A stretch of 64,000 nucleotides of DNA from Chlorokybus atmophyticus (lineage: Eukaryota; Plantae; Mesostigma and Chlorokybus algae). The notes beneath the pieces are model-generated. The model was given only the letters and a program-made list of their open reading frames with translations, was not told where the DNA came from and did no database searches. Of the stretch, positions 1-64,000 are shown piece after piece. Position numbers and translations under genes: made by a program. Numbering within the stretch: position 1 is the first letter of the stretch; the number at the start of each line of letters is the position of its first letter. The stretch covers positions 1,281,962 to 1,345,961 of the forward strand of contig RHPI01000810.1 in NCBI GenBank assembly GCA_009103225.1. Reading direction: 5' to 3'.

Positions 1-88
<88 letters not shown>
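1..88. repeat. (TC)n microsatellite, probably the tail of a gap-associated run
   Basis: Pure TC dinucleotide run from base 1 to 88; same type as the run at 50607-51539 that ends in an N. Confidence 0.95.
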
Positions 89-90
<2 letters not shown>

Positions 91-267
91 GCACACGCAC
101 ACGCGTTGTGTGTATGTGACTGGATGCGCAGTCAGCTGCACATGCAGTCTCACATGTACATCTTGTACGTCTGGATCTGCGCACATGCGCACACACACAT
201 CATCTACGCGCATGCGCGCAACATACTTGTACACATGCATACACGCACATGCATGTGTGCACTACAG

Positions 268-686
268 CGCATCAACAACTTTCTACCCCACCAGGCAGCC
301 GATTCGTTGCTTGGGCAATACATTGGCGGGGCGCAAGACACGACTGGGGAGGGGGAGAGCACGAGTACATTGGATCTGTTGCGTGCGCAAGAGAGGAAAG
401 GCGCGATGGATGCGTTGAAAGCAAGCGACCGCACATTGCCGCGCACTCTGCCTGTTGCCATCATATCCGCAGGTGACTTTTTTGCTGGATAAACTTTGTT
501 TGTGTTTGGGCAGTTGTTGTTGGATTGGACGACTGTTGTTGTCATATTCCTTGGTCCTCGTTGCGTTTTTGTTTGTGTTGGCTCATATGCAATTAATTGG
601 CAGGTGTTCTTGTGCACATGATCAGCGCGATAACGGCAATGCGGTTACACGCTGCCATGAGGCCAATCGTTAAGAAGACTGCTTGA
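268..686 (+). CDS. Probable last two exons of an unidentified gene entering from the left (exons 268-472 and 604-686)
   Basis: actacag|CGC acceptor at 267/268, GCAG|GTGACT donor at 472/473, ggcag|GT acceptor at 603/604. Spliced frame reads RINNFLPHQAADSLLGQYIGG...LPVAIISAGVLVHMISAITAMRLHAAMRPIVKKTA* (TGA 684-686). No family recognised. Confidence 0.4.
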
Positions 687-3600
687 GAAAGACTTGCTTA
701 TACGCTAGCTTGTGGCCACACACACTTACACACCTAGTCAGCACACAGCACGTATCCCTCAAGTCTAAGGAAGTTCGTATGGGTGCACAAAAGTTCACGG
801 GGGCAGCGTGTCCATGCGCATGCCGTTGCGCTTTTGGATCTTGCGTGTGCACGCGCGCATGCGCGTGTGCGTGTTGTGTGCGTTCCTTGGTGTCATGCGG
901 TGATACTGGTAGGCAGCAGCAGGGTTTGCTGGCAGCAGCAGCGGGGCAGGTGGTGTGAACGTGCTGCATTGCATTGGCAGCCGCGCAGTCGCCCTGCCCG
1001 CCATTGGCAACTTCCCCGCTCCCAGGTGCGGACCGGCTGTTGTGCCACATGAAATGAGCATTCCCAGCTGTTACAGCCAGAGAGGTGGGGGCAAGGTTAG
1101 TGTGCAAGCCTTGAGACTTCATGGGCATCCTGTTTAATGCTTGCCTGCTTGTGCATCTTTGCATTCTGAAGGTCTCATGCTGTCTCTTTTTGTGGTCTTT
1201 GCATTGCAAGACAAATTGCAGAAACATTTTTGGCAATCTGTCTGTTGTACTATATCTTGGACTGCAGACTGAAACAACTTTGCATTGGGGGTTCACTTAT
1301 GTGCAGGCGTCAAGCCAGCCTGGTTATGTCCCTGCCAACATGCGGGGTTGCCCATGGCAGGCTGAGCATCACCTGCACTAGTGGCATAAACGACTCCATA
1401 AAGGACAACAAGGTAGCTATCTACAAGAAGAGTTGCTGATGCGGGACACCAAGGTGCACAAACGCCACCCCATGTTCAAATGTTTATGGCAATATGGAGC
1501 ACCTGATTCCTTGGGATGTCTGCAGACCAACAAGCTGGGGTATGCCTCTGGCGAGGCTCGTTGGACCGCTGACTCTGTCAACAGCGGTTGAGCAGCCGAG
1601 GCTGTATGGCAAAGGGCACAACCAGGCCGCCATGTGATTTATTCTCGATGAAGACAACTTCGTCAAGCTGCTGGTTTTGTCATGGCTGCCCGTTGGCTAC
1701 CGTGTACAGGAATTACTTTCTTATCCAGTGTGTTTTTGGAATGAAGTGCATTGTAGGGCTGTCATGTGCTGCACACACTACCAAGACAAAGCATACTCAT
1801 ATTACAAGATACGTCTCTCAGAGTTTGGCTGAGGTTGGAGGCGCGACGGTGGCCCCAGAGGATGACAAGCGGTTGACTGGCAAGCACAACAGTGACTCGT
1901 TTCCAGCAGGGCTCGGGGAATTCAGTGCGCAGGCTGGAGCCACTTGAGTTATGGTGAGTACCCCAATCCGATGCAATGGCGGTACCAGTTAACATCATCT
2001 CGAAGCTGCAGCAGCGGATGGGCTCACATGCATCTGGCTGGCAAGGATGGTGTTTGACGGTGTGTAGAATGTCCGGTAGCTCCATTGCAGAAGCATGCAA
2101 TGTAGCGCAAGCACAGCAAGCTAACACCAAGCAAGGCACAGCAGCAGCACAAGATTAAGGCAAGGGCAACCTACTGCTGCAACTACGTGCGCTAGCTTGA
2201 TGTGCGTGGATGTGGAGGGGTTGAGGCGGTGTAGGAGACGGGGCAGCAAGCAAGCACCAACAGCTACCAACTTGTTGGTTACAGCCGCTTGTTAGCAGCG
2301 GTAGTAGTAGGGTCTAGCAGCACAGCAGAACAGGTAGCAGCAGCAAGGTCTGGCGCAGGGCGGGGCGGTGATGTTGTGCTGTGCAGTGTGCTATTCCTCA
2401 CGACCTGCCTGCGGGTGACAGCGTCATCTACAAGACATTACTTATGCCACTAAAACTGAGGCGCTGGCGTTAAGCTTTGCAATTGTAGGCAATGGTGTTT
2501 AGAAACTCAGGGGAGGTTTGCTATCTCCTGACCATTGCACCTTGTATAGCCTTCACCCCCAACCCCGTGCATCCCTACTATGCTGATGCTAATCTCGCGC
2601 GGTTTGCTGGTGATTGGTCCATTCTCTCAGCATGCAACTGATCATGCGAGTTTTTCGTCCGTACGTGTACTACATCATAGTAACCTCATTCTACGAATAG
2701 AGTTGTGCACATCGTCGTGCCGCCTATGGTTTTGGATATGCCGATTGAATATTATCTCTACCCAGGTCGTCATTGGAGAGTACCGTACTGCAAGTGTCGG
2801 TGTAAGCACTGTTACGGCCAGCCCCAAGACGTCATTGTCAAAATGCGCAGCTGCGCTGTAACATCGGCGCCTCAGCATCTAGGCTATGGCCGCAAAAGTC
2901 GCTGCCATAGGAGGAGCCACATGCCAATTAACCATGTCCCATATTATAACGGTGTGGCTTAATTGGAACCCCGTGCTGCAATGCCATAACCTGGTCAATG
3001 CGGTTCGCCTTACTGTAGTACACGTCCTGGCGCACACGATGGTGGCCCAAATATTTGCAGTTGCAAGAGTGGAGTAGCTGTACGTCAATCTTGACGAGCG
3101 CCATGCTTGAAGTCGAGTCCATGCCAGCCCGCACCGACACTTAAGCCATGCATGGCAATCCTCGTAGCGTCTTACAAGTTTATGTGAATTTGTGAGTTGG
3201 TTGTTGCAAATGAGGCGACATTGAACATGTGGCAAACATACCAAATTATGCATACCACACTTGAGGTGAGATCCCGTGGCAGTGATGGCATCTTATAAAT
3301 GTGAGATGCGTCATATACTCAGCGTCGCTACCTTCATAATTGTTCAACAGCTGAGCGACATCAAGCTAAATGCTAGTAAGATCGTTGTGCACGGTTGCGC
3401 GGGTGCGGATGTCACTGCCATGCCTATTGCGGGCACTACTGCGAAGATACAGCGCTCGCTGAGCATCATCGCACAGCTGTTTTGCTCCTATATTAACAAA
3501 TGTTTGCAATTATCACTGTGTGCGCGTTAACGTGCATTAAAGCAAACAGGGCTGCGCTGTTTGCAGTCATGACCCGCTTGGGACCAGTGGGACATGATTT

Positions 3601-4385
3601 GAGTGAGCCACGTTATGCGTCAGAAGGCATTGCTACACATGCGCAATGCCTGCAGACGCAGGTTAATCATGACCAAATTTGCACTTAAATTCCGAGTACA
3701 CATGTATCGTATTACATGCCTCCACTTGTGAATGCGTGCAATACCCTTCTTAAACTCTTAAGCAAACCCATACATGCTTGTTTATCATTTTGTGTCCCAA
3801 ATGTATCAAGATGCCTGTGATATGTGACGACTTTCCTCGTATCTATACATATGACTTGTTAAGAGTACTTTGCTCTTGCACACCGCTTACGTGATCATTG
3901 TTTTGAATGATGAATTGCAAGTTGCCGAAGCTATAGCACTCCTGCCGCTGGTCCAAGTCCGTGAGGTCGAAAGACTTGCATGGCATTATGTGATCCATGT
4001 GCCAAAACGTACCCATGTTGTTCTGTCGGCAGACTCATAACTCGCCGATATCCGCCACAAGTCATTAAAAACATGTACCTTACAAATAAGGCCTAAAACG
4101 GCCATGAAAATCACAAAATTTGGCCTTGACTATTACATGTTCCATCTCAATCCACCTCCGTGCGTCGACTGATGTTAACGTAGATCTTAAGCTCTGTAGC
4201 TGCAGGTTATGAGCTCACTATTAGCCTCGTCCATGTTTGTAGTACTACAGATGCAATTTGAGGAAACACTTGGCGCATGGGACATCGGCACATCAAAGCC
4301 AACCTGCAAGTGTAAACCATAAACATCAGTTTTTACATGCTGTGTGATTAATAGTTAGCTGGTTGCTATAACAGTTACACAACTA

Positions 4386-4900
4386 CCGTATTTACCCCAT
4401 TACAGTTCCCCCCTTTATACAGTTCCCCCTCGTTAAAACACGGGGGGAAAGGTATTTGCACGATAGAGTTCCCCCCCCCTTTTAGTGTTCCCCTTGAAGG
4501 GAATACCATATATATACTTGATATATAACATTAAAGAGTGTATGTATGGGTGTATACATAGTGTATAGCGTATATATAACAGTGTAATGTAAAATAGTGA
4601 GTGTGTCATAATGTAATAGATGTGTCATATAGCAGCATATATTTGTACATGATGCATTCGGCGGGACTTTGCAGTCTGGCCCGTAGTTATCGCGGGAATC
4701 TACAGTCTCACCCGCTGGTACCTGCCGTAATCAGATACGGCACAGTATTCACGTTACTACCGATGGTATCGGCAGCCGCCTCCTGCTACACAATACAATT
4801 CCCCTGCTAGAATAATGTTCCCCCCCTTATAGAGTTCCCCCCTGCTTAATCAAAGGGGGAACTGTATAAAAAGGAGGGAACTCGAATGGGGTAAATACGG
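4386..4900. mobile_element. Tc1/mariner-pogo-like MITE (515 bp)
   Basis: Perfect 16-bp TIRs CCGTATTTACCCCATT (4386) / AATGGGGTAAATACGG (ends 4900), TA target-site duplication on both sides (4384-4385, 4901-4902), repeated subterminal AGTTCCCCC/GGGGGAACT motifs, no ORF. Confidence 0.88.
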
Positions 4901-6013
4901 TATATATAATTATGAGACATCGGCATTGTTGTTTGCATGTATTCACAATCGCTCTTGTAACGCTCATGATGACGAGTTAAGCAGCACGCCCCGCACTTGT
5001 GCTTAATGAATGAGTGACACTCGGAGGTTAGATTGTCCATGCTGCAATGTTTTCAGTGCATAGTCACTCCCTGCTCCCGGTAAGATGCCTGGTTTTGCAC
5101 GCAATCTGCACGGTGGTTTGAACGCAATGCTGCAATGGATCACGCAAATAACTTATGATATGCTCTAAAGCACACGAATTGCTTGCTGTGACATGCATGG
5201 CGTGAGGCACCATCAGAGCTTGAAGCGTATGTCCTTGCAAAGACGATATTATGCGAGCGGTACTACTAACTTGGAGCTTTTACTCTCAACATTAGCAGCA
5301 AGTCAGATGCTCGTCTAAATACGTGTAGCAACGAGGTGTCTTCAAAAGTGGGTCCGCTTGCTTGGCCACATACAACGCTTCTTAAATTGCCTTCTTCCAT
5401 GCTTGGCGTTTGCTGTTGATGCAGAAGACGTACTCATTGGCGCGCTTGCACGTGCGGCCACCACAGATTTGTAATCAGAGCCTAACAGTTAATCAAGGTT
5501 TGATTGACCAACAGCTTAGCATGTAGCTGACCTCTGTTGTGGGCTTCGTTCCAACGTCCGTCCACCTGTATTCGATGTAGCTCTCTCTCTTTGGCTTAGT
5601 ACAAGTGCATTGCCTTAACAATCCTTGTTTACCTCATTGGTGTCTGGTTCAAACGGAGCCTAGCGCACAGCTATTGTTGTCGTCTGTGCATGTTGTTGTC
5701 CATTCTTCACTAACTTGCTAGACTAGCAAGCTAACTTGCTATACTAGCAAGCTCGCTAAACTACAACTTTTAAAGCGTCGCTTTGGCCTCCAAATTACTA
5801 CCATTGCAAGGATTGGTTTCATATGGTATCATTTGTGTGAATAGTTACATGAGCTTTCAATGTTGACACTATACTTGCATAAGTAGTGACAATGGATTCA
5901 TGTAATGCTACAACTCCTGTAGTGATACAATATTGATGTAATTCATGAGTGACTACGAATAATATTCAGCTCAAACCCGAACCAATATCTGATTGGCTAC
6001 TATGCAAAGGGGC

Positions 6014-7445
6014 AATCGTCGCAATATCTACACGGTGACTAACCAGGGACTGAGGACCGACGGGTGCCTGACCGTGCTTGACATGTCGCTTTTGGACTAT
6101 TGGGTTTGCCGTTGGCTATTATGGACTGTTGGTGACGGCCAATCGACGGTCGATAGTACACAAGCAACGGCGGCCTGCCTTTTGTGGCAAGCAGGTCGCC
6201 TTATAATGACTTGTGGTGCCGGCCGACTTTCGGTCGTCAACCAACCGTCGCATGTCATGCGCGGCAGCAACCTTTCAGCGACAAGCAAGTGATCGGCAGT
6301 TCCTACTTGTCGCTGCGTATTGCCGGCAAGTCGTGACTTTTATACGATGCATTTTGTGTACCATTAACATAATACGATGCTCTCATCGTAACAATAGCAC
6401 AATCGTACCATTTCAATAGTACGATTGTGCCATTAAAATGGTACGATCCCACCATGTTTTCGGCATCAATTTAAATACTCAATGGCTTAATTCAAGTTGA
6501 CACTTGACTCAAGTGACTTGTGAGCGTTGTGCAGGGGCTAGCAGCGCTGCAGCAGCGTCGGCGTCGGCGGCAATGGCGGCCGCGGCGATTACTGAATCAC
6601 ACCATGATGGCCAACAGTAGGTGAGCTTAGTTGCGGAATGTTATTATGTTGTGTTATGCGGAACAGCGCAGGCAGCCTAACCACCCTTTGTACCATAGGG
6701 CAGCCAGGCCACGCCACGCCAAGCGGCGGCGGCGGCGGTGGCGATACATGGCAAGCGACAGCATGTAGGTGTGTATGTTACTGTTGATTGCGCTTGTTTG
6801 ATTGCCTTAACCGCCTTGTGTGCTTTACAGGAGCGGCGGCGGACGAGGACCAGCGGCGGCGGAGTTGCCAGCTCTAATGGCGGGCGGTGCAAGAGCGGCA
6901 GCTTGGTACAGGGGTAGTAGTACTAGAAGTAGTAGCTTAGTTGTACTAGCAGTAGTAGTAGTAGTAGCTCAGTGGAGTTTACATTGCAGCATATAAACTT
7001 TTATTGGTATTATAAACTTATTATTTATCACCGTCTTGCACAGTTGACGACAATCATTGTGTGATGCATAATCATGACCAAGCGGTACTAACAGGTACTT
7101 ATAATGATACACAACAATAATGGCCGATACTATAAAGATACCATCAGGTACCTGTCAGGCACAACCATTTCACAGTCGCCGGTACCTAATTGTTAGATAC
7201 TGGTTGGTTACTTGTCAGTTAGGTTAAGACCCGTTTGCTTGGCTTATGGGTATTTAACAGGTACCTATCAGTTAAAGTCAGGCCCTTTCTGTAGACGTCC
7301 GCCAACTGATGTTGACGGCCGTTATGCTCAGGTCCCTGTATCGAGATTACCGGTGGACTAAGCCACGAGTCTCAATGAGTATCCTCAGGTGCACGGCCGT
7401 TGCCAATATTTAGTCGGCCGGCAGGGGAAACATTTTGCGACGATT
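6014..7445. mobile_element. Non-autonomous repeat element, copy 1 (short TIR CGTCGCAA/TTGCGACG)
   Basis: Ends AATCGTCGCAA (6014) and TTGCGACGATT (7435-7445). Colinear similarity to 12368-13884 at the left end (CACGGTGACTAAC..AGGGACTGAGG), the GGC-rich core and the right end (GTTATGCTCAGGTCCCTGTATCGAGAT...GGCAGGGGAAAC). No TSD found. Confidence 0.65.
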
Positions 7446-8251
7446 ACTATTAAACTATGATTTAAAAATTCTAGAAATTTAAAGCATTTAATTGTATAAT
7501 ACAAGTATATAATATAGAGTTTAAAAGAATTAATCTTATAGCATGTAAATGTTGATTGATATTGTATACGTGTGGTTGATTACGTGAAAGTGATTATGGT
7601 CAATGCCATGGCAAGGAAATCCGAATATATATTAAGAATCAATTGATGTAAGGCTACAACTCTGTTCACTCGTACATCGTGGCTGCAGCAAATAAGGTGA
7701 AATTGTTAACTTCATTTATAGTACACATTTTCTTTATGTATAACATGTTCGGTGGTTAAAGTCGCTCCGGCTAAGTTCAACCACCAAGCTGCTTTCTCAA
7801 ATTTGGCTGACTTGGAGACGGCGTTGGCTGGAGAGACGGCGCAGCGGTAGCAGTTGGTAGTGGTAGTGGTTTTGAGACAATCTACTGCAAAGCCATTCTA
7901 AATGCATGTATCTGAGATTTCTATTGAGCATTATCCTTTCCATCTTTGCTTTGCTCTAGCTCTATTGTAATCTAAGCCTCCATGGTACATACTCTTTGAT
8001 ACACTCCTGCGTACGCGGCATTGCAGTCTACCCGACGAGACGTAGTGTGTGGAGCCCATCTGTCATCATGCAGTCGTGTCGCTTGTCAACCAGAAACCAC
8101 AAGGATACAAACAAGCAACTGTGCATCAGCACGTACTCCGTTTTCATCATCTGGCACGGCATATATTTACCAACGAGCCTGGCAACCACCAGCAATATTA
8201 CTCGAATATATCTACACATCAGCGTCAATGCTACAAAGTTTGAGGCAGTCA

Positions 8252-11200
8252 TTATCCCCTCTGTCTTCGCGATCGGCTGCCCCTTCTATCCTTCAATGCC
8301 ACCTCGCATGCGCGGGCAAGCCACCGGACAACCTCATCGGAAGAAGTGAGCATGGTTTCCAACAACTGCATCCCACCGTTGCGAGCAAGACATTCCGCAT
8401 ACTCGTTATCTCCCCTCTCTTCCAGCAGGCTTTGCAGGCTGCGTGCCACACTGCGCTGTACTCGTATGTCGGGGTGGTCGTGCGCCATGTCAACAAGGAG
8501 CGACACCATCACCTCATCCACCAACAAGCTGTCCGCTTCTACGCGGAACAATACCACATTGGCAAGTGCCTTTGCAACCTGGCAGGACAACATATGATGT
8601 CAGTGAATGCATGTTGGCGATCGCAGCAGCAAGTTCGACCCGAAACAACATGCTGTGTACCTGGCAGCGGATGTCCAAGCTGTTGGCAGTTGCCTTGCGC
8701 GCTAAAAGGGCGAGACCCCCACTGCGAGCAATGGCACTATGCACCTTGCCATTAGCCGCAAGCGTGCACACAGCCCCAAGAAGATGGTAGAGTGTGGTGT
8801 CATCCTTCAATGAAGAGCAGACGGCTATGAGCTTGTACAGGCCCGAGCCACGCACCAACCTTACCTGGGAAAACAAACAGTATATATGGGTCATGCAGAT
8901 TGCACAATCCAGACATAAACAAATATGGTGTCGTACCTGGCAAGCAGGGTGCAAACAAAGGTGTTCAATGGCCGCTGCAACAACTTGCCGCATTGCTGCA
9001 GTGGAGTCCGGCTTTGCAAGATATCGCAGAAAGAGCTTTGTCCCACCACCATTCACAATAAGCTCTTGGTGCTCTTCGCTGTAGGCCAGACTTGCCAATG
9101 TCCTCAGTGCAAGAACTGCAAGGTTCTTGTCTGATGACATCGCCAGTTTAAACAACACCGGTAGCCTGCACACACATGTGTCAATACACGCCCAATCACG
9201 CACGCGATACGCACACAGGAAAGGCGTGTACACGCAGCCGATACATACGCAATGCGCATAAAGCACCAGGGCTCGTACCTGACATTCTCAAACACTCTGC
9301 TGATGACAGCAAGAGTCCGCCTCAGATCATCGTTCTCTTCCGAGAGTGCGTGCACAAGGGACCCGTTATCCTGATCAATGGAAGAGAACCGTATGGGTTC
9401 ACGCTCTTGCAAGCGGCCACATGTTGTACAGGGAGCTTCTGCCCCATTGGGAAGAGACTGTCCATTGCGCTCCGCGATGTCGTGCGATGGCTCGGGTCCG
9501 ATTGAACTGCTGTTGGCGCTGCTGAGATGCGGTCGAGCCTGGCTCATGGGCGAAGTGTCTTGAGTGTCATCGATCATAGCAGCTGGAGAGTCCACCAAAC
9601 CAGAACGCTCGGCTGAATCGAGATCTGCACAAACCCTCAAACATGAGCCAAGCGCAGTATAAAGAGGCACATGTTCCAAAGCAACTGGTCTATGAAATGA
9701 CTCTTGAAATTGTGCATGTCACCTGGCAGCTCAAGAGGCGTGTGTTGGCCTGACAACGTCACGGCACTTGCATCAATAAAGTCCTCAAGTCCAACTTGCG
9801 TACAGGCGTCGCAGAAAGTATGTTGGGATGCATCTTGTGGGGCAACAGCCACACTCCTTTGCAGCAGGCTCGGGCCGGGAGCAGGGCAGCTCAATGGCAG
9901 ATGGATTGGCGGCGTGGGCGGACTCGTGCCACCCGGTCCCAGATATGGCGGCCTTTTGGAGGGCGTTCCGAGGTACGAATCCAATGCATCCAAAGAGCGG
10001 CTCGCATACTTCATCCTTGCCTGCGCATGAGCAACAACTTCAGTTGAGCACAAACCAACACATGCCAGTTCATTTAGTGTTTGGATCAGCTTTTAACTGT
10101 GTTGTAAGCGTGTCAACTGGCCTTGCGCTGGAAGGAAGGTTGTGAGGAAAGGCCAACACTGCTGGGCTCGATGTAGAAGAACGACGCAAGAGCTGCATCG
10201 TTCTCATACCCAAACCTCGCCTTCTCCTCATTGGTCTCTGAGGTGCTCGTTGTCTGTAAGCACACAAGCAGCTTATGAGTCAGCGTGAAGATCATGTGGA
10301 CATGCTTAACAGTGAACACAAGCGCAAGTACACAAGCTTCAGTACCTGGTCAGCAGCGCCTTGAGCCTCGTCCAACTGATTAGTAAACTGCGCAGCTGCA
10401 TGCTGCAATTGCGCTTGCAAATATTGCTGCAATGCGGCAAGACGCTCATGAAGCGCTTGCTGGATTGGCCGCATGGCCTGTGAAAAAAATGTAATGTGTT
10501 AGTGCTGTTGCATCTAAAAATAACTAGAGCTTCCAGCCACTTGTGGTGGCAGAAGCACAGTTGGCTTAACAGTAACGCGTTATGCACAGCTATCAGAGAT
10601 AGCAAAAGCAAGTGGCAGATTGCGCAAAGAAAGGCGACACAAAGCCATCTTACCGCATTGATACACAGCTGCCAGCTGTCACTCCCTCCGACATCCTGGA
10701 AGCTGCTGTCCAGAGCACAGCTGATGTCCGCCAGAAGGGCGGCCTGTGTTGACTGCAACCAACCATCACATTAGCTGTGGTTGCAAAATTAACTGTCTCA
10801 TGTCAACAGCACATCAACAGCTGTCAACCCTGCCAAGCATGAACTTGACAGCTGGACGACAAGCAGCACAGCGAAACGACAATGTCAACTCCAGTATCCT
10901 GCTCACACGCCGCTTTGCAACAACCACAGCCACAGGCAAGACGGCTGAGCAGGTAAAATGCCCACAATGCACGTTGACCAAGCCGCAGCTAGGGTTTGGG
11001 CCTGGCCAGACCAGCGAGCTGCTGGGGATCCTTCACCTCAATAGCGGCGGCGACGGGACTGGCGCACGCCGCCGCGTCTTGGCCGTCCGCGCCACCGTCA
11101 GCGGCGGACCGCAGCACATCGCCGTCGTGATCAACAGCTGGCGCCGCCTCCTCCTGCGGCGGCAGCGGCGACCGCAGCGCGCCCTCCAGGACCATGCCCA

Positions 11201-11318
11201 TGACCCCGCCCAAGTCGCCAACCTCCTCTCTCCTGCCGGCGAACGGCCCGGCGGCGGAGATGGGGCCATACGGGGCCAGGCCGGGCAGCCCCGGGCTGGC
11301 CACCAGCGTCTCTACCAT
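8252..11318 (-). CDS. Multi-exon armadillo-repeat protein resembling the C-terminus of armadillo-repeat kinesins (ARK), with coiled-coil but no visible motor domain
   Basis: Spliced exons give ...ISRVFENVRLPVLFKLAMSSDKNLAVLALRTLASLAYSEEHQELIVNGGG..., DDTTLYHLLGAVCTLAANGKVHSAIARSGGLALL, DIRCQVAKALANVV..., which parallel ARK ARM repeats (IARLFEQVGLQKILSLL; TLRMVAGAIANL; DVLAQVARGIANF, recalled). Stop TAA at 8252-8254. ATG 11318 and some middle exons are tentative. Confidence 0.75.
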
Positions 11319-12367
11319 GGCGGCCCGGCCCCCCCCCTGCTCACCCCGGACGAGGGCTACACGCCCGCCCGCCCCGCAGCAACCGAGCTGGCGGTGAACA
11401 AGCGGAGAGCTGCCCGCGCAAGCCTGCTGCGGGCCGCCATAGCTGTGAAGCTTCGCTGAAGAGGCGGCTGTAGTGGAGCTCGGAGCGGAGCGGCAAAACC
11501 TGACGCACGCGAGGAAAAAACACTCACGAAAACGCGTGGCTGGCGCCTCCCATCCGGTTGTACCAAACAGGATAAGCGGCAACTCTCTTCGACCTTGATC
11601 GGACAGGGCACAGTCGGTTCGGTTTTATCCCAGTCCGCCCCCTTGCGAATTGCAATTCATAATGACATGAGTGTGGAGCCTAGACTCGGCCCTTGAGTAT
11701 GCGATACTCTTCAATATACCCAAGTACTCCAGATTTACAAAGCACTTGGATCATTTTGGCCAAATGGGAAGGGCGGGCACATGCATGCAAGCACAACCTT
11801 CACATACCGCGTTCGCTCATAAGTTTGGTGACTGTCGTCACAGATGGTGGGCAGCATATGCATGTAAGCATACAAACTTCAACAACCGTATTCACCCAAA
11901 TAGTTTGCTCTCGTCTCACATTGTAAGTGACACAGTGCCCCCGTTAAACATGGAAGCTCCTCCACTCTTAAGCCTCTAAAAAGTTGATGAACCTGAAATG
12001 GCGATTAAATTAAAGCACGTTTCATGATGCTTATATCAACACAAACGATAATGACGCTACGCATATACATATAAGCGCAACCTTTAGCACCGTTTATGCA
12101 CAAAGATAGTGTCCTCCTTTAAAACCGTGTAAGTTACAGAGTGCCCGCGTTGAAAATTGAAGCCCCTTCTTAACTCCCTCCGTTCCGTTCTTCATGACGC
12201 TTACATGTTAAGGTGGCGCTCAATGTAAGGCACCTTCGTAAACGTTTCATACGAGCACAACTATTCTGAAGTGTATGAGCGCGTTGGTAATTGCAAGTAA
12301 TGTGTGCAAGTGACATGACAATAAGGGTTATATGGAATTATATATTCCATATAACCCTTACTGGTAA

Positions 12368-13884
12368 CGTCGCAACTTTTACACGGTGACTAACAAGGGA
12401 CTGAGGGACTGACGGGTGCCTGCCCCTACTTAACCCTACGATGTGACGGATTGGTCCATAAACGGACTTTTTAAGACGGCTGTTACTATCAAGCAACATA
12501 TACCGACGGCAAGCAGTCGACCGATAAGTACAATAGACGGCGGCCTACCTGTGATGGCAACACCGCACTTTAAGGTGACGGCTGATTGTCGGTCGTCCCA
12601 TTTGCGCGATGGCGACCTATCTGTATAGCAGATAAGTCACATTTTTGTCACATACAGTGACGGCCGGCCGTCGGACGTACCCTAACCGTCGAAAAGTATG
12701 CGCGACGGCCTGCCTACTTTGGCAAGCCAGTCACCGTTAGTCCCTATCAGATGACCTTACCGCGTTTATTAAGTGACGGCCGATCGCCGGTCGTGCACTT
12801 AACGCGGCGGCTACCTACTTATTGTATGTCAAGTATGATAAGCAAGTGACCGCCGATCCCTAAAGGTCGGCAAGTCGGGACGGTAGTACCGGCCGGCAAG
12901 TCGAGACGCTGGTACAATGCAGCCGCCGTACTATGTCAATGGTACGAACAGTGCCATTGTCGCAATGGCACCATCGTACCATTGGTATGGTACGATGGTG
13001 CCATTGCGACAATGGCACTGTTCGTACCATTATAGTAATACGATAATGCCGTTGCGAGTCACATTTCGACCACGCGTTTGAATAACTTGGGCTGCCCAAG
13101 TTATTCAAACGCTCAACGGCTTCAAGTTGAACAGAGCGGCGGCGGCGGCGGCGGCAACGGCTAACAGTAGGTGAGCTTGGTTGCTATCTGACGTTGTACT
13201 ACGCGTAACACCGCATGCCATCTAACCACCCTCCTTGCCTTAGGGCGGCCAGGCCAGGCCAGGCGGCGGCAGCGGCGGCGGTAAAGGAACGGCGGCGGTG
13301 GAGCTGGAGCGGGTGGTGCAGGAGCCGCAGCTCAGTACAAGGGTAGTACTAGCAGTAATACCTAAAGTAGTAGCAGTAGTGGTATTGGTAGCAGTAGTGG
13401 TAGTCTAGTTGTACTAGCAGTAGTAGTAGTAGCTCAGTATATTACATTGTAAAGTACTTATTTATTTATTTTTATAATTTATCACGCATTCTTGCACAGC
13501 TGATGACGACAATCACGTGTGACACCTAATCATGACTGAGCGGTACTAGCAGGTACCTTTGAAGGTACACATCATTAACGGTAGGTACTTGACAATTTCG
13601 CTCAGTTAGCGTACAGTCGCCGATACCTAACTGATAGGTACCGGTCAGTTACCTGTTAGTTAGGTCAAGTCCCCTTTGCTTAATTGTTGAGTAACTGACA
13701 GGTACCTATGAATTAGGGTCAGTTCCTTTATGCAGATGGCCGCCAACCAATGGTGACGGCCGTTATGCTCAGGTCCCTGTATCGAGATCGCCGGTAGACT
13801 GAAGGTCGACAGTCTAAATGAGTATCCTCAGGTGCACCGCCGTTGTCAATAATCAGTCGGCGGCAGGGGAAACAATTTGCGACG
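12368..13884. mobile_element. Non-autonomous repeat element, copy 2 (short TIR CGTCGCAA/TTGCGACG)
   Basis: CGTCGCAA at 12368-12375 and TTGCGACG at 13877-13884; colinear with 6014-7445 in the same orientation; contains two perfect palindromes (12938-13031, 13074-13112). Confidence 0.65.
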
Positions 13885-14025
13885 AATACAATGTTGGTTC
13901 ATTAATTAACACAGATTGTTTTACGACATGATTTTAAATTTATTCTCAAAACATTAGGCCACATCTACAAGCGTGGATTTAAGCAGTATGCGCGCTGCTG
14001 CATTATCCACCCCTACGTGGCAAGC

Positions 14026-14026
<1 letters not shown>

Positions 14027-14120
<94 letters not shown>

Positions 14121-14121
14121 N
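14027..14121. other. Poly-C run ending in N: likely sequencing/scaffold-gap artefact
   Basis: About 94 consecutive C followed by n at 14121. Confidence 0.85.
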
Positions 14122-14871
14122 GCAATTATGGCCCTTTTCAATTGCCATTTAACTATATGATCATTGGCCAATATAGTTGTTGAAAAGCATCCATTGGTGG
14201 ACGAAAAGCGCACGTAACCGTTAAGTAATAAAGCTTATTAGGTATACATTATACAGGCAGCATACACGTATATATTGCAATTATTGTCCATCAGGTTTGT
14301 AATTTTGTGAAGATGTACCGCAATATAACAATTTCATAAACAAACCACATTTTGTTTGGAGTGAACCGTACTCCTTGTTGACATGGCCGATTGAAACTGA
14401 TAATAAGTGTAAACTACATGAGATTTTGTCAAATAGAGCTTGCCGCGCGGTGCTAAATGATATCATATTATGCATTATTGTATAATATTCTTCATGTGTA
14501 GTGTAAGGGAATACATTGCTTAATCATGGGGGACATTGACAGTAGTTGGAGGGAACATAAAACTCTAGACACGGTCTCAGTGCCTTCTATAATAGGAGCA
14601 CAAACCTCCATATACGACATAAAGAGTCTTGCTAACATCGCAATAACGCCAATCCTACAGATTGTCACGGATGTATCCGTAGAGAGATACATTGCATATG
14701 AAAGTAAATATAAGGGGGCCATTGATGGTGGTTAGAACTCCAAGATTAAGCATCTTAATGCCTCTCACGCGAGCATAAAACCGCTATATATGGCATATAG
14801 GGAGTTCCATCCACACCGCAACAGCGTTTGGTTTATAAAGTGCAATGGGATACATGGATTGTGAAAAGACC

Positions 14872-15025
14872 GGGGTCATTAATGGTATGTCCCAATTGGA
14901 GGGAACATTGAACTCCCAGACTGGGCGTCTCAGTGCCCATAATGCAACCGGGGTCATTGATGGTAGGTCCCAATTTGCAGGGAACATTGAACTCCCAGGC
15001 TGGGCGTCTCAGTGCCCATAATGCG
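14872..15025 (+). repeat. Two tandem copies of a ~78-bp unit, with a diverged third copy near 14530-14630
   Basis: GGGGTCATT(A/G)ATGGTA(T/G)GTCCCAATT..GGGAACATTGAACTCCCAG(A/G)CTGGGCGTCTCAGTGCCCATAATGC occurs twice in tandem; related GGAGGGAACATAAAACTC...GTCTCAGTGCC at about 14548-14585. Confidence 0.8.
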
Positions 15026-15168
15026 AGCACAAACCTTTCTAGATATGGCATAAGAGAGTCCCAGCAACAACGCAATAGCGCAGAATACGCAAAATTTCGT
15101 ATTTAGATAAACAAGTCCACATCCAAAAGGATGTCACTAAGAAGCCATGCTCCTCTGGAATTCGACAG

Positions 15169-15242
15169 TGCCCCCGGGCGGAGTCGAACCGCCGACCTCC
15201 CGCTTACTAAACGGGTGCTCTAACCAACTGAGCTACGTGGGC
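15169..15242 (-). tRNA. trnT-AGT: tRNA-Thr (anticodon AGT), intronless
   Basis: Reverse complement GCCCACGTAGCTCAGTTGGTTAGAGCACCCGTTTAGTAAGCGGGAGGTCGGCGGTTCGACTCCGCCCGGGGGCA folds as a cloverleaf: D stem GCTC/GAGC, anticodon loop TTAGTAA, T arm GGCGG-TTCGACT-CCGCC; one A5:G68 mismatch. Confidence 0.95.
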
Positions 15243-15605
15243 AGGCGATGCACTCCACCCAGCAGCATATAATTATATCTATATGTTATAAAGATGTCGC
15301 CTTCTGATCCATACCCACCTAAATCACCGCGATGTTACTCCTTTGTAGCCGTAGCTACGGTGGCGGCGGTGGAGTGGCTGTCTGGTTGTTCGTCGCTGCG
15401 TGTGACGGTGAGCACAACATCAAGCCGCAGCTGTTGTTGCGTTGGATGGGCACTTGCGTAAATGCTTGTTGGTGATTGCTTCAAATTCTAGCAGCATGGT
15501 CGGATGATCAGCAGCTAGCATGCGTGCTTGCCAGTCGTCATGCTCGTCGGCATGCGTATTCAGGCGCTTAGGTTGTAAGGTCTAGGGCTTGCAGCGGTTG
15601 CCATC

Positions 15606-18600
15606 ATGGCTGCTCAGAAGGTTAAACGGAAGCGCAAGGCCGGGACGGATAAGAAGGAAGAAGCTGCTACCCTCGCTGCGGCGGTGGTTGATGTCGCTGC
15701 TTGGGCCAGCGCAAAGACCTTTGAGGAGCTGCCTCTCAGTGGTACGTGGGCAACTCACGTGTATATGTAGCAATTCAGCAATTAGTCAACAGAGCTTGAA
15801 GCAAGCTTTCAACAGCTGTCGTTATTTATCTCGCTGTTCCGGAGAATGTACAGCCCATCAAGACTGCTGAAAGCACAGCACTGGCTTTGGGCTATACTAT
15901 GTGTGAGCATCCGCAGTAGAGATTGCTCAAGCGCTTGCAGATGAGGCGCACACCAAGACTTGCATCATGATCGCATGTAGTTTGACACTACTGCATATGC
16001 CTGCAACCATGCAGGCAAGACTCAGGCAGGCCTCCGTGCGGCGAAGTATAAGACCATGACGGCGATTCAGGCCGCCAGCATGCGCTTCTCTTTGCCTGGA
16101 AAAGATGTGCTTGGCGCGGCAAAGACTGGAAGCGGCAAGACGCTTGCTTTCATAATTCCAATACTTGAAGGTGAGTTTGTGAGCTTATGTCAACATTGCG
16201 CATGGCACTAGTCAGCACGTGTAGAGCGCATAGGCATGCCAGCCTTGGAGTGAAACAGGAGCTATATGGCATGGGTAACAATGAAACATCATTGCCAGGA
16301 TCATGTGAAACACAACTTGTGCTAAAGTTGGTTTGGTGCTTTACCAAGCAGCTTAGTGCCTGCGTGGTGTGCAACAACTCACAACGTGACAGTGCTTTGG
16401 CGACAGCAATGGGGCCCCAAGGATGGATTGGGTGCGCTCATCATCACGCCCACGCGCGAGCTGGGTAGCCAGATTTTTGACGAGCTGCGCAAGGTATATG
16501 CAACGTGCAAGGCATCTTCCTTTCTCAAGTTGCCAGTTGTAAGCACTAGGTGTACCCAACTACTCTTGCCCTGTGCAGGTTGGAAAGCATCACGGTCTCA
16601 GCGGGGGTTTGCTCATTGGAGGCCGGAAGGGCATTGATGACGAGCGTGATCGGGTCGGGATGCTCAACATCCTCATAGCCACACCCGGTAGGCTGCTGCA
16701 GCATCTGGATCAAGCCCCCAACTTTGACACTGCACAGTTGCAGGTAGGCAGGACATATCAGAACTCATGTGGACTATGTTGTTGCCATGTGTAGCGGTTG
16801 TTTCGCGCTAGTGTTGTGGCGCTTGATATCTGCCTGTCCATGCAGGTGTTGGTTTTGGATGAGGCGGATCGCATCCTTGACCTGGGTTTCGCAGCGGCTT
16901 TGAATGCCATCATTGCACATCTGCCCAAGAAAAGGCAAACTCTGTTGTTCTCTGCCACGCAGGTGCGCTTATAGCGTATAGCATATGCATGCATGAACTA
17001 TATATAAGCTTGTGGAGGTTAACATGTTCACATACCAACACCACATCATTACTGCTTTGCAGACAAAGAGTGTGAAGGACCTTGCAAGGTTATCACTCAA
17101 GGACCCGGAGTTTGTCTCTGTGCATGCAGAGGCCCCCACCGCCACCCCTGCCAGGCTACAACAGGTATTGACGTGCAACTGGTGCTGATGACACCAACGA
17201 TAGTTCTGCGTAGTAATGGGTGTGGCATAGCGGTTGGGCTGTGCTTACTTGTGGGGACTGCTTACAGAGCTACATGGTGTGCGATGCTGCATTGAAGCTG
17301 GACCTTCTTTGGTCTTTTATCAAAACGCATCTGAAAGCCAAGTCCCTCGTTTTCTTCTCCTCATGCAAGCAGGTAAGGTGTGCATGCCGCCTCTAATCTG
17401 ATAGGTGAGCACTACTTGTCGCACTTGGTGCGCCACAACTACATGGCTCATGGCTGACTATTGGGACAATCATAATGTAACCGTTACAGGTGCAGTTTGT
17501 GCATGAAGCCATGCGGCAGCTGCGCCCAGGCATCATTGTTTCATGTCTGCATGGCAAGATGAATCAGTCCAAAAGATTGGGAGCGTTCTACGATTTCAAC
17601 AGCGCCAAGTATGCAGTGCTCTTTGCCACTGATGTAGCAGCCAGAGGACTTGATTTTGCAAATGTCGACTGGGTTGTGCAGGTTGGTGCCAGTGCATCCT
17701 GTTGTATGATTGTGCACACTGATTGGTATGCACATACTACCTGACAGGCTCTAGCAAGTATGACTACCACCATGGTAGCACAAGCTTACGGGCAGGAGTA
17801 TGTGGCAGGTCGATTGCCCAGAAGACGTTGCTCAGTACATACATCGTGCGGGCCGCACTGCGCGCTATGTGTCGCATGGGCGTTCCTTGTTGATGTTGAC
17901 GAGCAGAGAGGCTGAAGGGTTCGTTCCTTTGCTGACGGAGGCAAAAGTACCCGCACAGGTAACTGTCGGAATATCACTGGCATCTGCACAGTCTCATAGC
18001 TCTGTGTAGCTTTGTCTCACTGGCTTTGTTACGTCCATGCTGCAGGAGATCAGGGTGAACCCACACAAGACACAGTCTGTGACGGCAGCCTTGGCCTCGC
18101 TGCTTTCCAAAGATGCAGCCCTCAAGCTGACAGCACAGGTAGGGTGTCTGCACGCAGCACTGTGAACATGCACAATGTGTGCTCACAGTGTGATGCATGT
18201 TGACTTTGTTAACTACATGCAGAAAGCGCTGGTGTCTTATGTGCGCTCAGTGCATTTGCAAAGGAACAAGAATGTGTTTGAGGCACGCAGCCTGCCAATA
18301 GCAGAGATGGCGAGGGCGATGGGGTTGCCGAGCACACCCACCATGCGGTTCATGAAGCGCAATACAGGGAGCAACGCCAACGGTGCCAGCGGCCACACTA
18401 CTGATCCGGAGGATGAGGATGGCAATGGCAACACCAATCACCGTGATCAGGAGCATGATACAAGTGATGATGAGATACTGAATGTCAAGCGTATTGACCA
18501 TGATTTGAGGACGCGCGAATCAAGTGGAAGTGAAGCTGAAGATGTTCAGACTCCAACACGTGGTGTCGGCGATGCTGTCATACCGTTGCCAGTAAAGTAA

Positions 18601-19632
18601 GCCACTGGCGTGAGGCCATTGCAACAACATCTCTGGCCTTCTTGCATCTTGGAGTGTTATCCAGGTTTGCACCAAGTGCATCTGCGTGCGCGCATCTCTC
18701 AGGGTGCAGCCATCATTCTATGATTGACATTCGTCCTGATCTTGATGGTTACAGGGCCCCGAAGAAAAAGAAGATGAAGATCAAACCCGACGGTGCCAAT
18801 CGTCACAATCAGCGGTTTGTCTTTGATGATTCAGGCGAGAGGCTCACGCCGCTGGCCAACTTTGCGAAGCAGCACAGTGCACAGGAAGGTATGTGAGGAG
18901 GTTTGTAGCAGCTCATCAGCTTATCTTAACACTGCTGTTGTAGTCTACTTTCTCTGCGAGGGCTCACTGACTGCTTGTCTGTTGTTCACATGTGCACAGA
19001 GCGCACCAATGAAGGTGACCTCAACGACAATGCTGAGCAAGACGCCGTCAAGCAGCGGTATGAGCAACTGCGCGAACGCATGCGTGCACGTGACCGAGTA
19101 GATAAGGAGGCACAGCGGCAGCGGCTGCGTGACCAGAAGCTTGTGAAGAAGCGCAAGCTGGCGGGGAGAGCAGACAAGGATGAAGATGAGCCGGAGGTGG
19201 GATGATTGCCTCTTGTCTGCCACATGGAAACATATTTTCAACTCTTTCGACAACTTATGACACATGACAAGCAATCGCATTGCTTGTCACGAGTCGCCTT
19301 CTTCTCCTTTTACCTTGCTCGTCAGGATTCTCTGCACAAACTCTCTGCTGAGATCAGTGCGCATCTGCAGTCAGGGACAACATTCTGACATCAACCATGC
19401 AGAGTATTGTTGGAGATGCGTGTACTGCTTGCAGGTGACACTGGGCCGGGCAGGGAGCGGCAGTGATGTGGAGAGTGGCAGTGACCGCTCTCCGGACCAC
19501 AGCGAGCCAGATGAGCCAGATAACAGGCAACACGCTGGAAAGAAGGCAGGCAAGCGGGCTAACCGTGAGCAGGGCATGTCGCTACATGAGCAAGAGGCTT
19601 TGGCCTTGAGGTTGCTCGATTCAAGGACGTGA
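15606..19632 (+). CDS. DBP4: DEAD-box RNA helicase DBP4/DDX10 (RH32-like), multi-exon
   Basis: Exons encode [80 protein letters not shown], the DBP4-type C-terminal [19 protein letters not shown], and final [13 protein letters not shown] (stop 19630-19632). Confidence 0.95.
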
Positions 19633-20348
19633 CACTGTAGTATGAGCCTACTAGGTTGCAATGCCTGCTTGCATGCATGCGAGTAGTTTTTATCAATGCC
19701 AAACCTAACAGCTGCGAGGATGGCATGCGGCTTCCCCACCAAGAATTGGCACCGCCCAAGCATGAACCTGAAGAGTTCCGTCTCGGCAGATTTGCAACGC
19801 GCAGATCTGCTGACTCTCCAAAATGGTGTGTGGTGTAAATATGCATGGCTCGCATACTGAGTGTGCTTTGAATGGCCTTCGCTAGCACCGCTAAGCGGAA
19901 CAGTTGCAGTGCCACTGCGCACCCTCCCACCCTCTTGATACTGTCCACAAGTATGATGGCAAATACATGTCACCATGCATGTGCATTGCCGTTTCGCATT
20001 GTTTGTACATACAGCTCGCTTGCAAAATAGAGCAGTGCTGATTGCGCAATGCATTGCATGCTCATGCGCACTCGCACACTTCAACAGTACATGGAAACAT
20101 GGCCCCGAGAGAACAAGACATTTTCTTGTCCGGCATGGTAAGCTAACTTCTTGACCAACATTGAGAGCCATCCCTGGTCGAGCAGGTTGTCTGGTTGCTG
20201 TCGTGAGCCGGTGCAGTATGCTATGCAGGTTCGTTGTTTTAGAAGTTGCAGTGCTGTTTGCGATGACAATAGCGCCAAGCCAATGAGGATGGCTACAAGT
20301 GTGTGCGCGAGTGTTAATTGGGCGCAGTCCCTTGCATGCGTGCAGACG

Positions 20349-23300
20349 TCACCTGTTGCGCAGGCGCCATATTGCATCAGCTACGCGGACAGCATCTCGG
20401 ACCGCAGCCACGTTGTGCGCGCGAATGATATCCGCGCCACCATTCACAGCAGCTGCCTGCGGACAATGTGCGAGCACTGCGTCAACAATGTGCAACACCA
20501 TGGGCAAGGTGCGGCAAATTGATGGTCCACCACCACATGAACCACAGCACCACCAGCTGACTGCACGTGCACCATTGCCTGTGGCCATTGAATTGAAACA
20601 ATGCAACAACAGCAACTGTGCTGCGGTTACACAGTTTAAACATTGTGTACATGGTGTGCAACTTACCACACGTTGACTACTGACAAGTCAATGCATAGTT
20701 ACTGTGCACAAGTACAAGGCAATTGCAATGGCACAAACTCAATAAAGGGGGATGGCTCACCGCTGCTGCTGCAGTTGCGTAATCGCGTTCACTTGCATGC
20801 TGGCGACCTGTGAGCTTCCCAAGAAAACCCTGCATGATGCGACAAACTTCACCCAAGCTGCGACGTCTGTTGTGAGACAAGCCAAAATGGAATACACGCA
20901 ACGACTGTTTGATCACCTTCCTTGAAGGCCCCAGCAAGTAAGGGCAGCTTGCAAGCGTGCCAATACTCATGCTTTGCCTCAACTCCTTTGTGCCTGCCGG
21001 CAGTGCTGAGCGTGGGCACCAGGTGCTAGGCTTGCAACCACAAGTTTGCTGCTGCAAACCAAGCGTAATAAGCAATATCAAACAATGCGTTGCTCACCAG
21101 CCAGCAGTGCGAGGTTGCCCTCAACAGTTTTAGAGAAGCCCAGACCTGCCAGCAATAAGCAGTCAAGCAACTGCAACTCTCAAGCCTGTATTGTTGTGAC
21201 GATGCAGTAGTAATGAGCATGTTTGCTGGATGCATACCACCACAAGCAAGCTGCGTCAATGAATAGCGCAAGGCAGTAATGCATAATGGACAGATGGTGC
21301 ACAACTGCTGCACAGACTAGTGAAGCTACGCATGCAACTGCTGTCATGCCACCGCCGTCTCCTATTCAAGTTTGCAGGTGCATGTAGGTAGACCGACAAA
21401 GGTGGGCTGAGTTCTGCATGTAGACAAACCAACAAAACGCACAAAACATCACCCTGCTGAGTGCATGCTTGCGTTTATTTCATTTCAAGAGCAAGAGCTG
21501 GACACAAGAGCACCCAGCCATCATCCTGGACTATCCCACCCACCAGGGTCCAGCAGCAGGCGCCAGCCCTCAACTCCAGCGCACATGGCCTCCTCGGCAC
21601 GGTGTGAGAGCTCCCGCGCAACATCCACATGCACGTCATTGTAAGCTGTGTTTTCCGCGTTCTGCATTGTTGATGGGTCTCCGCGGCTGTGCATGGCAGC
21701 GTAAGGTACACCTAGCTCGGCGACCGTCGACCTACACATACAAAGCATTTGCCATGATGTGAGGTTCTCCTCAAGCACTGCCCCCTAAACCTAAGGAGGG
21801 TGGAAGGTCCATGGTTGGATGAGACATTTCATGAAAGAACTTACAGCATAGCTGAGTCCCAACGCCCAGCAGACACGTCATTGACAATGGTAGCGCCAGC
21901 TTGCACAGCCTCTTCAGCAACCTGCATGTTGTCGCTGTCAGCTTCTGCACGTGACATATACACACACAATACCAGTAAGCTGTGTCACGCAGCCTTAGGT
22001 ACATACTCCACAATAGTATGCGTGTATCCAAATAAAAATGCTGCATTTCACTGACCGCAAGCACTTACACAACTTGCATGCATCTGTGTGCCTCCACGCA
22101 CCTTGGAATAGAATGTATCAATAGAGATAGCCACATTCTGAAGTGTAGGAGACGCTGCTATGCGCTGCAGCACTGGCAACACTCTAATCAGCTCCTCCTG
22201 TATATGCAAGGCAAAGTGACAAGTTCAGTTAGTCCATATTGCCCAAAGGTTTGTATACAACTGGCCCATGCACAACCATACAGCACCTCAGCTGGTATGC
22301 GCGACGCTCCAGGTCGTGTGGATTGGCCACCGATGTCAATAATGTCCGCGCCTTCAGCTGCCATTCGCTCTGCCTGCTCTGCCGCACAACATGCAATGCA
22401 CGCAGATTGTCATGTCATCACCAATAGACAGCAAACTGCAGCTGCCTTCAATAAATGTGCTGTGAACAGATACACGAGTATAGTAGTTAAAGGTTGCCCA
22501 GTACCTGTGCAACTGCATCCTCAACGGAGAAGTACATTCGACCGTCACTAAAACTGCCCATATTTACATCACTTAGTACTGGCGCATCAGCATATGACCA
22601 CATTTGAGCCACATTTGTGCCTACCTGTCGGGTGTTACATTGAGCACTCCCATGACATGCGTACGTTGGCCCCAACTCCACAGCCCATTTCCTAGAGGCA
22701 TGACCCTTCTCAAGTCATCTGTGCTGCAGCAACAAAGCATCATCGACGGGGTTCTGGCTGAAGATTACCCAACCAATTGACGACATCCGCTTCTTACCCT
22801 ACACGCGCTTCACCACCATCGCAAACCCACTGCCGAACGAGGTCCTTGGCAAGCCCCTGGCATGTTGATGTGGCGGCTGCCGGTTCGTGTCCTTGCTGTT
22901 GCAGGCTGGGAGGCAGCAGGTCACGCAGTGGCGCCATCACAAAATCCCGCTCTTGCATCCTGTTTCATTTATATCAATATATGACGTTTTGCACCGCTCC
23001 TGACCTTGTCAACATTGTACCAACTTCTGCAAGTAAGCCCCAGCTACTGTGAGCAAGTGCCAAGCATAGAAGTGGCTTACTAGTGCAGCTTCTACATGCT
23101 TAGAGTAGTCACTGGCGTGTCTCCAGGCTACAAATGAACGGACTGGACGAGCATCAACAATGTGGCACACCCACATATGCGAACATGTATGCTCTACATG
23201 GGATAAACACATCAATCAAACTCCATGTGCCAGCTTGACATCAAAGTGATCTGCAGTTGCGGTTGCCGGCCTTTGTTGTGGATACGTGCTACGTCGTGTG

Positions 23301-24570
23301 GTTCAGATTGATGCGCGTGCACATACGTCATTCGTACATTACCTTGGGTGCGGTATGTGCAAAGGCAGCTTCTCGTCCTCTCTGTTCACACGCTCCTCCC
23401 CATACAGTATAATATCCAGGTCTATTGGTCTGGGACCATACCTGCCGTAGCTGACGTGAACTAATGGTTACTGATGGTAACTAATGGAACAAACAATTAT
23501 TGTTGGCATGCGCATGCGTACCGTTGACCGCCCGTTGTTCTACCCAAGCTTTGCTCAATCGACTGCACGAATGCAAAGGACGAACACAATACTGTCAGCT
23601 TGCAAAGAAGCTACATTGACCCCACTGTAAGACATGGTCACGCTATCACAACCTTCAAAGAGCTGAGCAATGACTCTGGAGGTAATCTGGTGTGAGCGCG
23701 AACAGCTGCATTCAGAAAGGCTGGCTGCTCTGTGACATACGCCGGAGCACTCTGGTGGTCAAGAAAGAAAACGTAAAAGCTCTGCGTAATGAAATGGAGC
23801 TTCCACTGCGAAACGTGCTACTTTGCCACACAACATGTCAACATATGGCAACTGAACCTGGTAGAGACTCGAGTGCGCAGTGACTGTGATGCCAGCCTGC
23901 AGCAATAAAGCTGTGTGACGTCGTCTTACAAGAAGTGTATGCAGTCGTTGACATTGTTCGGTTGAACACCCCAACTCTTCCCTGCGTTGATTGCTGCTAT
24001 GCAGGCAGGCACTCTCACCTGCTTCATGTGTTTCAATGCAGCACGCATATTGGCCACCCGGTCACCAAGCTGCCATGCCAAGTTGACTAGAATTAGCTCA
24101 ATAATGAACGAAGTCTCCATGTTATGGAAACAATCTCAAGTCCACGTTCACCAATACATGCTGCTGATGTGTGTCTCGGTGACAATCGACACAAGCTGCA
24201 AGCTTGCATTTCCAACAGCATGCATTTCCAACAGCTGGTGCAAGCATACACGGTTGGGGTAACACGTTGGGCGGCACAGTACAAACTATCCCACCAAGCA
24301 TGCAAGCTGCGCTCACCTGAAGGTGCATGGGAAAGGCAACGACAGTTCATGTCGTGAAGCAAGGCACACTGGGCATTCAGTTGACGTGGATGTTGTATTT
24401 GTTGAGCATCACACGCGCGATGACGGAATCGTTCAACACTGACAGCAAAGACAGAAGCTCACACAGTACTTGTTCTCTCTCTACACAAAGCTCACATTGC
24501 TTCCGAGGGCGATAACCACTTCTACAGAACCAGCCGCCGTTGCCGCCATGGTGGACACACTCCGCCACAT
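20349..24570 (-). CDS. HPPK/DHPS: Bifunctional HPPK-dihydropteroate synthase (folate synthesis), plant type, multi-exon
   Basis: Exons encode EVVIALGSN|LGDRVANMRAAL, YGPRPIDLDIILYG, HIPHP, WGQRTHVMGVLNVTPD|SFSDG, YAAMHSRGDPSTMQ, LLDPG, LEGPSRK, GGADIIRAHNVAAVRDAVRVADAIWR*. ATG 24570 gives a presequence-like MWRSVSTMAATAAG; an extra upstream exon from ATG 24780 is also possible. Confidence 0.93.
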
Positions 24571-24818
24571 GGAGGAGAGCTTTTTCCTTCACAACTTACC
24601 ACCGCCCCAAGCCGGCAGGTCGTCACGGGAAGCCCCTCGCCGCCGCCATCTTGGTCGTGGCCAACAAGCTGCTTGAGCATGCAAGTGTGCGAGGGCGTGT
24701 CTACGGACAAGCTTGAGCGAGCAGACACGGCTCAGTGCACTGCTACACGGCGTGAGACACGTTGAAAGAAGCGTGTCCATAGTGCCAATGCGTGTAGAAG
24801 TTAGTGCATAAGCATAGC

Positions 24819-27800
24819 ATGTGGACGGCGAGAATGGCAGCAGCGGCGGCGATGACGGTTGGGAGGGCCGTTGGGCTGTGGTCGGCATGCTACACACCAG
24901 CTGCTACTCTCCAACGAGCTGCTCCACCGCTGCGCCGACTGGCTGCCGGGCGCCATGCACTGGCAAGCAGGCGAGGGGTTGCTGTGGTTGGGCGGCCGCT
25001 GGTGGCTGAGGCGTTTCCACGTGTCAGAAGAGCTGTGGGTGCCCGTGTCGTCGCCTCCGCTGCCGCTGTGTCCGCTGACAAGAAGGATGCCGCAGTCAAG
25101 CAGCAGCAAGACAGCAGGCTTGCAGCGCTTCGTGAGCAGATGAGCAAGGCCGGGGTGGATGCTTATATCATCCCCACTGAGGACGCGCATGCGGTGAGCA
25201 ATATCTACGTTAGGTCTGCGCGGAAGGCACAATTCGAGCGGAGTGCACAATTCAGGCACTTCGGCAATTATTGATTGTGCCTGTAACACGGACACACATG
25301 GCTGTCGTCTTCACAGATTTATATCAGCAGGTTTTGCGCATCGAGATAGTGTTTGACTCTAGGAGGTCAAGAGCTGTTGTTAAGGCGGTTTGCGTGCACA
25401 GCTTACATCAAGTGGTTTATCACATCACTGTCATTCTTTGATTGTCGTGTTGATTCAATGTGCATTGCACCATGTCGTCAGTGTGTCTTGAACAGACGAA
25501 GCGGAGTCGTGAAAGTACTGGTTCTATGTCAACTCCAGCTTTGTCTATTAGCATACGCTCATTTATGTACAAGCGTTTCCTTGTGTGCAGGATGCATGAC
25601 ATGTACTCATTTTGTCAGCACGCCCAACTTGCGCATGGCTGGCACATGTCTTATGCTCAGTGCAACTGATGAATGCAGCAATACGCTCCCGTGCAAAGCA
25701 CTGGCCGATGATTGTGGTTGAGACAATAGAACTTGCCTGTAGGTTGAACGGTCTACTGCAGTCCTGCTCCCTCAGAGGCCTCATTTGGTTGTATGTGCCA
25801 TTGCACGCATGCTGACGTCGCACCTTGTTGTACAGTCACGCAGTCTGTTTGCTGCTGCAATGCTAGGTTGAGCTTGACAATGGTTTGTTTGCCAACAGAG
25901 TGAATACAGTGCCTTACGCTATGCACGAAGGGCTTTCATCACGCGATTCACAGGATCTGCTGGCACAGCTGTGGTGACGAAGGAGAAGGCAGCACTATGG
26001 ACAGACGGGCGATACTTCTTGCAGGTATGCTTATAGGAGGTTATCTCGAAGCTTCCTCTGTCGACATTCATCTATCAAGCCATTGGTTGCGCATTGAGTT
26101 GAGAGTCAGCTCATGACAATGTGCATGGTTGATTTCAAGACTGCTTGCAGGCGTCACAGCAGCTTGGCTCTCAGTGGACGCTTATGCGTGCGGGACAACC
26201 CGGAGTGCCCGACATGGCTGCCTGGCTGACAGATGTGCTGCCGAGTGGCAGCTCCGTTGGCATTGATCCGGTGTGTTAAGTGGTGTTGGCTGTGTGTATA
26301 TGTGGTGTGTGTTAGTAACAGAAGCTCATTATGTGTGCATCGCAGTTCTTGCATTCTGCTACAGCTGCACGCGAATTGCTTCAGAATCTTGAGGAGCACG
26401 GTTGCACACTGCTGCCGCTGCCGAACGGCAACTTGGTACGGTATTCTGGCAATTGCATGTTCAATCGCACGCTTCCATCAAGCGGTAGACATGCAACTTG
26501 TTGAGGCCCGTGACATTTGGTTGGCCTACGATGCGGACTGGACTGCATTGCTTGGGTGTTGTGCTGTCGTGGAGGATGTCGGTGGCATTGGCCACCAAGA
26601 GTAATCAACGGGGGACGCGCATCAAGGTTGCCAAATGTACGCGTGTCTCCCGTTGCTAGTCACTCTCGGTAGCCACTGCCACCGACATCGTCCAGGGCTT
26701 CTGCATGACGCGCCCAAGCAAGGCAGTTCAGCCGATAGCAAGCCATCCAAATGTTGGGCGGATGCCCTCAAAAAGTACTTGCGGCTCTATACCTTCGGGA
26801 ACCGAATGCAGACTGGGCCGGGCTAGGACTACAAGCTGATATGGTACATCCCACGCAGGTTGATGCTGTATGGGGAGAGGACATGCCTGCTGCGCCAGAC
26901 GCAGAGCTTCGCGTACATCCGGTTCAGTACGCAGGACAAACAGTTGAAGAGAAGGTGTGCGAGCATAGCTGCACAACCAACTTTGTGCTTGCTCAGTGCT
27001 GCTGATGAGTTTTCTGTATCATTCCCAGCTTCAATCCGTTCGTGGCAACATGAAAGAGACTGGGGCTGGGGCTCTCGTAGTCAGCATGTTGGACGAAGTT
27101 GCGTGGCTGTATAACCTGGTGAGTTTTGTGTGCACTCGTTTTTTGTGACTTACCCATCCTTGATAATGTGAGGTTATGAATTGGTTGCGCTGGTTGTCAA
27201 CTGACTCTGTAGTCATTTATATCTGGTTTTCGTCTGGTAGCGTGGAGGAGATGTCCCGCATTGTCCAGTTACCTACGCTTATGCAGTGGTGACAGCTTCG
27301 GGTGCATCCCTGTATGTAGACAAAGGCAAAGTGACGCCAGAAGTTGCCGAGCATCTGCAGGTGACCCTGTTGCTGTAAATACAATGGGCTTGCTCGTGCT
27401 TGCTAGACAATGCCAGTGTTTTGAAGGGGTTGTTGGTGGCAGGCAGCTGGTGTGAGTGTTCTTCCTTACGACACACTCCTGGTAGACATCAAGCAGTTGG
27501 CAGCCAGTTCAACCAAGGTACATAGTTTTCACTGGCTTCATTTGTTAACTACATCATGTGAACAGTGGAGTGCTGTACCTGCTGCCACTGGAATCAAGCA
27601 TATCAAACAATCAACCTTGTTCACAGCTGTTGCAAGCGCATATTGACGCCTTTTGTTTGCAACTTGCCTACCATCAACTGCAAGCTAAGCTTTATAGGGC
27701 AGCATTGCTTACAATTGATGGATTCACGCATAATCGTGTGTATTAGTCTGTTACACACGTAATTGCAATACATGCTTGTCACAGTAGACAGCATGTCAAT

Positions 27801-29542
27801 GTTGAACTAGTCATGCTTTGCAAGCACTACGACATGCAGACAACCATCACATGCATGCAGCACGTCATTGTACATTTGCGGATGTGAATCTCTTGCACCT
27901 TCCAGTATTGTAGCTAAGATGATTTGCATCTGGCTTGTGCAGTTGTGGATGGATCTAGCCAAAGTCAGCTTTGCAGTGTTTGCTACTGCTGAGTCTGGTT
28001 CTGAGGACGCCAAAAAGAAAGAAAAAGCAAAGGAGCGCCGCAAGATGGGCTCTCCGAATGGTGTGACCGATGGTGGTGATATCGTGCGCGCATCCCCAGT
28101 CATTGGTAAGTGTGCAGCTCACTCACGCAGAGTTGCTTGTTGGTGGGCTTGCGTGCGTGCATGTGTGCCCCTTTGTTGAGTTCCATGGTGCTGCTGCTGT
28201 GACCTTGGTGTGCGGTATGCTTGATCTGCAGCTACTTTTGATGCTATAAGCTCGCCTTATTGCATGTTTTGCAGCGTCAACTTCACCTATTACAATGGCC
28301 AAAGCAACAAAGAACGAAGCTGAGTTGGAAGGCATGCGAAAGGCGCATTTGCGCGATGCTGCTGCCCTAGCTAACTTTTGGGCATGGTTGGAGGCAGCTG
28401 TTACCAGTGGTGAACAACTCACTGAGGTTTGTAACCCTGCCGCGACGAATTGCTACAGCGCTTGCAATGGTGCATGCAAACACATTTGACCATTTGTCAA
28501 CAGTTTTCCGGGGTTGATGCCAGCCAGCTCAGCAGCATTTGAACAGGTGTACGTTGGTGAGCGCTTGGAACAGTTCAGGAGGGAGCAAGAAGGGTTCCTT
28601 GACACCTCATTTGACACCATAGCGGGGTCCGGACCAAATGGTGCAATCATTCACTACAGAGCAGAAGAAGGAACTTGCAGGATAGTGGATGACAAATTCC
28701 TGTTTTTGCTGGACAGCGGAGGGCAGTACACTGATGGTGAGCAATAGCTTGCTGACTAGTTGTGTGTTCTTATATGATTATGCTGGGCAGCAGAGAGAAC
28801 AACCATTGCAGCAGCCTCTAGCTTCAAATTGCTCGATTGTCTCACGCCTGGTGTCAGGCACAACTGATATCACACGGACGGCACATTTTGGCACTCCAAC
28901 GGACAGGGAGAAGGAGTGCTTCACGAGGGTGTTGCAGGGGCACATCGCGCTCGACAGTGCTGTTTTCCCTGAGCGGACTCCAGGGTTTGTTCTAGACGCC
29001 TTTGCGCGAGCTTCACTATGGAGCGCTGGCTTGGATTACCGCCATGGCACGGGGCATGGTGTTGGCGCAGCGCTCAATGTGCATGAAGGACCTCAGGTAC
29101 GATACATATCACTAGTAGAACAACTGCAGCAGCCAGCTCCGCATGCGGTATATGTGAATGCGTTTTGTGCGAAAACACACTCGTGTTGCTGCAGGGTATC
29201 AGTGCCAGGTATGGCAACCAAACGCCATTGGCAGCCGGGATGATCGTGAGCAATGAGCCCGGGTATTACGAGGACGGGGCGTTTGGCATCCGCATTGAGA
29301 ACTTGCTGGTGGTGAAGGAAGCCAACACGCCGAACCGCTTCGGCGGCACAACATACTTTGACTTTGAAAGGCTGACGTTCTGCCCAATCCAGACGAAGCT
29401 TTTGGCGCTAGAAATCATGTCGGAGTCTGAAGTTCAGTGGTTAAATGCCTATCACACGCAAGTGTGGGAAAAGGTTTCTCCGTTGATACAAGGTGACGCA
29501 CTCGAGTGGTTGCGGAGAAATACCCAGCCAGTTGCAAAATAG
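24819..29542 (+). CDS. APP2: Xaa-Pro aminopeptidase P (M24B) with an organellar transit peptide, multi-exon
   Basis: [28 protein letters not shown]...[94 protein letters not shown]; Ala/Arg-rich N-terminal extension. Start could be 24819 or 24834. Confidence 0.95.
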
Positions 29543-29724
29543 AGTTCTTGCCATAACTTGTAGGGTTAGTCACATAGACACTAGATGTTAGTTGGACCAA
29601 CTGTGTAGTGTTTAGTGCACTGGGGACCTCAACTTGTTAATCTTAATTGTTGTGTTGTGTTTGCCAAAGGTGTGTGGCTGTCGTTCTTGTTCTCTTTACA
29701 TACTGCAAGTATGACCATCGATAA

Positions 29725-32240
29725 TCACGAGTCTATTGCTGCCGCCAATGCAGTATCTACAATCAACCTAGGCACTCTCTTCACCACCATGTCAATAGGA
29801 ATTGCAAAATTGGCGTCGGAAGACATGCCAGTCCCTGTTCAACGCAAAACGCTCAGATGGTTGTCTGCGCATACACTGGTATCACATGGACAGATGCCAA
29901 GAATGCATTGAATTGCCATCACCATCCAGGATAAGATTCACCTTGACGTGTGAAGGTTGCGGTGTTGACGCCAATCACTCGCCCAAATGAGTCCAGAGGC
30001 CCTGCATGTAAAGCACACCCCAGGTTGAACACAAGCTAGACCTTGTATAAGACTGCTGTTCTGCCAACAAGCACAGACGTACCGGCATTGATTGCTGCAT
30101 CGGTTTGGATGGCACCAGGGATGGCCCTTCCAGTAGGCGATGGTATGTTCCTTTTCAACCCGCTAACAACCTGCTTTCATGGCCAGGACATGAGGTGAGG
30201 TTGCAGGACACATGGAAAAAGTTGGCAACAGGCAAGCAGTAACAAGAATGAACCGCACCCCAACAGTTAGCGTGTGGTCGAACCCGTAAGGGTTGTTGAG
30301 AGCATAGCAAGTCTGTCCCACGCAACATCCAAGGAAGTTCCCACTCGTGCAGGCACCACAGCGTCAGCAGGCGCATCAATCTGAGTTGCATACGAGTTCA
30401 TCAGCAATGTGCGTAGTCCGAGATGGAACTACCAACGCACACACTACAACGCGCATTGCATCACCCTACTGCCATGGTGCCATGGTGTTTTATACACGTC
30501 ACATGATGCGCGCAGTCGCAATGTGGAGGGTGTGGATCACGACGCTGGGCTTACCACACCTTCAACACGTGATCATTGCAGGGATCGGTACCCACTATGG
30601 ATGCTTCGTAAATCTGGAACTTCTTGTCTTTGCCCAACATAGTAACCTAACAGCCGGTTGAAATTCAGTGATCGTTGTGATAAGCAATGACACCAAGGAG
30701 TGTCCACATAACACCACATACCCCTGCAGAATACAGCATGCAAGCTGAACATACATAACATACACATCAAGTGTCCGCTTACTCTTCTTCTTTGCCTCCC
30801 TGTACTATCCATAGCCAGCTTTGGTAGTTTGTCACTTTGCAGGCAGATGCAGTTGGCTGCCCTCATATGACAATGAAACTCTTAACTTTGACACATGTGA
30901 CATCCGGATAGCACAAAAAAGGCCACAACGTGATAGAGTGAAGTTGCACATACACACTCACAACGTGTCCAAATCTGTCGCAAACAAAACCGGACCCGAC
31001 TGCCTCCTGTCGCTCTTCAACACTCCCGTCCGCCCGCTCGTAGTCCGTCACCGACACCTCGGAGCTGGTGGCATCCTGCAAGACGCTAAAGTTCACAACC
31101 AGCTTGTGCTGTTTTCTTTCTTCGTGCGTATGAGGAATTGAGATGCATCCACCAACAGCATTGCAGCTGCCGGAGCTTCCATCAATAACAACCCATGCAC
31201 ACATTGTAGTCGTGCACAACAACGTGAACAACACGAACAGCGTGGACAACACTGCGGCAGCATGGCAACATGGTACTCGACAAACATCACATCGCACATG
31301 TTGCATGCATCCATGAGTATATGTTGTGTCAAGAATCAGCTCACACACACCTCGAACACTCTGACTGCAGGCTCGTCCTCTGCGGTCAGATTGTAGTCGA
31401 CCGCGGCGAGAGCATGCTGACTATGGTCAGCTAACCGAGTGACGCCGGTCAGCAAGACCGCGGTGGCGCCCAACGCTGCGCAACGTGTAATTGAAGCAGT
31501 AACCGAGCTACTTCTCTGGCCCTGGAGGGAATGAACATACCAGTTGGAGGAACACTACTGCAGATGTCATGTGGCAATCGACATTTTGACTTCATCAAAA
31601 ACGCATGCCAAGAAACAAGAACAATGCACACACAATGCACATAACAATCCTATGGTCAGAAAGACTTGACCCTTTTCTACTAAGAATGTTCAAAGCCTCA
31701 TGAAGCAATACGGAGCAGCAGTGGTGGCAGTGTTCAAGGGGCTGAACATAACATCACAGCAGTGCTGCAGCTCTGTACAGGATGGTGTGTGAACTCGAGC
31801 TACTGTTGCTGCAGTCCACTACTATGTTACAAAGATTGTGATGTTATGTTGCGTGTACCTGGACACGGCATGCAAGCTGTAGCTACAGCTTGCATGCATG
31901 CGCTCACCAGGCGGATGTGCTTCATGTTGCGCATGGCGGTCAGTTGCATGTAAGGCTTAAGCACAATCATGTCATTGCTACGCTGCAAGTGTAGTTCAAA
32001 GGTTTTGTTCAGTGTTATTGTTGATACACAGCCAACCATCAAACAAATTAAACAAAGCAACCTAAGCACACAGTCTCACAGCTGCAAGCATAGCAAGGCA
32101 ATGGCAGGCGGATCCACCTGCAGCTCCTCCTCAGCACCAGCGGCGGCGATAGTGGGGGCTGTGCTCCCTTTGACTCCATCCTGCTTCTTTGCCCACGCAA
32201 CTCCACGCCGGCCGGCCTCCACACTACCGCCGACGCAATT
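29725..32240 (-). pseudogene. DEG5: DEG5 protease pseudogene (copy A)
   Basis: Same exon series as 38403-40912 but: ATG replaced by ATT and exon 1 out of frame, twin-Arg RR changed to RC, a 1-nt deletion in the IDAPA..GTSLDV exon (GATGTTGCGTGG vs GATGTTCGCGTGG), and loss of the catalytic GNSGG codons at about 30000. Confidence 0.88.
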
Positions 32241-32394
32241 GTAGGGTTCAGGCCATAGGGGGCTTAGTTGCGTTGGGGTTTAGGATCAATGGATGCAGCA
32301 GTAAGCACTTAGAACAACCGAGTCACTCGTCTCAATCATAATCATGATTGTATTCACGAAACAATGCATGCATGCTGAAGCGTTTCTCACCTCA

Positions 32395-33991
32395 ACGGGT
32401 CAGCGGATGATCGAAAATGTGAAGGTAAGCACCTTCGCTGGCGCCCGTGACCCACAAGACTCTGCCAGCATCAGGCCAGCCATCGTGATGGCGCCACTGA
32501 GGCTTGTTGATGAAGACGTGCGTCATCAGCCCGCTCAATGACTTACTGAACTGCACGACAGTGCCAATCAACACCCGCTCGTCGACCTCGCTGCCGTGCT
32601 CGATGAGCCTGGCCTCCAAACCGTACCGACTTCACCCGGTAACGCCGTGCCCCTCAGCGCGGCCTGCACGGAGACCTCAAAACATACATTCACCAGTTGT
32701 AGAATTGTCTAACACTGCCAGTCAACACCCGCTCGTCGACCTCGCTGCCGTGCTCGATGAGCCTGGCCTCCAAACCGTTACCGACTTCACCCGGTAACGC
32801 CGTGCCCCTCAGCGCGGCCTGCACGATGCTGGCCTCTGCAGCGGCCACCGCCTCGACTTGCAGGTGCCCCAACCTACAAGCCACACCATCATGGTTGAAC
32901 AGGAAGACCATCATCGGGTCTCCTTCCCCGAGGCGCCCTTCCTCGGCGACATGGTTGATGAAGTCCAGGGTGGCGGGACTCAAGTCCCGCTGCCATGCGA
33001 GGTCCTCGCCGCCCACGGTGGCCATCTTCTCTTCACAAGGCGACCGACAACGCTCCTCCTCTCTGCACCCACTTGGCCGCCGTCACCTCCAACCCCTCCC
33101 TCCTCCTTCTCTACCACCACCGCCGCCGCCCTGGCCGAAGAGCTGCCAGGGCTTGAAGCCGTCCTGTGCTGCAGGAGACCAACTGGTGAATGTATGTTTT
33201 GAGGTCTCCAGCAGCACAGGACGGCTTCAAGCCCTGGCAGCTCTTCGGCCAGGGCGGCGGCGGTGGTGGTAGAGAAGGAGGAAGAGAGGGAGGGGTAGGA
33301 GGGGGCGGCGGCCAAATGGGTGCAGAAAGGTGCGTTGTCGGTCGCCTTGTGTAGAGAAGATGGCCACCGTGGGCGGCGAGGACCTCGCATGGCAGCAGGA
33401 CTTGAGTCCCGCCACCCTGGACTTCATCAACCATGTCGCCGAGGAAGGGCGCCTCGGGGAAGGAGACCCGATGATGGTCTTCCTGTTCAACCATGATGGT
33501 GTGGCTTGTAGGTTGGGGCACCTGCAAGTCGAGGCGGTGGCCGCTGCAGAGGCCAGCATCGTGCAGGCCGCGCTGAGGGGCACGGCGTTACCGGGTGAAG
33601 TCGGTAACGGTTTGGAGGCCAGGCTCATCGAGCACGGCAGCGAGGTCGACGAGCGGGTGTTGACTGGCAGTGTTAGACAATTCTACAACTGGTGAATGTA
33701 TGTTTTGAGGTCTCCGTGCAGGCCGCGCTGAGGGGCACGGCGTTACCGGGTGAAGTCGGTACGGTTTGGAGGCCAGGCTCATCGAGCACGGCAGCGAGGT
33801 CGACGAGCGGGTGTTGATTGGCACTGTCGTGCAGTTCAGTAAGTCATTGAGCGGGCTGATGACGCACGTCTTCATCAACAAGCCTCAGTGGCGCCATCAC
33901 GATGGCTGGCCTGATGCTGGCAGAGTCTTGTGGGTCACGGGCGCCAGCGAAGGTGCTTACCTTCACATTTTTGATCTTCCGCTGACCCATT
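32395..33991. repeat. Long inverted repeat (foldback), arms about 790 bp, 22-nt spacer at 33181-33202
   Basis: ORFs 32392..32619(-)/33766..34002(+) and 32504..32797(+)/33588..33881(-) translate near-identically on opposite strands; inner junction GGAGACC (33174-33180) / GGTCTCC (33203-33209). Confidence 0.93.
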
Positions 33992-34889
33992 GGAGATCAT
34001 AACCAGTTGTTTTTTTTTTTTGCTGAATGATTTCCCAGACATCATGCGGTGGCGGCGGCGGCGGGGGAGAGAGGAGGGCGACAAGGAGCAGGAGGCTGAG
34101 AGGGATAGGCTGGCTTCAAGCTGCTGCTGTCAACGGAACAAGGGGGCTTGCGCATCAGAAAAGTACGTCGCCTTTGCAACTCGAAAAGCTAGCGATCTCT
34201 CCATGCATGCTGCTTGCAGCAGGCAGTAGCCTGCATGCAGCTGTCTCTCAAGCTAGCTTGACTGTTTGAGAAAAGCAAAGTACTTTGAGCGTTCACGCCA
34301 CGCTTGTGTGCTCAGATGGGTTGTTTGCTTGGTGTTTGCTGTCGCTGCTGCTGCCTGCTTCACCAACGGCATTGCACATAGGTCATTTAGTGCATAGTGA
34401 TAGGTTGGCACCGGGTGTAGTGTCAGTGTATTGTGTTGCTTGCGGTATTGCCTTGCTAGCTTGTGTGTGACTGTGACTGTGACTGTTGGCTGCTGTGAGC
34501 ACGGACCGCATGCTTGCTTGCACTCTTGCAAATATGACTTATACCCTATGCATGCTGCTTCCAGCATGCAGGAATCAACATGCATGGAGAGAACGCCAGC
34601 ATGCATGCAGCTGTCCGTCAAGCAAACTCGGGCTTAAAGGCAAACCAGTCCGAGGTTTTGGTCGATGAGGTAGTAGCGGTTGGTAACTTGTACATCCTGG
34701 ACAAGGTCACACCTACTCAGACATCAGAAACAACTGCAATGCATGCACCGGATGTTGCGGGCACAACATTGTTGAGATACAGCGTCAACGTATCGCTAGT
34801 ACCATTAGTAGCAGGAAGTCGTTTCAAGATCAGCGCTGTTGCAGCACACCGCCAGAGCAAACTTACAGCCTAGTGTATGTGTTGCAGTT

Positions 34890-37345
34890 CTCGCATGGGC
34901 ACTCCAATACGGTCTCAGCCGGGGTTTTCTTATCAAGGCAGGAACGGCGTCGATGAGCGCAAATGAGTAGGGATGCTCAACATCCTCATAGCCACACCTG
35001 GTAGGCTGCTACAGCATCTGGACCAAGGCCCCAACTTGGACACCGCGCAACTGCAGGTGATGTCACTACTCATGTGGACTATGTGAGGGTTGCAGCATGT
35101 GCGGCTGGTGCTGCAACTAGTGTTGTGGCCTTTTTTATCTGCTCGTTCACGCAGGTGTTGATGTTGGATGAGGCGGATCGAACCCTCGACGTTGGTTTGG
35201 CAGTGGCATAGATTGCAACCATTGCGCATCTGCGCAAGAAAAGGCAAGCCCTACTGTTCTCTGCCACGCAGGTGTTAGCGTATGCATGCAGGGTGCAAGC
35301 TCTCTGAAAGGTTAGTGCGCATACCAACGCTGCATATTTACTTTTGCAGACGAAGACTGTAAAGGATCTTGCAAGGCTATCCTGAAAGCACCCAGAGTTT
35401 GTCACCGTGCATGCAGAGGCCCCCACCGCCACCCCTGTCAGGCTACAACAGGTATCGACGTATAGAGCACCGACAATCATCACTATTATAGTGCTGTGGA
35501 CTGTTGGAGGTAATGATAGTGGGTTGTGGCATTGCAATATTGCGGTGTGGCTGTGCTTACTTGTGGCATGCTCAACAGAGCTACATGGTGTCACATCGCA
35601 CGGTGCGTTGCTGCTTTGAAGCTGGACCTTCTATGTTCTTTCAGCAAGACTCGCTAGAAAGTCCCTCGTGTTCTTCTCCTCATGCAAGCAGGTAGACTGC
35701 ATGCTGCTTCTCCTTCATGAGCATGGCTTATGCCAGCGCACTTGATGCACCAGAGTCGTGTGGCTCATGGCAGATTTTGAAGTGTTGTTGGTGTCATTGC
35801 TTCAGGTGCAGTTTGCGCATAAAGCAGTGCAACAGCTGCGCCAAGGCATTCCTGTATTGTGTCTGCATGGCAAGTCGAATCAGTCAAAGAGACTGGGGGC
35901 GTTCCACAACGCTGCTTGTTGCCACTGATGCAGCATCCAGAGGAGTCGACTTGGTTGTGCAGGTTGGTGGGCCAGCGTTTATGCATTGTCATATAACTGT
36001 GTGGCACTGTTTGACATGCATACAACCTTCATGGTCACTGGTACTGAGTGTTGGTGCCACCTGGCAGCACAACACTTACGCGCAGGAGTATGTGGCAGGT
36101 TAATTGCCGGCAGACGTTGCTCAGTACATATATCGTGCGGGCCGCACTGCGCGATATGTGTCGCATGGGCGTTCCCTGTTAATGCTGACAACAAGAGAGA
36201 AGGGTTCGTGCCTATGCTGGAAGAGGCAAAGGTACCCGCACAGGTAACTGTGGGAACATTGCTGGTATCTGCTGTGTAGCTTTGTCTCACTGGCAGTTGT
36301 TGTTACATCCATGCAGGAGATCAGGGTGGACTAGTCCACACATAAAACAGTCTGTGACGGCAGCCTTGGCCTCGCTGCTTTCCAAAGATGCCGCCCTCAG
36401 CTGACAGCACAGGTAGGGTGTTTGCGTACAGCACTGTGAACATGCACGATGTGTGCGCACAGTGTGATGTATGTTGAGTTTACTATTGACGTGTGGTCCC
36501 TGCATTTGCAAAGGAACACGGATGTGTTCAATGCAAGCAGCCTGCCAGCAAGCGGAGATGGTGAGGGCGATGGGGTTGCCGAGCACACCCACCTGCGGTT
36601 CATGAAGCGCGATACAGCAAGCATCTCCATTAGTGCCAGCGATGAGAATGGCCATGCTACCGACACAGGCGGTGATGAGGATGGCAATGGCAACATGAAC
36701 ACCGCGGTTAGGAGCATGACAACTGATGATGAGATACTGAACGTCAAGCGCGTGGACCATGAGTTGGGCGCGCGCGAAGCAAGTGAAACCGAAGCTGAGG
36801 ATGTCAAGGCTCCAACGCATGGTGTCGATGACGCCGTCTCAACCCCAGCACAGTAAGTCATTGGCGTAAGGCTATCGCAGCAGCTTCAGTAATTATGTTG
36901 TGGAAGTTGCAGATCTATGTATCAGGTGCATCTGCGTGCGTACATCTGCAGGGTGCAGCCACCATTCTGCAATCACATCAATCCCTGACTGGGTGTTTCA
37001 GGGCCCCAAACAAGGAGAACGTGAGCTTCACATGCACCAATCGTCACAGTCAGCGCTTTGTTTCTGGTGAGAGGCTGACACAACTGGCCAACTTTGCCAG
37101 GCAGCACAGTGCGCAAGAAGATATGTGAGGAGGTTTGCAGCAGCCCAGGAGCTTATAAGTGAGCTGCTGCTATGTTGTGGAGCCGACTTTCACTGCGTGG
37201 GCCAATCTCCTGCTTAGCTTATGTTCACACGTGCACAGAGCGCAGTGAAAGTGAAGGCGACCTCAACGAGAATAGTGCTGAACAAGATGCGGTCCAACCA
37301 GCGGTATGAGCAGCTGCTCAAACGCATGCATGTACACAGTCCCAA
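34890..37345 (+). pseudogene. DBP4: Degenerate partial copy of DBP4 (corresponds to about 16570-19090)
   Basis: Colinear exon and intron similarity, e.g. GGGATGCTCAACATCCTCATAGCCACACC, GCAGAGGCCCCCACCGCCACCCCTG, GGGCCGCACTGCGCG, with stops and frameshifts; the 5' exons are absent. Confidence 0.9.
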
Positions 37346-37378
37346 GCCGAAGTATACCAATAGTATCTCTTCCTCATC

Positions 37379-38218
37379 CTGTTTACTGAACAGTGGACGA
37401 CAATACACTGATGGTGGGTAACAGCTTCTGAAGACAACTGATAAGGGCCTTACCACTTGAGCTGGTGCATGTGCGAGAAGTATCAACACTACCTGTCGGC
37501 ATGCGGCAATGGACAGCACCACCAATACTACACCACTCTCTCAACGCTTAACTAACTGTCGCACTGCCTGTGTCAGGCACGATGATTATCACGAGGACGG
37601 CACACCTCGGCCTTGCAATAGACAGGATGAAGGAGTGCTTTGCATGGGTGTTGCACGGCGCGCTCGCTAGCACGATTCCCCCTGAGCGGACTCCAGGGTC
37701 TATTCTTGACACTCCTTCACGAGCTGCGCTATGGGGTAGTTGCGTTAGAGAGTTCTGCAACACTGAGTTCCATGCAGTACGTGGATATGTACTGCACACA
37801 AAACACCTAATGCATGTTGCTGCTGCTTGCTATCAATGCCAGATATGGCATCAAACGCCGCTGGCAGCCGGGATAGTCATTTGAGCATTGCGGCTGCCAG
37901 CGGCTATGCTCATGATCATCCCGGCTGATCGGGATGGTCGTGAGCATGTGGACGGGGCATGTGGCATTCGCATTGAAAACCTTCTTGTGGTGAAGGAAGC
38001 GAACACGCCAAACCGCTTGGGCGGCACAACATATTTCATTTTTTAAATGCTGACGTTCTGCCCAATCCAGACAAAGTCTTTTGGGACCAGAAAACATGTC
38101 GGAGTCTGAGATTCAGTGGTGAAGGGCCTTCACACGCGAGTGTGGGAGGAAGTTTTCTCCATTGGTTTTAAGGTAGCGCACTCAGTTGCAGGGAAACACC
38201 CAGCCAGTTGCCAAATAG
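37379..38218 (+). pseudogene. Degenerate 3' fragment of aminopeptidase P (corresponds to about 28700-29542)
   Basis: CCTGAGCGGACTCCAGGGT, GGCATTCGCATTGAAAACCTTCTTGTGGTGAAGGAAGCGAACACGCC and CTGACGTTCTGCCCAATCCAGAC match the intact APP 3' exons but contain frameshifts and stops. Confidence 0.88.
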
Positions 38219-38402
38219 TGTTCGTCATTGCCATAACTCGTAGGGTTAGTAACATAGACATATGTTGCTGTACGTAGGACCACGTGTGCATAGTTTAGTG
38301 CCATGGGCACCTGAACTGGTCACTTATAGTTGGTGTGGATTAACAAGATGTATGGCTGATGTTCTTTTTCTCTTTTCACCAAGCAATTATACCCCTCAAC
38401 AA

Positions 38403-40912
38403 CTACGAATCTATTGCTGCCGCCAATGCAGTATCTACAATCAACCTAGGCACTCTCTTCACCACCATATCAATGGGAATTGCAAAATTGACGCCAGAAG
38501 ACATCCCAGTCCCTATTCAACACAAGTTGATCAGTTACTTGCCTGCACCTACACTCATATGACATGCAACAAATGCCGATGCCCACATTGCGGCAACATG
38601 GTCCAGAATGTAACTCCACCTTGTCGTGTGAAGGTTGCGGTGTTGATGCCGATAACTCGCCCAAATGAGTCCAGCAGAGGGCCTCCAGAGTTGCCTGCAT
38701 GTAAAGCACAACCCAGGTTGAACACAAGCTAGACCTTGTGTAAGACTGCTGCTCTGCAAACAAGCACAGACATACCTGCATTGATTGCTGCATCGGTTTG
38801 GATGGCACCTGGGATGGCCCTTCCTGTAGGCGAAGGTATATTCCTTTTCAACCCACTAACAACCTGCTTTCACGACCAGCACATGAGCTGAGGTTGCAGG
38901 ACATATGGAAAAAGCCGGCAACAAGCAAGCAGTAACAGAAGTGAACCGCACCCCAACCGTTAGCGTGTGGTCGAACCCGTAAGGATTGCCGAGAGCATAG
39001 CAAGTCTGTCCCACGCGAACATCCAAGGATGTTCCCACACGTGCAGGCACCAGAGCTTCAGCAGGCGCATCAATCTGAGTTGCATACGAGATGATTAGCA
39101 ATACGCGTAGTCCTTTGAACTACCAACGCACACACTGCAACGCGCATTGCATCACCCTACTGCCATTGTGTTTTATGCAAATGCACCGCACAAGGATCAC
39201 ATGCATACGACACATGATGTGCGCAGTCGCAATGTGGAGGGTGTGGATCACAACACTGAGCTTACCACACCTTCAACACTGCAAGATCATTGGAGGGATC
39301 GGTACCCACTATGGATGCTTCATAGATCTGGAACTTCTTGTCTTTACCCAACAAAGTGACCTGACAGCGGGATAAACAACATTGTAAGTGATGTTGTAAT
39401 AAGCAACTACCACGAGGAGCATCTACTTAAACGCTGCATACCCACGCATATCACAGCACGCAAACTGACAACACATGCACATCAAGATGTCCACTCACTC
39501 TTGTTCTTTGCCTCCCTGTACTATCCATAGCCAACTTTGCGACAACATGGTAGTTTGTCACCTGCAAGCAGAGTCAGTCTGCTGCGCTTGTACGACAACA
39601 TACCCTCTTTGACACATATCACACCCCATCAAATCAGCCAACAACATAGAGTGAGCTTGTATACACTCACAATGTGTCCAAATCTGTCCCAAACAAAACC
39701 GGACCCGACTCCCTCCTGTCGCTCTTCACCGCTCCCATCTGCACGCTCATAATCCGTCACCGACACCACTGAGCTGGTGGCATCCTGCCAGACAACACAC
39801 CTCACAACCAGCTTGTGCTGTTTTCTTTTTTCATGCATATGAGGAACTGAGATGCAATCACCAACAGCATTGCAGCTGCGAGAGCTTTGATGCTCTATAA
39901 CAACCCATGCACACGCATTATAGCTGTGCATGCTTTACACATAACCGCGACCAACACGAACAACATGGATAACATTTGGACAGCCACATCAAGCATACAT
40001 GGCATGCATCACTGTGTACTGTTTCTGTGTCGAGAATACAGCTCAAAGAAACCTCAAATACTCTGACTGCAGGCTCATCCTCTGCAGTCAGATCGTAGTC
40101 GACCGCGGCGAGAGCAAGCTGACCATGGTCAGCTAACCGAGTGACGCCGGTCAGCAAGACCGCGGTTGCGCCCAATGCTGCGCGGCGTGTAGTTGAACAA
40201 GTAACCGAGCTGCTTCGCTGGCCCTGGAATAAGCATACGAGTTCAACTGTCATACAACACACTTATATAGATGCCACATGTGGAAAGGATTGTGATTGCA
40301 TACACATACAGAACCCTATGGCAATGCTGTACATGTCAAGAAACACGAACATACAAACAATGCGCATAGTTGTTGTATAACCGAGAGGCTTACTATCAAA
40401 AGCCTCTTGAAGCAATGCACTAAGTAGAAGCCGTAGCGGCATTGTTGTAGAGGCTAACCACGGCATCAACACAGTGCTGTAGGTCTGTGCGGGATGGTAT
40501 GAAAAATTACGAGCTACTGTTAATGCGATCTACCAGTTATCTTGTCTGCATGCATTGGGACATTGCATGCAAGCATGCTTGATCACCATCAAGGTGAGCA
40601 TGGCGATGGAATGCGTGTAATGCTTCTGAACATGCATGCTGCGTGCTGTTATAGCGCTGCACCAGAGCTTGCTGGGCTTGTTTCTGCACACAACCAACCA
40701 CAAACACAACGCATCCAAGCACGCAGTCTTCAGAAGACAAACATGAAGCAACCCATGGCAGGCGGACCCACCTGCGGCTTGTCCTCAGCACCAGCGGCGG
40801 CAGCAATGGGCTGTACTCGCCTCTGCTTTCCACTGCTGCGCCCATGCAGTGCCACCAAGCCGGCCGGCCTGCACACCGCCGACGCCACCGCCGACACCGC
40901 CGCTGACGCCAT
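38403..40912 (-). CDS. DEG5: Thylakoid-lumen serine protease DEG5 (HtrA family, no PDZ), copy B, apparently intact
   Basis: [11 protein letters not shown] transit peptide, TTRRAALG twin-Arg signal, [15 protein letters not shown]|[70 protein letters not shown]; ends shortly after the protease domain (TAG 38403-38405), as DEG5 does. Confidence 0.9.
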
Positions 40913-41104
40913 GGCAGGGTGTATGCGCCTTATGCATTTACTGCTCAGGGTTTAGGTTCAATAAATTAGTGAAGTGAACCGAACGAAGGACTGGTTCATT
41001 GAGGCTACTGATCCCAACATGTTGGTTACGCAGTGCTGAGTTGTGCTTGCGTCTTGCTCAGCTCATGTAACCACCAGGCCAGGCCGGACTAGGCCTGGGC
41101 GGGG

Positions 41105-44100
41105 ATGGCCATGGCGGTCGCGGCGGCGGCGCTGACGTGGGTGACGCTGCTTTCTGTTGTGGCCAACGCTGCAGTGACGGGACCTGACGGCGATGCCCTG
41201 ATCTACGACCCCCTGGCAGGTTGGTGGAGTGGCATTGCTGAAAGGTGTGCTCGTTTCGGGTGTGTCTACTCAGTATCAAACAACATTCAGGCAGCGAGGC
41301 TGTCAACGTATCTGTCGACTAGTCAACTGGTGAACTGCATGCAAGTTGCACGACAGAACTTGCAATTCAGGCGCATTGCAGGTCCAATCAACCTGCAGCA
41401 ATGAGGCATGCTTTACCATGCTAGTGTTGTCTGAAGTAGTATTCCGTGTCAACTTAAACATGCTGAGTACATCTGGCGCAGCAGACGATGATATTGCTGC
41501 CCCCGAGAGGGGTAATTCAGCACCAGTGTGCCAATATATTGGTTTGAAGGAAGGTATTGCTAAAGCCTTACTTTTGTTAATCACCGCACACGTTTCTCTT
41601 CATGCTTCGCCACCTGTTGCACACTACTTGTACTTGTTACACACCCATACACATGCAAAGTTTTGTCGCTTCAGCCACCTGGTCGCAATTCATCCACTGA
41701 GTTGTCAGCTTCAATGAAACGGTTACCACAGTCAGGCAGTATGTATGTGACGTGCTATGTGAGGAAGTACCAAATGTACACACCCGCCCCTTGGTGCCAG
41801 CTATATGAGTAAGTACTGAAACAATCAGTCTGGTGTTAGCTTCATCACCAGAATGTTCGTGCGTTCAGACTCAGCTCCATCTCCACTTTGCATCCGCTGC
41901 GTCTCCAACGGTGGCACATGTGTCCCACCCGACCCGTACGCAAAGCAAGCGGATGGAGCCATCCCTTTACTCCTGCTGAACAGTACGAGTCAGTGGTCGT
42001 GTGAATGCCCTTACGGCTATGGCGGCGAAGACTGTGGCAAAACGCTGCTGCCGGCATGCACGCTGCCAGACGGATTTGTTCTTTCTTGCAGGTGCTTTTA
42101 TGCATGGTGTGTGAGCGCGCATGCGCATGTGCGCGCTTGTGGGTGCATGCGTGCATGTACAGAAGCGTGTGTAAGTGTGTTGTTCTTGATGTGTGTGTGC
42201 GTTTGCGTGTGCACAGTGACAATTGTTGCGCTTACTGCAGGGACACGCTGCAGATGAAGCCTTGTGAGTGTCACAGACAATGCAAAGCGCTTGGCCGAGT
42301 GCGTCACAGCCGCCAAGTGTGTACTATGCTTGTCCTGTGTCTACTCTAAGCAACCAATGTGTGTTCACCTCCTGATGTTGTTGTAGATATGCTACGAAGA
42401 CCCGGACAACCCTCATCCCGAGCTCAGTGCTGGCGTGTTCCCACCCGCCAAGGAGTTCCGCTTCTACAAGTGGTTCGACTCGTAAGTGTGTTCCAGTTGT
42501 CGACATATTGCATACTGGTATTGTGCATCCCACAATGAGAAGAAAGCTTTGACGTAAAGCGCTTACCCAACCACCACCAATGCACTTGAACGCATACATG
42601 AAACCACCACGCGCACATGCATGCATGCTTGCACGCACGGCCTCCCTTTCTGACTAACCAACAGGTTGGACCCCCTGCATGAGATCACAGCCGAGGCAGT
42701 GGAGAAGGACTACGCTCCCGGGCCAAAGTGCCGTGGCGGCTGCAGTGGCAGAGGGGTGTGCTGGAGCGCTCATCACTGTGACTGCATGCCAGGCTTTGGA
42801 GGTGTGCATGTATGTGCGCGCATAGGCGCGTGTGCGTGTGCATGCGCGCACGTGAGAGTGCGTGCACGTTTGCGCGTGCGTACGTGTGTCTGTCCTTGTA
42901 CGCTTGAGGAATCATTTGCCACTGCGTGTCAATTCACAAGTTCGCATGTCTGAACTGGCAGAGCACAGTGTGTGTGTGTAGCATGCATCTAACATTGCGT
43001 GTGTGCAGGTGATGAGTGCCAGTACTCGCGCAATATCTATTGCCTGAACGCGTGTTCAAGAGCGGGACGGTGTGACCGTGGGTTCTGCCGCTGCGATGCG
43101 GGACGTTACGGGTTCGATTGCTCGCTCCCGCGCTCATTGCCAGCACCACAAATAACAGATAACACAGCAGCATACCCCAAGATATATGTATACGAGCTGC
43201 CTGCAACAATATCCAGTTGGTACCTTGCTGAAGACGGCTGGAAGTCTGATAACGAGTTCATAGTATGTCTTCGCAGTTGCGTGTGGTGGTGTTATGTATG
43301 TCCATGCGTATGCGCGTGTGCATGTTCATCTGTGAGTCTGTATGCATGTATGTTTGGCACTTCAACATTCCCTGTTTGCAGGTCAGTGGGTGGATCTATG
43401 GAGGCTGGCGGTACTTTCTGCAAAGTCTTAACCAATCGCCTTATCGCACAACAAACCCAGAAGGTGATAATCACACTTGTGTTTGTGGGTGTACGTGCTC
43501 GTGCGCGCACGCGTGAACACTGCTTGCCAGAAAGTTCAAGTTCAGTGCGACAAGATGCTGACTGGGTGCGGATTGATAACAGAGGCGGACTTGTTCTTCA
43601 TGCCAATGTGGATCACAATTATCGGCATGAACTTGGGCCCATTTGACTGGCGGATGCGCGATGTCATCAAATACGTTCGCGATAAGTACCCGTATTGGGA
43701 CAGGCGCAATGGTGCTGACCACATATTCATTCAGTCCCAGGTAAGGTGAGGTACTCGCATGCGTGTGAATCACACTGTTTGTCGTCATGTGTTTATGGTT
43801 TGTGTCATGAAGGACGCGGGCCCGTGTTTTGTGCCCAACGACTTGAGGACCCCAATAATGATGGGCCATTTCGCGCGCACGGTGAAATGGCCAATGTCTA
43901 CCCGCCAGTTTGGGCCTTGCTGGAACGCCACGAAGGACATCTCACTGCCTCCTCTCTTAGACGATAGGCAAGTTGCATCGCAAGTTGCCATTTGATGATA
44001 TTGCCAATGATTGACAAATACATCACAACTGTTGCCTGCAGATGGGCAGCCAACAACTACTACCTGCGGTCTCCCGAGGCTCGGCCCAAAAGCCGCACGA

Positions 44101-44860
44101 CACTGTTTTACTTCTCCGGTGATTATAGAGAAGACACGCCAGACTATTCTGATGGCGTGCGTCAGGTACGTAACTTCATTAAGAAGTATACACATGTGTC
44201 CCATCCTCATCACCATCTTATGCATACCTTAGGCCATCAAGAGGCTATACGTAAATACGACCGGGTTCAAAGTTATCAGGTCAAGTCCAGACATGCTCTG
44301 GGACATGATGGAGTCCATTTTCTGCCTTGCGCCAACGGGCTTCGGGTGGGGCTTGCGCTTGTCCGCGGCCGTTGCGTATGGCTGCATACCTGTTATCATA
44401 CAGGTGCGCAACACTCTATTGGAATGTGTTGATGTGCGTTGCAATTTATAGCCATTTCATGATGTAAACGCGTGGCGCACTGCTGTCGCTTGAGCGCATC
44501 ATGAGCTTTGTTGAGCTTTTGAAGCAACCATGTGTTGTATTGCAAGATCTTATTCCCAAAATGTACATACATCATATCATAGACCATACAACATTGTAGG
44601 ATGACACCGTGCAACCATTTGAAGACTTCATTCCTTATGAAGAGTTTTCAGTGCGGATGTCACAAGCTGACATACCTAAGTTGGAACAAGTGCTGCGAGC
44701 ATTGACACGGGAGGAGATTAGTCGCAAGCAAGACGCATTGACAAGGGTTTGGCGACACTTCTTATGGCAAACGCCAGGTACTGCTTTCATGAGCACTATG
44801 AAGTTGTTAGCGAGGCGTGCGATTGATGTACAAAAATGGTGGCCGAGTCAACAAACTTGA
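41105..44860 (+). CDS. Exostosin-family (GT47) glycosyltransferase with signal peptide/anchor and EGF-like repeats, multi-exon
   Basis: Hydrophobic N-terminus; EGF-like CECPYGYGGEDC, CSGRGVC...CDCMPGFGG, CLNACSRAGRCDRGFCRCDAGRYGFDCS; GT47 motifs PKIYVYELP, SPYRTTNPEEADLFFMP, PYWDRRNGADHIF, LFYFSG, FCLAPTGFGWGLRL..AV.YGCIPVIIQD, QPFEDFIPYEEFSVR. Confidence 0.93.
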
Positions 44861-46813
44861 CATTATACATAGATTGAAGTCATTGCCTTATGTAATGAAT
44901 TGTAGAAGCAATACTAATGCTGAAATCATGACTTACAATTTGCATTGTTAGTACCTGAAGCATACTCTTGGATCCAATAGGTGGTATATGCTTCTTACAT
45001 GCGAGTGAGATGCTACCTTGGTCACCAATATGTATGCACTACACTATTGTTGATGGACAAGCTAACGATTCAGCCCCCATTGAGGTCTGCATTCCAAGTG
45101 GACATGCTGGAGTTCATTAACCTCTACGCGCAGCCCCAAACCCAATGCACAGTTAAATGTTCACAAACATACTACAAAATGAGGTGTGATCACCGTGACT
45201 TTGTCACATTGCATCAAGAGGAATCAAAGCCGCATTAAGAACAGCGCAAGTTGTAATAACAAAACTGCATGTAGAGTGCGGTAGAGAACCCCCTCATTAG
45301 TATTGTAGGCATGCATAATACTGTCCGGGTCCAAGTAATTATTCCTATACCACCCTTACCAATTACCAGGCATATCGGTTCATGACATGACAAGGTGTTG
45401 CATGTAACTACATTAATGCATTCCAACAGCCGTTTCCGTATGCAATTGACGTATGCAATTGACAGCCTTACACACCACCATAATCATTGCTGTGGATTGC
45501 AGCTATGCTTCAGCCTCAGCAGCAAGCAGTAAGCCAATGAAGATTTACTGATGGGATGGCTTCAACCAATCAAGGATAGCTGTGCAGCAAATGGTTGGTA
45601 CTGACCTATGACAGTGGTGATGCGGCTGCACGCACATGACCACACATGCACATGGGACCACGCCATCATGTATGCGAGTGTGTACGAGAATGTTGGAAGC
45701 CACATCGTGCCAATAGCGGTGTGAAAGCCTTCATTATGTTATTGCAACGGAGATGGGACATCCTACTTCACCCTGAGTGGAGTGTATTTCATACAACCAA
45801 AGTGTACTAACTGTCATAAGTACATAAAGAGGCCCTCATCTCCAACCGGTGCCCTACACATCAGTGCACAGTGCACTTCAATCATTTGCTCTCATCTCAA
45901 AGCAGTCCCCGGCAAAAGAGGCCTTTTTGTCAGAAGCGGCATTACATACGCTATTACTGTTTGAGGTGTCATGTCCGCTGCCTTGCAGCAATGGTAATAA
46001 TCACACCTCGTTCACTATGAACTCTATGCCCGAGAACACTGTGGGCTTGCTGTACTGCAGGAACCAGCACTGGTAGATGCTGGTAACAGCTTTTTCAAGG
46101 TATGTACATATATGCAAGGTGGTGCAGGGAGGTGTTGTTCTGCCTGGTGTGAGCGGGGCCCTGTTGCCTGGCAGGCCAGTGTAATTCAGGCACACCACAT
46201 CGGGTGATAATGCGCGGGGGTCTCAGCAGGGCATATTCTTAAAGGCCACTTTGTTGTAGCGCTCTTCATACCGCCTGCACGCTGTGGGTGCAGGCAGCAC
46301 ACAAGGCTTGCCCCCCTTTCTAGAGGAGGTCGTCCTCGCGAATGTAGTATTCGAGCACTCCAAGACCGCGCCCAGGTCCGATGCAAGGCAAGGCACCAAC
46401 TGCGCACATTACATTATGTAGGGAGTGAATAAGTGCGTGTATGCGCGTGTCGATTCCCATGCCAATGTGTCCAATAAGTGAGTCTATGAGTATCCGTGCA
46501 CAATGTCTGCAAGTCAATTAGAGCAGCTGTACGACTTGCATGCGTATGTCTACGTACGTGGCTGCTATCATTTGCGCAAGTAAGTGGCAGCCATACCGCA
46601 GCCGCCAAGCTCTTCACCCGCCTACGTCCATTGTGTACATGACATCGAGACAACGGATGAATTCTGGTAATGCCGCCTACTCATGCAGCACTGCGAGTCT
46701 CAGACTCGCATAAAGTGACTGGCAGATCACTACAGAACTAAAGTGGAGGCAGAGCTTTTGTCCACCTCCTCCTCCTCGTCCAGCTCTCCGTCCTCCTGCT
46801 GCAGCAACAATGG

Positions 46814-47029
46814 TAGGGGAGGCAATCTTATAACATATTCCGGCAGCGCTGCCAAGCAAGAGCACCCCGTTAAGTCCAACATCGTTAGAGCAGCACTCAT
46901 GGAAGGACTCGGGCAGCGCCGCCAAGCTGCCGCACCCACTCAGGTATAGCTCTTGAGGGGCAGCAAGCTTGTAAAACAAACCTGCAATGTTGCCAAGTTG
47001 TCGCACTCATTGTAATCTAGCTTTTGCAG
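46814..47029 (-). pseudogene. Relic of three plant-NLR-type 24-aa leucine-rich repeats, two frameshifts
   Basis: Across three frames: LQKLDYNECDNLATLQVCFTSL / QELYLSGCGSLAALPESF / ALTMLDLTGCSCLAALPEYVIRLPPL, fitting LxxLxLxxCxxLxxLPxx. Confidence 0.75.
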
Positions 47030-47309
47030 AGTAGGGGAAGCAGGTGGTGGGGACGAAAAGGAAGGAAGGGGGCAAACGGCTCAGAGTTAGCGAGTCAATT
47101 TATCACATGTGCATACTCATCGAGTGCAACTGTGGTGGCCACGCAGACACACGCGCGCACGCACGCACGTTGTCCATTGTTATGGTTGACAATGCGGAAG
47201 CATGCGCAGATCTTCTTTCCGTTGAGGGTTCGGCACGCTCCCTCCCATTTTTTAATGCCACTCATTACCCTCTGGATGTTCTTATTGTTACCCAAACACA
47301 CCAGCTGGG

Positions 47310-49340
47310 CGAGAGCGTCCTACCGCCCGTCAACATCTCGAACCCAAATGCGAGTGAGTCCGAAGATTGACAAGGGCACAGCAGGTCTTTCAACTCTATC
47401 CATGCATTGAGCATTGCCACACGCGGTGGTGCTGAGATAGTGGCGCATGGCATATGCGCGGTGTTGGACACCCACCTTAAGCATGTGGTGCTGCAGCTGG
47501 ACATCACCAACGCCGCGTTGGCAAAGGCCTTCAACTTCGTTGATTGCGCAGCCATGTTTGAGGAGTTGCGGGCTGGCCCTTTCGCCCCTTTCATTCCCTT
47601 CATGCGATGCTTCTACACTCTCCCTCGCTGCTGATGCACAGCCGAGTCAACCGCATTGAGCGCATCCTTTCCGCGACAGGCACCCGGCAAGGGGATCCTC
47701 CAACCGATTGTACGCGCTCGTGCATACCCGTGTGGTTAGTAATGTGGTTAGTAATGTGGTTAGTAATGTTCTTGCCCAGTACACCACCGTATTGTTTCCT
47801 ATGTACGCCGATGACACATTCCTGATTGGCCCAACTGAGGACGTAACGGCGGCAGCAGTGGAGGTGCGCGCTGCTCTGAGGTAAGTGGGCTTAAGGCTTA
47901 AGTGGGCTTGCATGTGCGTTGCAACAACTCGTGCGCCTTCAGCCGTTCAGAGGTTCCTGACATCTTTTCGTGAAGAGTGAAGATGCGCACGAGCGTCGAT
48001 GACTTCACTGCGCTAAAGGTGCCTTAAGGATCAAATGCCACCGTTGTTGCTGCCTGCATCAATTGTTTGGACCGGATGATAACGGCGTTGCGCGTATTGC
48101 GGCACATGCGCAATCCGCAGGTTGCCACTTTGCTGCTAACAAGCTGCATTGCTGGCCGTCTTGCCTACCTCATGCGGAATGTGGCCCCCTTCAGCAGCTG
48201 TTAGCCTTCAACAGGGCTCTGCTAAACTGTTTTGCCCATGTCATGCATATGGCGGACGTTTCGAAGGTGCTCAGCTCGCGCGTAAGTTAGCAGCTAGCGT
48301 TGCCTGTTGATATGCGCGGCGTTGGCTTGCGTGCCATGGCCGAGAGATGGCGCCAGCAGCATTTGTTGACAATTTGGCGATGGCGGCGTCCGTGCTCATT
48401 TGTCGCTTTGCATCAGTGGGGTCTACGCCCGACTCTGACCTGACTGTTGCCATCGTCACTGCTTCCAGCATTCTAACCACTCTCCCCTTCCAACGAGCAA
48501 TGCGTGATGCGGTTGCTCAGCTGACACTTTGCACCAAAGGTTTTGGGTGCTTTCACAACGTTACAAAGCCTGTGTCTGTAAGAGGACCTCACCACAGCCA
48601 TTGACACCACAGCTCGCGGTCAGCTACAGACAGAATTGGCAGTGATCTCTGTTGCGAACGCTACTCGTTGCAATCGGCTTCGGGAGGAGGTGCAGGTGCT
48701 TGGTTGACGGCGGTTCCTGCGCACCGGAATCACCGCTTTTTAGACTTCGAGTTCCGCACAGCCATGCGTCACCTGCTTGGTTGGCCACACCCACTCCTAG
48801 CACATGTGCAGCTTTGTTCATGTGGTTATCAGCTCACCAGTGCCCGAGACGAGCATATGACATCTTGTATGCGCCATGGCCATCACAACGTGACACACGA
48901 TGATGTGCGCGACGCTGTTGCTTGCATAATGCGGGAGACGAGCTTCACCGTCGGGGTCGAGACTCGCGCATGCTGCTCGACGTCACCATCACCGGCAGCC
49001 ACTACCTAGCGGGATCAGCTGCACAGAGTGCGGAGGGCGAGAAGCGCTGCAAGTACTGGGGCAATCTCTCAACGGACACGTTGATCAGGTTGGCGATCGA
49101 GTCGCACGGTTGGATGGGTCGCCCGTCGATGGACTCGCTAGCCACTTGTGCACGCCGAGCGTTGGATGCTCGTGAGTTGGAGATGCGGTATCTATCACGC
49201 TGTGATTGCCTTCCGCCAGCGCATAACTGTCACGTTCCAGCGCGCGGAGGCCACAGCCATTATGGCTCTAGCTGCAGCGCACGCGGCCCCGTCCTTGCGG
49301 GTGCACGATAGACAGCATGCAGCGCTTGAGGACATTGCTC
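47310..49340 (+). mobile_element. Degenerate non-LTR retrotransposon with RT and restriction-like endonuclease (CRE-clade-like)
   Basis: Broken frames give GGAEIVAH..VLQLDI.NA..AFNFVD, TGTRQGDP, FLYADDTFLIG, WLTAVP...FRTAMRHLLG, CSCG..EHM.SC, THDDVRDAV, LLDVTI, AQSAEGEKRCKY, LAIESHGWMG; many stops and frameshifts. Confidence 0.8.
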
Positions 49341-49433
49341 TTGTGCAGCCCACTGTATGATTGTTTGCGAACAGTAGCGTTGTACACTACACACCACAAG
49401 CATTAGTTGGCCCCCGTGTAATGTATTCGTAAT

Positions 49434-50560
49434 GTGGCCTCCCCGAAGATCGGCATCACATCGCTGGCAAAGGGGCGGCTGGAAGCGTATGGGTTGGACA
49501 ATGTCGTGTGCTCGCTGTCGCCCGACAACGGCGAGCTGGAGGCGGACTGCGTCCCCTTCCAGGCCGGGTCCTTCGTTGGCAAAATCGCCAATGGTGGACA
49601 CTCCTCTGTTTCCATCAGGTCTCCACTGGCTTCTTCACCCACAACACGACTACGTCTATGGCACCGGGAGAGGAGTACATCACCAACAACAGTTTTGCCC
49701 AACGCAACTCCCTGCCCGTCCTCTTCCGCTGCGCCTTCAAGAAGTCCACACTGCAGCAGCCGCCTTGCAAGGCTGTGCTCCCGGTTTGTGACCTTGTTGG
49801 TTACACTTTCACAACATGAACAACAATAAGCTGGTACACAGGTGACTGCTCGTGTCTTTGCGCGCGCACACATCCATGGCTGCATGGCTGCATGTATGTG
49901 GATGCTCCACGACTACTCTTCTTGTGCACAGGCGCGCACACGCAGGCACACGCTTACATGCACATGCCAATGTGCAGGCATATGGACAACAAATTGGAGG
50001 TCCCTGACAGGCCGCGGCTTGTTGGCGTCCCCAAAGCGGCCGGCGGTGTATGGGGACCACGTCGTGTGCGTGGTGGGCGACCGCTTGGCGACCAACAACC
50101 CGCGGAGAGCGGTGTACATCATCACCTGCAGAGGGGAGGACTTCACCTGCACACGCACACCAACATATCAACTTCCGGCACTTTCACCCAACCGCAACAC
50201 ATTCGGGGTCGTGAGTGAGGCACGCACGCATACATACACCTATATCTTGCTATCAAAACCCAAATTGAGTAAACAAACTAGAATTCATACACTGGTGTTG
50301 CACCAGCTGCCCCGGTAAAGCTCAGCGCATACGTCGCATCAATACGTCACAACCACAAACGATTGCCTGCTGGCAAGTTGCAGTCCAACAATGCTACTTG
50401 CTTTTGTTTGCTCACTTACACGTCCCCTGTGCTACTGTAGCCCACCCGCTCCGGGGTACGTGACGACAATGGGTGTATTGTTGTTCGCACTTGAATCGGT
50501 ATACGACGGTGGTCAGGCCTCGCACGTGCAGCTGACCGACTGCAAGTTAGACCAGACTAC
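49434..50560 (+). pseudogene. Fragment of an unidentified intron-containing gene, frameshifted near 49610 and apparently 5'-truncated
   Basis: Strong C/G third-position bias in frames KIGITSLAKGRLEAYGLDNVVC... and STGFFTHN...LFRCAFKK; tgtgcag|GC acceptor near 49977 with exon GIWTTNWRSLTGRG...YIITCRGEDFTC...TFGV|GTGAGT; further exon PPAPGYVTTMG. No family recognised. Confidence 0.4.
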
Positions 50561-50603
50561 CCCAATGCATCAGTGGTGTGGTTGTGCAAGGAGTTTGATT
50601 GTT

Positions 50604-51540
<937 letters not shown>

Positions 51541-52019
51541 ACTCATGCACGCATGCATGACTGAGCTAGCTGTCAGTCATGTTAGCACGGTTTGCTGTAG
51601 TGTAGCATTTTGAAATCAGTTATGCGCGCACGCAGGTAGCTTAAGTACACGCGCACAGCCACGATCACCAATGTCCGCATGCACGCAGCCACACACCTGT
51701 TCGCATTGCATGTCCGCATGTACATGCGCACACAGAGAGACACACAGTGACGCACGCATCCTAGTATATGCTCAGGTTTTGAGTATGAGCACATCATGTC
51801 AACTCATATGCTGTATACTGCTCTCACACATTAAAACATACACATACATGCAGACTCAAGTGGACACATATGCAGGCACGCAACTTCAGCGTCAAACTAC
51901 TACAAGCGTGCAATCTCCATAATTTACAAAGCTTATTTGTAAAGCTTAAATACAAAGTCCCTTTCATCTCTTGACAAGGTGGAGTACACCCTGTCAAGGC
52001 GAGAGGAAGGCACCGCAAC

Positions 52020-53841
52020 TCATGCATTCTCTTCGATGGCATTCATCTCGTCCAATGCGTGTTGTGTTGAGGACGGTGCATCCGTTTTGTTATGTTTCTC
52101 ATACTGCAGCTCCAGGAACGTGTAGTAATCTGGCCGATTGTCCGCCTCAAGGTAATGTCGATTGCCAACAGGCCACTGCTTCCACAGCTCGAGCCGATAG
52201 TAGTTGGCAATGTCAATCGGCTCCACCATGAGTCGAAAAGTGTTGCCTCTCGCACACCAGACATTGGACTTGCTAAAAAAGTCAGCAGGCAACATGCCAT
52301 CCATGTGCCATTTGTAAGCTGTACGCCAGAAGTCCCGTACAACCCTATCAAGTTGGTGGAAAGGTCATATCAGTACTGATGAAGCTTTCAGTTGCACTGA
52401 GCTTGAAACTGCGATGCATGTCGTCTGACCTGCGTGCGCGCTCAACCTTTTTCAAGCGCTGTTCTTGCGGGCTGTCATCATCACCACGATACGTTCTGAA
52501 CTCGGCGTAGGAGTCCGCAGAGGTCCTCACAAAGGCTTGTATCGTATCCATGGCGTCTTGTACATCATTGCGCCACTGGTTGGTAAACTCTGTTTCATTT
52601 CTGCGCTGCTCGGCGACACTCAACACGCCCACTCTCGGTGAGTCCGCAGCGCTGCAAAGGTGAACGCACTTGAACTACGCATGTCATGTGGTAGGTCAAC
52701 AGGTCCACACTGCACGTTAGATGCCAATCAGGCCGCAATGCAAACCTATGTGGCATGGGCATGGGCTGCACGAAGGCCGGAACACTTCCCAAGTGCTTGA
52801 CGAGGGTGTCGTACCCAACCCAGGGATCCTATTGCATAAAGATAGGAACAGAAGACCACGAGTTACTGATGCAGAGATTGTGACATACCATGAAATACCA
52901 TTCTGACTGGATGCATGCTGCAAGCTCTTTCTTGTTCATCAAGAAGTGGGCACAGCTTGGAGCGAACGCACCACACTCTTTGAACTTGCCTGCTGATCGC
53001 CAAGGGTAAAGTAGCTAAATTTCCGGATCTGCGCAGGTACATGCTTTCTTGCTCCCGGGGGCCGGAAGATGACTGGTACCAACCACCCGGAAAGGTTCTG
53101 CTCCTCATAAACCTTGTTCAATACATTCGTGTACTCGTCGTGCGTCCCGGCCCCCATTTGATCATCTGCGGTGGGCTGCTTCAATGAAAACCGCTCATAA
53201 TGCTCATCACAGGCCACGATCACCTGAAGCATCATAAGACGAGATGAAAGCCTAAGCATGCAATGCTGTAATGCAGATGTGCCTGCTTACTATAGGGAAT
53301 TGTTGAATGTGAAAAGCTGGGAGTGTTGATGACAGCAACCATGCGCAAGGTTTACTATTGGGAATGATATGACAACCGGTACCTTTGTGCCATCGTTCAA
53401 CATCTGCCCAATAAAAGCCGGCCAGGACTGGTATGTATTTTTGTAGTCCACAATGACTTCGATATTGTGTTGTTGCAGTTGCTCGGCAAGCCTCCGCACA
53501 CGCTCTGCGTGTTGGTTGTCAAACTGGCAGTAGCTGATAAACACTGTCAACTTGGGTGCCGCAGACAGTGCCCCTGTAGCCTCTCGTCCCTGTCCGCTAT
53601 GTGCACGGCACACGCAAAACAAAATAAGCAAGGTGCATTTGCCGCAACAATTTAATGCATGCTTGCTCAAAAACCTGCATTGAACTTACGCAATAGCAGC
53701 GTGATTGACAGCGGCTGATTTCTTAAGGTGTTGAGCACTACCATGGTTGAGATATGTGTGGTTCCAGTAGCCAGCGCCAGTGACAATGGATGCAGCCGCA
53801 GCCAGCACTGCAGGCAGCCTCAGAGATACCAGTCCGCCCAT
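52020..53841 (-). CDS. 419-aa protein: hydrophobic N-terminal anchor + SEFIR-type TIR domain + EDS1/PAD4/SAG101-type EP domain (exons 53841-53690, 53596-53383, 53223-52990, 52828-52716, 52651-52430, 52344-52020)
   Basis: Exons total 1260 nt with matching phases and no internal stop; four GT-AG introns and one GC-AG. SEFIR/TIR: PKLTVFISYCQFDNQHAERVRRLAEQLQQHNIEVIVDY...WPAFIGQML..VIVACDEHY..GAGTHDEY..LVPVIF..VP..GYDTLVKHLG..P. EP: SYAEFR...KKVERARRVVRDFWRTAYKWHMDGMLPADFFSKSNVWCARGNTFRLMVEPIDIANYYR...RHYLEADNRPDYY, compared with recalled PAD4 LAKFWDTVIKMVETNELPFDF...LAEPLDIANFYK...GHYLEGNRPKRY. The ATG could lie further upstream. Confidence 0.85.
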
Positions 53842-54820
53842 CTCAAGACGCTTCTGCTTCTCCTAGTAAGCCAAGAGCGGTGCAGGCCAACGCATGGGCA
53901 GCAGCGAGCTCAGCTCCTGTTCAAGTTCAGCATTGGCCATGTCCAAACCACCAAGTGCTGTACAACTGTACAGCTGTAGAAGACCAAACGAAAGGGGTGG
54001 GGGGGTGGGGGGGGGGGTCACCAAGTGCTGTCAGCTGAGATGATTACGACAAAATGCACTATACATCTCTTCATCAGTTCCGACAACTTGCACTACAGCA
54101 AATGCATTGAAGTACGAAGGCATTGCTGTTACTGCAGCCAGTAAGACCCCGATGCCATTGACAACGACTTCACCTACTTGAATACTACAGCATGCTTGCC
54201 CTAAGTTAGAAACGCTGCTGCACACAGGAGGTATACTACTGGCTGGCTGCAAGAAGCACATGTTCATAGAATGTTGGAAGATGTGCGTCTGTCTGTGCGC
54301 GCGCCAGAGTGTGTGCATGCATGCGTCTGTCTACGCACACAGACGCACAGGCGCTCATCAGCATGTGCGGGGTACCTACACTGCTGATGCACAGACTGTG
54401 AAGTTCGTTGAGTTAGAGAAGCTTTCTGGAGGACCGGTTAAGCAGCAAAAGGGGCAACACGAGGGGAAGTAGTCCGTGGGGACACACAACGAAGCGGCGA
54501 GCTCACAAAGCCGTTAGCAATGGCGAGGCATTGCAGCGCACCTGGGCAAGCAGGCCGAACCCTAAGCAGTGCTTGCAGGATTTGTCGCCATGTACATCAG
54601 GGACACTGCGCCGTTGGCGTTTGCTAACCAGCGCCTCCCAGCATGGCGCTGACGTACGAAGCTGGCGCCTGCTGCGCTTTCTCACCCACCCCTCCCGGAA
54701 AGTCCCTTCCAGCCGGGCGGCGGACACCGCCGACACCGCCGTCTCCGACCGCCTCGCACTCCGTGCCAAAGTACACAACACGAGACAACTTTGCTCTGAA
54801 CGTGCATCTCTACTGTGCTA

Positions 54821-55491
54821 CACTGTATAACAACACCATACAAGGTATTGATGGGGCGCGGAAAACAAGAGATGAGCCAGGGATCCTGGCCCGCACTCCT
54901 GGGGCGGCCCCAGGAGTCCTGGTGCATGCACAACATAAGATTCTCCTGTCATGATATAAGATAGGGTATCGGCCGACTGCTGACGTGACGGCTTGATTGA
55001 GACCATCCATTTGCAGCCTGATAACAGCCGTATCGGGCTGAGGACCTCTGCTCGGTGTGACCTAATGCGACCTTTTGACGTACGCAGCTGCTGATATCAG
55101 GGCAGGGCTGGGCAGGGCAGGGCTGGGCCTAATATCACGCCTGATCAGGCTAGACGCATGACATTGGCGGCACGTGATGCACCGCTGCCAATATCGGGGC
55201 GTCAGCGTACGACGCTGCTGATATCTTATAGGGCCTAGCCTGATATCAAGCACAATCAGGCTAGACGCCTGACATTGGCGGCACGTGATGCACCATTGCT
55301 AATATCGAGGCGTTTATAACTCTGGCACTGCGCCCTAACACGACCACGATCGTTCCCACATTGCATGCCACTCCGACGGACCCCTAAGCCAAAGTTATGA
55401 AGAAATAGACCAACACTAAGTAGACCACAATATCTCTCAACCTGAATCATATAATGACTTTAAAACTGCTGTACCGTGTTGCTGTACAGTG
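54821..55491. mobile_element. Non-autonomous CMC/EnSpm (CACTG-type) MITE, 671 bp
   Basis: Left end CACTGTATAACAACACCATACA; right end reverse-complements to CACTGTACAGCAACACGGTACA; 3-bp flanks CTA/CCA (TSD with one mismatch); internal direct repeat ATCAGGCTAGACGC(A/C)TGACATTGGCGGCACGTGATGCACC at about 55144 and 55255. Confidence 0.8.
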
Positions 55492-55599
55492 CCAGCCGGC
55501 ATTGGACGTCGATGAGGGCAGAGTCGTTTTTGCCCTCAGCAGTTTTAAATCGGTTGGGATCCTGCTTGGCTCTGCTGTCCGCTCCCCTCCCGCTCCTTA

Positions 55600-56175
55600 G
55601 ATGTGCGCTCGCTTCCCTCCTGCTACTCTGCTTGGAGTTCCAACGGGGGTAGCCTTCAGCAGCAGCAACTCCTTCATGCGGGGATGGATGGTGCAATTAA
55701 AGCTCAACTTGTGCTCGAGGCACTACCTCTCCCTCATGGGCCGTGCCTTAATCGCCAACCAATGCAATTTTGCTTGCCTCTCGTACATTACAGTGGCCCA
55801 GCCGTCCCAATCCGACCTTGCTTGTCTACGGCATGCATGTATTGTACTTTTGTGGACTTCCCCTGAATAAGGCGCCTCCGAAAAACCCCTCCACCCGAGG
55901 CAAGGTCAGTTAGCAAGTGGTATGTCTTCCGAAAGAAGATGGTGGCCTTTGCGTTCTGGAACTACAGACACAGGCTCTACTTGCCAAGTGGGCCTCCCGT
56001 CGTAGTAATCCCAATTGGAAGCAAATACACCGCCTTAAGGTTCTTGGTAAAGCGAGGTCTCTGCTGTGGCTTTTAACGCGTAAAGCTCTTCACACCGGCG
56101 ACAAGCTCTTGCACATCACACGGCGCCTGCAGCAGAATCCGTTCTCGGCACAAGCCAATTGTGCCGTCAGCGGCA
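55600..56175 (+). mobile_element. Fragment of an L1/Tx1-clade LINE ORF2 (post-RT region and zf-RVT-like part)
   Basis: TLLGVP...RHYLSLMGRALIAN; VCLPKEDGGLCVLELQTQALLAKW; NWKQIHRLKVLGKARSLLWLLTRKALHTGDKL, all typical L1 C-terminal motifs; frameshifted. Confidence 0.8.
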
Positions 56176-56189
56176 CCTACCTTCGACTT

Positions 56190-56625
56190 CTACGAGCAGT
56201 TCTTCTCCCAAGACGGCACAAGTCGCTTTGTGCCGGCAGAGGATCGTAAGTCACCATCTGTCAGCCGGCACAAGCTGGTTACTGCCGCTGACGGGGCAAA
56301 CTGCGTTGGGCCGACCTCGGCACAGCAGTACTTATTACATCTTCGGCACAGCAGCGCTTCTGCCGTCTTCGGCACAGCTGCGACCCCACCGTCTTCGGCA
56401 CAGCAGCGCTTATGCCGTTTTCGGCACAATAGCACTTCTGCCAACTTCGGCACAGCAGCGCTTCTGCCGTCTTCGGCACAGCTATGAAGTACCGTCTTCG
56501 GCACAGCAACGATCCTGCCGTTTTCGGCACAATAGCACTTCTGCCGACTTCGGCACAGCAGCGCTTCTGCTGTCTTCGGCACAGTAGCACTTCTGCCAAC
56601 TTCGGCACAGCAGCAACAGCAGACG
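56190..56625. repeat. Minisatellite of ~25-26-bp units (core CTTCGGCACAGCAGC.CTTCTGCCG)
   Basis: TTCGGCACA recurs about 15 times at short regular spacing with related intervening sequence. Confidence 0.85.
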
Positions 56626-57003
56626 TGCCGTTGACGGCACAGCTCGAGTGTGTCGACCTCGGTGGACCAGCAGTCATGCCGATAACGGCCCAGCCATCTC
56701 TATTCCACAATAAGCAGCACAATATAGCAGGCAAATCGCAAGCAGTTTTCCTGGCAAAGAAATCTTAACCTCATATGGAGTTTACAATATACCATGTACT
56801 CTTAACTAGTACTAGAATAGGCTCTAATTGTTTGCAAGAAGCTAACTGCCACCAGGAAGCTAAACTGCTGGTAGCAAGCTAAACTGCTAGCAAGAAGTTA
56901 GACTTTTAGCAGGAAGCTAGACTGGCGGCTGCAAAGAAGCTGCATGGAAGCTAGACTGGTTGCTGCAAGAAAGATGAGCGAAGGTCATCAGCTTGGTACC
57001 CAA

Positions 57004-59412
57004 TTATGGACCGGGTTGTCGCTTGGCTTGACTATTCCAGTGCCAGCCATAGCGTGCTTCTCCAGAGTCATCCTGTACCAGCCAGCGCTTGTTGACTGCA
57101 AATGTAATAAGCATGAGACCGATCTGCGAGTCAGTGAACTTTGCAAGCAGATGGTCCTCCTTCAGCAGCCTCCCAATCTGCGTCCCGTATGTCCCCCCCT
57201 CCAGGAAGTGTACACCTCCAGCAAGCTCTCGCGGTTGGGAACATTGGCGCACAAGGTATTGCAGCAGATGCCAGCCAAGTGCATGAGGTGGTCAGAGCAA
57301 CGATTGATCTGCAAGCAAGAATTGTTACAAGTGTGCATCATGCAAGCATGCTGCCCATGTTACAACCCACTGCAACGTTCTTACCCTCTGATTGATGTCA
57401 TGCTGGTCTTCTGGCTGCACGCGCTTGTCAACCACGAGCGTGCAAACGCATCTTGGGGTGACTTTTGCAATGCAGTCGCTTGAAGAGCAGTCTGAGCAAG
57501 GGCAGACTGCAGACGGGGCTACCAAGGATGCAGGCCAACCACAACTGCGTCCCTGCATCACTCAAGCAGCCGCATTAGTGCATGTCACGCATATAGTCTT
57601 CCTTACAGTTACGCTTGCAATCCGCTGTGCCGCAGCACACGATCTACTGCGCTCACCAAGATATTGCTGCACAAATCTCGTCCCCGGTCAGCTGGCCAGC
57701 ATACCCGTCCGTGTCACGTACTGGCATGTAGACGCGTTGATCACCGATACCCTTGGCGTTGTACCACTCCAGCACCTTCACTTTGTAGCTGCGCCAAGGA
57801 GTCTCTTGCTCAAGCACCTCCAGTACTTGACCGCGCTCAACAGCCACAACCCTACGGCTGCTGCTGCCGCTGGTGCTTGCAGCATCTCCTGTGGGTCTGC
57901 AGCACCAGCCGCATTTGAATTCCTTACGAGTGCGGGTGCAAAGCCTTGTGCAAGAGGATAAATGGCGTACGTAAAAGCCACCTAGTCCTCACGCAGCTGC
58001 ACTTGAGAAGGCGGCTCAGCAGACAACAAGGCAAGCAGCACAGCATTTTCGCTGGAGGGAAAGTCTGCAACGGTGAAATTTGGGCCAAGCCCGTAGTCTG
58101 TGCGCAAGCGGCGTGGAGCTGGCTCCTCTGCGTCAGCGCGCTTCTCAGCGCGTGCAGCGCGCATCTTCTCCTTGCGCTGCTCATGGGTCAAGCCGACCGT
58201 TTCGCCTGGCGTTAATGGATGGCCCCGTCTTGCATTATCCACAAACCAGCGGATTTGCTCACGAATCCATTCTGCAAACAAGAGGCAGTGAGCAGCCATT
58301 CTGCAGGAAGCACAAGACATCTGGCAGGTGGCAGCTGGCATATAGACGCACATGCACATAGGCAGACGCAGACTACTTACTTGCAGGCCAGCGCAGTGTC
58401 TGTCCGTCGATCTCCAGCGGAGTGTGATTCTGCATTACATCCGCCACCACCTCCTCCCTGATGTCGTAATCTGGGCCGGCCCGATTGACGCAATTGCCAA
58501 CATAGTGGTTTGGGAACTTGGCCCACAGCTTCTCCTTTAGAAGCTTGCGGTTGTCCTCCTGGATTCTCCACTGTGTCTCGTCCTTTCTCTTCAAATAAGC
58601 GTGCCCATTTTGCTCTACTCCCCTAGGCTTGTCAACGACAGGGGCAAAGCACTTTTCCTCCAGCTTTGCCTTTTTGACTGCCTCTGACTCCTCTTCGCAG
58701 TTAACTTCATCAACAGCTCCTGCGCACAAGGCCAACAGTCAGCGCATGGCACTTGCAAAAGAGAGCAACGCAAGCAGAGCTTCAGCCAAGCTGCAACTTC
58801 AGCTATGTTGCAGTTGCGGCTTGGCTAACACTGTTGTTTGCTTGGCTGAAGCTGCAGACCGAAGCGTACAACATACAGCAAAGCAAGTAGAGCTTCACCC
58901 AACCTACCACTTCAACTAAACTGCAGCTGCGGCTTAGCTGAGGCTCTGCTTGGCAGAAAGCCGATATGCAGCTTTTACTCAAGCTGCAGCTTCAGCCAAG
59001 CCGCAGGTTCAATCGAGTTGTAGCTTCAGCTTGACTGAAGCTGCAGATCAAAGCATACCAATGAGCAAGCAGAGCTTCAGCTGCAGGAGCAACTAAGATG
59101 CACCAGCAGCTTGGCAGCAGACTAGTTGAAAGCAAGCACACCTGTGTCCTCAGGTTGTGCTCCCGCCTCGTCCTGCTCCTCTTCATCTTCAGCTTGCAAC
59201 CTCGGCTCATCCCTGTTTAACTTCTGCACGTCTTCAAGGATCCGCGAAGCAATGCTCAGCCTAGGTGTGATCTGTGCAAGAATTTCTGCTGAGAAGCTAT
59301 AGTAAGCTTCTCCATCAATCTCTTCCTCCTTGAACTTCTCCGCTATTGCTTGTGCACTTAGAACCCCTCTTAACAATTTAGCTACCCGTTTGGAGATAAG
59401 CTCTACGCTCAT
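57004..59412 (-). CDS. Transposon-associated protein with an N-terminal SAM-like domain, multi-exon, 3' part uncertain
   Basis: ATG 59412: SKRVAKLLRGVLSAQAIAEKFKEEEIDGEAYYSFSAEILAQITPRLSIASRILEDVQKL matches the SAM pattern (F.EEEIDGEA). Phase-compatible splice 59142/58719 into GAVDEVNCEEE; further exon-like ORFs at 58373-58735, 57982-58359, 57653-57847. Confidence 0.55.
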
Positions 59413-59661
59413 CCTATACACTGACATTGTGCTTTAGAGCAGCACACAACCTTGCAGCTTGGTAGCAGCTAGAAACAGCTTCCAGCACCGCAACCTAGCA
59501 AGTAGGCCCGGAAACGCCAAGACGCAAAACAGTCAACCACCGATTACTGCCGCCACCACCTTCACTACCGCCACCTCCACCGCCGCCACCGCCGCCGCCG
59601 AAGCACCGCGGACAGCTGTGCTTCTTCGGAGGTTTACTGCGCAAAAGTCAGCTGCGCACAA

Positions 59662-59691
59662 GTTAGGGTTAGGGTTAGGGTTAAGGTTAGG
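59662..59691 (+). repeat. Interstitial telomere-like (TTAGGG)n array, about 5 units
   Basis: GTTAGGGTTAGGGTTAGGGTTAAGGTTAGG. Confidence 0.8.
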
Positions 59692-59824
59692 ACTCCTGAG
59701 TAACAAATAGCCACAGCAACATACATAAGACATACAACGGCTACTCCTATATGTGGCGGCGGCGTGCTTGGTGGCCTCGGTTTGTGAAGCGTTGAGCTGT
59801 TGCAGCGTATTGAGCATAGCAAGC

Positions 59825-60030
59825 ATGAAGGGCAAGGCAGAGGCTAGTGCATACTGGCAGTCTGGTGCAGAGCAGCCTTGGCGCTGCAAATATTGTCAAG
59901 TCTTGTTGCAGAGGTCCGTTGTCAGCAAGGTCAAGCAGCACATTGGCTCCCTCACCTGCACCAAGATTTGTGTGGGCCCTGAACACTTTGAGAAACTGCG
60001 AGGAGCAACGCCCAAGGAGAAGCTCCCTCC
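59825..60030 (+). CDS. Short BED-zinc-finger-like ORF start (possibly an interrupted transposase 5' end)
   Basis: MKGKAEASAYWQSGAEQPWRCKYCQVLLQRSVVSKVKQHIG fits the BED pattern W...C..C...H; the frame then runs into a GGACC/GGTCC-rich repeat tract. Confidence 0.45.
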
Positions 60031-60612
60031 ACAGGGCTTTTTACGCGCGGACCAGTCGTACGCAGCCCGTAGACCACGTCTGATACGTTGTAGCGTACCA
60101 GTGCCGCGACTGGTCCGGCATAATCGGACCACCGGTGGTCCGGCCCCCGAGCCCGCCGATATGGTCCGAATGACCGGACCAGGGCTGGTGGCGTGTCCCG
60201 CGGCTTGTAGACCGGTACAGCACTGGTCAGCACACGGCCTGAGCAGTAGGACCAAGGCTGGTCGCATGCCCTGCGGCCTATGAGCCAGGGCAGCACTCGT
60301 ACAGAACGCATGTACTGTACGGACCAATCATGTCCTCACAAGCGGGACCAAGCTGCACTGGTACGGTTGCAAGCGGCCCTCATAGACCATGCATGGTTCC
60401 GAAACCGAAACAGCACTCAACAACTCAACAGCTCTTTTGGATCATTGATATATTATAATAACCAACGGTGAAGAATGACGTCGGAAGCATACGACACATC
60501 TCACCTGGTCTGTTGCTCCCAAGGTCACGTGCGCCAATGCTAAACGAGTAGCAGGCACTGGGCATGCATGGTCCCCTGTCCATTTGCTAGGGTTTTGGGC
60601 TTGCGCTGCAGT

Positions 60613-60643
<31 letters not shown>

Positions 60644-60694
60644 GCGAAAACCTTTGGAACAGCTGGTTTCGTGGGTAATACGCATGCACCCAGT

Positions 60695-61222
60695 ATGGCG
60701 GACCGAAAAGCAGCTGATATTGCTGAAAGACTCCACCAGTCTATCGGACTCAAGCTACCTGCAGTCAACCTTGCAGCTTTGCGCAAGCGGAAGCAGCGTT
60801 CCAAGTTGGTTGTCAACGCAACGCAAGGTCTCCTACGTCAGAAGGACTTGGAGTTGAGTCAAAGAGAGCAAGCTCTTGCCCGCAGAGAAGCTGAGGTGTC
60901 CCAACTTTTGGCTGATAGCGGCCTCGCTGGTGACAACGCGTCCCCCATGGAGGTGGATGGGCAGGCAGACCCCTCACTCAGTAACATCCTTGCCCCCACT
61001 AGCTAGCTTTCAAGCCTCATTGCGACACAGCCAGCACAGATTTCTTCACAGCAGTTGTTAAGCGCCTAATATGACTCCTTGCAGGCCAGCTTCAGCAACT
61101 CAGCCTGCTGCTCACCCCCCTGCAACCGCTGGCCAGCCATCCACTTCGCATTCCCCTCTGTCACCGGCTGCTGAAGCTGGAGGTGGCTCATTCGCCGACG
61201 AGTCATCTGATCATGTGGAGAG

Positions 61223-61255
<33 letters not shown>

Positions 61256-64000
61256 TCGTCAAGTTATCTGCAACTGCAGTTCCACTGGATGCCGCGGCAT
61301 GGTAAGCAGTGCGGTCTATGAGTTATGCAATCTATTGCTCTGACCAAAAGTCTCATAGGCACTGTCCAGTGTCTACGAGTCATGCACTCCATTGCTCTGA
61401 CCTAAAGTCTCATAGGCACTGTCCAGTGTCTACGACTTATGCATTCCTTTGCTGAGACCTAAGGACTCATAGGCACTGGACAGTGCTAGTCTGGTCTATG
61501 ACACAGCCATGCACGCGTGTGTCTTGCTTGTGATTCTTGATAGCGTGGTGATGTGGATTGGTGTTGATCGCTGGCGTGCTAACCAAAATTTGTCATCATA
61601 GATGGTGGACGAAGCAGTTGCAAGGGCGCACCGTGCACTTGACCTGGCAGTTGCCGCAAGCAGGTGGGCACCACCTATTCCCCATAGTCAACCTCTCGAG
61701 CCCAGCCAACCACCATCAGAGTCTGCTACGAAGAAGTGGCTGGATATCTACCTAAAGATTGTGACAGCCCTGGAAGATTCTAGTGTCCAGGTTGCTCTCG
61801 TCAACGAGATTATGAAACTCATCTTTGGCCAGATAAATTCTGTGGTCAAGCTGGCCTTGGAGGTTCCTTTTGAACAGGAGCAGTTGCGGGATGACATCGC
61901 CAGCCTCATAGGCGACACAATATCGCACAGCCCTGTCGCGGATGAGCTGCCGACAGACATTGCCGCCGTGGATAAACTGTTGGCCGCGCTCGGCATGCCT
62001 GTTCCTCAGCGCCTGACCGTCTGTCCCACATGCAAGTACTTGTTTGATGCACCTTATCCCACACTCAATGAAGATGACGAAGACTCGGACACGAGCGAGA
62101 CCAAGCAAAAAATGATTGATCGCCTTCGCAACACACCGTGCGGAGGGGGATGCGGCAGGGTTCGCAAAGAATGTTGCGACTTCTTGTACAATCGTGTAGG
62201 TGCCTGGCTCAGCGCCAAATTAGCTGTCCCTTCAATCGCTCACGACTATTTGGAGGAATGGCGCCACAAAAATGAGTGGTTGCACGTCCCTGTGGAACAA
62301 GTACCTGCTGCAAACACTGAGTACTGGCATGGTGCGAAGAAGCAGCATCACTGCAGCTTCTGGGACCCTCGCCACAAAATCAAGCTGCCTGTGTCCTGCG
62401 CATTCTGCCACCACATCCCGGATGTCGATTTGGAGCATCACAACGCAGGCGATCACGTGACATTTGAATGCTCAGGGTGCCACAAAACCAACCATCAGAT
62501 GGTACAGCAAGCTCTTGGCGACCCTCGCAACATAGCCCTGCTAATCCACGCCGACGGCTTCAGCTCAACAACCACTGTGAAGCACAGCTGCACCGTTGTC
62601 AGTGCCTCTGTGCTCAATGGCGGGAAGCGCATTTCCTCACAAGAGTCTTCCGTCATGCCTTTGCTCTTTGTTCCCACTGATCAGCTCCCAAACGGTGTGG
62701 ACAGTCTGGAGCCCTTTCTGGAACCACTGGTGCGTGACCTGGAGAACCTCTACTTGAACGGCTTCACTGTTCGTTATGGCCTCGATTCCAATCATGTCGA
62801 CAGCCGCGTGCTTGATCGACGACCAGGTAATGACTGGGTTATAACATGTTTTGTCACCTATATCACCCCAAGTCTCATAGGCACTGTCCAGAGTCTACAA
62901 CTTATGCAGTCCATTTTTGTGTATGCTAAAGTCTCATAGGCACTGTTCAGTGGCTGCGACTTGGTTATAGCATATCTGCCTTCTTGCGGTCTATGAGACT
63001 GTCATAGGCTGCACTGCCCAGTGCGGCCTATTACAGTCTCTATCAGACTGGTTGTGAGATACTGATGTTGACTTCATTGCAGGTCAAGAGATAACGCTGC
63101 GGGTAGTGCTGTGGGCATGGACGGGTGACCAGCCAGCGCAATGTGAGATAGGCCAGTTTAAGAATGGAGGCCTCGTCCCCTGCCGGCGTTGTCTCCTCAA
63201 AGCCACTCAGCACCAAGTGCCCCGGCGTGCTGAGCAGGGTGAAGATACTACGAGGACACGTACAGACCATTTTTATGGTGACAATCGCTATTACTGCCGC
63301 CATCCCCCAGCAGAGAGAGCAGCAAAGGATGCGTTCGACAACGCGTGCATGGTGGACTCACTCGATGGCCAAAACCGGAAAGAAAAATCAATGGAGTGCG
63401 GCATCACAGGGAAATCTCCACTCTGGCGGCTGTGGCATCTGTATGAGTTTAACCCTTGCCGTGACTTGGTCTATGACACGATGCACCTGTTGCTGGAGGG
63501 GCTTTGCAAAAGTTTCGTGCACAGTACGCTGGGTGCAGACAGTTCAAAGCATGTCGAAGACATTGCCAAGGTGGAGCGCAGGCTGTCTCAGATGCGCATA
63601 TCACGCCCCATGGACTTGAAGAGCAAACGTTTCCCAAGAGGCATCAGCAAGCACCTGGCTTGGTTCAAGGCCCAGGACTTGCAGATGTTCGTGCAGTATG
63701 CTGTGCCATACGCTGTGTCCGATCTGGTAGACGAAGCAACCAGAGACGTCAGCTTTGCGCTTCACTTGCTCATCCGCATCTTCTTCCACAACTCTCGCCT
63801 ACATGGCTGGACTGCGGAGCTGTTGGAACTTGCTGACGCTCTTTTGAAATATTGGAGGGTCTACTCGGAGGACCTGTTTGGCACCAACAAAAGGCCCAAC
63901 GAGCATGTGGCCGGTGCCGGTCACATTCTGGAGGACATCATCTGGCACGGGAGTCATGATGTGTACTGGTGTTTTGTGCAAGAGCGCACTGTGTCCAACT
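60695..64000 (+). CDS. CMC/EnSpm (CACTA-like) DDE transposase, spliced, open to the window edge
   Basis: Large exon 61602-62826 with VCPTC and DPRNIALLIHADGF...VMPLLFVP..DSLEPFLEPLVRDLENLYLNGF (Transposase_21-like). Exon 63083-64000 is stop-free: TLRVVLWAWTGDQPA, PCRRC, YDTMHLLLEG, FKAQDLQMF, GSHDVYWCFVQERT (DUF4218-like). The D-D-E candidates are all present. The 5' exons (60695 onward) are tentative. Confidence 0.88.
61314..61490 (+). repeat. Three ~57-bp tandem units (core AGTCTCATAGGCACTGTCCAG) in a transposase intron; same motif at 62870-63010
   Basis: CTCATAGGCACTG occurs at about 61352, 61409 and 61466, and again at about 62874 and 62934. Confidence 0.85.

Follow-up and report, generated by a model that had tools for sequence, protein, structure and literature searches.

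Chlorokybus atmophyticus, an early-diverging streptophyte alga of the Chlorokybophyceae, expresses a gene whose product, judged by profile and predicted fold, carries a bona fide EP domain fused to a putative NAD+-cleaving domain of the TIR superfamily. The gene lies on the minus strand at positions 51848–54754 of the window, the 64,000-nucleotide stretch of DNA analyzed here. Proteins of the EDS1 family form exclusive heterodimers, bind the TIR-made nucleotides pRib-AMP/ADP or ADPr-ATP, and recruit ADR1/NRG1. Papers from 2019 to 2026 place both the family and its EP domain in seed plants only, as the initial annotation of this DNA had noted when it proposed that the domain reaches beyond them. 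That proposal stands for the profile and the fold, both of which are found here in an alga. The algal EP is, however, shortened and lacks a lipase partner, and it has precedents, since it already bears the PF18117 label in databases and a preprint of 2026 speaks of "short EP-like sequences" from green algae.

A spliced and expressed gene in Chlorokybus

The encoded protein is identical to the EukProt/JGI entry Chrsp103S01043 of C. atmophyticus, identifying the host as an alga, as had been supposed. All six introns are supported by RNA contigs (three samples, two studies; Table 1), and the frame is unbroken over six coding exons, with seven exons in all. The C-terminal reading beginning SYAEFR, proposed earlier from splicing out the last intron, agrees exactly with the translation of the minus strand, and the joint is present in RNA from three runs. 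The proposed length of 419 aa had to be revised: RNA supports 409 aa, and the gene has an extra 5'-UTR exon. The public annotation (P0001) gives 415 aa; its GT donor for the 161-nt intron sits 18 nt farther downstream, and the protein gains six residues as a result. Chrsp103S01043 is a real, spliced, expressed gene coding for a single chain of ~409 aa, in which a weakly hydrophobic N-terminus is followed by a SEFIR domain, a linker and a shortened EP domain. Residues 2–20 are hydrophobic (Kyte-Doolittle 19-residue mean of 1.73) and AlphaFold2 (AF2) confidence is low there; with such borderline hydrophobicity, this stretch may be a membrane anchor.

Table 1. Features of the SEFIR-EP gene, in order of transcription (positions in the window).
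Feature	Position	Strand	Basis
5'-UTR exon (reaching upstream to at least 54754)	54542–54754	-	RNA contig end past 53919 maps uniquely to 54545–54574; GT donor 54541–54540
5'-UTR intron, 625 nt, GT-AG	53917–54541	-	RNA contigs
Exon: remaining 5' UTR, ATG (53841–53839), codons 1–50	53690–53916	-	Translation
Intron, 93 nt, GT-AG	53597–53689	-	RNA joint, 3 runs
Exon: predicted SEFIR/TIR-like domain, first half (FISY 70–73, D101)	53383–53596	-	Pfam TIR_2 and SEFIR on exon; residues invariant with bacterial SEFIR proteins
Intron, 159 nt, GT-AG	53224–53382	-	RNA joint
Exon: predicted SEFIR, second half, G146-x-G148-x3-E152 (E152 codon 53136–53134)	52990–53223	-	Alignment; BLASTP to Deinococcus SEFIR protein
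Intron, 161 nt, GC-AG	52829–52989	-	RNA joint, 2 runs
Exon: SEFIR-EP linker	52746–52828	-	RNA; low pLDDT
Intron, 94 nt, GT-AG	52652–52745	-	RNA joint, 3 runs
Exon: predicted first EP helices (~residues 245–308), SYAEFR as GYYDSFK counterpart	52430–52651	-	AF2 pLDDT 94–98; structural match to PAD4, residue 289/293 onward
Intron, 85 nt, GT-AG	52345–52429	-	RNA joint, 3 runs
Last exon: predicted EP core, FW, LPxDFF, EPIDIANYY, HY, RPDYY (E349 codon 52223–52221; Y381 codon 52127–52125; stop 52022–52020)	52020–52344	-	Pfam EDS1_EP; PDB phmmer
3' UTR	51848–52019	-	RNA contigs stop at 51848

The C-terminal domain as an EP homolog

The last exon by itself (52023–52343, minus strand) matched the Pfam profile EDS1_EP (PF18117) with an E-value of 1.5e-9 and 38.3 bits, and the whole protein scored 39.6 bits, above the gathering cutoff of 23.1 bits. 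When the same exon was compared with solved chains using phmmer, PAD4, EDS1 and SAG101 were matched (5e-5 to 0.06). At the level of sequence, the EP match of this exon is far beyond chance. The landmarks FW, LPxDF, W, EPxDIANYY, HY and RPxxY all occur in the order shared by the EP domains of EDS1, PAD4 and SAG101, as the initial annotation had read them. An ESM Atlas feature search with the last exon returned unrelated kinase-like clusters, all below the recognition threshold.

The AF2 model of the EP region was predicted with very high confidence (pLDDT 95.3, pTM 0.90). Against 48,161 PDB representatives, PAD4 and EDS1 alone stood out (Z of 15.8–17.2, with the next match at 7.1), and only chains of these two proteins exceeded a Z of 8. 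Superposition on OsEDS1 gave a Z of 19.6 and an RMSD of 1.6 Å over 157 residues, while AtPAD4 matched with a Z of 17.4 at 27% identity. Overall, the all-helical fold shared with EDS1 and PAD4 corresponds to Z scores of 15.8–19.6 and RMSDs of 1.6–2.2 Å over 152–161 residues, at 19–27% identity. By both profile and predicted fold, the two checks that had been suggested for it, the Chlorokybus domain is an EP homolog.

It is not full-length. Only positions 27–122 of the ~211 in PF18117 are matched (the full domain has ~240 residues), and the model spans residues 289–464 of the 541 in PAD4; the protein ends there, ~75 residues short of a seed-plant EP. While the EDS1 family proper combines an N-terminal class-3-lipase-like α/β-hydrolase with the EP, the Chlorokybus protein has a SEFIR domain and a hydrophobic N-terminus instead, and Pfam returned no Lipase_3 or hydrolase match in the whole protein.

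Could such a domain have entered the assembly as seed-plant contamination or through a mis-join, or be a chance or convergent likeness? Just downstream of the gene there is indeed a (GA)n tract of ~940 bp, containing one N at position 51540. However, in RNA runs under one organism label the transcript agrees with the window, a DNA-like contig containing the intron was found in a run under a second label, and paralogs lie on at least eight other scaffolds of the same genome. The tetranucleotide composition to the right of the tract correlates at 0.79–0.89 with the rest of the window. The low identity to seed-plant EPs and the missing lipase domain also speak against contamination; against chance, relatives reach Pfam E-values of 1e-18 and the structural Z scores are 16–20, compared with 7 for unrelated folds. 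These explanations are effectively refuted, and with them the contamination that had been named as the way the initial proposal might fail.

The region of the EDS1-PAD4 nucleotide pocket is kept; the PAD4 289–464 span includes the residues that the literature assigns to the pocket. Compared with seed-plant EPs, the Chlorokybus EP has a five-residue insertion after YYR, and several basic pocket residues are replaced: the position of AtEDS1 R493 (PAD4 R420) is Tyr381, that of AtEDS1 H476 is leucine (L359), and PAD4 K379/K380 align to Asn/Val (N335/V336). The seed-plant pRib-ADP-type pocket is therefore not conserved in this paralog. An arginine at the EDS1 R493 position is found in 24/58 relatives, the Chlorokybus TM-EP paralogs (Chrsp103S00004 among them) included.

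A bacterial-type SEFIR domain

The N-terminal half of the protein matched the PADLOC bSEFIR profile (PDLC03957) with 74.4 bits (E-value of 3.6e-21), as well as the Pfam profiles SEFIR (PF08357, 41 bits, cutoff 23) and TIR_2 (37.7 bits, cutoff 28); plant-type TIR (PF01582) had no match in the whole protein. BLASTP matched a Deinococcus SEFIR protein (E-value of 8e-13). When five bacterial SEFIR proteins were aligned with three Chlorokybus paralogs, 14 columns were invariant, and the Chrsp103S01043 domain keeps all of them, including D101 and G-x-G-x3-E152. On this sequence evidence, the domain is a bacterial-type SEFIR of the TIR superfamily, with E152 as its putative catalytic residue. This part of the AF2 model is moderately confident (pLDDT 50–85, with a disordered loop at 130–156). 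Its best fold matches include TIR-STING and the SPARTA TIR, with assemblies of ACT1 and the IL-17 receptor also present. An AlphaFold DB cluster search gave whole-protein matches to bacterial TIR proteins, for which the RMSD is meaningless.

Bacterial SEFIR has been reported to deplete NAD+ through the SEFIR domain at its N-terminus, with ADPR and nicotinamide as products (bioRxiv 10.1101/2024.02.11.579819), and a SEFIR-SEFIR interface residue, D40, is needed for bacterial defense. The anti-phage bSEFIR proteins (Millman et al. 2022) have the same layout as the Chlorokybus protein, an N-terminal SEFIR and a presumed C-terminal sensor in one chain. The PADLOC match seemed to pass the end of the SEFIR domain, which prompted us to consider the bSEFIR C-terminal domain as an EP homolog. 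We rejected this, since Pfam found no EP match in the two bacterial proteins scanned, the BLASTP extension reaches only the linker, and hhalign of the EP profile against an alignment of three bSEFIR C-terminal regions gave a probability of 0.3%. The C-terminal domain of bSEFIR is thus unrelated to EP, and the Chlorokybus gene, with its seven exons, is eukaryotic.

The SEFIR domain might instead be a non-catalytic homotypic interaction domain and the EP a membrane-tethering scaffold, so that the protein would be an adaptor engaged in neither nucleotide chemistry nor sensing. Animal SEFIR domains, as in the IL-17 receptor and Act1, share the fold and are such adaptors, and their assemblies are among our fold matches. 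The aspartate matching interface residue D40 is kept in the Chlorokybus SEFIR, and the loss of the basic pocket residues from the EP would also fit. But the sequence is nearer to the bacterial family reported to cleave NAD+ than to the animal domains, G-x-G-x3-E is invariant across bacteria and alga, and EP recurs with catalytic-type TIR and TNL genes. We consider a pure adaptor unlikely, though it is the alternative that deserves most weight.

EP relatives and their gene neighborhoods

Other EP paralogs in Chlorokybus have the architectures LRR-SEFIR-EP, EP-TIR-EP and TM-EP, and relatives outside it occur in the chlorophyte Elliptochloris and in many environmental eukaryotes, scoring up to 65.7 bits against PF18117. 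A TM-EP protein (P0013) is the neighbor of Chrsp103S01043. Against paralog P0086, conservation is higher in the domains (SEFIR 90%, EP 85%) than at the N-terminus (73%). Across dozens of distant relatives, algal and environmental, a short EP is usual, with Arg378 invariant and E349, P350, A354, Y372 and P379 near-invariant. In an unrooted tree, the seed-plant EPs form one clade among at least 10 algal and environmental lineages. Cluster look-ups gave no named taxa other than Chlorokybus, Elliptochloris and Taxus, and the taxon range is poorly defined because word-indexed homolog searches returned only Chlorokybus paralogs and environmental proteins.

An unrelated environmental contig has a TM-EP gene with TIR-NB-ARC and TIR-NB-ARC-LRR genes as its flanking neighbors, and in GCA_030012885.1 only 4 kb separate a TIR gene and an EP gene. 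EP is repeatedly coupled to TIR-type modules, both by fusion and at individual neighboring loci. In Elliptochloris bilobata (JALJOU010000074.1), collinear EDS1/PAD4-like lipase exons are found directly upstream of the EP exons.

Many of the scattered Chlorokybus paralogs have fragmentary models (e.g. P0002 and P0087), and a CACTA-type transposase ORF lies ~8 kb upstream of the gene; when the nine longest ORFs of the window's 43–64 kb part were scanned with Pfam, a sub-threshold match to tnp2 transposase was the only one returned. Together with the truncated EP, this would be expected of a lineage-specific duplicate spread by transposons and now decaying, its EP a functionless remnant. Such decay is nevertheless very improbable, given an intact frame over six coding exons, transcription in three samples, the very high AF2 confidence of the EP, and the fact that a short EP with the invariant Arg378 is usual in distant relatives.

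A possible sensor-effector mechanism

In bacterial bSEFIR, TIR-STING and Thoeris ThsA, one domain senses a ligand or partner and, through oligomerization, activates another that cleaves NAD+. The same logic of a sensor fused to a TIR-superfamily or SIR2 NADase is seen in TIR-STING, ThsA (SLOG-SIR2) and SPARTA (TIR-APAZ), whose sensors are not homologous to EP. By analogy, and with a confidence slightly above even, we propose that the EP is a ligand-sensing or dimerizing module controlling an NAD+-cleaving SEFIR effector. The EP would be the sensing or pairing module and the SEFIR the output module. The trigger could be a nucleotide from the alga's TIR or TIR-NLR proteins, or from the SEFIR itself; alternatively, another EP protein could pair with it, for example one of the TM-EP paralogs that keep the EDS1-Arg493 position. 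SEFIR domains would then be brought together and NAD+ cleaved at a membrane, leading to an immune or cell-death type output. The TIR-to-EDS1 link of seed plants would have descended from an older algal coupling of TIR or SEFIR to EP.

The same domain evidence would also fit a self-contained feed-forward switch, in which the SEFIR makes an ADPR-derived messenger that the EP of the same or a neighboring chain binds. Rosetta-stone logic lends this some appeal, as a putative NAD+-cleaving domain is fused to the domain with which seed plants read the products of TIR. Yet bSEFIR is known to yield ADPR and nicotinamide, an outcome that indicates depletion rather than signaling, the pocket residues are not conserved, and fused sensor-effectors have more precedents than fused generator-receptors. 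We regard a generator and receptor in cis as improbable, and return to the EP as the controlling module of a SEFIR effector.

Beyond this single gene, we raise tentatively, and with more doubt than belief, that EP is an ancient ligand sensor of the green lineage (Streptophyta and Chlorophyta) combined with effectors that can be exchanged for one another: a TM helix, a SEFIR NADase, a TIR, an LRR-SEFIR and, in Elliptochloris, an EDS1/PAD4-like lipase. TIR-to-EP signaling, and perhaps the lipase-EP fusion, would then have arisen hundreds of millions of years before land plants, and the Chlorokybus SEFIR-EP protein would be a functional single chain uniting a receptor for TIR-made nucleotides with an effector.

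Seeing EDS1, PAD4, SAG101 and their EP domain as an innovation of seed plants, plant immunologists ask by what means TIR and TIR-NLR proteins can signal in algae, mosses and ferns. The split Elliptochloris locus suggests that EDS1-like genes of algae can be overlooked by surveys that demand both a lipase and an EP in the same annotated protein. The algal EP family is diverse, and some of its members elsewhere adjoin TIR-NLR genes. With an algal SEFIR-EP gene in hand, the reading of TIR immune signals outside seed plants becomes testable, and there are concrete proteins for testing whether the sensing of NAD-derived nucleotides by EP is an ancestral trait. Such a protein would link plant TIR-EDS1 signaling to the sensor-NADase logic of bacterial defense.

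Identification of a C-terminal EP domain

The initial annotation had proposed an EDS1/PAD4-type EP domain at the C-terminus of this minus-strand gene product (annotated protein P0001, 415 aa, whose residue numbering we use), and by sequence and fold the domain is an EP domain. The last exon alone matched Pfam EDS1_EP (gathering score 23.1) with 38.3 bits (E 1.5e-9) and the whole protein with 39.6 bits, the match being limited to profile positions 27-122 of 211. PAD4, EDS1 and SAG101 were the only meaningful phmmer matches among all PDB sequences. Using AlphaFold2 with a 66-sequence alignment, residues 245-415 were modelled at pLDDT 94-98, while the EP part modelled alone reached pLDDT 95.3 and pTM 0.90. 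The fold bears out the proposal: the best 13 PDB matches from Foldseek were all PAD4, EDS1 or SAG101. Superposition with VIA-align gave Z 19.6 for OsEDS1 (rmsd 1.6 Å, 157 residues) and Z 17.4 for AtPAD4 (rmsd 1.6 Å, 152 residues, 27% identity). When 48,161 PDB representatives were searched independently of Foldseek, OsPAD4 (Z 17.2), AtPAD4 (16.5) and AtEDS1 (15.8) alone were prominent, the next chain scoring Z 7.1. AlphaFold DB clusters agree, returning plant EDS1-family EP domains (TM 0.70-0.78 by query).

The EP-only model also matched clusters C5KH53, A0A7S0DJB3 and A0A1D3CUH7 (TM 0.55-0.60 by query), small proteins of which one is labelled a transmembrane protein. They could represent remote EP-like proteins from beyond the green plants or simply share a helical-bundle shape.

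Gene structure, transcription and host

Seven exons were placed by reading the strand and aligning public RNA contigs (three samples, two studies, a single organism label) to the window. Each of the five introns in the coding region, and the one in the UTR, is spanned by contig joints, among them the 85-nt intron 52345-52429 that had earlier been spliced by eye. Intron 52829-52989 is a GC-AG pair in the RNA contigs; the public gene model takes a GT donor 18 nt downstream (window 52972-52989) and yields 415 aa, versus an RNA-supported protein of 409 aa without six linker residues. Some RNA contigs agree with the SEFIR exons before running, at 53550 and 53100-53221, into sequence not in the window, one of them with 13 mismatches; most likely they are transcripts of paralogues with near-identical SEFIR exons.

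Coordinates of features in the window and at the Elliptochloris locus (L013)
Feature	Sequence	Position	Strand	Remarks
Exon 1 (5'-UTR)	window	54542 to at least 54754	-	placed via loose end of RNA contigs
Exon 2	window	53690-53916	-	ATG at 53841; strand reading and RNA contigs
Exon 3	window	53383-53596	-	strand reading and RNA contigs
Exon 4	window	52990-53223	-	strand reading and RNA contigs
Exon 5	window	52746-52828	-	strand reading and RNA contigs
Exon 6	window	52430-52651	-	strand reading and RNA contigs
Exon 7 (last)	window	52020-52344	-	stop codon 52022-52020; strand reading and RNA contigs
3' UTR	window	extends to 51848	-	
(GA)n microsatellite	window	50600-51540		uninterrupted, ~940 bp, immediately past the 3' end of the gene; closes with a single N at 51540
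Second lone N	window	14121		
445-aa ORF	window	61602-62939	+	~8 kb upstream of the gene; sub-threshold Transposase_21 (tnp2/CACTA type) match, 23 bits vs 28.6-bit cutoff
LRR-like match	window	46902-47003	-	short; to LRR region of paralogue P0003 (E 3e-4)
Lipase-like exon	L013	6801-7331		Lipase_3 26.6 bits vs cutoff 22; GHSLGG elbow
Lipase-like exon	L013	7595-7813		best match in whole PDB is rice PAD4 lipase-like domain (E 3.2e-8), then EDS1 and AtPAD4
RPFG...DNP...MLY-type stretch	L013	9283-9600		SEH motif; outside any annotated gene; best match rice PAD4 300-337, weak (E 1.1)
EP exons	L013	9899-10625		

The host is an alga, as initially judged: the last exon, used as query against 1.84 billion representative proteins, recovered an identical protein, EukProt/JGI Chlorokybus atmophyticus Chlat1 626, Chrsp103S01043 (Chlorokybophyceae, within Streptophyta). 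Seed-plant contamination, the caution attached to the EP proposal, is ruled out by RNA, paralogues, divergence and composition. It is excluded because the SEFIR-EP transcript occurs in that organism's RNA runs, because a run carrying a second organism label contains a DNA-like contig that retains the intron and has four differing positions, because paralogues occupy at least eight other scaffolds, because the protein is without a lipase domain and only 19-27% identical to seed-plant EP domains, and because the sequence lying right of the downstream (GA)n tract resembles the rest of the window in tetranucleotide composition (r = 0.79-0.89). That the SEFIR-EP protein is an artefact is barely credible.

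The N-terminal half resembles bacterial SEFIR proteins

Residues 63-200 matched Pfam SEFIR (41 bits, cutoff 23), TIR_2 (37.7 bits, cutoff 28) and the PADLOC model of a bacterial anti-phage SEFIR protein (E 3.6e-21). Bacterial SEFIR proteins of Deinococcus, Bacillus and Nostoc were recovered by tblastn against plasmids, and BLASTP aligned residues 69-272 to the Deinococcus protein (27% identity, E 8e-13). When three algal SEFIR domains were aligned with five bacterial ones, 14 columns proved invariant, including the FISY strand, Asp101 and a G146-x-G148-x3-E152 motif. The SEFIR part of the model (pLDDT 50-85) gave Z ~9-10 against the TIR domains of SPARTA, SIGIRR, RRS1/RPS4 and TIR-STING. Bacterial SEFIR is reported to be a single-protein system whose N-terminal SEFIR domain depletes NAD+ (bioRxiv 10.1101/2024.02.11.579819), and an Asp at the SEFIR-SEFIR interface is required for bacterial defence. 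An algal protein acting solely as an adaptor scaffold is possible, though doubtful.

Residues 2-20 are hydrophobic (Kyte-Doolittle 1.73, borderline), and in many relatives the N-terminal TM helix is clearer (2.0-2.5). The idea that the C-terminal domain of bacterial SEFIR is EP-like was rejected: the two bacterial proteins scanned gave no Pfam EP match, and hhalign of the EP profile with the C-terminal regions of three bSEFIR proteins gave a probability of 0.3%.

EP relatives and their genomic neighbourhoods

The representative-protein search with the last exon returned 82 matches, one of which (P0025) is a spurious bacterial repeat protein. Within Chlorokybus the family includes a second TM?-SEFIR-EP protein (P0086, 82% identical), an LRR-SEFIR-EP protein (P0003), P0004, in which two EP domains bracket a canonical TIR (PF01582), and, among short TM-EP proteins, P0026, P0040 and P0013, the last of these encoded on scaffold Chrsp103 as well. 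The only named non-seed-plant source outside Chlorokybus is the trebouxiophyte chlorophyte Elliptochloris bilobata, whose protein UniRef labels EDS1 EP domain-containing protein; most of the other non-Chlorokybus matches come from transcriptomes or metagenomes, measure ~180-260 aa and combine an N-terminal TM helix with the short EP form.

EP is repeatedly fused or adjacent to TIR-superfamily modules. On an environmental eukaryotic contig (L006:1-20663; JGI metagenome 3300060284, Ga0590114_0002527), the TM-EP gene P0088 is flanked by a TIR-NB-ARC gene (~8 kb away) and a TIR-NB-ARC-LRR gene (~4 kb), with TIR domains ~44% identical to that of P0004. At L001:1469-6732 (GCA_030012885.1, JASCQV010002970.1) the EP gene P0023 (EDS1_EP 60.5 bits) has a TIR gene 4 kb upstream of it and encodes a C-terminal helical extension longer than in the Chlorokybus type.

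Another TM-EP protein, P0064 (EDS1_EP 29.4 bits), lies at L004:10001-10561 on a 96 kb scaffold (ENA ERZ23498485 scaffold_24) of 32% GC, dense in long intron-free ORFs, among which no above-threshold Pfam match was found; it may come from a giant virus or from a protist with a compact genome. P0054, from a JGI metagenome fragment, has a DHISICKP-type alpha/beta-hydrolase-like motif N-terminal to EP; it forms a strongly supported clade with P0070, P0073, P0067, P0056 and P0071, with a long insertion ahead of the RP motif.

In Elliptochloris (GCA_040144335.1, JALJOU010000074.1; L013:6800-10630), same-strand exons in EDS1-family order precede the EP gene, which is annotated as 142 aa behind a 213-aa upstream model. 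The lipase-like exons carry GHSLGG, RHDVVPR and SEH motifs, and a 643-aa EDS1-family tblastn query gave four collinear same-strand matches (residues 10-147, 150-198, 282-318 and 451-502). Judged from these alignments, the locus looks like one EDS1/PAD4-like lipase-EP gene split by annotation into two models, possibly a full EDS1-type lipase-EP gene in a chlorophyte alga.

In a maximum-likelihood tree of 58 EP domains, weakly supported along its backbone and midpoint-rooted solely for drawing, seed-plant sequences form one well-supported clade among at least ten algal or environmental lineages, and the Chlorokybus SEFIR-EP clade groups with the Elliptochloris sequence.

Differences from seed-plant EP domains

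The algal domain spans AtPAD4 289-464 of 541 and then stops, so that it lacks the final ~75 residues of its seed-plant counterpart and keeps the region bearing the published pocket residues. The literature describes AtEDS1 R493 and H476 and PAD4 K379/K380 as important; in phmmer alignments they correspond to algal Tyr381, Leu359 and Asn335/Val336, respectively. Arg378, the R of RP, does not vary among 58 relatives, and E349, P350, A354, Y372 and P379 are near-invariant. At the R493 position, 24 of the 58 have Arg, including the seed-plant sequences and Chlorokybus TM-EP proteins P0013, P0026 and P0040, and the entire SEFIR-EP clade has Tyr. The non-conserved pocket residues and absent C-terminal helices provide the main arguments that the SEFIR-EP paralogue probably has no seed-plant-like ligand pocket. 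A generator and receptor acting in cis within this protein is unlikely.

A possible sensor-effector protein

The domain identities, expression and conservation of the SEFIR-EP protein are shown; that it represents a decaying copy is highly improbable. The bSEFIR, TIR-STING, Thoeris ThsA and SPARTA systems share a design in which an NAD+-cleaving domain is brought to oligomerise by a sensing domain, and in the algal protein EP takes the place of that sensing domain. Seed-plant EP is a receptor for TIR-made ADPR-derived nucleotides. Since EP holds the sensing position of sensor-NADase systems and is a nucleotide receptor in seed plants, we somewhat favour a general sensor-effector mechanism, inferred by analogy, in which EP would sense a ligand or pair with a partner and SEFIR would cleave NAD+ as output at the membrane. 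Such a mechanism might be triggered by compounds that the alga's TIR/TNL proteins make, or by association with a TM-EP partner that bears the Arg.

Papers from 2019-2026 confine the EDS1 family and the EP domain to seed plants and regard TIR signalling outside the seed plants as unexplained. One 2026 preprint mentions "short EP-like sequences" from green algae. Our literature search found no paper joining Chlorokybus with an EP claim and no earlier description of a bacterial-type SEFIR partner of EP; PF18117 is already assigned to these proteins by database pipelines. What Chlorokybus carries is a genuine EP domain, structurally proven, in a lineage and in architectures that are new for it.

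Follow-up and report, generated by a model that had tools for sequence, protein, structure and literature searches.

A transcribed gene of the alga Chlorokybus atmophyticus encodes a SEFIR domain followed by an EP core

Introduction

Does an early-branching streptophyte alga encode a TIR-type domain and the EP domain of the EDS1 family in one polypeptide, and what would such a protein do? The question is raised by a minus-strand locus (53841-52020) in a stretch of 64,000 nucleotides of Chlorokybus atmophyticus DNA, hereafter referred to as the window. A first-pass annotation made from the letters of the window had proposed six phase-compatible exons that place a SEFIR domain ahead of an EP domain, a glutamate at the site of the TIR catalytic Glu, and a functional coupling of TIR and EP older than EDS1 of seed plants. 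In EDS1, the pocket arises where two EP domains meet, with lipase-like domains keeping them together. In green algae, only 'short EP-like sequences' are recognized, robust EP homology being confined to seed plants (bioRxiv 10.64898/2026.05.20.726525).

The searchable library yielded no publication naming both SEFIR and EDS1, and the 2026 atlas of eukaryotic TIR and SEFIR domains mentions neither EDS1 nor Chlorokybus. In the searchable literature that names both Chlorokybus and EDS1, the SEFIR-EP architecture has apparently not been described. The first-pass remark that no description of this architecture was known therefore holds for the searchable literature, but not for databases, where the Pfam matches to SEFIR, TIR_2 and EDS1_EP are already present in the precomputed annotation of the protein.

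Results

Gene structure and transcript support

The gene comprises six coding exons and is intact, spliced and transcribed. To place its transcripts, we used three RNA runs of one organism (X1, X2 and X3), which contain about half of the words sampled from the window. The RNA contigs were placed at 90% identity, which gave five joints in the coding region along with joints of diverged paralogs, and then at 99% identity. The resulting features are as follows.

54541..54754, minus strand: 5′UTR exon, joined to 53915 by X1 and X2 contigs, with a loose-end sequence equal to 54545-54574; 54754 is the minimum reach upstream, not a defined end
53916..54540, minus strand: 5′UTR intron, GT-AG, ~625 nt; joint ~53915>54541 in X1 and X2
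53690..53915, minus strand: exon 1, coding from 53841 to 53690 with the ATG at 53841-53839; N-terminal hydrophobic segment (aa 2-24, ~53838-53770), then linker
53383..53596, minus strand: exon 2, first half of SEFIR (strand A with FISY, helix A, strand B with D101, helix B)
52990..53223, minus strand: exon 3, SEFIR strand C, helix C with E152, strands D and E; GC donor at its end
52829..52989, minus strand: intron 3, GC-AG, 161 nt; joint in X1 and X2 at 99% identity (raw joint 52827>52989 with three ambiguous letters, resolved to 52828>52990)
52746..52828, minus strand: exon 4, final SEFIR helix (DPWVGYDTLVKHL), then Pro-rich linker
52430..52651, minus strand: exon 5, first EP-core helices, the EP core starting at ~52620
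52020..52344, minus strand: exon 6, EP core with EPIDIANYYR and HYLEADNRPDYY; stop codon 52022-52020
51848..52019, minus strand: 3′UTR, at least 172 nt, as judged from a contig of 326 nt (51848-52173) present in X1 and X2

The coding exons are phase compatible and form a single open frame of 1230 nt (409 codons plus stop) with SEFIR ahead of EP, just as had been proposed. All five coding joints (53596>53690, 53223>53383, 52828>52990, 52651>52746 and 52344>52430) were found in X1, X2 and X3 contigs at 99% identity; the contigs placed at this threshold carried zero mismatches, and the depth inside the introns was zero. Four of the coding introns are GT-AG, while the third is GC-AG and not GT-AG. 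A single contig runs from the 5′UTR exon through exons 1 and 2 into the beginning of exon 3, and a second one spans exons 4 to 6; the rest of exon 3 and its joint to exon 4 are tiled by contigs that overlap one another. It is strongly implied that the SEFIR and EP exons reside on the same transcript molecule, the basis being overlapping short contigs and not one long read. The continuity across all five introns is thus supported by RNA through tiling, with no single read spanning them. The joints in exact-match contigs and the open frame clearly speak for one transcribed gene, and not for separate genes, an untranscribed locus or a frameshifted one.

The product corresponds to C. atmophyticus jgi/Chlat1/626, Chrsp103S01043 (hereafter P0001), which was retrieved by an HMMER search of 1.84 billion representatives with the last exon, over which the identity is 100%. 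P0001 is annotated as 415 aa vs. 409 aa for the RNA-supported product, the only difference being six residues, ASSKSV. The 18 additional nucleotides of the annotation at exon 3 (52972-52989) have zero RNA depth and no joint, and the same six residues are absent from the paralog P0083. The annotated GT donor lying 18 nt downstream of the GC donor at 52989 was rejected, as neither a joint nor depth was found for it in RNA. Another rejected candidate was an alternative exon in the FKECG... frame (52985-52889), which is out of frame and also has an RNA depth of zero. A longer N-terminus contributed by upstream exons was ruled out as well, because an in-frame TAG (53865-53863) is located 24 nt upstream of the ATG.

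The product is arranged as an N-terminal anchor, a linker of ~40 aa, the SEFIR domain (aa 66-226), a short Pro-rich linker and an EP core of 170 aa. The N-terminal segment is weakly hydrophobic, with a Kyte-Doolittle 19-residue maximum of 1.73 at aa 2-20 vs. 2.0-2.5 in the TM-EP relatives described below. The N-terminus itself, MGGLVS, is what we take to be a possible N-myristoylation site.

Several other features of the window were recorded. The 5′UTR intron, which like the non-coding exon preceding it falls beyond the interval of the first-pass annotation, contains a G-rich run (~53995-54019). Directly 3′ of the gene, there is a (CT)n/(GA)n microsatellite of ~1 kb (50557-51550); it ends at an N (51540), which may represent an assembly gap. 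An ORF of 445 aa (61602-62936) shows a sub-threshold match to Transposase_21 (tnp2/CACTA-type; 23 bits vs. a cutoff of 28.6), and an ORF at 28689-29240 with a Peptidase_M24 match (1.7e-18) probably represents a single exon of a gene of the methionine-aminopeptidase or prolidase type.

SEFIR domain

Exon 2 by itself matches both Pfam TIR_2 and Pfam SEFIR. The SEFIR match (PF08357, STIR clan) reaches 41 bits at a cutoff of 23 (3e-10; aa 68-200 against profile positions 2-143 of 150), and TIR_2 on the full annotated protein exceeds its gathering score with 37.7 bits (3.3e-9). The PADLOC bSEFIR model (PDLC03957) gave 74 bits with a match spanning aa 63-367, while tblastn against plasmids returned bacterial SEFIR proteins with 25-32% identity. 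A word-based homologue search with the SEFIR part found nothing beyond the paralogs. Pairwise alignment with a Deinococcus bSEFIR protein extends from aa 69 to ~226-272 and puts E152 on the Glu of a GGVGTE motif; the helix DPWVGYDTLVKHL encoded by exon 4 is also alignable with bacterial bSEFIR.

The span of the PADLOC match prompted us to consider the C-terminal domain of bSEFIR proteins as an EP homologue. This was rejected: three bSEFIR proteins gave no EDS1_EP match at E≤1, hhalign gave a probability of 0.6%, and BLASTP similarity stopped at ~aa 226-272. The bSEFIR proteins thus differ from the algal one in having their own C-terminal domain of ~300 aa that is unrelated to EP. On the plasmids (loci L002-L008), the bacterial SEFIR genes adjoin integrases, IS elements and AimR, Abi and DUF262 genes, which is a typical mobile or defence-island context.

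We aligned 50 SEFIR domains, 48 of them prokaryotic (bacterial or archaeal, from 80 loci collected) and two from the full-length algal proteins. Twelve positions are invariant in all 50: F70, S72, Y73, L91, D101, V123, Y131, G148, E152, Y161, P185 and P232. The glutamate of GAGTHDEY to which the first-pass annotation had drawn attention is E152 (codon 53136-53134), one of these invariant positions; it is also kept in all six paralogs. Human Act1 has Lys in this column, within GLHTKY. A profile built from the 50-sequence alignment detected BcSEFIR (5y8e) at 8.5e-49 and human Act1 at 3.8e-5.

An AlphaFold model of the SEFIR domain based on the same alignment (pTM 0.70) has the expected strand-helix order and a five-strand flavodoxin-like fold. 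Helix C is predicted at aa 150-164 with E152 in its first turn; the pLDDT of E152 and the preceding loop is below 50. In a Foldseek search with this model of moderate confidence, the top match was 5y8e (E 1.8e-5, TM 0.66), followed by Act1/IL-17R SEFIR domains and bacterial TIRs. Judged by its sequence, the domain is of the prokaryotic type: it is 22-32% identical to prokaryotic SEFIRs (bSEFIR PDLC03957, BcSEFIR 5y8e), shares their invariant residues, including GxxxE, and has one of them as its top fold match. What distinguishes it from them is a eukaryotic, intron-containing gene and a product that is probably membrane-tethered. Act1/TRAF3IP2 and the IL-17 receptors belong to the same domain family, and the Act1-like helix-C motif GxHxxY and strand-D segment are found in the algal protein; Act1 differs in its partner domains and in having Lys instead of the Glu common to the algal protein and all 48 aligned prokaryotic SEFIRs.

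E152 is thus the Glu conserved among prokaryotic SEFIRs, and it lies where a TIR-like catalytic Glu would be expected, the match being positional only. The model, of low confidence at this site, puts E152 at the beginning of helix C, and residue-level equivalence to a catalytic Glu such as SARM1 E642 or RPS4 E88 does not follow from the alignments to TIR NADases, since the hhalign/HMM alignments to AbTIR, the SPARTA TIR and the canonical TIR of paralog P0004 end before helix C.

EP core

The C-terminal part of the protein matches Pfam EDS1_EP (PF18117) with 39.6 bits at a cutoff of 23.1 (5.8e-10; aa 298-402 against profile positions 27-122 of 211), and exon 6 by itself gives 1.5e-9 with this profile. 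A phmmer search of PDB sequences paired aa 301-386 with residues 346-425 of AtPAD4, and aa 314-399 with residues 462-541 of OsEDS1. The EP core shares with AtPAD4 and OsEDS1 the motifs EP(L/I)DIANYY and HYL..(N/G)RP, a signature that links it to the EDS1/PAD4/SAG101 proteins.

The AF2 model of the EP core is of high confidence, with pLDDT 88-98 from aa 241 and 95-98 across ~243-415. VIA-align comparisons of model residues 245-415 gave the following best matches.

OsEDS1 (8zf0_B), residues 396-560: Z 19.7, rmsd 1.5 Å, 157 residues, 24% identity
AtEDS1 (7xjp_A), residues 362-560: Z 18.9, rmsd 2.3 Å, 157 residues, 19% identity
AtPAD4 (7xdd_A), residues 294-464: Z 17.6, rmsd 1.4 Å, 150 residues, 27% identity

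The EDS1/PAD4 scores far exceed those of the next unrelated rows. As modelled, the EP core superposes on that part of the EP domains of EDS1 and PAD4 which forms the ligand pocket; the comparison with EDS1/PAD4/SAG101 as a whole points to a common helical fold over the nucleotide-pocket region, with Z 16-20, rmsd 1.4-2.3 Å and 19-27% identity.

There are also differences. The C-terminal 60-90 residues of seed-plant EP domains are missing from the algal EP core: in alignment A6, the algal EP ends ~90 columns before the plant EP C-terminus, and the structural match ends at EDS1 residue 560 of 623. A positive charge at EDS1 R493 is needed for TNL immunity, R493 and K478 being basic residues of the cavity (PMC6377607). 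In the algal protein, the R493 column is occupied by Y381, the equivalent of H476 is Leu, and the K478 column is ambiguous, with K363 as a possible counterpart owing to an insertion. The R493 column holds Tyr in five of the six aligned members of the SEFIR-EP family and Gln in the sixth (P0004). The plant members have Arg there, as do several of the algal TM-EP proteins that stand alone. The Pfam scan found no Lipase_3 or hydrolase match in P0001, while the plant proteins P0072 and P0080 have Lipase_3. Instead of the lipase-like alpha/beta-hydrolase, it is SEFIR and an N-terminal anchor that precede the EP core. The protein holds an EP core but is not a member of the EDS1 family, because it is without a lipase-like domain, lacks the EP C-terminus and has Tyr as the R493 equivalent. 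With the EP truncated and Tyr at the R493 position, binding of TIR-made nucleotides is therefore not implied.

Paralogs and the wider EP-core family

The search with the EP exon gave 82 matches, mainly short proteins or fragments, which typically consist of an N-terminal hydrophobic helix followed by an EP core. Among the 45 longer matches that were scanned, EDS1_EP was found in 44, TIR_2 in four and SEFIR in three, and among the EP-exon matches, the combination of EP with SEFIR or TIR was confined to Chlorokybus. One match, P0025, a 1599-aa bacterial PKD/cellulose-binding protein, was discarded as a spurious repeat match and not an EP relative. The Chlorokybus paralogs carrying such combinations are listed here.

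P0083: same architecture as P0001, 82% identity, both full-length
P0084 and P0002: N-terminally truncated models
P0003: LRR, partial SEFIR, EP
P0004: TM, EP, canonical TIR, SEFIR remnant, EP

Some of these paralogs are, in their predicted gene models, without SEFIR strands D and E. At least one diverged SEFIR-EP paralog is transcribed, as X1-X3 also contained contigs with 10-22 differences and matching splice joints. The scaffold of P0001 (Chrsp103) further encodes P0013 (Chlat1/627), a stand-alone TM-EP protein with the adjoining protein id. Such proteins resemble P0001 in having an N-terminal hydrophobic helix and then the same short EP core, aligned throughout, and differ from it in being without SEFIR; several of them have Arg at the EDS1 R493 position, unlike the SEFIR-EP proteins.

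The gene of P0001 is thus a member of a small Chlorokybus family where the EP core follows SEFIR, TIR, LRR-SEFIR or just a membrane helix. Going by the paralogous gene models, the link between STIR-clan domains and EP appears to recur, the EP core being joined to SEFIR, to a canonical TIR and to LRR-SEFIR. Within the window, the LRR part of P0003 has a weak tblastn match (46902-47003, E ~3e-4), which is located ~5 kb from the gene on its 3′ side and possibly represents an LRR gene or what is left of one. In another genome (GCA_030012885.1, JASCQV010002970.1, locus L001), an EP-only ORF (P0023) was found ~4 kb from an opposite-strand TIR ORF (1469-1972 and 6001-6732), possibly a second case of a TIR-EP neighbourhood outside seed plants.

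Discussion

In this work, we provided evidence that a transcribed Chlorokybus gene encodes SEFIR and an EP core in one chain. The fusion is undescribed in the searchable literature and is not unique to the locus 53841-52020; its function is something that we infer. The reading we favour, to which we give about an even chance, is that of a membrane-tethered immune-type signalling protein. The N-terminal anchor, common to P0001 and the stand-alone TM-EP proteins, would tether the protein to the membrane as a component of an innate-immunity or cell-death type pathway, where SEFIR would self-associate with other SEFIR/TIR modules. Once assembled, SEFIR would probably cleave NAD+ by means of E152, and the EP core in cis may serve as an output or regulatory module that binds a partner or a small molecule. 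According to secondary sources, bacterial SEFIR cleaves NAD+ to ADPR and nicotinamide, and cleavage by the algal domain is probable because both E152 and D101, invariant in prokaryotic SEFIRs, are kept. Speaking against this reading are the pLDDT below 50 around E152, the end of the TIR NADase alignments ahead of helix C, the shortened EP core with Tyr at the R493 position, the weak hydrophobicity of the anchor (1.73) and the absence of lipase-like domains that could build an EDS1-type pocket.

SEFIR could also act without enzymatic activity, docking homotypically as in Act1/IL-17R and recruiting the protein to receptor types of the LRR-SEFIR-EP kind encoded by the same genome, with EP as an interaction output. 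We hold such an adaptor role to be a possibility, albeit a somewhat unlikely one. It is favoured by the occurrence of the SEFIR-EP module in both small and receptor-like proteins and by the resemblance of the helix-C motif GxHxxY to GLHTKY of Act1. In the preprint by Millman, moreover, the D40A substitution at a predicted SEFIR-SEFIR contact of a bacterial SEFIR, the sole mutant given there, abolishes defence, and D101, invariant in the same strand-B region, is a candidate counterpart of this residue. However, the presence of E152 in all six paralogs and in the 48 prokaryotic SEFIRs, where Act1 has Lys, looks enzyme-like, as expected for a conserved acidic residue. A yet different view is that the fusion reflects lineage-specific domain shuffling with no functional TIR-EP link, the EP core having a role apart from nucleotide signalling, e.g., as a membrane-associated helical scaffold, and the SEFIR, TIR and LRR fusions being by-products of a rapidly duplicating family. 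This we consider improbable. Shuffling would fit the prevalence of short TM-EP proteins among the EP-core matches outside seed plants (EDS1_EP in 44 of 45, TIR_2 in only four), the restriction of SEFIR/TIR fusions to Chlorokybus among the EP-exon matches, the several paralog models devoid of SEFIR strands D and E, and the lack of conservation of R493-type basic residues. It does not readily account for an EP core combined with SEFIR as well as with canonical TIR, which are distinct STIR-clan domains, for an EP-only ORF ~4 kb from a TIR ORF in another genome, for the retention of the entire architecture by two full-length paralogs with 82% identity, or for the expression of the gene.

As for an artefact, i.e., two neighbouring genes merged by the annotation or a decaying untranslated copy, the annotated model does contain one wrong donor site, and the continuity was established from tiled short contigs and not a single read. 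Nevertheless, every junction is present in exact-match RNA contigs, including those over exons 4-5-6 and from the 5′UTR to exon 3, the introns have no RNA depth, no stop interrupts the frame and none of the conserved residues is lost, which makes an artefact hardly credible.

The most far-reaching proposal is that of an ancestral cis-coupled module, where a STIR-clan NAD+-cleaving domain would make a nucleotide signal sensed by the adjacent EP core, and from which EDS1 of seed plants would be derived; the SEFIR-EP and TIR-EP proteins of Chlorokybus would be survivors of it. The EDS1 family would then have arisen by the movement of the EP core onto a lipase-like scaffold, with generator and receptor becoming separated. 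We regard this scenario as unlikely. The first-pass notion of a generator plus receptor in one chain may apply, but the absence of an R493-type residue, the shortened EP and the lack of a lipase-driven heterodimer of the kind that builds the EDS1 pocket all weaken it. The coupling of TIR and EP before the seed-plant EDS1 node, which the same annotation had suggested, would presuppose a common descent of function.

The significance of the finding is that the EP domain, treated as a hallmark of seed-plant EDS1, is here found in an expressed gene of an early-branching streptophyte together with SEFIR. A STIR domain that, by its conserved residues, probably cleaves NAD+ and an EP core predicted to be well folded are combined in one compact chain. 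The locus thereby makes an ancient cooperation of TIR-type and EP domains, long before seed plants, testable, and is relevant to TIR signalling in lineages without EDS1, hence its high interest for the evolution of plant immunity.

Follow-up and report, generated by a model that had tools for sequence, protein, structure and literature searches.

An expressed Chlorokybus gene joins an EDS1-type EP domain to a SEFIR/TIR-like domain behind a weakly hydrophobic leader

Gene structure, transcript and start codon

The DNA analysed here is a stretch of 64,000 nucleotides (the window) from Chlorokybus atmophyticus, a member of the earliest-branching streptophyte lineage. Its minus strand carries an expressed gene, Chlat1/626, which encodes an EP protein. 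The exon structure is based on contigs of three public runs from two studies, which are 99–100% identical to the window. The runs are labelled ‘RNA?’, and their contigs are regarded as spliced RNA because introns with GT..AG or GC..AG ends are skipped in them. Six spliced joints are backed by RNA contigs from the two studies. Contigs of this type are blind to rare isoforms and to the exact transcription start.

The transcript begins with a non-coding leader exon (54542..54754, 5′ end at or beyond 54754) that contains two short, closed upstream open reading frames (uORFs). Spliced contigs of runs X1 and X2 join 54542 to 53916 across a 625-nt GT..AG intron in the 5′ UTR (53917..54541; joint 53915/6 to 54541/2 in both runs). 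A repeat scan of 54700–55700 found tandem units of 111–127 nt at 55079–55313 and nothing else. The second exon (53690..53916), defined by ORF translation and spliced contigs, bears the start codon and is followed by a 93-nt intron (53597..53689), also defined by spliced contigs, that interrupts the coding sequence of a polar linker. The next exon (53383..53596) encodes the first half of a SEFIR/TIR-like domain at 53383..53547, and this exon alone matches the Pfam profiles TIR_2 (7.6e-6) and SEFIR (8.2e-5). After an intron seen in spliced contigs (53224..53382), the second half of this domain is encoded by 52990..53223, as indicated by contig joints and translation; the exon ends at a GC donor (CAG/GCAAGT), and the intron behind it (52829..52989) is of the GC..AG type, with joint 52828/52990. 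A short linker exon (52746..52828), placed by joints 52828/52990 and 52651/52746 and by translation, is separated by an intron (52652..52745; joint 52651/52746) from a helical exon that precedes the EP domain (52430..52651; contig joints, translation, and AF2 pLDDT above 90). The last intron (52345..52429), seen in spliced contigs, leads into the exon with the EP core and the stop codon (52020..52344), which matches PF18117 with an E-value of 1.3e-9 and 38.5 bits against a cut-off of 23.1; the 3′ UTR continues to about 51848. With the RNA-supported splicing, the coding sequence comprises 1230 nt including the stop codon, i.e., 409 residues.

The protein starts at ATG 53841. On the minus strand, translation of the open reading frame 53841..53686 gives MGGLVSLRLPAVLAAAASIVTGAGYW and then a polar stretch, and a GTAAGT donor lies directly after base 53690. 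An earlier reading of this DNA, made from the sequence only, had proposed this start codon and this donor; both were correct, as three runs from two studies have spliced contigs with the junction 53690 to 53596, and an in-frame TAG (53865–53863) is located eight codons 5′ of the ATG in the same RNA-supported exon. The in-frame translation in this region runs ...LLAY-stop-EKQKRLE, and the same TAG terminates a 10-codon uORF that begins at ATG 53895 of the exon. Since this TAG separates the leader exon from the ATG, an N-terminal extension is impossible on the observed transcript. The next in-frame Met after 53841 falls within the SEFIR domain. Because of this Met, the TAG and the closed uORFs, the protein start is placed at 53841 and no domain can be added by an upstream exon. 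The sequence-only reading had allowed for upstream exons, possibly coding for a lipase, through an acceptor at 53863/53862. A single upstream exon is indeed present in the RNA, but it is non-coding and shut off by the TAG. That acceptor is unused in the contigs, its bases being part of the TAG itself, and what had been labelled exon 1 is actually exon 2, which extends to 53916 and is preceded by the 625-nt intron and the leader exon.

A search with the last exon among 1.8 billion representative proteins retrieved the public model of this gene, jgi/Chlat1/626/Chrsp103S01043 (P0004, 415 aa), which has an identical start and whose record carries precomputed SEFIR and EP matches. It differs from the RNA-supported form solely by six extra residues, as the annotation passed over the GC donor used in the RNA and took a GT donor lying 18 nt farther downstream. 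The same six residues are also missing from a sister protein, P0092. Exons were searched singly, and the whole-protein analyses described below were run on P0004, which is six residues longer than the RNA form.

Domain architecture

The protein consists of a 66-residue leader, a SEFIR/TIR-like domain, a linker, and an EDS1-type EP core, in this order. In Pfam, SEFIR (PF08357) matches residues 68–200 of P0004 with 3e-10 and 41 bits (cut-off 23), covering positions 2–143 of the 150 of the profile, and TIR_2 matches residues 69–197 with 37.7 bits. The fold matches of this part are 9ot1 (IL-17R/ACT1), 8qlp, and 4c6s, at only moderate AF2 confidence for the region. EDS1_EP (PF18117) matches residues 298–402 with 5.8e-10 and 38.5–39.6 bits against the cut-off of 23.1, a match that spans only about positions 27–122 of the 211 of the profile. 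The EPxDIANYYR and NRP motifs are retained in the EP part, and the EP exon matches PAD4 (5.2e-5) and EDS1 (9e-4) among the sequences of the PDB. The AF2 model has pLDDT values above 90 over residues 245–415, and the best 20 PDB matches found with Foldseek are all EDS1, PAD4, or SAG101.

The sequence-only reading had described an EP protein without a lipase-like domain, and this description holds. Neither Lipase_3 nor any other hydrolase has a Pfam match on P0004, and a motif scan of the protein and its paralogues found no G-x-S-x-G. Over 4 kb of upstream DNA, the motif occurs only as two chance matches outside any lipase context, and tblastn with algal lipase pieces found no lipase-like sequence in the whole 64-kb window. 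A lipase hidden upstream is ruled out by the TAG-closed frame, and none was found nearby with the motif scan or tblastn. The same reading had also placed an N-terminal hydrophobic anchor in the position of the lipase. This part has to be revised: the position occupied by the lipase in EDS1 is taken by the complete SEFIR/TIR-like domain, and the leader is a 66-residue addition ahead of it. The fusion of SEFIR and EP was found here only in Chlorokybus, and a paralogue hinted at by a loose end at 53550 proved absent from the 64-kb window.

EP was also suspected to be a shuffled module. Indeed, it is joined in different genes to TM helices, TIR, SEFIR, LRR-SEFIR, TNL-type pieces, and lipase. The commonest architecture among the complete EP relatives is an N-terminal hydrophobic helix followed by Arg/Lys, with P0007, P0014, P0021, P0027, P0035, P0036, P0041, P0075, and P0077–P0079 as examples (TM-EP proteins). 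A strong helix of this type, with a 19-residue Kyte-Doolittle mean of 2.0 or higher and a Hessa sum of +0.3 or lower, is present in at least 11 EP relatives, including five from Chlorokybus. Their charge pattern is predicted to place EP on the cytosolic side.

The N-terminal leader

Codons 1–26 (53764..53841, minus strand) encode a Met-Gly-Gly start, with Gly2, Ser6, and Arg8, and an Ala-rich hydrophobic helix at residues 9–24, as delineated by hydropathy, the AF2 model, and comparison with P0092. The polar linker behind it (residues 27–66; 53551..53763, minus strand) is poorly conserved in the alignment and has pLDDT values below 50. A hydrophobic leader before a polar linker had been recognized earlier as an uncharged segment of about 20 residues; the leader and the linker are confirmed, whereas Arg8 lies inside the segment and the hydrophobic core is short, with 13–17 Ala-rich residues. 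Hydropathy was computed with the Kyte-Doolittle and Hessa scales, the Hessa-scale sums being simple and not position-weighted. On this basis, the best 19-residue Kyte-Doolittle mean and Hessa-scale sum are 1.73 and +4.6 kcal/mol for P0004, 2.01 and +2.6 kcal/mol for P0092, and 2.0 to 2.7 and −2.8 to +0.3 kcal/mol for the TM-EP relatives. The classic Kyte-Doolittle threshold for a membrane helix over 19 residues is 1.6, and P0004 is just above it. Judged by these values, and set against the far stronger helices of the TM-EP paralogues, the leader appears marginal as a membrane helix, and its flanking charges fix no orientation. In the AF2 model, residues 9–22 form a lone helix of low confidence that is undocked on the domains.

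Hydrophobicity alone is weak evidence here, and the leader is counted as a real feature because it is conserved in P0092. This sister protein (Chlat1/3612, 416 aa) is 82% identical to P0004 overall and begins with M-G-G-L-A-S-L-R-L-H-A-V-L-A-A-A-A-A-I-V-A-V-A-G-Y-W, so that 21 of the 26 leader residues are identical, including Gly2, Ser6, and Arg8. The substitutions S18A, T21A, and G22V raise the hydrophobicity in P0092. A word search with leader residues 1–66 returned P0004 alone and missed P0092, which shares the leader and was recovered by a search with the SEFIR part. Homologues differ in this respect: P0092 shares the putative anchor, but a third full-length sister, P0006, has LRRs in its place and becomes similar to P0004 only from residue 40, and the TM helix of the TM-EP neighbor P0014 shows no similarity to the leader.

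The leader may be a weak membrane or secretory targeting element, and we consider the chances about even that it serves in membrane targeting. N-myristoylation follows a pattern of Met-Gly at the start, no charge at position 3, one of Ser/Thr/Ala/Cys/Asn at position 6, and any residue but Pro at position 7. As a pattern match only, it is present in both P0004 (M-G-G-L-V-S-L-R) and P0092 (M-G-G-L-A-S-L-R). Weak membrane targeting would be provided by the myristoylation-type start with Gly2 and Ser6, by Arg8, and by the Ala-rich helix of 13–17 residues.

As a rather unlikely alternative, the leader might be cleaved off as a secretory signal peptide or function as a type II signal-anchor, and SEFIR-EP would then be luminal, vacuolar, or extracellular. 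By eye, both paralogues have the n-, h-, and c-region layout of a signal peptide: Arg8 is in the n-region, the h-region of 12–15 residues is short for a plasma-membrane helix, and the small residues at −3 and −1 before Gly-Tyr-Trp occur in T-G-A of P0004 and in A-V-A of P0092. The free helix of the AF2 model, undocked on the domains, would also suit such a role. As far as is known, however, the characterized domains of the SEFIR, TIR, and EP types all work in the cytosol, which is also the side on which the charge patterns of the TM-EP relatives would put EP. Moreover, the protein holds three cysteines, and the Asn27-His-Thr sequon is lost in P0092.

With similarly little confidence, the leader may be seen as a young, disordered, Ala-rich extension of a soluble cytosolic SEFIR-EP protein that has no targeting role and is shared through recent duplication only. 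Its hydrophobicity is near the shuffled level (277 of 5000 shuffles of the protein, or 5.5%, reach a Kyte-Doolittle mean of 1.73), pLDDT is below 50 throughout residues 1–62, and relatives beyond the two close paralogues lack it, as in P0006 with its LRRs. Nor is 21/26 identity, at 82% overall, by itself above that of the rest of the protein. Against this, the hydrophobic part has no indels, and the substitutions in it leave hydrophobicity the same or higher; the adjoining linker, in contrast, has accumulated two indels (of 7 and 2 residues in P0092 relative to P0004) and more changes. Furthermore, EP proteins of this family as a rule have a hydrophobic helix at the N-terminus. Least likely of these alternatives, and very improbable, is a transit peptide for the chloroplast or mitochondrion: in its favor are the high Ala content of the first 66 residues (16/66), their net charge of +4, and their single acidic residue, but only one basic residue in the first 39 leaves no amphipathic presequence, Ser and Thr together amount to only 8/66, and the P0092 leader, with five acidic residues and a net charge of +1, does not conserve the acid-free character.

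If the leader does serve in weak membrane targeting, it might tether SEFIR-EP to a membrane on the cytosolic side, either as a signal-anchor or as a helix assisted by a lipid. The stronger N-terminal helices of the small TM-EP paralogues, whose EP would be cytosolic by the flanking charges, may play the same tethering role. At the membrane, the SEFIR half could make a nucleotide-derived signal, which the EP half would bind.

Algal lipase–EP loci and comparison with known systems

Outside Chlorokybus, the EP exon has its nearest relatives in KAK9825429.1 from the trebouxiophyte Elliptochloris bilobata, a chlorophyte alga, and in short ORFs of metagenome contigs; they are about 59% identical over the EP core exon. 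A match from Armatimonadota (P0026) was not counted as an EP relative, as its ten matches to the EP exon are a repeated motif of the beta-strand type that inflates the score. In Elliptochloris (locus L004, contig JALJOU010000074.1 of GCA_040144335.1, with the lipase-to-EP interval at L004 4800–8610) and in four metagenome or run-assembly organisms of algal type (loci L001/L002, L003, L005, and L007), class-3-lipase pieces lie 2–3 kb upstream of EP on the same strand in every locus. The segment L007:879-1145 matches Lipase_3 with 50.4 bits and holds I-V-F-T-G-H-S-L-G-G. Among all solved structures, those of PAD4 and EDS1 are the only ones matched by the next lipase segment (C-I-T-F-G-A-P-L-V-G-D ... 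R-H-D-L-V-P-R-I-L), and the nucleophile exon is somewhat closer to fungal class-3 lipases than to EDS1. EDS1-family proteins of Taxus and Ginkgo are collinear with these loci, with an N-terminal lipase part, the Ser elbow, the Asp segment, a region at residues 270–330, and EP. The one-gene status of the algal loci rests on this collinearity; gene callers would have split these genes, and NCBI annotates the Elliptochloris locus as two genes. A conserved coding piece between these two gene models suggests that lipase and EP form one gene in Elliptochloris that was split by annotation, which would explain why surveys of domain co-occurrence missed lipase-EP genes.

In the EP tree, the lipase-linked algal EPs group with the SEFIR-EP genes of Chlorokybus (support 95/92), and this clade includes neither gymnosperm EDS1 nor the TM-EP genes of Chlorokybus, which have a clade of their own. 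A constraint tree that holds all lipase-linked EPs together is rejected with a p-AU of 0.0145 for a group that was named after the tree was seen. The fusion of lipase and EP is thus either old or arose twice. The simplest reading of the sequences is that it is old and that the SEFIR-EP gene would be a domain-swapped derivative, its lipase-less state then reflecting a domain swap within an old lipase-EP/EP family and not a primitive state.

The sequence-only reading had instead suggested that the lipase partner was acquired later. In the corresponding scenario, EP was first a free, lipase-less module that gained its lipase only on the seed-plant line. All EP proteins recovered from Chlorokybus lack a lipase part, and the literature puts lipase and EP together in seed plants only (PMC10834447, PMC9806590). 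Lipase_3 and EP are, however, found together in Elliptochloris bilobata and four other algal-type loci, collinear with gymnosperm EDS1. One of the algal lipase segments is matched by EDS1 and PAD4 only among solved structures, and the EPs linked to the lipases group with that of Chlat1/626, not with gymnosperm EDS1. A late lipase consequently appears quite improbable, and the lipase half need not be a late addition.

Returning to the domain swap, we tentatively propose, as something possible but less than probable, a fuller history in which green algae have long possessed lipase-EP genes, frequently arranged head-to-head with TIR genes. Chlorokybus would have swapped the lipase for a SEFIR enzyme domain and added a membrane-targeting leader, yielding a self-contained, tethered signal maker and sensor. 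If this is true, seed plants did not invent the EDS1 module, and its link to TIR is older than land plants.

To date, the EP domain has been held to ‘uniquely define[s] the EDS1 family’ (PMC9806590), and EP proteins have been found in seed plants only (PMC10834447). A 2026 preprint (10.64898/2026.05.20.726525) reports only ‘short EP-like sequences’ in green algae and leaves open how non-seed plants read TIR signals. The literature searched contained no paper dealing with EP proteins of Chlorokybus or with lipase-EP genes of algae. Chlat1/626 provides a transcript-supported, full-length EP protein from the earliest-branching streptophytes, with a SEFIR/TIR-like domain as its fusion partner and possible targeting to a membrane. 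The side result of class-3 lipase and EP in algae may matter even more than Chlat1/626 itself. If transcripts confirm the algal lipase-EP genes, the origin of the EDS1 architecture moves far back, and these genes become tractable systems for what EP domains sense.

Among known proteins, the small TM-EP proteins, such as that of Chlat1/627, the adjacent gene model on the scaffold, resemble Chlat1/626 in having an N-terminal hydrophobic helix and EP but no lipase. Their helices differ in being strongly hydrophobic, 19–21 residues long, and directly followed by Arg/Lys; they have no SEFIR, their leaders are dissimilar in sequence to that of Chlat1/626, and their EPs form a separate clade. The algal lipase-EP genes (the KAK9825429.1 locus and L001–L003, L005, and L007) belong to the same supported EP clade as Chlat1/626. 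Yet, where Chlat1/626 has SEFIR, their lipase-like half contains G-H-S-L-G as well as an Asp segment similar to that of EDS1. At L001, L002, L003, and L005, four of the six loci, a TIR gene lies head-to-head with the lipase-EP gene.

The full-length SEFIR profile is common to Chlat1/626 and the SEFIR proteins, i.e., IL-17 receptors, Act1, and bacterial SEFIR defense proteins, and the fold of this part is like those of the IL-17RA/RB/ACT1 SEFIR and the SPARTA TIR. In IL-17 receptors, as in Chlat1/626, SEFIR comes after a hydrophobic helix and a linker; in contrast to these receptors, Chlat1/626 has an N-terminal stub of only 8 residues, no ectodomain, and a fused EP. With EDS1, PAD4, and SAG101, Chlat1/626 shares the EP domain: PF18117 scores above its curated cut-off, and, in sequence as well as in fold, its best relatives of solved structure are PAD4 and EDS1. 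The difference lies in the N-terminal half, which is a lipase-like α/β-hydrolase in the EDS1 family and a SEFIR/TIR-like domain with a hydrophobic leader in Chlat1/626. Finally, EDS1, PAD4, and SAG101 are proteins of seed plants, whereas Chlat1/626 is that of a streptophyte alga.

Transcript structure of Chlat1/626 and its flanking repeats

According to the spliced RNA contigs, the minus-strand intron of Chlat1/626 at 52829–52989 is of the GC..AG type, with the donor CAG/GCAAGT. The public model (P0004) instead uses a GT donor located 18 nt past this site, which adds six residues; these are absent from P0092, the sister gene of Chlat1/626 in Chlorokybus. In the 5′ leader, three short uORFs precede the main ATG at 53841, i.e., two in the non-coding leader exon (54542–54754, minus strand) and one of 10 codons in the ATG exon (53863–53895, minus strand), and they may contribute to translational control.

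A (GA)n microsatellite of approximately 1 kb (50557–51558), containing one N near 51540, is located about 300 bp past the transcript 3′ end, and two tandem units of 111–127 nt, 85–90% alike, are located upstream of the leader exon (55079–55313).

A transcribed close paralogue

A close paralogue of Chlat1/626, approximately 4% divergent, is also transcribed, as seen in the loose ends at 53550 in sequencing runs X1 and X2 and in record 15 of run X3 (53100–53554). In this paralogue, G-A-L-S-A-T-P-A-A-R precedes L-T-V-F-I-S, representing a two-residue insertion in comparison to Chlat1/626, and it is unlike P0092 at this site. The paralogue was absent from the 64-kb window.

EP loci and a chance EP match outside the window

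P0026, a 1599-residue protein from an Armatimonadota MAG, matched the EP exon with a value of 1.5e-10 through its ten copies of the motif Y-R-W-Y-R-D-G ... T-W-R-C-V-V-T-P. It contains no EP domain and was rejected as a chance resemblance inflated by repeats.

The plus strand of the metagenome contig L006 (2865–7474) carries a TIR, a winged-helix piece of the ROQ1 type and an EP exon, and this locus may be a TNL-type gene with EP at its end.

In Elliptochloris bilobata (L004, 4800–8610) and four other algal-type organisms (L002, 1965–6530; L003, 2595–6560; L005, 4077–7453; L007, 535–3226), EP exons lie downstream of class-3-lipase exons on the same plus strand. In the NCBI annotation, the E. 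bilobata locus is divided into two genes, and the interval separating their models contains a conserved coding piece. Minus-strand TIR_2 genes are arranged head-to-head with the putative lipase-EP gene in L001 (959–1402), L002 (324–1674, followed by a P-loop/STAND NTPase piece), L003 (1750–2130) and L005 (2756–2965). In L005, another TIR_2 ORF is located immediately downstream of EP. The lipase exons of L002–L005 and L007 encode G-H-S-L-G and an Asp segment resembling that of EDS1/PAD4, and the exon order in the algal lipase-EP loci is collinear with the EDS1-family proteins of Taxus and Ginkgo.
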